Positions 1 to 14,237 of a stretch of 14,237 bases of DNA are shown here, piece by piece. The notes under the pieces were generated by a model. The model was given only the letters and a program-made list of their open reading frames with translations. It ran no database searches and was not told the DNA's origin. Origin of the DNA: Candidatus Aenigmatarchaeota archaeon. Lineage in GTDB: Archaea; Aenigmatarchaeota; Aenigmatarchaeia; QMZP01. The translations under genes and the position numbers were made by a program. The stretch is from contig JAWCLA010000016.1 in assembly GCA_039091855.1 (NCBI GenBank), positions 1-14,237 on the forward strand. Reading direction: 5' to 3'. Every line of letters starts with the position of its first letter. The stretch's first letter is position 1.

Positions 1-140
1 AGACGCAGGCAATAAAATCAGCAGCAGAGGCAGCCGAGATGATATTGAGGATAGACGACGTCATTTCAGCAGGCTCCGGAGGAAAGGGCAAAGAGTCCAA
101 AACACCTCCTATGCCCGAAGGAGGAATGGACGAGTATTAA
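1..140 (+). CDS. Thermosome (group II chaperonin) subunit, 3' end only
   Basis: Frame 3 reads [45 protein letters not shown]-stop (TAA 138-140). The ILRIDDVI motif and Gly/Met tail are typical of thermosome C-termini. Confidence 0.93.
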
Positions 141-142
141 AT

Positions 143-173
143 AAGGTGGCTTCAGGCACCTTTTCTTGTTCTT
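143..173 (+). terminator. Putative terminator: hairpin plus T-rich tract
   Basis: aaggtg(143-148)/cacctt(157-162) inverted repeat followed by ttcttgttctt, just after the thermosome stop. Confidence 0.5.
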
Positions 174-237
174 ACCAATATCTTTAAAAATACCACTCTA
201 AAATAGTAAAAGAATTTAAACTTATGTTCGAAAAAAC

Positions 238-252
238 CGAAAGTTTTATAAA
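238..252 (+). promoter_or_regulatory. Archaeal BRE-TATA promoter upstream of tfb
   Basis: cgaaag (BRE-like) directly followed by ttttataaa (TATA), about 70 nt upstream of the ATG. Confidence 0.6.
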
Positions 253-321
253 TGGGTTTGTTCAAAATATATCATCAAAATTTTTTGTATAATCACTAAA
301 AAGGAGTAACAAATTGGTCTT

Positions 322-1269
322 ATGGAAAAAAAGCCAAAATCAGGTCAGGCGTGTCCGGAGTGCGGCTCCGAAAAGATAAGGTATGATTACGAGAGAGGGG
401 AGACCGTTTGCAACTCCTGCGGAGCTGTTATAAGCGAGTCAATGATAGACCTCACACAGGAATGGAGGGCTTTTGACGAGGACCAGAGGTCAAGAAGGGT
501 AAGGACAGGGGCAGCCCTGACACCAATAAAGCACGATCAAGGTATAACAACAGAAATAGGAAAAGGCAAAGGAGAGCTCTTTAAGGTTTCATCAAAAAAG
601 AGGGCTCAGTACTACAGGCTTACAAAATGGCACAAAAGGCTTATAAAATCAAAGGACCGCAACCTTTCTTTTGCTTTTTCAGAGCTTCAGAGATTGGTAT
701 CACAGCTTCACCTCTCAAGAGCTGTCCACGAGAAGGTTGCAAAGCTTTACCAGCAGGCAGTAAACAAGGGACTTGTCCGTGGACGTTCAACAGAGTCCAT
801 AATAGCAGCGCTCCTTTACACTACGTGCAGGGAGGAAGGCGCACCAAGGACGCTTGACGAGATATCAAAGGCATCCGGGATAAACAGGAGAGACATAGGA
901 AAGACATACAGGTACATAGCGAGAAAGCTCCACATAAGGATTCTTCCTGCAAAGGCACAGGACTACGTTCCAAGGTTCGGTTCTCTCCTTAACCTTTCAG
1001 AAAGGGTTCAGGTAAGGGCAGCAGAGCTTCTTGACGAGGCAGGAAACTATGACGTTACTTCAGGCAAAGGTCCGATAGGAGTAGCTGCTGCAGCGCTTTA
1101 CATAGCAGCAGTTCTTGAGGGTGAGAAGAAAACCCAGAGGGAAGTTGCAGACGCGATAGGGGTGACAGAGGTTACCATACGCAACAGGTACAAGGAAATG
1201 GTAGAATCTCTAGGAATAAAGGAAGAGGTTGAAGAGAAGGTAAGGGAAGAGGAAGAAGCGGAAAGGTAA
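322..1269 (+). CDS. tfb: Transcription initiation factor IIB (TFB)
   Basis: N-terminal zinc ribbon CPECG...CNSCG, B-reader EWRAF, GLVRGRS, and C-terminal TQREVADAIGVTEVTIRNRYKE cyclin-fold HTH. Confidence 0.98.
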   Translation: MEKKPKSGQACPECGSEKIRYDYERGETVCNSCGAVISESMIDLTQEWRAFDEDQRSRRVRTGAALTPIKHDQGITTEIGKGKGELFKVSSKKRAQYYRLTKWHKRLIKSKDRNLSFAFSELQRLVSQLHLSRAVHEKVAKLYQQAVNKGLVRGRSTESIIAALLYTTCREEGAPRTLDEISKASGINRRDIGKTYRYIARKLHIRILPAKAQDYVPRFGSLLNLSERVQVRAAELLDEAGNYDVTSGKGPIGVAAAALYIAAVLEGEKKTQREVADAIGVTEVTIRNRYKEMVESLGIKEEVEEKVREEEEAER

Positions 1270-1280
1270 GCCTTTTTATT

Positions 1281-1646
1281 ATGAAAAAAATAGTAAGAGG
1301 CCTTAAGGGAACATATCTGGTAAAGTTCTCTGATACAGAACTAACTTTTCCTGAAAAGCTACTATCAGTTCTTGAAGGTTTCAGTATAAGGGGATTTGAA
1401 ACAGTTCTCGTAAAGGAAGAATATTCTTATCTCCAGATGTTTCCAACACTTGAAGAAAAAGGCTATTTCTTCACTCTCGAAAACGGGAAAACAAGAATTC
1501 CACGTTCCATAAAGGATTGCTTAGGAATAGAAAACAAGGGATATGTAATTGGGATATCATATATGCTCGAGCTTTGGGGACCTTCCTGGGAACTACACAA
1601 AAAACAGCTCGATTCGATGGATTTTTCAGAGATAGACGTTTTTTAA
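1281..1646 (+). CDS. MraZ-like (tandem AbrB/SpoVT-fold) protein
   Basis: KGTYLVKFSDTELTFPEKL and LENGKTRIPRSIKDCLGIENKGYVIGISYMLELWGPSWE resemble the two MraZ repeats (G.y...lD.kgRl.iP; lD.qGRi.iP..l....gl...vv.iG....iEiW...W). Recognised by eye only. Confidence 0.6.
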   Translation: MKKIVRGLKGTYLVKFSDTELTFPEKLLSVLEGFSIRGFETVLVKEEYSYLQMFPTLEEKGYFFTLENGKTRIPRSIKDCLGIENKGYVIGISYMLELWGPSWELHKKQLDSMDFSEIDVF

Positions 1647-3154
1647 TCATTTTCTTTCCCTTCCATCTTCATTCTATAAAGGGTTTTATGCATCCTTTTC
1701 TCCTTGTTCTTTGCTGACCAATAATAGGCCTCATCCCTTGTCTTTCTTGTTATGAGAAATACAACCCTTCCTATTTTCTGCCTGCCAACCCTTCCCCTTC
1801 TCTGTATGAGCCTTATTTCAGATGGAACTGCCTCGTAAAACACAGCCAAGTCCATTGCAGGTATGTCCAGACCCTCCTCTGAAACGCTTGTGCCCACAAG
1901 AACGTTATATATCCCGTCCCTGAAGTCAGAGAGCCTTGAAAGTTGCTCCTTTTGCGTGATGCCTTCCCTCTGCCCTATGAACTCAACAGGCTTCACCCCT
2001 TCTATTCCCTTCAGGCTGTTAACAATTTCCTTGACAGAATCCCTGTAATTTGCAAAAACTATTATTTTGGAATCCGGCTTTTCCCTTATCTGTGTATCAA
2101 CAATCTGACAAAGCTTGCTTATTTTTGGATGTCTGGAGCCTTGCTGAAATAAGTCCCTTGAAAGCCACACAGCATTTGCAACCTTCTGGTCCTTCATAAG
2201 CCTTTTTGCAGCCCCAGAATTGTCCTTTTCAAGCTTTTTCCAATAGTTTTCCAAAACTGTTATACCTTGGGTTTCTAAAAGACCCAAGGCATGCTCCAAT
2301 TTTATTATCTGAGCCACAATCGAGGATATGCCAAACGCGTACTTGTTGCCCTTTGCTAGTGATGCGTGCATTTTTGCCTGAAGCTCGAGAAAATCCTTTC
2401 TCGATGGCTTAGGCTTTTTCAAAAAACCCATCTCTCTCAGCCTTTTTACCCTCTCCTCTATTGCCTCCTCCAAAAAGCCCTTTATTCTCAGGAAGCTTTC
2501 AGGAAGCTCCACGTAAACCCATTCTATTCTCTTCTCCTTTACCCAAGGAGAGACGTCCAAATCCCCCTCTGTCCTTATCTCGACAAAGTCTATTCCAAGA
2601 TTCTCCTTTATCTCCTTAATTTTTTCAGAACTTCCTCCCGGGGACGCTGTAAGGGCAAGTATTCTTGGAAATTTCGACTGGCTCAAATAAAGCTTTGCAA
2701 CAAACGGATAGGCATAACCTCCTATAGAGTGATGTGCCTCGTCAATGACAAGGAGGGAAAAGTCCGAAAGGGAAAGGATGCCATTATTTAGGTCATTCTC
2801 CACAACCTGTGGCGTTGCAAAAACAACCTTTTTTTTATAAATGTTTTCCCTTTCAGCGGGCTTTACCAATCCTGTAACAACAGCCATTTCCTCCTGCGGA
2901 ATTTTCAGGCTTTTAAGGAAAGTTTTGTAATGCTGGTTCACGAGAGGTCTTGTTGGGGCCATAAAAAGAACCCTTGAGTCAGGGTGTTTCTCCAACCTGA
3001 GCGCAGCGAGCATAATGGCTATGTTTGTCTTCCCGAGCCCTGTTGGCAAAACACACAAAGTATGGCTTTTTGAAGCGGTTCCGAGAATGGACTCCTGATA
3101 AGCCCTTGCCTCTATCGTGTTCTCGTTTATCAGCGGGTGCTTTACGTAATCCAT
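1643..3154 (-). CDS. Hef/FANCM-like (ERCC4-related) SF2 DEAH helicase, helicase portion only
   Basis: IEARAYQ, motif I LPTGLGKT, APTRPLVNQH, DEAHH, LALTASPG, SEEGLDIP, IQRRGRVGR; ends shortly after DEAYYW. ATG at 3154 has GGTG upstream; alternative GTG at 3160. Confidence 0.95.
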   Translation of the reverse strand: MDYVKHPLINENTIEARAYQESILGTASKSHTLCVLPTGLGKTNIAIMLAALRLEKHPDSRVLFMAPTRPLVNQHYKTFLKSLKIPQEEMAVVTGLVKPAERENIYKKKVVFATPQVVENDLNNGILSLSDFSLLVIDEAHHSIGGYAYPFVAKLYLSQSKFPRILALTASPGGSSEKIKEIKENLGIDFVEIRTEGDLDVSPWVKEKRIEWVYVELPESFLRIKGFLEEAIEERVKRLREMGFLKKPKPSRKDFLELQAKMHASLAKGNKYAFGISSIVAQIIKLEHALGLLETQGITVLENYWKKLEKDNSGAAKRLMKDQKVANAVWLSRDLFQQGSRHPKISKLCQIVDTQIREKPDSKIIVFANYRDSVKEIVNSLKGIEGVKPVEFIGQREGITQKEQLSRLSDFRDGIYNVLVGTSVSEEGLDIPAMDLAVFYEAVPSEIRLIQRRGRVGRQKIGRVVFLITRKTRDEAYYWSAKNKEKRMHKTLYRMKMEGKEND

Positions 3155-3208
3155 ATTCACACCAGTTCAAAGTATATTATAGAAAGCTCACAATATTAAA
3201 AAGGCAAT

Positions 3209-3496
3209 ATGATAGAGGAGTCAAGGCTGCGTTACGAAAGGATAAGGGGAGTTCCGCACATAAGGGAGCCTGGAAACTCAATAAGAGTGAGGACAGGTGA
3301 CTGGAGGGTTTTCAGACCCGTTTGGGATATGAAGAAATGCACAAAATGCAGGCAGTGCTGGCTTATGTGCCCTGATTCTGCAATAAAATGGAAGGGTAAG
3401 CCTGTATGGGATTCGCAAATCTGCAAGGGCTGCCTTGTATGTGTTGATGTCTGCCCTGTAAAAGCCATATCTTCTGTCAGGGATTTGCACGAATAG
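3209..3496 (+). CDS. 2[4Fe-4S] protein, 2-oxoacid:ferredoxin oxidoreductase delta-subunit (PorD-like)
   Basis: PGNS...TGDWRVFRP followed by CTKCRQCWLMCPD and CKGCLVCVDVCP. Confidence 0.88.
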   Translation: MIEESRLRYERIRGVPHIREPGNSIRVRTGDWRVFRPVWDMKKCTKCRQCWLMCPDSAIKWKGKPVWDSQICKGCLVCVDVCPVKAISSVRDLHE

Positions 3497-3497
3497 A

Positions 3498-3713
3498 TCA
3501 CTTTGCCTTTGCTGCTATCTTCCCTATGTAGATTGTCGCCACGACAGCTATAACGGTCACTATTATGGCGTAAAGCCAAGGCCCGTAAGCCTGAAGCCCT
3601 AAGGACCCTATCGCGTTTTTTATTGCCTCGTTCCAAGCCAAGGCTGCCACAAGACCGAATGCAGCTGTCATAAGGCTGGCAATCTTGTCTATTACCTCTT
3701 TGCTTATCGCCAT
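3498..3713 (-). CDS. Small two-TM membrane protein, DUF5654-like
   Basis: LMTAAFGLVAALAWNEAI motif and second hydrophobic helix WLYAIIVTVIAVVATIYI. Confidence 0.8.
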   Translation of the reverse strand: MAISKEVIDKIASLMTAAFGLVAALAWNEAIKNAIGSLGLQAYGPWLYAIIVTVIAVVATIYIGKIAAKAK

Positions 3714-3781
3714 GTTAATATTTAACTATCCATTTTAAAAACTTCAATCAGCTTTTTATCCTTTTAAAATCCCTATATATT

Positions 3782-5482
3782 ATGCAAAATTCCAGCGAGA
3801 TGCTAAAGTCAGTATCAAAGAAAACAGATGAAAGCGAGTTCTTTTCTTCCTTACCTAAAGGCTATCGGAAGGGAAATACAAAATACATAATAATAACAGG
3901 GACTGTAATATCAGGGGTTGGAAAGGGAACTTTCTCCTCCTCTATAGGAACCCTCCTAAAGCTTTTCCACGGATACAGAGTGGCCCCAATAAAATTTGAC
4001 GGCTACCTTAACTATGATGCAGGAACCCTTAACCCTTACAGGCACGGTGAGGTTTTTGTTCTTGATGATGGAACAGAGTGCGATCTTGATTTGGGGACAT
4101 ACGAGAGAATGATGAATGCGGACTTCTCTAAAGACAACTACCTTACAGCCGGAAAAATCTTCAAGACGATAATCGAGAAGGAAAGGGCAGGAAACTATCT
4201 CGGAAGGGATGTGCAGTTCATTCCACACGTAACAGGGGAGATAAAAAGCTTCATCAGAAGCCTGGCCGTGAAATCAGATGCAGAAATAATTTTGGTTGAG
4301 GTTGGAGGAACGGCTGGGGACATAGAAAACTCTTATTTTCTTGAGGCAATGAGGGAGCTATCATATGAGGAGGGAAGAGAGAATGTATGCTTCATAACTG
4401 TCACCTACATACTCCAGCCCCGCTCACTTGGGGAACATAAAAGCAAGGCAGCACAGCTCGGCTTGAGGACGCTTATGGGACTGGGAATACAGCCTGACAT
4501 AGTTATATGCAGAAGTGAAAACCCAATTCCGGATAAGGTAAGGGAAAAGATAAGCATATACTCCAACATACCTTTGGAAAGGGTTATAAGCTGTTATGAC
4601 CTTGACAACATATACAAAATCCCGCTATTTCTACAGGAAACAGGAATAGACAAGGAGATAATAAAAATACTTAACCTCAATGAAAAGCAAAATGGAAACC
4701 TTTCAGAGTTTGATAAATGGAAATCACTCGTGCAGAAAATAAACTCGTCCCAAAAGGAGATAACAATAGGAATGGTGGGAAAGTATACTTCAGTCCACGA
4801 TTCCTATCTCAGCATACTAAAGGCAATAGAGCACACTTCCCCTTACCTTGGCATAAGGCCGAAAATAAAATGGATAGAAACCACGAACATAACTCATCAG
4901 AATGTGTCACAAAGGCTCGAAGGAGTTGACGGAATAATAGTTCCAGGAGGCTTTGGCGAGAGGGGAACTGAAGGAAAAATAGAGTGCATAAGATACGCAA
5001 GGGAGAACGATATCCCATACCTTGGGCTTTGCTTTGGCTTCCAGATGGCTGTGATAGAGTTCGCAAGAAATGTCTGCGGCCTCAAGGGAGCAAACTCAAC
5101 AGAGATAGATTATGAAACACCACATCCAGTGATATGCATACTTCCTGAGCAGGAGGAGATAAAGGGCTTGGGAGGTACAATGAGGCTGGGTGGTTTCGAC
5201 CTCATAATAGATAAAGGCACGCTTGCCCACAGGCTTTATGGCAAAACACAAGTTAGAGAAAGGTTCCGTCACAGGTGGAATGTTAACCCCAAGTATATAG
5301 AAACCCTTGAGAAGAATGGAATGGTTTTTTCAGGCAGGGCTCCTGAAAAAAGGATTATGCAGATTCTCGAGCTTCCTGAAAAAAGATTCTTCCTTGGGAC
5401 TCAGTTTCACCCAGAATTCACATCAAAACCGCTTAATCCACATCCTCTTTTTAGGGGTTTTCTGGAGGCGTGTTTGAAGTAA
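3782..5482 (+). CDS. pyrG: CTP synthase (glutamine-hydrolysing)
   Basis: TGTVISGVGKG, DAGTLNPYRHGEVFVLDDGTECDLDLG, YLGRDVQFIPH, GATase GLCFGFQ, ERFRHR, QFHPEF; about 30-aa N-terminal extension. Confidence 0.98.
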   Translation: MQNSSEMLKSVSKKTDESEFFSSLPKGYRKGNTKYIIITGTVISGVGKGTFSSSIGTLLKLFHGYRVAPIKFDGYLNYDAGTLNPYRHGEVFVLDDGTECDLDLGTYERMMNADFSKDNYLTAGKIFKTIIEKERAGNYLGRDVQFIPHVTGEIKSFIRSLAVKSDAEIILVEVGGTAGDIENSYFLEAMRELSYEEGRENVCFITVTYILQPRSLGEHKSKAAQLGLRTLMGLGIQPDIVICRSENPIPDKVREKISIYSNIPLERVISCYDLDNIYKIPLFLQETGIDKEIIKILNLNEKQNGNLSEFDKWKSLVQKINSSQKEITIGMVGKYTSVHDSYLSILKAIEHTSPYLGIRPKIKWIETTNITHQNVSQRLEGVDGIIVPGGFGERGTEGKIECIRYARENDIPYLGLCFGFQMAVIEFARNVCGLKGANSTEIDYETPHPVICILPEQEEIKGLGGTMRLGGFDLIIDKGTLAHRLYGKTQVRERFRHRWNVNPKYIETLEKNGMVFSGRAPEKRIMQILELPEKRFFLGTQFHPEFTSKPLNPHPLFRGFLEACLK

Positions 5483-5498
5483 AATATTAAATCTCCAA

Positions 5499-6188
5499 CT
5501 AACCTTCATAAACTGCATTTATTACCTCCCATATCCTCTTTGCCTTTTCCTTCCCTATTCCCTCCACCTGCATAAGCTCCTCGGGGGTAGCGTCATAAAC
5601 ATCCCTAACGCTGCCAAAGTGCTTAAGTAACCTTTTGCTAAGCACATTGGAAACATTCGGCAGGCCTGCAACCAAGAATTCCTGCTGGCTTGAAAGCGAA
5701 TGGTTCCTTTTGTTGCAGCGTATTTGAATACCTCTTTTTTCCTGAACCTGCTCCCTGTATGCCATCCAGAATATCTGGGAGGCAGTTTCCCTCGAGTTTC
5801 CTGTCCAGATTATAGGAATCCTGTAGTCTATCGCTACTGACGACAAAACCCCTCTTATCGTATTTTCGTGCATATTCCTTTCCAAAAAAAGCATCTCGGG
5901 ATTGCCTTCCAAGATGAGAACTGGTTTTTCATAAGAGCATACAAGCTCTTCCATCTGCCTGAAAAGGCGCTGGTCTATAACAGACTGAAGAAAATCGGGT
6001 ATGCTTTTTCTCTCTATTGCTACCCTTTCAGAAATTATATAATCCCCTGTCTTGAGCTGGATCTCCCTTATTTCTGCTTTATACTCTCTTAAGTGTCTTG
6101 TAACATTGGATGCAATTTCCCTGTGGTCGGCAAGAATCAAAATTTTTTCGCCTTTGAGGACTTTTTGTCCTTCCATAAAATCAGCCAT
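5499..6188 (-). CDS. ERCC4/XPF-family nuclease with tandem HhH domain
   Basis: ADHRE, GDYIISERVAIERKS..DFLQSVIDQRLFRQ (GDXnERKX3D catalytic motif), and C-terminal GLPNVS...LLKHFGS...VEGIGKEKA. Confidence 0.95.
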   Translation of the reverse strand: MADFMEGQKVLKGEKILILADHREIASNVTRHLREYKAEIREIQLKTGDYIISERVAIERKSIPDFLQSVIDQRLFRQMEELVCSYEKPVLILEGNPEMLFLERNMHENTIRGVLSSVAIDYRIPIIWTGNSRETASQIFWMAYREQVQEKRGIQIRCNKRNHSLSSQQEFLVAGLPNVSNVLSKRLLKHFGSVRDVYDATPEELMQVEGIGKEKAKRIWEVINAVYEG

Positions 6189-6195
6189 TATAAAT

Positions 6196-6516
6196 TCAGG
6201 AAACCTTTGACCCAGGCTTTAGCTCCCTGTCAACAGTAAGCAAACTCACCTTGTTTCCTTCCTGCGCAGCCAAAAGCATACCCTCTGACTTTATGCCCTT
6301 TATTACAGCAGGCTCAAGGTTTGCTACTACTATTATTTCCTTTCCCTTTATCTCTTCAGGCTTATAATAAGGCTTCAATCCTGCGACAAGGGTTATTTTT
6401 CTTTCTCCCAAATCAACAGAAAGCTTGTATAATTTGTCAGCGTTTGCCACATCATTAACTGATATTATCCTACCAACCCTCAAGTCAAGAGCCTGAAACT
6501 CCTTGAATGAAACCAT
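6196..6516 (-). CDS. Stand-alone OB-fold tRNA-binding protein (MetRS C-terminal domain / Trbp111 / CsaA family)
   Basis: FQALDLRVGRII...ADKLYKLSVDLG...VVANLEPAVIKGIKSEGMLLAA. ATG at 6516; alternative TTG at 6522. Confidence 0.93.
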   Translation of the reverse strand: MVSFKEFQALDLRVGRIISVNDVANADKLYKLSVDLGERKITLVAGLKPYYKPEEIKGKEIIVVANLEPAVIKGIKSEGMLLAAQEGNKVSLLTVDRELKPGSKVS

Positions 6517-6575
6517 AACCAATATTCTCCAAGCAGGTTTAAATTGTTTATATAGAGTCTGCCAATATATTATAT

Positions 6576-8192
6576 ATGAAAATTTCAGCAGTTTTGGCTC
6601 TTGCTGTGGTTTTTATCGGATTTTTCCTGCCATTGGGGAAGTCCATAGAAACGCCTGAGGTTACTTTCATACCAGAACAGATTTCGGTAAATTCGAGCTT
6701 TTTGATGATCGCTGACCCAAAAGCCCTTCCCGGGGAAATAGTCGCTGTTTCATGGATTATACCGGGAATAGAAAATGCGTATGGCTCGTTTCCCAAGGTT
6801 GGAAACAAATGGGTGTGCTACTTTTCCAACACAGACCCCCTTGCGACTTGTGGATATAACAGGTTTCCGTATCCCTCACCTTATACAGTATTGGTTGATG
6901 CAACTACATACGGACAGGTTGAAAACAAATCAGTGAACATAACAATAGGAGGCATACCAATAACAACAGAGATAGCATCAAGCGGAACTAATGTGTACAT
7001 GAAGGCATGGGCAGGCGGCCCTGTATCAACTCCAATATCCTACAAAGTTTATTCTTCTGAGTCTTTTGAAATAATTAAAACAGGCACAATGACATACAAT
7101 CCGAACATCTATGGCTACACTTCCAACATCACCCTTCAGAATGGCGAATACTACATAGCATTCACAGCAAACAGCTCAACAGATTTTGGCGGAGGTGTGG
7201 CAAGGGTTGTTGTTGGTGGCGGAACAACACCAATAAGCAAAGACATTTCTGCAGAGAGCATAATTCATAATCCTGTGATAAACCCTGGACAGATTTATAC
7301 TTTAAGAAAATTCAAGTTGACAAACATTGGAACGCAAAACATAACAGCACTAAGCATAACAGTTCCACAGGAATTATTAAGCATTCTGACAATAAACCCG
7401 GAAAAAACCTCGCTTGAGCATAACGAAAGCACAATTATGGTCGTCACCTTAAAGAATATACAAAACTCTTTAAACATATCAACTTATGCAACACTTTTTT
7501 CAGGTTCTGAGCAAATCCTCCAGATACCTGTTGAGTTGAGGGTGACTGTCATAGGGGCAGTTGACCCGTCATCTTGTTTGGGAAAGGATGACGGTTCATT
7601 ATGTCTTGGTGGAATATGCTGCGGAGAAATATGCAGAGTAAAGGCTGAATGTTGTCTCTCTTCTGACTGCCCTTCTGGAAAAGTCTGCACAGACTTCAAA
7701 TGTGTGACTTCAATAACCCCAAGCGAATGTGAAGGCAAGCCGGATATGAGCACCTGCACAGATGGAATTTGTTGCAGCGGGGCTTGCATACAAGGAGGGG
7801 AATGTTGCGTCTCTTCTGACTGCCCATCAGGCAAAACCTGCTCATATAACAACAAGTGCATAAGCTCTGTCACTCCTGGCGAGTGCGAAGGCAAAACTGA
7901 CGGGACAACCTGCTCAACAGGCGTATGCTGCAGTGGTGAGTGCGTTGAATGCTGCAAAAACGATGACTGCAAACAAGGAGAAGTATGTTCAACCTTAAAT
8001 AAATGTGAACCATCTTCAACAGATGGTGGCGGCGGAATTGATGTTTTAACAATAGCCCTTATAGCAGGAGGCGTTGCAGCGGCTGTTTTTGCAGGATTCT
8101 TCATTTTCAAGAAATTCATAAAGAAGAAGGGAGAAGGCGAGGAAGAGGTTGAGACAGAGGAAGAGGAATTTTCAGACGAGGACTTTTACTGA
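6576..8192 (+). CDS. Secreted, C-terminally membrane-anchored surface protein with three Cys-rich repeats
   Basis: Signal peptide MKISAVLALAVVFIGFF; beta-rich region with many N-x-S/T sequons; Cys repeats; TM IALIAGGVAAAVFAGFFIF then KKFIKKK and an acidic tail. Confidence 0.85.
   Translation: MKISAVLALAVVFIGFFLPLGKSIETPEVTFIPEQISVNSSFLMIADPKALPGEIVAVSWIIPGIENAYGSFPKVGNKWVCYFSNTDPLATCGYNRFPYPSPYTVLVDATTYGQVENKSVNITIGGIPITTEIASSGTNVYMKAWAGGPVSTPISYKVYSSESFEIIKTGTMTYNPNIYGYTSNITLQNGEYYIAFTANSSTDFGGGVARVVVGGGTTPISKDISAESIIHNPVINPGQIYTLRKFKLTNIGTQNITALSITVPQELLSILTINPEKTSLEHNESTIMVVTLKNIQNSLNISTYATLFSGSEQILQIPVELRVTVIGAVDPSSCLGKDDGSLCLGGICCGEICRVKAECCLSSDCPSGKVCTDFKCVTSITPSECEGKPDMSTCTDGICCSGACIQGGECCVSSDCPSGKTCSYNNKCISSVTPGECEGKTDGTTCSTGVCCSGECVECCKNDDCKQGEVCSTLNKCEPSSTDGGGGIDVLTIALIAGGVAAAVFAGFFIFKKFIKKKGEGEEEVETEEEEFSDEDFY
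7575..8006 (+). repeat. Three tandem ~45-52 aa intragenic repeats, 10 Cys each
   Basis: Pattern C.GK.D...C..G.CC...C..(n)ECC...DC..G..C...KC occurs three times; tctgactgccc and gcgaatgtgaaggcaa/gcgagtgcgaaggcaa are visibly repeated in the DNA. Confidence 0.9.
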
Positions 8193-9613
8193 TTTTTGAT
8201 GATATCATCAAGAGATTCTGGCTCACTTTTGGTGTTTCTTTTTCTAAATAACAAGAAAATAATTAATACAGCCACGCATATCAAAGGAATGACAAAAACC
8301 AAATTGTTCTGGCCTTCTTGGCTTTCAATTTCAATGTCTTCACCAGAATCAATATAGCTTTCATTTTTTGTCAATGTCTGTCTCTTTGCATCATCAATTG
8401 CATCCTGCAGGCTTGAATATCCTGTTATGTTTGAGCCATATTCACTTTTCATGTATGAGCTGTACCAGTTTCTGACAGCTTTTTCAACATCTTTCTTTAC
8501 AGAGGAGTTTGCTACTGACAAAGCATCCTCTGCATTCCTGTAAACATCTGAAACCATTTCATTAACAGAAAGGTATGCGGAAGCAGTCTTTTTCATCCCT
8601 CTTGCGCTTGCTGTTGCCTTTATCTCATAGAAACCTGTCTGGTTTCTAGGATTAACCGTAAAATCAACTATTTTCTGGGATAGTGGAGAAACCGTTACAG
8701 TTTCCAGCAACAAGGAGCTGTCAAGATCAAACGGAACCTCAACATTCACCAAAAACTGCAAACCCTCCTTGTAATTGTTCTGTATTGCGAACCGGTATGT
8801 TAAAGGCTCAACTTTCTTTATTGCGAGGTTGTCGGGGAAAAGGGAAACCGAAAAACCCTCTGAAGGCTCTGACTCTGAAACAATTATTTTCATCGCTGTT
8901 TGCTTTGTGCAGGATGGAAGCGTGCAGTTTCTGGCCCTTGCCTCGGCACTTACATAATAGGTTCCGGAAGAGTTTGCCGTTCCATTGAGATATATAGTTA
9001 TGTATTGAGATGCTGGTGAGGTCTGAATCACAAAGTCCTTTTTCTCAAAAGGAAAATCAGAAGTAACTTTCACATCAATTGTCAGAGTTGCCTGAGACTG
9101 CAAGAGAAGCTCTATTGAAACAGGTTCGAATGGCTTTGAATTTTTTGTATAAGACAAAAAGCCAATGCTGAACAGGTCAACATTCTCATTAAGAACCTTT
9201 TTAGGGTCACTTCCAGTCTTTGAGATGTCAACATCCATATACCTGGAAAGGCAAACCCCACCCCTCCAAACCTTTGAAGTCATGAGCTTTGGTGCAGAAA
9301 CGCTTATCGTGTAGTTTGAGCAGTCTCCCTCCTTTTTTCCAGAAGAATAAAATATTATCGGTATTATAACGGTGTTGTTTTCTTCGGTAAATACATCTTG
9401 TTCCGTAAGATCAACAGACCAGTTTGTGGAAGTCTTTATCTTGTAATCTGCCTTTCCGCTTCCTGCTCCAACATCATCAGGAAGAATGAAGTATATCTCT
9501 GAAGTTGAGTTTGGGGCAACGGTGAAGAAAAGACCATCAGTAAGTCTAAGGGCAGAAGAACAAACTGGGATAAAAATGATTGCAAGAGAGAATCCAACAA
9601 CAAACCATTTCAT
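8186..9613 (-). CDS. Secreted, C-terminally anchored surface protein (probable Ig-like beta-sandwich domains)
   Basis: N-terminal signal peptide, beta-strand-rich segments, TM LVFVIPLICVAVLIIFLLF followed by RKR. Function unknown. Confidence 0.8.
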   Translation of the reverse strand: MKWFVVGFSLAIIFIPVCSSALRLTDGLFFTVAPNSTSEIYFILPDDVGAGSGKADYKIKTSTNWSVDLTEQDVFTEENNTVIIPIIFYSSGKKEGDCSNYTISVSAPKLMTSKVWRGGVCLSRYMDVDISKTGSDPKKVLNENVDLFSIGFLSYTKNSKPFEPVSIELLLQSQATLTIDVKVTSDFPFEKKDFVIQTSPASQYITIYLNGTANSSGTYYVSAEARARNCTLPSCTKQTAMKIIVSESEPSEGFSVSLFPDNLAIKKVEPLTYRFAIQNNYKEGLQFLVNVEVPFDLDSSLLLETVTVSPLSQKIVDFTVNPRNQTGFYEIKATASARGMKKTASAYLSVNEMVSDVYRNAEDALSVANSSVKKDVEKAVRNWYSSYMKSEYGSNITGYSSLQDAIDDAKRQTLTKNESYIDSGEDIEIESQEGQNNLVFVIPLICVAVLIIFLLFRKRNTKSEPESLDDIIKNQ

Positions 9614-10032
9614 AAAATAATATTGGATGTGCCTTGCTATATCTTTAAATAAAGAATTCCACCGGTCTGTGACCGGTGGTGGGTATGGGCTTGGCCCATC
9701 CCAAAAGTCACCATCAGCAGTTCCCCAAAAACCACATCTTAATGATAAACAAATGTTTTATCGCCAATTAACACTGCTCGCCGAAATTCCACCAGTCTTA
9801 TTCACCTATTGCATGTGAATGGTGGACAGGCGAGCGGGCAAATTAACGTATTTAAAAAACTTTGCATAATGTTCATAAAAGCCAAAGGCCATTATTCGTG
9901 ATGCCCCTGATTTGGTGAGAAACATCCTGTCAGTCCGCAATGGTTCTCCCAATGAATTCCTTCGACCTCCCACATAAAAATAGGTCTTGAATTCGCTTCT
10001 ATAAGATTCTACATCTAAGCTAAAAATAAAAA

Positions 10033-10474
10033 GGTGTGCCCTGCATAGCCCATTTTCTGTAGGCCGATAACAGTTGCCTGTTAAATCGGCTGGCAACATT
10101 TGTCTGAGCGTAATCGCCCGAATGACAGCCTTATCAATTCTGTTACCGTCAAACGATTTTCGACTTGCACCCGCGCATCGCAGGAATATTTCACCTGTAG
10201 CTGGCAAAACAGCCTGCCTTCTTTACTCGATATTGCTATCTCATTGCTCCGGACAGTCAGTTTGTTTCTGCCCCTGCGAATGCTTCTCAGCATTTGCCTC
10301 GCGGCAATGCGCTAACACTGGTTAGAAGGTTGTTCTCTTGGAAGGCAGTTAATAACCTTCCATTTTAACGCCTTCTTTCCAGGTTTGGGTGAATGGAGCT
10401 TCCTCACCTCTGCCATTTTATTGGCAGGAAGCAAAGCTTCCTCTACGAGGCGGCGTTGCCTGCAGGGCTCACCC
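10033..10474 (-). ncRNA. rnpB: RNase P RNA
   Basis: Minus strand: P1 GGUGAGCCCUGCA/UGCAGGGCACACC; P2 GGCAAC/GUUGCC; CR-I GAGGAAGCUCCAUU pairs with CR-V ACAGAAAAUGGGCU (P4); P5 CACCC/GGGUG then CAAG; P7 GCGCAU/AUGCGC; P8 UGCC-GCGA-GGCA; P9 AAUGCU-GAGA-AGCAUU; CR-II CAGAAAC; CR-III GGUGAAA; followed by an oligo-T tract. Confidence 0.92.
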
Positions 10475-10495
10475 AATTAAAAATAAAAACGTGGG

Positions 10496-10503
10496 TTTAT
10501 AAG
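10496..10503 (-). promoter_or_regulatory. TATA box for RNase P RNA
   Basis: Minus-strand CTTATAAA lies 22-29 nt upstream of the P1 5' end. Confidence 0.55.
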
Positions 10504-10540
10504 CATTTAATAAGGTCTATACATATTTATCAATAGGTTT

Positions 10541-11098
10541 ATGAAAGCCGGAATTTTGCGCGATTTTTGGAATTTCCATGACTTTATACTATTGGCAATA
10601 AGTTTTATTGCTGCCTTGTTTATAATCACGTCAGAGCCTTTTTCGGATTTCGTCTCGAACCTTGGGGAAATTGAATACATCGGTGTTTTCGTTTCAGGAA
10701 TGCTCTTTTCGTATGGCTTCACCACCGCCCCCGCTGCATCTGTGCTTTTTGTATCCTCAAAAAGCCTGAACCCTTTCCTTGTTGCACTTATTGGGGCTAC
10801 AGGAGCAATGTTTAGCGATTACCTTATGTTCAGGTTCTTCAAGGGCGAATTTCTTTCAGAAATCAGGCATTTATCTGACAGGTTTCACTTCCACCCGCAC
10901 CTAAACAACACAATTCACAGGATTGCAAACAAGATGTCTTGTGTTATTGGCGGGCTTATTCTGGCTTCACCCTTGCCTGACGAGCTTGCAGCCTCTTTCT
11001 GCGGCTCAATAAGAATGGGTACAAGGAAATTCACAATGATAGCGTTTGTCTTCAAGTTTTTTGGTATATTATCAATAGCGCTTTTGGCTGGATTATAA
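10541..11098 (+). CDS. Multi-pass membrane protein, DedA/VTT (SNARE-associated)-like
   Basis: Several hydrophobic helices with ALIGATGAMFSDYLMFRF and LASPLPDEL...GSIRM...KF motifs. Confidence 0.7.
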   Translation: MKAGILRDFWNFHDFILLAISFIAALFIITSEPFSDFVSNLGEIEYIGVFVSGMLFSYGFTTAPAASVLFVSSKSLNPFLVALIGATGAMFSDYLMFRFFKGEFLSEIRHLSDRFHFHPHLNNTIHRIANKMSCVIGGLILASPLPDELAASFCGSIRMGTRKFTMIAFVFKFFGILSIALLAGL

Positions 11099-11313
11099 AG
11101 TGCCGCTTCAATTATTGAAAAATACGGTGAGCTATCCTTTTGACTAGGACCGGTCGGGGATTGGTGGCAGTGAGCTGAACATCTCGGAAAACCTTGATGC
11201 TTACACCCCTGCTCCATCAACCCTGTCGTCTACAGGACCCTCCTGCCCTCACCGACAGTCGCCTGCCAGCTTGAGCAATGACTGCCTATTTTTGGGGACG
11301 GCTTCACGCTTAG

Positions 11314-11429
11314 TTAGGCCTGGAACAAGGCAATGAATTATAAGCTGCAACTGAAGTGCAACTTTCTCTTTATGGAAGCTTCCCATTTCCAACATTCCTT
11401 TCTACGTATTAAAAAGCCTTTTTTCCAGA
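11314..11429 (-). other. 23S BHB intron, 116 nt (after ~U2754, H97)
   Basis: Helix AGGC/GCCU, bulges AU|U and AA|C; splicing restores GGCAUCUAAGC. Confidence 0.88.
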
Positions 11430-11473
11430 ATGCCTTCAGCGCTTATCCGTTACGGCTTAGCTACTCGGCGTGC

Positions 11474-11508
11474 TTTCATCGAAAGACAGAGTTTTAACTG
11501 TCAATCGC
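11474..11508 (-). other. 23S BHB intron, 35 nt (H96, ~2703); carries the shared motif
   Basis: Helix UCAU/AUGA, bulges AG|G and AA|G, both flanks paired. Confidence 0.8.
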
Positions 11509-11678
11509 CTATGACAACCGATACACCAGAGGCCGCGACTCCCCGTTCCTTTCGTACTAAAGGAATCTTCCCCTCAGGCAATCCGCACCTTCAGTAGATA
11601 AAGACCGTACTGGCTCGCACCGTACTTAACCCAGCTAAGGTGACTCTTTGATGGGTGAACACCCCCACCCTTGGGCGC

Positions 11679-11735
11679 TTGCAGAAGCCCTTCTTTTAGA
11701 AAAGAAAAGGCTTTGGGTTCAAAAAGAAAGGCTTA
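11679..11735 (-). other. 23S BHB intron, 57 nt (after ~A2534, H91 loop)
   Basis: Helix GCAG/CUGC, bulges CA|U and AA|G; splicing restores GUGCAGCAGCGCCCAAGG. Confidence 0.88.
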
Positions 11736-11792
11736 TGCTGCACGCCCAGGAAGAGCCCAGCCGACGGCGGAGAAGCAACGAACGCGGTCGAT

Positions 11793-11822
11793 TTGTCCTG
11801 ATTATTTTGAAATATATATCAT
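11793..11822 (-). other. 23S BHB intron, 30 nt (after ~U2477, H89 loop)
   Basis: Helix GUCC/GGAC, bulges AU|A and AA|A; splicing restores GAGAGUCCAUAUCGAC. Confidence 0.9.
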
Positions 11823-11887
11823 ATGGACTCTCGCGCGCCACGACTCCATTATCCCCGTGGTAGCTTTTCTGACAGGTCCGGCCCCCA

Positions 11888-11952
11888 TTCTTATCGAAAG
11901 ACGACATCATTCATTAACGATTCAACCCTTATTACGCGAGCCGTCAATCGAG
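11888..11952 (-). other. 23S relaxed-BHB intron, ~65 nt (H88, ~2407); carries the shared motif
   Basis: Helix AUUA/UAAG (3 of 4 bp), bulges AU|C and AA|U; boundaries uncertain by about 1 nt. Confidence 0.7.
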
Positions 11953-12003
11953 ATTAATGAGGCACGGAAGATCGCTAGACCACGCTTTCGCGTTAGGACC
12001 CCT

Positions 12004-12072
12004 TTTAACCATCCTATCTTCTTTCCGTCAACGCTTTCTTGTGAAAGCGAAAGCTTCCGGAAGAAAGGGTTG
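12004..12072 (-). other. 23S relaxed-BHB intron, 69 nt (H86 loop, ~2361)
   Basis: Helix UGAC/GUUA, bulges AA|C and AA|A; exon-side stem GGACCUU/GGGGUCC; intron-side flank weak. Confidence 0.78.
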
Positions 12073-12123
12073 TTGTCAAAGGTCCTATCAGACCTCCTTT
12101 TGCTCTTACGCTCTTCTCCAGAT

Positions 12124-12189
12124 GTTCAGGGGAAAGACAGCTACCAATAACAAAAAACTGTTAATGATGTGATAAGCCATCAATCCACA
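12124..12189 (-). other. 23S BHB intron, 66 nt (after ~2310, H84 loop); carries the shared motif
   Basis: Helix UCAG/CUGA, bulges AA|U and AC|A; splicing restores GGUCAGAAAUCUGG. Confidence 0.88.
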
Positions 12190-12227
12190 TTCTGACCTGG
12201 ATGAGGAGATCTTTGGGCACCTCTGAT

Positions 12228-12257
12228 TTCAATGGATTGCAAAACCCTTTGCAATCG
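12228..12257 (-). other. 23S relaxed (BHL-like) intron, 30 nt (H81 loop, ~2272)
   Basis: Imperfect helix CAAG/AUUG with cuts AG|C and AA|A; 9-bp stem GAUUGCAAA/UUUGCAAUC; removal restores the expected loop length. Confidence 0.7.
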
Positions 12258-12312
12258 CTCTTGTCAGAGGTGTACCGCCCCAGTCAAACTGCCCACCTGA
12301 CGCTGTTCCCCA

Positions 12313-12347
12313 CTCTCCTCGAAAGACGTATAGAAACGTCAAACGAA
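12313..12347 (-). other. 23S BHB intron, 35 nt (H79 region); carries the shared motif
   Basis: Helix CUCU/GGAG, bulges UG|U and AG|U; an alternative register shifted by 1 nt is possible. Lies in a variable region. Confidence 0.68.
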
Positions 12348-12625
12348 CAAGAGGTAAGCAATATGAAGAAGATAGGGTGGTGTTACATTGGCGCCTTAGC
12401 AGTGACTGACGCCACTGCTGCATTGCTCCCACCTACTCTATACGATCCCCTTCATATCACAACATCAAGCTGCAGTAAAGTTCAACGGGGTCTTCTCGTC
12501 CCACTGAAGGTCTCCTGAATATGCACAGGACCATTAAGTTCACTGGGTATCGGCCCGGGACAGCGGGGATCTCGTTAAGCCATTGATGCAGGTCGACAAT
12601 TAATCGACAAGGGATTACGCTACCT

Positions 12626-12678
12626 GTATCCAGAAACGGCGTTTTATCACCGCCTTTCGGCTCAAGTGACCATTTCTT
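12626..12678 (-). other. 23S BHB intron, 53 nt (after A1927)
   Basis: Helix GUCU/GGAU, bulges UA|A and AC|A, both flanks paired; splicing restores CUUAAGGUAGCG. Confidence 0.92.
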
Positions 12679-12693
12679 TAAGACGGTCAGAGT

Positions 12694-12728
12694 TTGCGGA
12701 GGAAAACAACTTTAAAGCTGTTTTACCC
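12694..12728 (-). other. 23S BHB intron, 35 nt (after ~A1912, H69 loop)
   Basis: Helix GCGG/CCGC, bulges UA|G and AA|A; splicing restores GGCGGUAACUCUG. Confidence 0.9.
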
Positions 12729-12841
12729 TACCGCCGCCGTTTACCAGGGCTTTGCTCCGTTGTACCGGAGTTTAACCGACTGGCACTGGGCAGGCCTCAG
12801 GAGCTATACGTATCGTTTCCGATCAGCAGCCCCCTAAGTTT

Positions 12842-12887
12842 ATTAACGACATTCTTTCTATTTGAGGTCTTTCTTTGAAAGAAGTCA
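12842..12887 (-). other. 23S BHB intron, 46 nt (after ~A1784, H65 loop)
   Basis: Helix UAAC/GUUA, bulges AA|U and AU|A, both flanks paired; splicing restores CUGUUUAACAAAAAC. Confidence 0.9.
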
Positions 12888-12961
12888 TTGTTAAACAGTC
12901 GTACCCCCCTTGTAACTGCGACCTACTGATCCCAGCTGAGCTGAGGCAGTAGGCACCCCTT

Positions 12962-13011
12962 TTCGGCCGAAGAAGGCACTCTTACTATTTTCGCTTCGCC
13001 TTCATTCTCGT
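12962..13011 (-). other. 23S BHB intron, 50 nt (after ~1699, H62)
   Basis: Helix CGGU/GCCG, bulges AU|A and AA|A, both flanks paired; splicing restores CUUCGGUAUAAGGGG. Confidence 0.9.
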
Positions 13012-13033
13012 ATACCGAAGATACGGGGCCAAT

Positions 13034-13937
13034 TTAGGCTGGATATAGAATCAAAATGAAATATTAAGTTTTCCCTCAACAAAACTATTAAGTTCTTTTT
13101 TATTGTTTATTCGCTTTATGCATTCTAACAGAAAATTGTTGGCTTCCTCAATTGATTTAAAATTTTTATTAATCCAATTGGATTTTTCTCTTAGCATACC
13201 ACAGAAAATCATCATTTTCACAACATCGTTTTTTGTGAAACCATTGAACAATTTGCCTCTTCGAACTTTTGACTCTTCAAGGAATCCCACAGTTTCATGG
13301 AATTTTTTTATTTCATACGAATTCTTTATGATGAATCCTGTCTCTTTTTCGATAGGGTTCAATCCAACAATTTTAAATATTTTACGCATCTGTTTTTTTA
13401 TTTTGGGATTAGTACACCCAATTTTGATGCCCATATGCAATTGTATTATATTCCTATCTTTTCGCTTGTAGACAGAAAATTCCGGACCACCATCACAAGT
13501 TGCATAGTATCTGAGGAATTCCTTTGAATTTTCTATTGAAAAGCACTCTTTAGGTATTCTTGTGGATGGGTATTGTAAATCTTCTGATTTTTCAGGATTC
13601 TTTGGATGGATATTAAATGCCCTCATTCTGAAAGATGGTGTAAATTCGGTTAATAGATTCACAAGCTTTTTTGAATTAACCTTTGCCCTGTAGGAGTTCG
13701 CATGTTTGTTAATCTTCCAGTTGAGCTTAATATCGGCGATTTCATTAAACTCCTCTATCAACCTCATTACAACATCTTTGTCTTCCGTAAATGAAACTGT
13801 ATATCTTTTTAGATCTACTGAACCATCTGATAGAAGCACAGCAATTAGTTTTAATATTTGCATCATAAGCCCCGTACTATATTCAGTTTGCTTATTTATA
13901 AATACGGGGCTTACTGGACGAATGATTCTATATCCAT
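13034..13937 (-). mobile_element. 904-nt archaeal BHB rRNA intron carrying a homing endonuclease (after ~A1677)
   Basis: Perfect 14-bp terminal inverted repeat (13040-13053 / 13923-13936); helix AGGC/GCCU; bulges AA|A and AA|A; splicing restores AGGCAAAUUGG; AT-rich ORF inside. Confidence 0.93.
13051..13866 (-). CDS. Double-motif LAGLIDADG homing endonuclease (intron-encoded)
   Basis: Motif 1 LIAVLLSDGS and motif 2 FLRYYATCDGG about 110 aa apart, both keeping the catalytic Asp; SKKLVNLL linker; Lys/Ile-rich. Confidence 0.9.
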   Translation of the reverse strand: MMQILKLIAVLLSDGSVDLKRYTVSFTEDKDVVMRLIEEFNEIADIKLNWKINKHANSYRAKVNSKKLVNLLTEFTPSFRMRAFNIHPKNPEKSEDLQYPSTRIPKECFSIENSKEFLRYYATCDGGPEFSVYKRKDRNIIQLHMGIKIGCTNPKIKKQMRKIFKIVGLNPIEKETGFIIKNSYEIKKFHETVGFLEESKVRRGKLFNGFTKNDVVKMMIFCGMLREKSNWINKNFKSIEEANNFLLECIKRINNKKELNSFVEGKLNISF

Positions 13938-14043
13938 TTGCCTAATTCCCTGGACCGATTTCTCCCAACACACCTTCCCCTTCTCAGGGAGGGGCACCAG
14001 TAACGGTTCTCGGTACGAGTGGGAGATTCCTTACCGGTTTCCT

Positions 14044-14080
14044 GTGTGAGAAAAGGCATGTAGCCAGCCATGCCCTTTCC
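14044..14080 (-). other. 23S BHB intron, 37 nt (after ~A1571)
   Basis: Helix GUGA/UCAC, bulges AA|G and AC|A; 11-bp stem GAAAGGGCAUG/CAUGCCUUUUC; splicing restores CCGUGAAAAGG. Confidence 0.92.
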
Positions 14081-14237
14081 TTTCACGGGCTCCAGGAATC
14101 AGCAGAACCTGCATAACAGGCCATTCCCAAATTTGCCTGTTTCTCACCATTATGGTACTCCACAGGCTTGAAAGGTTAGATGCACAGAGTGCACTCTACC
14201 TATCCCGAAGCGTCAGAAACCAGTCCTGCGTTGCCGC

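Follow-up and report, generated by a model that had tools for sequence, protein, structure and literature searches.

Introns bounded by bulge-helix-bulge (BHB) motifs are short, ORF-less inserts in the tRNA and rRNA genes of archaea, and the relaxed ones are cut by (alpha-beta)2 and epsilon2 endonucleases. Families of tRNA introns have moved between sites in the Thermoproteales, i.e. by intron transposition. BHB-dependent maturation is also found in rRNA processing stems and in the permuted SRP RNA of Thermoproteus. The RNA of RNase P is a ribozyme of universal occurrence; its type M archaeal form, found in Methanococcales and Archaeoglobus, is without everything distal to P15, and in type A RNase P RNAs a GGU in the 3' strand of L15 binds the 3' end of the tRNA. 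The available text of PMC5829648 lists BHB motifs in pre-tRNA, pre-mRNA and pre-rRNA, and that of PMC3655853 describes a shortened RNase P RNA in a nanoarchaeon, which is not an intron. No report of an intron in RNase P RNA was found in full-text searches of the literature, which covered few subscription journals.

In the genome of a Candidatus Aenigmatarchaeota archaeon, 46 nt inside the RNase P RNA gene (rnpB) are quite probably a BHB-type mini-intron. This segment is seated in the P15 loop, at 10157-10112 on the minus strand of the window, which is the whole stretch of 14,237 nucleotides that was analyzed (contig JAWCLA010000016.1, assembly GCA_039091855.1). It agrees with the archaeal tRNA and rRNA introns in being a short insert without an ORF, in the four-position helix of exon and intron strands, the opposite 3-nt bulges, the cuts after the second base and the exact joining, and in the presence of endonuclease and RtcB genes in the genome. 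Unlike those introns, it is hosted by a ribozyme RNA, that of RNase P, has no outer helix, contains an invariant A.G among its helix positions, and shares a conserved inner stem with inserts in the rRNA. Support is thus found for an intron of a known kind, in a host RNA without a precedent among the reports searched, and belonging to a recognizable family that the 23S gene shares.

The other systems named above show partial likeness to this locus. Near-identical short BHB introns at different sites and genes of one genome are seen here as in the Thermoproteales tRNA introns; unlike that case, the family spans 23S rRNA and rnpB and belongs to a DPANN-type archaeon, and its motif also occurs in other genera of the order. 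Like type M RNAs, the spliced RNA and the genes of 6 of 11 sister genera have a mini-hairpin at P15, without L15 or P16, but in the genus studied here the gene still has an arm of 36-46 nt, which is removed at the RNA level and not missing from the DNA. As in the rRNA stems and the Thermoproteus SRP RNA, the tRNA splicing machinery would act on a structural RNA other than tRNA. In those cases ends are trimmed or re-joined, whereas here an internal piece leaves the catalytic domain of a ribozyme.

The window is contig 8 of a genome assembly of 0.69 Mb in 38 contigs, which is 84% complete. It contains the 3' half of the 23S rRNA gene (11142-14237, minus strand; 805 bits with the Rfam LSU model), and rnpB is located about 670 nt downstream on the same strand. 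The rnpB gene occupies 10034-10472 and is 439 nt long in the DNA, as delimited by P1 pairing, alignment to congeners and Rfam. P1 is formed by GUGAGCCCUGCA at the 5' end and UGCAGGGCACAC at the 3' end, and the 5' end was placed through this pairing and the alignment to four genes of the same genus. The Rfam model RF00373 matches 10034-10360 (E = 1.7e-13, 52.5 bits, below the gathering score of 84), and the 5' third of the model is misaligned because of extra arms, falling onto an extra arm of 76 nt. Among the 41 genomes searched with this model, the gathering score was reached in 13, and E <= 0.001 in 34. The identity of the gene is marked by P1, the CR-I-like GAGGAAGCUCC, P5, P7-P12, CR-IV and CR-V. 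Rpp30, Rpp29, Pop5 and Rpp21 are all encoded elsewhere in the genome; therefore, RNase P is a working system in this organism.

Several other features of the locus may be recorded. The 76-nt arm lies between P5 and P7 (10316-10391, minus strand), where the congeners have 17-50 nt, and an extra P3 hairpin, GGAAGC-UUU-GCUUCC (about 10424-10440, minus strand), is present in the window and not in the congeners. In three relatives of the order, too, rnpB follows the 23S gene on the same strand, with spacings of 30, 105 and 329 nt, and this conserved linkage hints at co-transcription with the rRNA operon. Hairpins of a second type, UUGAAGGUG-loop-CACCUUC, recur among the congeners: two have them within rnpB, in the P12 region and in the 3' arm, and in two congeners they are found in the 5' flank of the gene. 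They may represent another family of inserted elements.

Evidence from RNA was obtained from a hot-spring community metatranscriptome (two runs of one study), of which the assembled contigs were placed on positions 9700-11140. In one run (X1), 37% of the sampled rnpB words are present, and one contig of 234 nt, with a depth of 4.2, was found on the minus strand. Letters 1-164 of this contig correspond to 10320-10157 and letters 165-234 to 10110-10041, with 0 mismatches over 164 + 70 nt; there are no gaps or additional letters, and exactly 46 nt are skipped. The skipped segment is 10157-10112 or equally 10156-10111, with a 1-nt ambiguity at an A. The junction is therefore a direct observation: in this single contig, from one of two runs, the 46-nt segment is absent and the exons are joined exactly. 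Assembled contigs of this kind show that the spliced form is present, and not how much unspliced RNA exists. The second run (X2) gave no contig over 9700-11140 and is not evidence for or against.

Exon 1 (10158-10472, minus strand) ends with ...GCAAG-UCGA-AA and is covered by the RNA contig over 10157/10158-10320, its remaining part (10321-10472) being without cover from any contig. Exon 2 (10034-10111, minus strand) starts with A-CGCUCAGACAAAUG, includes CR-IV and is covered over 10041-10110/10111, which leaves the last 7 nt up to the predicted 3' end of RNase P RNA without cover. The spliced sequence reads ...GCAAGUCGAAAA-CGCUCAG.... The initial annotation of this DNA, made from the letters alone, had placed a candidate intron inside RNase P RNA and named the junction in RNA as the check; when this check was run on the metatranscriptome contigs, the junction was found without mismatch, joining 10157/10158 to 10110/10111, and at least this RNA form lacks the segment. 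The details of its prediction needed correction. It had expected a 48-nt removal, for which the 3' cut fell as predicted, but 46 nt are skipped in the RNA, with the 5' cut displaced by 1-2 nt in the 3' direction. Its junction, ...GUCGAA-CGCUCAG, did not hold, as the RNA has two more A's (...GUCGAAAA-CGCUCAG).

The other end of the RNA contig, at 10320, falls inside the 76-nt P5-P7 arm, and no reason for this was found. BHB frames were examined there for a second intron ending at the contig stop, and no convincing candidate was seen.

The structure around the skipped segment can be read directly from the minus strand, which runs GCAAG-UCGAAAA-UCGUUUGACGGU-(15-nt loop)-GCUGUCAUUCGG-GCGAUUA-CGCUCAG; the letters quoted for 10111-10158 in the initial annotation are all present as given. 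The exon strand UCGA (10160-10163) pairs with the intron strand GCGA (10114-10117; GCGA in 5 of 6 distinct sequences and GCGG in 1) in a central helix of three Watson-Crick pairs, U:A, C:G and G:C, followed by A.G. This four-position helix separates the 5' bulge AAA (10157-10159) from the 3' bulge UUA (10111-10113; AUA or UUA in relatives) on the opposite strand. The inner helix consists of UCGUUUGACGGU (10145-10156), which carries the family motif, and GCUGUCAUUCGG (10118-10129), both within the intron; it begins directly with UCG/CGG (U.G, C:G, G:C) and is continued by GACGGU/GCUGUC. In BHB cutting, the middle base of the bulge attacks, through its 2'-OH, the phosphate of the third base, i.e. 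the cut falls between the second and third bases, according to the available text of PMC12397907. In the register 10158/10157 and 10112/10111, each cut is located after the second base of its bulge, exactly 2 nt 3' of a central-helix strand.

The outer helix is a single G:C pair and in essence absent, in line with the imperfect flank that the initial annotation had conceded, and the flanking helices found on both sides of a canonical hBHBh' motif are lacking. The rnpB motif fits a relaxed BHB, not a canonical one. At least three of four central pairs combined with at least three inner pairs, used as a loose definition of a BHB, occur at 290 of the 45,081 possible cut pairs in the gene (0.64%); therefore, a random deletion would rarely agree with it. 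The true site is not the top-ranked BHB candidate of rnpB by structure, and structure alone would not have singled out the intron.

The same geometry is repeated in the 23S gene of the window. At least 14 inserts were found in its 23S half in comparison with the archaeal LSU model, and cuts were placed near the insert borders of the model alignment, independently of rnpB; the inserts are candidate introns. Clean BHB frames were found at 12888-12841 and 11822-11793, both with 4/4 central helices, and the insert at 12678-12626 has a 4/4 central helix and an inner helix of 9 bp. Three candidate introns on the minus strand share a family register with rnpB: 12313-12347 (35 nt), in an H78-like hairpin, with CUCU UG/U UCGUUUGACG...CGUCUUUCGA GGAG AG/U; 11888-11952 (65 nt), with AUUA AU/C UCGAUUGACGG...GUCGUCUUUCGA UAAG AA/U; and 11474-11508 (35 nt), with UCAU AG/G CGAUUGACAG...CUGUCUUUCG AUGA AA/G. 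For the first of these, the Rfam LSU model has 3 letters where the gene has 37. A fourth, looser member is located at 12124-12189 (66 nt, minus strand), with UCAG AA/U ..GGAUUGAUGG...CUGUCUUUCC.. CUGA AC/A.

In this register, the cut is followed by one base, (U)CGWUUGAC...GUCWUUCG(R), four helix bases and two bulge bases, and then by the second cut; it is observed in identical form in rnpB and the three 23S inserts 12347-12313, 11952-11888 and 11508-11474, with 12189-12124 as the looser fourth. When the register is carried to rnpB, it predicts a 46-nt intron at 10157-10112, which is the segment skipped in the RNA. The agreement of these two independent lines is the strongest argument for BHB splicing. 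The GUCG/CGAU helix proposed initially exists, but it is one base off the register of the 23S inserts, and the shared register gives UCGA/GCGA.

Kinship between the rnpB segment and the 23S mini-inserts proved stronger than the initial annotation had claimed, as the inner stem was found at this register in four of the 23S inserts. The identity that it had noted with the 23S insert 12313-12347 was confirmed: the 10-mer TCGTTTGACG is exact at 10147-10156 and at 12337-12346, and it occurs with one mismatch at 11942-11951, i.e. 3 matches vs 0.41 expected, a number reached in 1 of 200 shuffles. The 8-mer GTCTTTCG is exact at 11480-87, 11895-902 and 12320-27, all in 23S inserts. Its 1-nt variant was reported for rnpB, and the letters are indeed present at 10119-26, but taken alone, and with one mismatch allowed, this 8-mer does not exceed chance (14 found vs 9.8 expected).

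By the model, the 23S inserts measure 49, 962, 48, 41, 54, 37, 34, 67, 69, 68, 32, 58, 40 and 119 letters; a further 34-nt insert is located near the 3' end, and many of the inserts are in conserved hairpin loops. An ORF of 271 aa (13051-13866, minus strand), for which a Pfam search gave no match, lies in the 962-nt insert (about 13925-12964). A K-turn reading of the shared stem was rejected by eye, since tandem G.A pairs are missing and the loop consists of UUU/UUU or UUU/AUU.

The strict stem pattern has 4 hits in this genome and 4 in 3 of 40 related genomes, with 0 for a reversed control pattern. More hairpins with this stem or a similar one (..GAUUGACG...CGUCUUUC..) were seen on contigs 15, 18, 26, 37 and 38 of the genome. 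The one on contig 18 lies in an intergenic unit of 82 nt that is duplicated in tandem with 95% identity (L038:537-618, 645-726), and those on contigs 37 and 38 are two hairpins in near-identical contexts. No host RNA was reported by Rfam around the motif copies on these five contigs and in the 3 other genomes, and ARAGORN gave one doubtful tRNA there, on the opposite strand. The motif is absent from the tRNA introns detected by ARAGORN.

Comparison with relatives gives a view of the site in the DNA. The genus set comprises 6 distinct rnpB DNAs, taken from the window, from four species genomes and from one metagenome contig; a seventh row is a metagenome contig that nearly duplicates one of the 6. 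The frame UCGA-AAA...GCG(A/G)-(A/U)UA-CGC is kept in 6/6 distinct DNAs with inserts of 36-46 nt, and the predicted spliced products are identical across this stretch. The first three pairs of the central helix hold in 6/6, and the fourth position, A.G, is unpaired in 6/6. In the genus alignment, 78.7% of cells are paired vs 27-42% with partners slid, and compensatory changes on both sides are found at 4 of 16 pairs overall and at 4 of 12 in the inner helices. This covariation supports a hairpin, and it would fit a native hairpin as well as an intron hairpin.

Outside the genus, the gap between GCAAG and CGC is 7-9 nt in 6 of 11 other genera of the family and 19-42 nt in the other 5. The short sequences of the 6 genera are CCGAAAAGG, CCGUGUGG, CCAAAAGG, CAGUAAUG, CCGUGAGG and CCUCGGG. 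The spliced product of the window, 7 nt (UCGAAAA), aligns with these mini-hairpins, including a GAAAA loop in one genus. Thus, within the family a mini-P15 would be the usual state, and the long arm a peculiarity of this genus. It is the wider family, not covariation, that separates an intron from a native arm. The initial annotation had named presence or absence in relatives as a check; the arm is not conserved across the relatives, with a short site in 6 of 11 other genera, and within the genus the insert is present, and covarying, in 6/6 DNAs. In another genus of the family (L030, of genome G020), a 42-nt arm at the same site fits a BHB frame by eye (CGAA AA/A ... UUCA GU/A), which would leave a mini-P15 of 8 nt; it may represent either this intron or another at the site.

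The genome encodes candidates for both steps of splicing. An EndA of 408 aa (contig 19, L032:129-1355, plus strand) has two matches to the endonuclease catalytic domain and an N-terminal domain, and its full length aligns with PDB 4fz2 (E = 1.5e-97). PDB 4fz2 is the epsilon2 endonuclease of Ca. Micrarchaeum (PMC3488258, available text), and the 408-aa protein appears by homology to be an epsilon-type (three-unit) splicing endonuclease. The epsilon2 enzyme is reported to cut relaxed BHB motifs, and as of 2018 the type was stated to be known from Ca. Micrarchaeum only (both in the available text of PMC5829648). A second EndA, of 198 aa, is encoded on contig 12 (L031:1204-1800, plus strand), so that this Aenigmatarchaeota genome has both an epsilon-type endonuclease and a further EndA. 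RtcB is also encoded (561 bits). Genes for a putative endonuclease of the type that acts on relaxed motifs and for an RNA ligase are thus both observed directly in the gene content.

Few tRNA genes could be recognized. ARAGORN found only 4 in the whole 0.69 Mb, of which 3 are interrupted by introns of 56-88 nt, and the Rfam tRNA model found nothing at the gathering score in the whole genome, its best match having 26.1 bits. Most tRNA genes are probably disrupted past recognition by these tools, or unassembled.

The removal of the segment may be described as follows. In the precursor, UCGA of the exon would pair with GCGA of the intron to form the four-position central helix, with the two 3-nt bulges, AAA and UUA, on opposite strands, and the intron-internal hairpin (UCG...CGG, then GACGGU/GCUGUC) would close the inner side. 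The broad-specificity epsilon-type endonuclease of the genome would cut after the second base of each bulge, and RtcB would ligate the exons. The mature RNA would be left with the 7-nt mini-P15 (UCGAAAA), as in the intron-less genes of sister genera, and the intron would belong to the family also seated in the 23S rRNA gene of the same contig. We infer the identity of the cutting enzyme, the choice between the two registers 1 nt apart, the fate of the excised intron and the role of the spliced form as the active RNA. This BHB reading is weakened by its dependence on one contig (depth 4.2), by the relaxed character of the motif and by the weak mini-P15 left after splicing, which has about 2 base pairs.

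A native P15-P16 arm that is retained in the functional RNA, with the skip as an artefact of reverse transcription or assembly or as a minor by-product, is the alternative that the initial annotation itself had named. In the RF00373 alignment the segment takes the place of P15/P16, within the genus the arm is both conserved and covarying, and in another family of the order one genome carries a 37-nt arm at the site, with directly opposed loops and no staggered bulges. P15 in its GUCG/CGAU form exceeds the spliced mini-P15 in stability; the folding energies (-10.7 kcal/mol for the BHB fold, -12.2 for the P15 fold and -13.9 for the MFE) do not favour the BHB fold and do not discriminate. Assembled contigs also drop variants. 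This alternative is contradicted, however, by the RNA contig and also by the 7-9-nt mini-hairpin with which 6 of 11 genera manage at the site. The sole assembled RNA form is without the arm. This one contig accounts exactly for the depths in the two bins around the skip (1.63 and 2.83), so there is no assembled RNA over the skipped part. The deletion is staggered: it keeps GUCGAAAA, i.e. the 5' helix strand and the A-rich loop, and removes CGAUUA, and a loss of the 3' strand and two further bases with the 5' strand kept is the stagger of a BHB, not a polymerase jump across a stem. The direct repeat at the borders is at most 1 nt, which argues against template switching at microhomology. Moreover, the 3' strand of L15 would be G in 2 sequences or AAG in 4, not GGU. 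Retention of a native arm is accordingly regarded as unlikely.

Two further explanations accept that the segment is missing from the RNA and place the cause elsewhere. The source is a community metatranscriptome, and the RNA might have come from a co-occurring strain with an insert-less rnpB, in which case the organism of the window would splice nothing. The contig is, against this, identical to the window at 234/234 positions, where the congeners differ widely; the insert is kept in all of the distinct genus DNAs, and its loss in a near-identical strain would be a rare event, which, if precise at the BHB cut sites, would itself point to an intron. Exon strings were also scanned for such a DNA. 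The 30-nt string matched 0 metagenome contigs, and the 20-nt string matched 3 metagenome contigs (2 congeners with the insert and 1 chance match in a bacterial gene) and 4 genome contigs (3 congeners with the insert and 1 chance match), so that these scans, in which the records of the window's own genome were possibly not included, contain no insert-less allele. Carry-over of genomic DNA is argued against by the empty flanks, as 23 of 30 bins have zero depth, including the whole of 9700-9993 (3' flank) and 10484-11140 (spacer to 23S). A strain of this kind is very unlikely to be the source. Lastly, the segment might be removed by a route other than EndA and RtcB, e.g. by other nucleases and a ligase, a thought that the relaxed BHB, with A.G in its helix and no outer helix, would allow. 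The stagger of the cuts and the family register nevertheless agree with BHB rules, the genome has an endonuclease of broad-specificity type and RtcB, and no self-splicing intron family is reported here by Rfam. Such a route is considered highly improbable, and splicing of a BHB-type mini-intron is preferred as the explanation.

A wider reading can be put forward only tentatively, as possible rather than probable: a mobile family of BHB mini-introns, with the stem CGWUUGAC/GUCWUUCG and a U-rich internal loop, may have spread across 23S rRNA, RNase P RNA and probably other hosts, order-wide in Aenigmatarchaeota-like archaea. If this is true, the conserved stem would serve to recruit a factor aiding cutting or re-insertion, and the heavy load of introns would explain both the near-lack of tRNA matches and the low score of rnpB. 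RNase P biogenesis in the lineage would then need the tRNA splicing machinery. Covariance models under-score rnpB and miss almost all tRNAs in this genome, and annotation of small archaeal genomes therefore needs awareness of splicing.

If the intron is real, the host range of BHB introns would be extended to a catalytic RNA, and the family would allow the movement of introns between unrelated RNA genes to be traced. The enzyme that trims the 5' ends of tRNAs would be made only after the enzymes of tRNA splicing have processed its RNA. Thus, the need of RNase P RNA to be spliced first would link two systems of tRNA processing in this organism.

Follow-up and report, generated by a model that had tools for sequence, protein, structure and literature searches.

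A hairpin repeat at the core of rRNA mini-introns in an Aenigmatarchaeota archaeon points to copy-and-paste elements as a possible source of new introns

Four ORF-less mini-introns in the 23S rRNA gene of a hot-spring archaeon (genome G000; 689 kb, 84% complete) share a motif which, in our judgment, is probably the base of a lineage-specific, duplicative, REP-like hairpin module; modest confidence is likewise attached to the view that, inside stable-RNA genes, this module persists only where its flanks form a BHB structure removable by an endonuclease. With slightly better than even confidence, the four introns are seen as copies of the module, whose hairpin provides the inner helix of the BHB. 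The results suggest that new introns may arise from a hairpin that spreads by copy and paste. The window (the whole stretch of DNA analyzed; 14,237 nt) is one complete contig of this genome.

Insertions in the 23S rRNA gene and the motif shared by four of them

As shown in Table 1, the 3′ part of the 23S rRNA gene (minus strand) is interrupted by 12 ORF-less insertions of 30–116 nt and by one of ~955 nt. Four of the former (i13, i10, i8 and i6; 35–66 nt, all lacking an endonuclease ORF) carry UUGAY within their first 16 nt and GUCUUUC within their last 18 nt. The strings named in a preliminary description of this DNA, made from the sequence alone, were present exactly as given there. The pairing of the motif halves around a tandem U.U, also described there, was verified (C-G, G-C, A-U, U.U, U.U, G-C, A-U, C-G), with a third U.U in i6.

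Table 1. Features of the 23S rRNA region of the window (motif halves are given in the rRNA sense; bit scores are those of covariance model R1)
Feature	Position	Strand	Observations
23S rRNA gene, 3′ part	11142..14237	-	Rfam LSU_rRNA_archaea 1548-2987; ended by the contig edge
i14, 116 nt	11314..11429	-	BHB, motif absent; in G001 and G004, not in G003
i13, 35 nt	11474..11508	-	BHB UCAU-agg-(hairpin 11507-11480)-AUGA-aag; CGAUUGAC at 11507-11500 .. GUCUUUCG at 11487-11480; 24.7 bits; terminal loop of rRNA helix
i12, 57 nt	11679..11735	-	BHB, motif absent; missing in G003 and G001
i11, 30 nt	11793..11822	-	BHB, motif absent
i10, 65 nt	11888..11952	-	Hairpin core 11949-11895; CGAUUGAC .. GUCUUUCG inside 11950-11895; BHB central helix 3/4 pairs; 27.7 bits
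i9, ~69-71 nt	12003..12073	-	Assigned to a second family of recurrent introns, CCCUUU..AAAGCGUUNACGGAAA
i8, 66 nt	12124..12189	-	Long-form hairpin, core 12185-12131; GGAUUGAU .. GUCUUUCC inside 12186-12131; BHB UCAG-aau-..-CUGA-aca; 26.3 bits
i7, 32 nt	12227..12258	-	5′ half CGAUUG kept; 3′ half CAAUCC fully complementary; relaxed BHB
i6, 35 nt	12313..12347	-	Core 12344-12320, three U.U; CGUUUGAC .. GUCUUUCG inside 12345-12320; BHB UCUU-guu-..-AGGA-gag; 22.5 bits
i5, 53 nt	12626..12678	-	BHB, motif absent; among aligned genus loci only in G000
i4, 35 nt	12694..12728	-	Motif absent
i3, 46 nt	12842..12887	-	BHB, motif absent; missing in G003 and G001
Large insertion, ~955 nt	12969..13923	-	271-aa ORF (13866-13051)

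A BHB was defined as a 4-bp helix, formed by the 5′ exon end and the 3′ end of the intron, between two 3-nt bulges. An unrestricted scan for such structures gave 3061 candidates and was uninformative; it was then limited to the insertion sites indicated by Rfam. The central helix had 4/4 pairs in i13 and i8 (3/4 in i10), and direct reading gave 4/4 for i6, whose BHB was not among the two best candidates of the scan. The motif forms the helix immediately inside the BHB, the gap between hairpin and bulge being 0–2 nt in all four G000 family introns. As the preliminary description had stated, the intron ends fit the BHB and the exon-pairing 4-mers vary by site (AUGA, UAAG, CUGA, AGGA). All four introns sit in terminal loops of rRNA helices, according to the Rfam structure lines. 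For i8, i10 and the non-family i3, the indel ends seen against an intron-less congener coincided exactly with the BHB-predicted ends; those of i13 agreed within 1–2 nt, and the alignment contained no intron-less congener for i6. Judged from the sequence, the introns are probably spliced out of the transcript. Splicing machinery genes are present in the genome (two endonuclease-like genes of the tRNA_int_endo type and RtcB). In the RNA runs searched for the sequence, the best shared 7–8% of words, all from conserved rRNA.

The shuffling control proposed in the preliminary description revealed a clear enrichment: among 5000 dinucleotide-shuffled sets, 4993 contained no motif intron and 7 contained one. 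Since 4/12 introns carry the motif, compared to a maximum of 1/12 after shuffling, its presence in the four introns is not due to chance. A motif-blind statistic, i.e. the size of the largest group of introns with one 5′ 6-mer and one 3′ 6-mer in common, gave 3 (shuffle maximum 2). None of the remaining eight ORF-less BHB insertions in this rRNA contains the motif, which is therefore no general splicing signal, though it may serve as a binding site.

Other identities were examined for these introns. With the exception of LSU rRNA, no Rfam match reached the gathering score, so that neither a ribozyme core nor a sign of a group I intron was found. A box C/D sRNA or K-turn, which would have tandem sheared G.A pairs formed by a C box (RUGAUGA) and a D box (CUGA), was rejected: on direct reading, no GA of the 3′ strand faces the 5′ strand, and in the long form the UAAUGAUG words just complement the opposite arm and are not box C/D elements. 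A search of the hairpin loci against Rfam (E≤1) yielded no family except tRNA and one weak snoRNA match.

Several of the remaining insertion sites vary among relatives. The i11 site is filled in G003 and G001 by insertions ~159 nt longer, the i4 site is occupied by family hairpins in G003, G017 and G028, and the G001 intron at the i7 site has the motif form GAUUGAC..GUCCUUC (28.4 bits with model R1). The intron at 12004–12072, described earlier as having similar words in reversed order, shows only weak likeness to the four and was assigned to the CCCUUU..AAAGCGUUNACGGAAA family. The ORF of the large insertion gave 19.5 bits against a LAGLIDADG-like domain, which is under the Pfam cut-off of 22.5. 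Four DNA runs were also compared; they held mostly rRNA contigs of other organisms, and the sole informative result was that contigs of run X4 skip 12842–12887 (i3) exactly.

Copy number, contexts, covariation and turnover of the hairpin family

The covariance scan suggested in the preliminary description was carried out with model R1 and produced matches beyond the introns, in the genome, in 16S rRNA, in tRNA genes and in relatives. At E<1e-3 the model identified 35 distinct loci in G000, 33 of them outside rRNA. Since further copies adjoin tRNA genes or lie within tRNA introns and 16S rRNA, the motif does not mark mini-introns as such. The proposed mini-intron family is confirmed and extends to eight 23S sites in relatives, but its motif forms the base of a hairpin repeated throughout the genome. 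The earlier idea of common descent without a homing endonuclease was partly supported: one family at several sites, with no such ORF, was found, and the idea had been framed too narrowly.

The module has the consensus (GAUU)GAC(G)-variable stem and loop-(C)GUCUUUC(C), and the motif represents its conserved base; invariant are the paired GAC/GUC and the UUUC tail at the 3′ end. When 29 copies were aligned, 87.8% of the cells were paired, compared to 30–60% in slid controls. Double-sided changes were found in 28 cells (7.1±3.3 in shuffled alignments; none of 500 shuffles reached 28). The hairpin is thus under pairing selection. The stems contained 7 G.U against 9 A.C, and in the absence of a G.U excess neither an RNA nor a DNA hairpin is favored.

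All 38 placed copies are intergenic or overlap only short ORFs of 76–122 aa, and 23 of 34 intergenic copies share their orientation with the next gene. In three tRNA genes (G000 C10 and C12; G001 C28) the hairpin ends 6–8 nt upstream of the mature 5′ end, and its A/T-rich loop lies ~27–28 nt upstream of +1. Two more copies follow tRNA genes on the same strand, at distances of 66 and 92 nt. Four identical copies were found inside a separate IS-like element bounded by terminal inverted repeats. Around the hairpin itself neither terminal inverted repeats nor target-site duplications were visible, and its classification as a MITE was rejected. The copy at C37:14234-14294 was considered as a possible interruption of the EF-1alpha gene; this gene is intact and located ~330 nt downstream.

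The distribution of the module was examined in 41 related genomes, five of which (G000 and four congeners) represent the genus. R1 matches numbered 15–40 per genome in all five genus genomes (15–37 in each of the four congeners). Beyond the genus, matches, mostly few, were present in 9 of the 20 genomes from this family and in 5 of 16 from other families of the order; 22 of the 41 related genomes had no match at E≤1e-3. In the 3′ part of the 23S rRNA, family hairpins were identified at sites 508, ~650, 801, 855, 892, 992, 1284 and 1328 (spliced coordinates), spread over G000, G001, G003, G017, G019 and G028. They were also found within the 16S and the 5′ part of the 23S rRNA of G014, and in three tRNA introns (two in G001, one in G003).

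Some intron copies resemble copies elsewhere well beyond the conserved base. The hairpin of the G017 site-508 intron is identical in 33 of 39 positions, loop included, to a G000 hairpin upstream of a tRNA gene. The long form of i8 recurs at the intergenic locus C37:14234-14294, in the G003 site-508 intron and in a tRNA-Arg intron of G001. Among the four G000 sites, the introns share 8+8 letters and the likeness is confined to the hairpin base; for some copies it extends across the whole long-form hairpin. BLAST searches with whole i8 and i10 against the 41 genomes gave nothing informative; they missed a known G000 look-alike and were too insensitive for divergent 65-nt elements.

Comparison of congeners revealed turnover at the intron sites. 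The i13 intron is missing in G001 and G004 and present in G003 with a different hairpin top. For i10, G003 lacks exactly these 65 nt, and the site is filled in G001 by a shorter form of 39 nt. For i8, G001 lacks exactly these 66 nt and G003 retains the base with a different top. The i6 site holds a family-like intron in G003 and an unrelated 74-nt intron in G001. At three orthologous intergenic loci, the G000 hairpin was present in 0/4, 0/4 and 0/2 congeners. At the tRNA-Arg locus a TATA box is conserved in all five species, and the G000 hairpin represents ~47 nt of extra sequence. Locus C38:2350-3350 had no match in congeners, and at locus C22 synteny was broken.

Origin of the intronic copies and alternative explanations

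In the proposed mechanism, the module would be copied into new DNA sites. Between genes its copies would persist freely; within rRNA and tRNA genes they would persist only in loop positions where the flanks make a BHB, a few site-specific flanking bases pairing with the 5′ exon end. There, the splicing endonuclease of the host, acting with the RtcB ligase, would excise the module from the transcript. We infer that the module moves as DNA and seeds introns, instead of merely settling in old ones. The full scenario, in which a REP-like mobile hairpin lands in stable-RNA loops, supplies the inner helix of the BHB and so creates new introns excised by the tRNA splicing endonuclease, is put forward tentatively, as possible but short of probable.

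Several observations count against this reading, among them the lack of visible target-site duplications and terminal inverted repeats around the hairpins. The site-specific exon-pairing 4-mer cannot originate from the module, and the reading gives no account of a working BHB at the birth of an intron. All full-length R1 hits with E<1e-3 in rRNA loci (14/14, of which 13 were model training sequences) and the copies in tRNA introns (3/3) are in the sense orientation; this is not predicted by random DNA insertion, so that selection or a strand-specific mechanism is needed. Finally, no mobilizing enzyme was identified among the candidates searched. Two Y1_Tnp genes are present in G000, both on C37, one of which is accompanied by a single hairpin on one side only, ~100 nt from the gene start. 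No Y1_Tnp was detected in the four congeners, and over the 41 genomes its presence did not correlate with hairpin counts. An IS200/RAYT (REPtron) link was not supported, given the lack of repeats on both sides, of congener Y1_Tnp genes and of a correlation with counts; as to the REPtron tag, there is no GTAG, and CGUC sits within the stem instead of being unpaired. A TnpB-like domain was found in none of the five genus genomes. A reverse transcriptase was found in only one of them (not in G000 or the other three congeners), and copying by this route was not supported.

An alternative that fits the sense orientation takes the hairpin to be a functional element under selection, with a single reading direction, either a protein-bound RNA hairpin (in pre-rRNA, pre-tRNA and mRNA leaders) or a promoter-framing palindrome. 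On balance this is unlikely, as is its corollary that introns carry the hairpin because a factor helps them to fold or be spliced, or influences what becomes of the RNA once excised. It is consistent with the conservation of the non-Watson-Crick U.U pairs and the UUUCC tail, with the positions of the copies (and of their A/T-rich loops) upstream and downstream of tRNA genes, and with the predominant co-orientation of intergenic copies with the next gene. Against it stand the failure of orthologous loci to be kept among congeners, the 22 related genomes with no match, and the eight ORF-less BHB insertions of the same rRNA that do without the motif. The promoter version encounters further difficulties: the commonest loop word, AUAACAAA, is not the TATA signal of this genome, since ATAACA is not concentrated at any position upstream of start codons, where TTTAAA/TTTATA peaks instead (at -30 to -21), and the tRNA-Arg locus already has its own conserved TATA box. 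If at all, the promoter version may apply to the tRNA-proximal copies.

Spread at the RNA level, whereby excised introns or hairpin leaders would be re-inserted by a reversed endonuclease/ligase reaction and then copied into DNA, would also fit the sense orientation in all stable-RNA contexts and the occurrence of copies in likely transcribed places (leaders, trailers, introns). We regard it as quite improbable: no reverse transcriptase was found in G000 (84% complete) or in three of the four congeners, the intergenic copies have no BHB flanks on direct reading, and the four identical copies riding in the IS-like element reflect DNA-level spread. Least probable of all is that nothing spread and that old, vertically inherited introns acquired convergent inner helices favored by the local endonuclease or by rRNA folding; family hairpins with different tops occupy the i13 site in four genomes from three genera, a pattern consistent with descent and compensatory change, but this explanation is already disfavored by the 33 copies outside rRNA, the 33/39 likeness between an intron copy and an intergenic copy, loop included, and the variable occurrence of i8, i10 and i13 in congeners with closely similar exons, and it does not account for the eight introns of the same rRNA that lack the motif.

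Relation to known elements and significance

Near-identical intron sequences at different positions or in different genes of one genome have likewise been described for tRNAs of Thermoproteales, where they were interpreted as the outcome of intron transposition on a large scale (Fujishima et al. 2010, cited in PMC4090602 and 10.64898/2026.10.13.758758). In its accessible text, PMC4090602 calls the mechanism of this transposition still unknown and supposes gain at the DNA level; according to the accessible part of the 2026 preprint (10.64898/2026.10.13.758758), no tested arrival route explains the Asgard tRNA intron pattern in general. Unlike the Thermoproteales families as described in these sources, the present one also occupies 23S and 16S rRNA, in a DPANN-type lineage, and its core is also a free-standing intergenic repeat (33 loci), which the accessible text does not describe.

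In Thermoproteales rRNA, short (<50 nt) ORF-less hairpin introns keep the BHB, and some sites hold hairpin introns only; their spread was ascribed to co-conversion with a neighboring homing-endonuclease intron (Jay and Inskeep 2015, PMC4496867, in its accessible text). In the present case one module is dispersed over four or more sites, a situation not described in the accessible text of that paper, and the nearest ORF-bearing intron is located >600 nt away.

The bacterial REP/RPE palindromes bear an unpaired GTAG or CGTC tag, the CGTC class having no dedicated transposase (Di Nocera et al. 2013, PMC3733652). As far as the accessible text of that paper extends, the module resembles them in being a short imperfect palindrome with a conserved end, a short unpaired tail and variable stems and loops, and in its many copies, species-specific abundance and occasional insertion within genes. 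It differs in the conserved GAC/GUC inside the stem, the U.U pairs and the UUUCC tail, in its archaeal host and in the framing of copies in RNA genes as BHB introns. The literature searched (main texts) did not describe any such module for DPANN archaea.

Eukaryotic introners are transposon-like repeats that create spliceosomal introns. The likeness lies in a repeated non-coding element that is tolerated in genes as the host splicing machinery removes it. In contrast to introners, the present elements are far smaller, would depend on a protein endonuclease and the BHB instead of the spliceosome, and have no identified transposase or target-site duplication.

The module bears on the question of how archaeal BHB introns arrive at new sites. 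Within one genus it occurs in three states: free between genes, adjoining tRNA genes and as the core of rRNA and tRNA introns. Gains and losses are visible between congeners, so that the source and birth of the introns become directly testable. The rRNA genes of these organisms are so interrupted that they are readily overlooked or misassembled, and the tRNA genes are scarcely detected by standard tools. If the proposed scenario is true, the module would spread through essential genes at little cost; it would represent an archaeal counterpart of eukaryotic introners and provide a concrete mechanism for intron transposition in Thermoproteales.

Insertions in the 23S rRNA gene and their shared motif

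The studied assembly (genome G000) comprises 689 kb in 38 contigs (84% complete, 42% G+C), the window makes up its entire contig C8, and no 16S gene was found in it; the DNA runs that best match the window sequence are hot-spring metagenomes. Comparison with the Rfam model revealed 12 ORF-less insertions of 30–116 nt in the 3′ part of the 23S gene, together with one of approximately 955 nt containing a 271-aa ORF, whose match to a LAGLIDADG-like domain is weak. The Rfam structure lines put every small insertion in the terminal loop of an rRNA helix. A search for the bulge-helix-bulge (BHB) splice motif, confined to the insertion sites seen against the Rfam model, identified a 4-bp central helix and two 3-nt bulges at nearly all of them. 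Thirteen BHB-type insertions were recorded in this 3′ part; across the window and loci L018-L036, most 23S intron sites vary in presence, length or content within one genus. Such an intron load is unusually dense and fast-changing for an rRNA gene. The 5S rRNA gene is also interrupted (C1:37832-38000, minus strand; locus L042): one insertion has the words ACCGCUUUUU..AAAAAGCGGUGGAGCA, common to hairpin-flanking repeats on C7:9250-9350 and C21:1-120, and a second starts with GACAGCUUGG, similar to the 5′ hairpin arm of the family considered below.

In the preliminary description, introns i6, i8, i10 and i13 were reported to share a UUGAY/GUCUUUC motif. All four strings were confirmed in place; their halves pair around a tandem U.U (C-G, G-C, A-U, U.U, U.U, G-C, A-U, C-G), and the exon-pairing 4-mers vary between the sites. 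Since the pairing begins immediately past the first BHB bulge, the motif constitutes the base of the BHB inner helix. As regards chance recurrence, the motif is present in four of the 12 introns, compared to at most one per set in 5000 dinucleotide shuffles, and a motif-blind statistic gave 3 (maximum of 2 in shuffles). Intron 12004-12072, described there as having similar words in reversed order, proved to belong to another recurrent family (CCCUUU-hairpin-AAAGCGUUNACGGAAA), with 11 copies at several sites in the rRNA loci of seven relatives, all in rRNA sense, and three copies outside rRNA in G000 (C1:10540, C35:26024 and C36:27074).

One tRNA gene was detected in G000 by ARAGORN at default settings and four with introns allowed, and a whole-genome Rfam screen gave no tRNA match at cut-off. 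The detectable genes bear several introns; at least three share a T-loop intron on a GAGCCUUCUUUC-CCGA-AAGAAGGC type hairpin.

A hairpin family dispersed in the genome

A strict pattern search identified four more motif hairpins outside rRNA in G000, and relaxed searches many more. In an alignment of 29 copies (four G000 introns, 15 G000 intergenic copies and 10 from relatives), GAC/GUC and the UUUC tail show little or no variation. The stem above GAC/GUC covaries, with 87.8% of cells paired (30–60% in slid controls) and 28 double-change cells, compared to 7.1±3.3 after shuffling (the observed value was reached in 0 of 500 shuffles). Stem mismatches gave no signal for an RNA versus a DNA hairpin. 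A covariance model made from this alignment detected 35 distinct loci in G000 at E<1e-3 (around half of them training sequences), two short motif introns being recovered only with filters off. Of these loci, 33 lie outside rRNA, so the motif of the four ORF-less introns is not a trait of mini-introns only. Scanning of G000 and its relatives placed motif hairpins in rRNA and tRNA genes, in intergenic DNA and in other genomes, in agreement with the suggestion of a family.

All 38 placed copies are intergenic or overlap just short ORFs (76–122 aa); 23 of the 34 with a downstream neighbour point the same way as that gene, and certain hairpins are located at contig ends. Four identical family hairpins are carried within a 480–740-bp element that has the inverted repeats GACTGTTAAC/GTTAACAGTC at its borders. 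Each of its three copies holds one or two family hairpins, and that on C14 has a weak IS240-type DDE match (17.4 bits; cut-off 27). After many of the intergenic hairpins comes CUGUCACAAGGCGAA and then at least one GGAAG-variable hairpin-CUUCUCCGU unit; such units, for which no Rfam match was found, frequently lie immediately before the start codons of unrelated genes.

Positions of the rRNA gene, introns, hairpins and associated genes (G000 unless another genome is named; C, contig; L, locus)
Feature	Position	Strand	Remarks
23S rRNA 3′ part (archaeal, model 1548-2987)	window 11142-14237	minus	Rfam; truncated by contig end
Intron i3	window 12842-12887		G000 only; absent from G003, G001
Intron i5	window 12626-12678		G000 only; absent from G003, G001
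Motif intron i6	window 12313-12347		
Motif intron i8	window 12124-12189		G000, G003; absent or different in G001
Motif intron i10	window 11888-11952		G000, G001; absent or different in G003
Intron i12	window 11679-11735		G000 only; absent from G003, G001
Motif intron i13	window 11474-11508		G000, G003; absent or different in G001, G004
Intron i14	window 11314-11429		G000, G001, G004; absent or different in G003
CCCUUU-hairpin-AAAGCGUUNACGGAAA family	window 12003-12073	minus	L018, L020, L021, L025, L027, L029, L032
Family hairpin	spliced coordinate 508		G003, G017, G028
Family hairpin	spliced coordinate about 650		G001
Family hairpin	spliced coordinate 801		G000, G003
Family hairpin	spliced coordinate 855		G001; degenerate form in G000
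Family hairpin	spliced coordinate 892		G000, G003
Family hairpin	spliced coordinate 992		G000, G001
Family hairpin	spliced coordinate 1284		G000, G003, G017, G019
Family hairpin	spliced coordinate 1328		G019
tRNA-upstream hairpin	C10:5228-5266	minus	
tRNA-upstream hairpin	C12:43858-43897	plus	
tRNA-upstream hairpin	G001 C28		L058
CUGUCACAAGGCGAA/GGAAG-unit hairpin regions	C36:14100-14900; C38:18000-18800; C23:1500-2400; C33:7600-8300; C37:3800-4500; C4:8500-9300; C6:9200-10000		L003-L011
Inverted-repeat element	C37:14049-14528		
Inverted-repeat element	C14:8256-8995		
Inverted-repeat element	C1:1-191 + C1:62346-62628		spans C1 ends
IS200-like Y1 transposase gene	C37:7094-7453	minus	L037; one of the two has an internal TAG
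IS200-like Y1 transposase gene	C37:9001-9324	minus	L037
Splicing-endonuclease-like gene	C12:5584-5856	plus	
Splicing-endonuclease-like gene	C19:768-1283	plus	

Family hairpins in related genomes and their turnover

The model gave 15–40 matches in each of the five genomes of the genus (G000 and four congeners); outside it, matches, mostly few, were obtained in nine of 20 same-family genomes and five of 16 from the order's other families. When the spliced G000 rRNA was mapped onto 23S loci from 19 relatives, mini-introns appeared at both shared and private sites, and family hairpins occupy eight sites in the 3′ part of 23S. In rRNA loci, every one of the 14 full-length hits at E<1e-3 has rRNA sense (both strands were searched; 13 of the 14 are training sequences). 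G014 has additional matches within its 16S gene and in the 5′ portion of 23S. In G002, a family hairpin separates the 23S 3′ end from a weak RNase P RNA match just downstream (C119:2700-3175, locus L064; 24.3 bits, gathering score 84).

Hairpins were also identified within the span of three tRNA genes: tRNA-Arg(CCU) of G001, at the anticodon-loop position, another G001 tRNA and one in G003. Upstream of three tRNA genes, the hairpin ends 6–8 nt before the mature 5′ end, with its A/T-rich loop approximately 27–28 nt upstream of +1, and may provide a loop-borne promoter or a leader hairpin. Another two tRNA genes have a hairpin on their downstream side, at distances of 66 and 92 nt.

The likeness extends beyond the motif. 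The site-508 intron hairpin of G017 and a G000 tRNA-upstream hairpin have 33 of 39 positions in common, loop included, and a long form with extended arms occurs in i8, intergenic C37:14234-14294, the G003 site-508 intron, the G001 tRNA-Arg intron and a C6 spacer. At the i8 site of G003 (locus L018), the motif base and flanks are kept and the top differs; this 20-nt hairpin also occurs, letter for letter, in a G000 intergenic module (C36, ~14450-14480). Whole tops thus seem to be exchanged between elements while bases stay.

Alignment of G000, G003, G001 and G004 (partial) showed that some G001 and G004 introns have no G000 counterpart; for i3, i8 and i10 the BHB prediction and the indels give the same ends. 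All five species keep a TATA-like box at the tRNA-Arg locus; the upstream hairpin there adds ~47 nt in G000 only, and the introns vary between species or are missing. In two further orthologous spacers, no counterpart of the G000 hairpins was found in any of the congeners compared (4 of 4 and 2 of 2).

Proposed origin and spread of the module

The motif most likely marks a hairpin module that is dispersed and duplicative in this lineage, and the four mini-introns most likely represent module copies forming the BHB inner helix. Intergenic copies occupy different places in different congeners, a pattern that suits copying better than a conserved function. A serious rival is a role of the hairpin in protein binding or linked to promoters, because in RNA genes the hairpin keeps strictly to the sense orientation and it sits close before tRNA 5′ ends, both of which fit a function with a direction or a mechanism specific to one strand; however, the usual TATA words of this genome have their peak between −30 and −21 relative to start codons, and the most frequent hairpin-loop word has no such peak.

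If the module is copied, just those copies with BHB-forming flanks should survive within stable-RNA genes. Every family intron has the hairpin directly against the bulge, which favours a module that would seed introns or travel with the BHB frame, rather than one merely settling in older introns; the exchange of tops indicates that nested replacement also happens. An unspliced hairpin in a terminal loop would perhaps be tolerated for some time, like an expansion segment, which could allow an exon-pairing 4-mer to arise.

No copying enzyme was identified among Y1 transposase, TnpB and reverse transcriptase candidates: Y1 transposase was not supported as the mobiliser since its distribution does not fit, a TnpB-like domain was not found, and a reverse transcriptase is present in only one of the five genus genomes. 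The second Y1 gene has a family hairpin on the opposite strand, ~100 nt away from its start. Genes for the cutting and joining enzymes of splicing are present in G000, the two endonuclease-like frames being of 204 aa and of 418 aa (with two endonuclease domains). Two family hairpins are located 49–95 nt downstream of the second endonuclease-like gene.

The closest known system to these introns, as far as the accessible parts of the sources extend, is that of the tRNA intron families of Thermoproteales, which are read there as transposition of unknown mechanism (PMC4090602; 2026 Asgard preprint), followed by short, hairpin-forming introns in Thermoproteales rRNA genes (PMC4496867, in part). The intergenic copies most resemble bacterial REP/RPE repeats, to judge from the portion consulted of PMC3733652; neither an unpaired tag nor a RAYT (IS200-like transposase) gene flanked by repeats was found for the hairpin family. 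A literature search, with supplements and two key papers outside its scope, retrieved no published report of such a module. Its novelty is that one module joins the world of introns, in both rRNA and tRNA genes, with that of intergenic repeats, in a DPANN-type archaeon.

What the first reader, a model, noticed from the sequence alone, without database searches (positions are those of the whole stretch)
11604..11856. Heavily substituted but covarying peptidyl-transferase centre
Seen: GGAUAAUGGAG (usual archaeal GGAUAACAGAG), GCUUCUCCGCCGUCGG (usual GCUACCUCGAUGUCGG) and ACCUUAGCUGGGUUAAG (usual ACGUGAGCUGGGUUUAG). By-eye numbering gives C2452U, A2453G, A2497U, C2499U, U2500C, A2503C, U2504C, G2576U and U2586A. 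Compensation is evident (2453-2500 G-C, 2452/2504 swapped, G2512-C2574, H93 re-paired), and A2451, U2506, U2585 and A2602 are intact, arguing against a pseudogene. Position 2055 (near 12498) is the bacterial-type C. Known: changes at 2452, 2453, 2500, 2503, 2504 and 2576 confer resistance to anisomycin, chloramphenicol or linezolid. Inference: a naturally remodelled A-site cleft.
Basis: partly seen in the sequence, partly recalled or inferred. Interest (0 to 1): 0.7.

Follow-up and report, generated by a model that had tools for sequence, protein, structure and literature searches.

The report
Lineage-wide rebuilt ribosome catalytic centre
The large ribosomal RNA of this tiny archaeon carries about ten changes around the site where proteins are made; its whole order and partly its whole phylum share them, so they are a working natural redesign, similar in kind to one reported in 2024 for other archaea.

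Summary
Window 11142-14237 (minus strand) is the 3' part of the only 23S rRNA gene found in a 0.69-Mb DPANN-type genome. An Rfam alignment confirms C2452U, A2453G, A2497U, C2499U, U2500C, A2503C, U2504C, G2576U, U2586A and C2055. A2451, G2505, U2506, U2585, A2602 and the A and P loops are intact.

It is not a one-off. The exact 20-mer around 2492-2511 occurs in 48 genomes of the same order. U2576 is found in nearly the whole phylum, C or U at 2503 in most of it, and U2452/G2453 widely. C2504, C/U2055 and A2586 mark the window's order.

Pairs are kept: 2453-2500 runs A-U, then G.U, then G-C; 2512-2574 and 2057-2611 are swapped. An RNA-library contig carries both central-loop strands without a mismatch.

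A 2024 preprint (Nissley et al.) already describes divergent catalytic centres in Thermoprotei and Methanomethylicia. Its main text names neither DPANN nor positions 2503 and 2576. I therefore call this a new variant of a known kind.

Drug insensitivity is inferred, not shown.

Seen in passing: the sarcin-ricin loop reads GAAA across the phylum, and the short insertions in the gene look like bulge-helix-bulge mini-introns.

The parts
11142..14237 (-). 3' part (model positions 1548-2987) of the 23S/LSU rRNA gene, cut by the contig end
   Evidence: RF02540, 805.3 bits. It is the only LSU locus found in the 689,355-base genome.
11844..11856 (-). Central-loop strand 2444-2456, GGGGAUAAUGGAG. A2451 is intact at 11849; C2452U is at 11848 and A2453G at 11847.
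   Evidence: Alignment; coordinates.
11793..11822 (-). 30-nt insertion in the H89 loop with a bulge-helix-bulge shape. It is probably a mini-intron and not part of the mature centre.
   Evidence: The fold gives a 3-nt bulge, the 4-bp helix GUCC:GGAC and a 3-nt bulge. Register check: 4 of 4 central pairs. An RNA-run contig lacks exactly 30 nt here.
11755..11777 (-). Central-loop strand 2493-2515: A2497U (11773), C2499U (11771), U2500C (11770), A2503C (11767), U2504C (11766). G2505 and U2506 are intact. G at 2512 (11758) pairs with C2574.
   Evidence: The exact 20-mer occurs in 48 genomes.
11679..11735 (-). 57-nt insertion in the H91 loop with bulge-helix-bulge geometry (central helix GCAG:CUGC).
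   Evidence: The joint 11678->11736 is seen in RNA run X16 (3 contigs) and in DNA run X1 (1 contig).
11656..11662 (-). A loop (GUGUUCA, 2551-2557), canonical.
11625..11644 (-). Strand 2569-2588: C2574 (11639), G2576U (11637), U2586A (11627). G2583, U2584 and U2585 are intact.
11607..11625 (-). Helix 93, re-paired with 7 standard pairs, with A2602 at 11611.
   Evidence: Structure line; coordinates.
11602..11604 (-). Positions 2609-2611. U2611 pairs with A2057.
   Evidence: Pair counts.
12490..12500 (-). Positions 2053-2063, GACGAGAAGAC. C2055 is at 12498 (family consensus A) and A2057 at 12496. G2061, A2062 and C2063 are intact.
11545..11559 (-). Sarcin-ricin loop with a GAAA tetraloop instead of GAGA (A at 2661, window 11551). 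It is a companion change, not part of the catalytic centre.
   Evidence: control.

Best explanation
What it is. This is the working 23S rRNA of a very small archaeon. Earlier notes of this scan name it Aenigmatarchaeota from a hot spring; I did not verify that name.

The catalytic first shell is unchanged: A2451, G2061-C2063, G2447, A2450, G2505, U2506, U2584, U2585, A2602, and the A and P loops. The second shell, which forms the A-site cleft and the tunnel entrance, has been rebuilt by inherited substitutions:
- Pair 2453-2500 went from A-U to G-C.
- The 2452/2504 contact went from C/U to U/C.
- A2497U, C2499U, A2503C, G2576U, U2586A and A2055C were added.

The states are spread in layers. 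The order of events is inferred from that distribution, not from a rooted tree.
- U2576 occurs in nearly all sampled genomes of the phylum.
- C or U at 2503 occurs in most.
- U2452/G2453 are widespread.
- U2497/U2499/C2500 occur in several clades.
- C2504, C/U2055 and A2586 mark the window's order, where the whole set is frozen.

Shown: the sequence states, their distribution, the kept base pairs, and presence in RNA libraries.

Inferred: the cleft geometry differs from the canonical one, so classical A-site-cleft inhibitors (anisomycin, chloramphenicol, oxazolidinone and pleuromutilin types) would bind poorly.

Cause, as I rate it: compensated, nearly neutral change in a catalytic centre that archaea tolerate better than bacteria (about 0.5), over selection by natural inhibitors (about 0.25).
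For: One gene, intact structure.
- One LSU gene was found in the genome. No canonical 20-mer within 3 mismatches was found in G000.
- The alignment keeps the helices and the first-shell bases.

Fixed across the order.
- The variant 20-mer matches within 2 mismatches in 52 of 91 genomes of the order, exactly in 48. The other 39 showed no match, and many lack an assembled LSU.
- Their uL3 proteins are 51-75% identical to the window's.
- In my table of 119 genomes (4 of 123 loci dropped as likely bin contaminants or spurious hits), all 32 own-order genomes read U2452, G2453, U2499, C2500, C2503, C2504 and U2576.

Spread outside the order.
- U2576 in 78 of 79 genomes read.
- At 2503: C 64, U 16, A 7 of 87.
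- At 2504: U 85, C 2 of 87.

Control. In the phylum of Halorubrum, 64 of 81 genomes matched, and all 84 matches read G at 2576.

Base pairs.
- 2453-2500 forms a standard pair in 97 of 101 genomes read (G-C 46, G.U 50, A-U 1).
- 2512-2574 in 58 of 60 (C-G 47, G-C 7, U.G 4).
- 2057-2611 in 95 of 98 (A-U 70, C-G 20, U-A 3, G-C 1, G.U 1).

RNA libraries.
- A 256-nt contig of run X15, depth 482, lies on 11736-11887 with 0 other letters apart from one 30-letter gap. It covers both central-loop strands.
- No other letter was listed at 11637 or 11627 in runs X15, X16 and X19.

Same kind elsewhere. Nissley et al. report divergent centres in other archaea, give the 2452-2504 and 2453-2500 pairs, and link A2453C, U2500C and U2504C to linezolid, anisomycin and chloramphenicol resistance in haloarchaea. 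In T. thermophilus, A2453G, U2500C, A2503G and U2504C came from chloramphenicol selections.
Against: - No RNA data come from the window's own organism. The RNA contigs come from other habitats (labelled peat, wetland, sediment), so they are relatives, and an RNA library can hold DNA.
- DNA run X1 may be the source sample, so it is not independent.
- The genome is 84% complete. A second, canonical rRNA gene cannot be excluded.
- E. coli numbers rest on recall.
- The 2452/2453 counts outside the order are biased. The local alignment dropped non-UG states. One search found UG in 69 of 112 loci with the motif and CA in 5; the rest were other states or intron-interrupted.
- No structure, activity or drug test exists.
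- The order of events rests on family labels and on one quick single-gene tree.
Confidence: 0.85

Rival explanations
1. The changes were driven by selection to escape natural small-molecule inhibitors of the catalytic centre, or other agents acting on this site. They are not the result of drift.
For: - The changed positions coincide with those where laboratory mutants of haloarchaea and T. thermophilus resist anisomycin, linezolid, chloramphenicol or tiamulin.
- The same UCUCCGC-type strand, together with G2453, occurs in three separately supported clades of a uL3 tree. Each clade also holds other states: the own order (SH-aLRT 95), f18 within f17/f21/f22 (96), and f7/f10 within f8-f13 (91).
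- Within the order the set is invariant in 32 of 32 genomes.
Against: - No inhibitor, producer or phenotype is known here.
- Across families the second shell shows many different states, which looks like relaxed constraint. At 2497: G 34, A 29, U 20, C 4. At 2499: G 47, U 17, C 14, A 9.
- The sarcin-ricin loop, far from the cleft, is also changed across the phylum.
- The tree is a quick, single-gene, midpoint-rooted tree. Reversals or rRNA exchange could mimic convergence.
Confidence: 0.25
2. The changes adapt the ribosome to heat. G-C replaces A-U at 2453-2500, as proposed for parts of the Thermoprotei ribosome.
For: - The DNA holders of the window are labelled hot-spring metagenomes.
- The published divergent centres are in hyperthermophiles.
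- A-U to G-C strengthens a pair.
Against: - RNA-library contigs with identical central-loop strands, or with the order's variant strand, come from runs labelled peat, wetland and sediment.
- Most changes do not add pairing strength: A2503C, G2576U, U2586A, A2497U.
- Window G+C is only 40-49%.
Confidence: 0.1
3. The gene is a decaying or silent rRNA copy (pseudogene), or the substitutions are assembly or alignment errors.
For: - The gene is cut by the contig end and interrupted by many insertions.
- The genome is a metagenome bin, 84% complete.
Against: - 48 genomes share the exact 20-mer.
- Contigs of DNA run X1 cover 11100-14237 with 0-1 differences. This may be the source sample.
- Helices keep compensatory pairs.
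- The first-shell bases are intact.
- An RNA-library contig matches without a mismatch.
- No second LSU gene was found.
Confidence: 0.03
4. The DNA is variant, but the RNA is corrected after transcription (for example C-to-U editing at 2503/2504), so the mature centre is canonical.
For: None found. This is only the general possibility.
Against: The RNA-library contig of X15 has 0 other letters over 11736-11887, which includes 2452, 2453 and 2497-2504. No other letters were listed at these places in X16 or X19. The tool warns that contigs drop rare variants.
Confidence: 0.02

Closest known systems
Divergent peptidyl transferase centres of Thermoprotei and Methanomethylicia (Pyrobaculum calidifontis ribosome; Nissley et al., bioRxiv 10.1101/2024.11.12.623245; outline and sections 3, 6, 7, 9 and 18 read)
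   Same: - Clade-wide natural substitutions at otherwise conserved second-shell positions in 2447-2453 and 2500-2504.
- The catalytic bases are kept.
- The positions overlap known resistance mutations.
- The organisms are archaeal, with the short uL3 loop. The window's uL3 aligns to T. kodakarensis uL3 without a gap at the tip.
   Different: - Another phylum. The paper's main text has 0 mentions of DPANN, Aenigma or Nanoarchae.
- Other letters: G2453 with C2500 as a likely Watson-Crick pair and U2452/C2504, against three cytidines at 2453, 2500 and 2504.
- G2447 and C2501 are unchanged here.
- Additional positions the paper does not mention: 2503 and 2576 (0 mentions), and also 2497, 2499, 2586 and 2055.
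- No structure exists for this lineage.
- The paper's supplementary alignments may contain these sequences. I could not see them.
Laboratory drug-resistance mutations in the catalytic centre (haloarchaea, as cited in Nissley et al.; Thermus thermophilus, PMC7345174, passages and tables read)
   Same: The same positions are involved: 2452, 2453, 2500, 2503, 2504. G2576U as a linezolid mutation is from my recall. The T. thermophilus paper lists C2452U as tiamulin-resistant, and lists A2453G, U2500C, A2503G and U2504C as coming from chloramphenicol selections.
   Different: Those are single changes selected in the laboratory, often with a growth cost. Here up to ten changes are combined, compensated and fixed in nature, and no phenotype has been measured. 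A2503 is C here, not G.
Canonical archaeal LSU rRNA (Rfam RF02540 consensus; Halorubrum-phylum control genomes)
   Same: The overall fold, the first-shell bases, and the A and P loops.
   Different: Seven upper-case consensus positions of the central loop differ. In the control phylum all 84 matches read G at 2576 and 83 of 84 read U at 2586. There, 69 of 70 matches read the GAGA sarcin-ricin tetraloop and none read GAAA.

Membership tests
Archaeal LSU rRNA (Rfam RF02540) | Covariance-model score above the gathering cut-off | tested here: met
   805.3 bits against 50. It scored best in its clan over the bacterial and eukaryotic models.
Archaeal LSU rRNA (Rfam RF02540) | Catalytic first-shell bases and the A and P loops present | tested here: met
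   A2451, G2061-C2063, G2447, A2450, G2505, U2506, U2584, U2585, A2602, UGUUC and GGGGCGG are all present.
Naturally divergent archaeal catalytic centre (kind described by Nissley et al. 2024) | Substitutions at highly conserved positions within 2447-2453 and 2500-2504 | tested here: met
   2452, 2453, 2500, 2503 and 2504 differ from the consensus.
Naturally divergent archaeal catalytic centre (kind described by Nissley et al. 2024) | Shared by a clade, not a single sequence | tested here: met
   52 of 91 genomes of the order match the variant 20-mer, 48 exactly. 32 of 32 tabulated own-order genomes carry all states.
Naturally divergent archaeal catalytic centre (kind described by Nissley et al. 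2024) | Belongs to the described clades (Thermoprotei, Methanomethylicia) | tested here: not met
   Genomes of 0.3-2 Mb in one phylum with one class. Earlier notes name it Aenigmatarchaeota; I did not verify this. The paper's main text does not name this group.
Naturally divergent archaeal catalytic centre (kind described by Nissley et al. 2024) | Rearranged base triples and hydrogen-bond networks seen in a structure | not testable with these tools
   No structure is available and no RNA 3D tool was on hand.
Naturally divergent archaeal catalytic centre (kind described by Nissley et al. 2024) | Short archaeal-type uL3 loop next to 2504/2572 | tested here: met
   The window genome's uL3 aligns without a gap to T. 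kodakarensis uL3 (6skf) across the tip. The tip reads S-A-R-N-V where 6skf reads G-P-W-H-P.
rRNA pseudogene | Loss of helix pairing and of functional bases; a functional copy elsewhere | tested here: not met
   Pairs are kept with compensatory changes. No second LSU gene was found in the 84%-complete genome.
Antibiotic-resistant ribosome (phenotype) | Reduced inhibition by A-site-cleft drugs | not testable with these tools
   Only the positional overlap with known mutants is available.

The most novel reading that the evidence does not exclude
A whole archaeal phylum has rewritten several 'universal' rRNA bases: U2576, A2661 in the sarcin-ricin loop, and C or U at 2503. It has also reached the same G2453/U2497/U2499/C2500 arrangement more than once, independently.

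That would point to positive selection on the catalytic centre. The agent could be natural A-site-cleft inhibitors. It could also be the many introns and their endonucleases that target exactly this DNA: 30 of 99 relatives carry an insertion at 2449-2452.

It would mean these ribosomes are intrinsically insensitive to a broad set of inhibitors.
Probability: 0.3. Interest if true: 0.8.

Novelty: new variant of a known kind. Interest (0 to 1): 0.62.

Why it matters
The catalytic centre is the textbook example of universal conservation. One 2024 preprint showed exceptions in two hyperthermophile-rich archaeal classes.

This lineage would be a second, independent and more extensive case.
- Up to ten positions are changed.
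- They include A2503 and G2576, which that preprint does not mention.
- Intermediate states are still alive in sister families, so the path A-U, G.U, G-C at 2453-2500 can be read directly.

It offers natural, compensated sequence solutions for people who engineer the catalytic centre. It gives a test of how far 'universal' bases are contingent on context. It also predicts which inhibitors should fail on these uncultured symbionts.

Tried and rejected
- my one scan of genome contigs used a 16-letter pattern that was too short. I therefore could not name the organisms carrying the variant from record titles.
- the protein atlas search with uL3 gave no usable taxonomy.
- Blaha 2008 and Gurel 2009 are not held. 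What I say about 2055, 2572 and 2504 setting species specificity is recalled, apart from the Gurel title, which I saw in a reference list.
- PMC4652758 had none of the mutation names I searched for.
- the careful tree did not finish in time, so the quick tree was used.
- I did not run the count of structure pairs, because the pieces are separated by insertions of different lengths. The pair counts are my own script's.
- RNA runs gave no cover over 13095-13934. Those runs are from other habitats, so this says nothing about the large insertion.
- No RNA run of the window's own habitat was offered.
- The first version of my table chose strands badly for divergent loci and was redone. A few rows remain doubtful: G075, G126, G262, and some f21 and f31 rows.

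Full report
**What lies at the coordinates**

Rfam's archaeal LSU model matches window 11142-14237 on the minus strand (805 bits, model positions 1548-2987). The 5' end is cut by the contig end. The window's other genes are archaeal housekeeping genes: TFB, a DEAD-box helicase, CTP synthase and an XPF/ERCC4 nuclease. The window is contig 8 of a 689,355-base, 38-contig genome rated 84% complete. Only this LSU locus was found in it. Earlier notes of this scan call the genome a hot-spring Aenigmatarchaeota. I could not verify the name, because my one scan of named genomes was wasted on too short a pattern.

**Check of the observation**

- C2452U at 11848
- A2453G at 11847
- A2497U at 11773
- C2499U at 11771
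- U2500C at 11770
- A2503C at 11767
- U2504C at 11766
- G2576U at 11637
- U2586A at 11627
- C at 2055 at 12498, where the consensus has A

Seven of these are upper-case, highly conserved positions of the family consensus. The first shell is intact: A2451, G2061-C2063, G2447, A2450, G2505, U2506, U2584, U2585, A2602, the A loop and the P loop.

G2512-C2574 replaces C-G, A2057-U2611 is a pair, and all seven pairs of H93 are standard. The numbering rests on my recall of the E. coli sequence.

**Not an artefact and not a pseudogene**

- The exact 20-mer spanning 2492-2511 occurs in 48 genomes.
- G000 holds no canonical version within three mismatches.
- Contigs of DNA run X1 cover 11100-14237 with 0-1 differences at depth 5-7. 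That run may be the source sample, so it is not independent.
- A 256-nt contig of RNA library X15 (depth 482) lies on 11736-11887 with no other letter and one 30-letter gap. It therefore carries both central-loop strands in variant form.
- RNA contigs of X16 and X19 carry, at 11639 and 11643, the letters typical of the other families of the order. No other letter was listed at 11637 (2576) or 11627 (2586).
- These libraries are labelled peat, wetland and sediment, so they are relatives, and RNA libraries can hold DNA. Contigs cannot show expression level.

**Distribution**

The phylum sample holds 371 genomes, all in one class.

Variant 20-mer:
- It matches within two mismatches in 66 of the 371 genomes.
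- 52 of these are among the 91 genomes of the window's order. By family: f1 28 of 46 plus G000, f2 14 of 23, f3 1 of 1, f4 4 of 5, f5 1 of 1, f6 3 of 14.
- 14 matches lie outside the order. Most of these read U at 2504.

Canonical 20-mer:
- It matches within three mismatches in 58 of 371 genomes.
- Nearly all of these carry C or U at 2503.
- The truly canonical hits are bacterial-type or lie in oversized bins (G038, G047).

A conserved P-loop anchor showed that only 114 of 371 genomes hold this part of the LSU at all. Non-matches are therefore mostly missing rRNA.

I fetched 100 further stretches and tabulated 123 loci. Four were dropped as likely contaminants or spurious hits: G038a, G047a, G220b and G222. 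That left 119 genomes, 32 from the order and 87 from 26 other families.

In the order:
- 32 of 32 genomes read U2452, G2453, U2499, C2500, C2503, C2504 and U2576.
- 2497 reads U 31, C 1.
- 2055 reads C 25, U 5, A 2.
- 2586 reads A 28, C 2, G 1.

Outside the order:

| Position | States (genomes read) |
|---|---|
| 2576 | U 78, G 1 (doubtful alignment) |
| 2503 | C 64, U 16, A 7 |
| 2504 | U 85, C 2 (both doubtful) |
| 2500 | U 72, C 14, G 1 |
| 2497 | G 34, A 29, U 20, C 4 |
| 2499 | G 47, U 17, C 14, A 9 |
| 2055 | A 68, C 1, U 1 |
| 2586 | C 60, U 13, A 5 |

For 2452/2453 the table is biased against non-UG states. A direct motif read found UG in 69 of the 112 loci with the motif and CA in 5, two of them contaminant-like. 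The rest were other states or were interrupted by introns.

As a control, in the phylum of Halorubrum 64 of 81 genomes matched the 2573-2588 pattern. All 84 matches read G at 2576, and 83 of 84 read U at 2586.

**Base pairs**

According to Nissley et al., in E. coli 2504 pairs with C2452 and A2453 pairs with U2500. Over the table:
- 2453-2500 is a standard pair in 97 of 101 genomes read (G-C 46, G.U 50, A-U 1). The series A-U, G.U, G-C is present among living families.
- 2453-2499 pairs in only 49 of 101.
- 2452/2504 is U/C in the order and U/U in 67 of 69 others.
- 2512-2574 is C-G 47, G-C 7, U.G 4, other 2. The G-C swap marks the window's genus.
- 2057-2611 is A-U 70, C-G 20, U-A 3, G-C 1, G.U 1, other 3.

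**Ribosomal protein uL3**

- The window genome's uL3 (L252, 331 aa) aligns without a gap to T. kodakarensis uL3. Its finger tip next to the catalytic centre reads S-A-R-N-V where 6skf reads G-P-W-H-P.
- In 46 genomes of the phylum the tip is very variable, and the tryptophan is kept in one genome, G015.
- It does not track the rRNA states one to one.
- A quick single-gene uL3 tree keeps the order together (SH-aLRT 95). It places the other carriers of the UCUCCGC-type strand in two further supported clades that also hold other states. This means either repeated origin or reversals. The tree is weak evidence.

**Literature**

- Searches for A2503 with DPANN or archaea, Aenigmarchaeota with 23S or peptidyl transferase, and DPANN with peptidyl transferase centre gave no report for this group.
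- A search for A2453/C2499 found Nissley et al., bioRxiv 2024. I read its outline and sections 3, 6, 7, 9 and 18.
  - It aligned GTDB r220 archaeal 23S genes and reports variation at up to six positions (2447-2453, 2500-2504) in Thermoprotei and Methanomethylicia.
  - It solved the P. calidifontis ribosome and argues that the short archaeal uL3 loop permits such variation.
  - It notes that A2453C, U2500C, U2504C and G2447A give linezolid, anisomycin or chloramphenicol resistance in haloarchaea.
  - Its main text has no mention of DPANN, Aenigma, Nanoarchae, 2503, 2576 or intron.
  - It kept only sequences without gaps in the plotted region and with under 10% non-standard pairs. That may have removed these intron-rich genes.
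- PMC7345174 (passages and tables) gives conservation values: C2452 100/100, U2500 100/99.64, A2503 99.59/98.31, U2504 99.59/98.43. It also gives the T. thermophilus resistance data.
- A later search found no newer paper on the topic.

**Reading**

The gene encodes a working ribosome. Its catalytic bases are canonical, but its A-site cleft and tunnel entrance are rebuilt.

The many different second-shell states across families look like relaxed constraint followed by compensation. So does a second changed 'universal' site far from the cleft (see below). Invariance within the order shows that the new state is itself under purifying selection. The recurrence of one arrangement in several clades keeps selection by inhibitors in play.

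Thermal adaptation is unlikely as the main cause, because the variant occurs in libraries from cool habitats. Drug insensitivity is a reasonable prediction only.

**Seen in passing**

1. The sarcin-ricin tetraloop reads GAAA instead of GAGA (A at 2661, window 11551). It does so in 103 of the 107 phylum loci where the loop was found. In the control phylum, 0 of 70 matches read GAAA and 69 read GAGA. I found no paper naming G2661A.
2. The 30-67-nt insertions at hairpin tips look like bulge-helix-bulge mini-introns.
   - The H89 insertion folds as 3-nt bulge, 4-bp helix, 3-nt bulge.
   - RNA-library contigs skip an insertion at seven joints. Five of the seven have 4 of 4 central-helix pairs in the exact register, and two have 3 of 4. 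Five unrelated joints have 1-3 of 4.
   - Removing the H89 insertion restores the canonical loop.
   - A DNA contig also lacks the 57-nt insertion, so intron-less alleles exist, and the RNA contigs do not prove splicing.
3. The DNA coding for the catalytic centre is an insertion hot spot in the phylum. 30 of 99 loci carry more than 20 extra bases at 2449-2452, and 30 of 97 carry them between about 2584 and 2599.

Noticed in passing
window 11545-11559 (minus strand), position 2661 at 11551; relatives L003-L251: The sarcin-ricin loop reads GAAA instead of the universal GAGA tetraloop (G2661A). This holds in 103 of the 107 loci of the phylum where the loop was found. In a control phylum (Halorubrum's), 69 of 70 matches read GAGA and none read GAAA. 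A paper search for G2661A found nothing.
   Followed up: partly
window 11793-11822, 11679-11735, 11888-11952, 12003-12069, 12124-12189, 12312-12346, 14044-14080 (minus strand): The short insertions (30-67 nt) at hairpin tips of the 23S gene have bulge-helix-bulge geometry. The predicted cut sites coincide with the joints at which RNA-library contigs skip them: 5 of 7 have a perfect 4-bp central helix and 2 of 7 have 3 of 4 pairs. Removing the 30-nt insertion restores the canonical H89 loop. A DNA contig also lacks the 57-nt one, so splicing is likely but not shown.
   Followed up: partly
window about 13079-14065, ORF 13051-13866 (minus strand): An insertion of roughly 990 bases, A+T-rich (34% G+C), interrupts the 23S gene. 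It carries a 271-aa open frame on the rRNA strand. The frame has no Pfam match, and no Rfam intron family matches the stretch.
   Followed up: partly
relatives, loci L004-L251 (sites 2449-2452 and about 2584-2599 of the 23S gene): The DNA coding for the catalytic centre is an insertion hot spot in this phylum. 30 of 99 loci carry 33-944 extra bases right at A2451. 30 of 97 carry 36-1276 extra bases between U2584 and H93.
   Followed up: partly
L252 1492-2487 (uL3 of the window's genome) and uL3 of 45 relatives: The uL3 finger tip that reaches the catalytic centre reads S-A-R-N-V where T. kodakarensis reads G-P-W-H-P. Across 46 genomes of the phylum the tip is highly variable, and the tryptophan is kept in only one.
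   Followed up: partly
G038 (L003, L028) and G047 (L205, L206): Two oversized bins (1.9 and 2.0 Mb) hold both a variant and a canonical or bacterial-type LSU gene. They are probably mixed bins. I left their canonical copies out of the counts.
   Followed up: no
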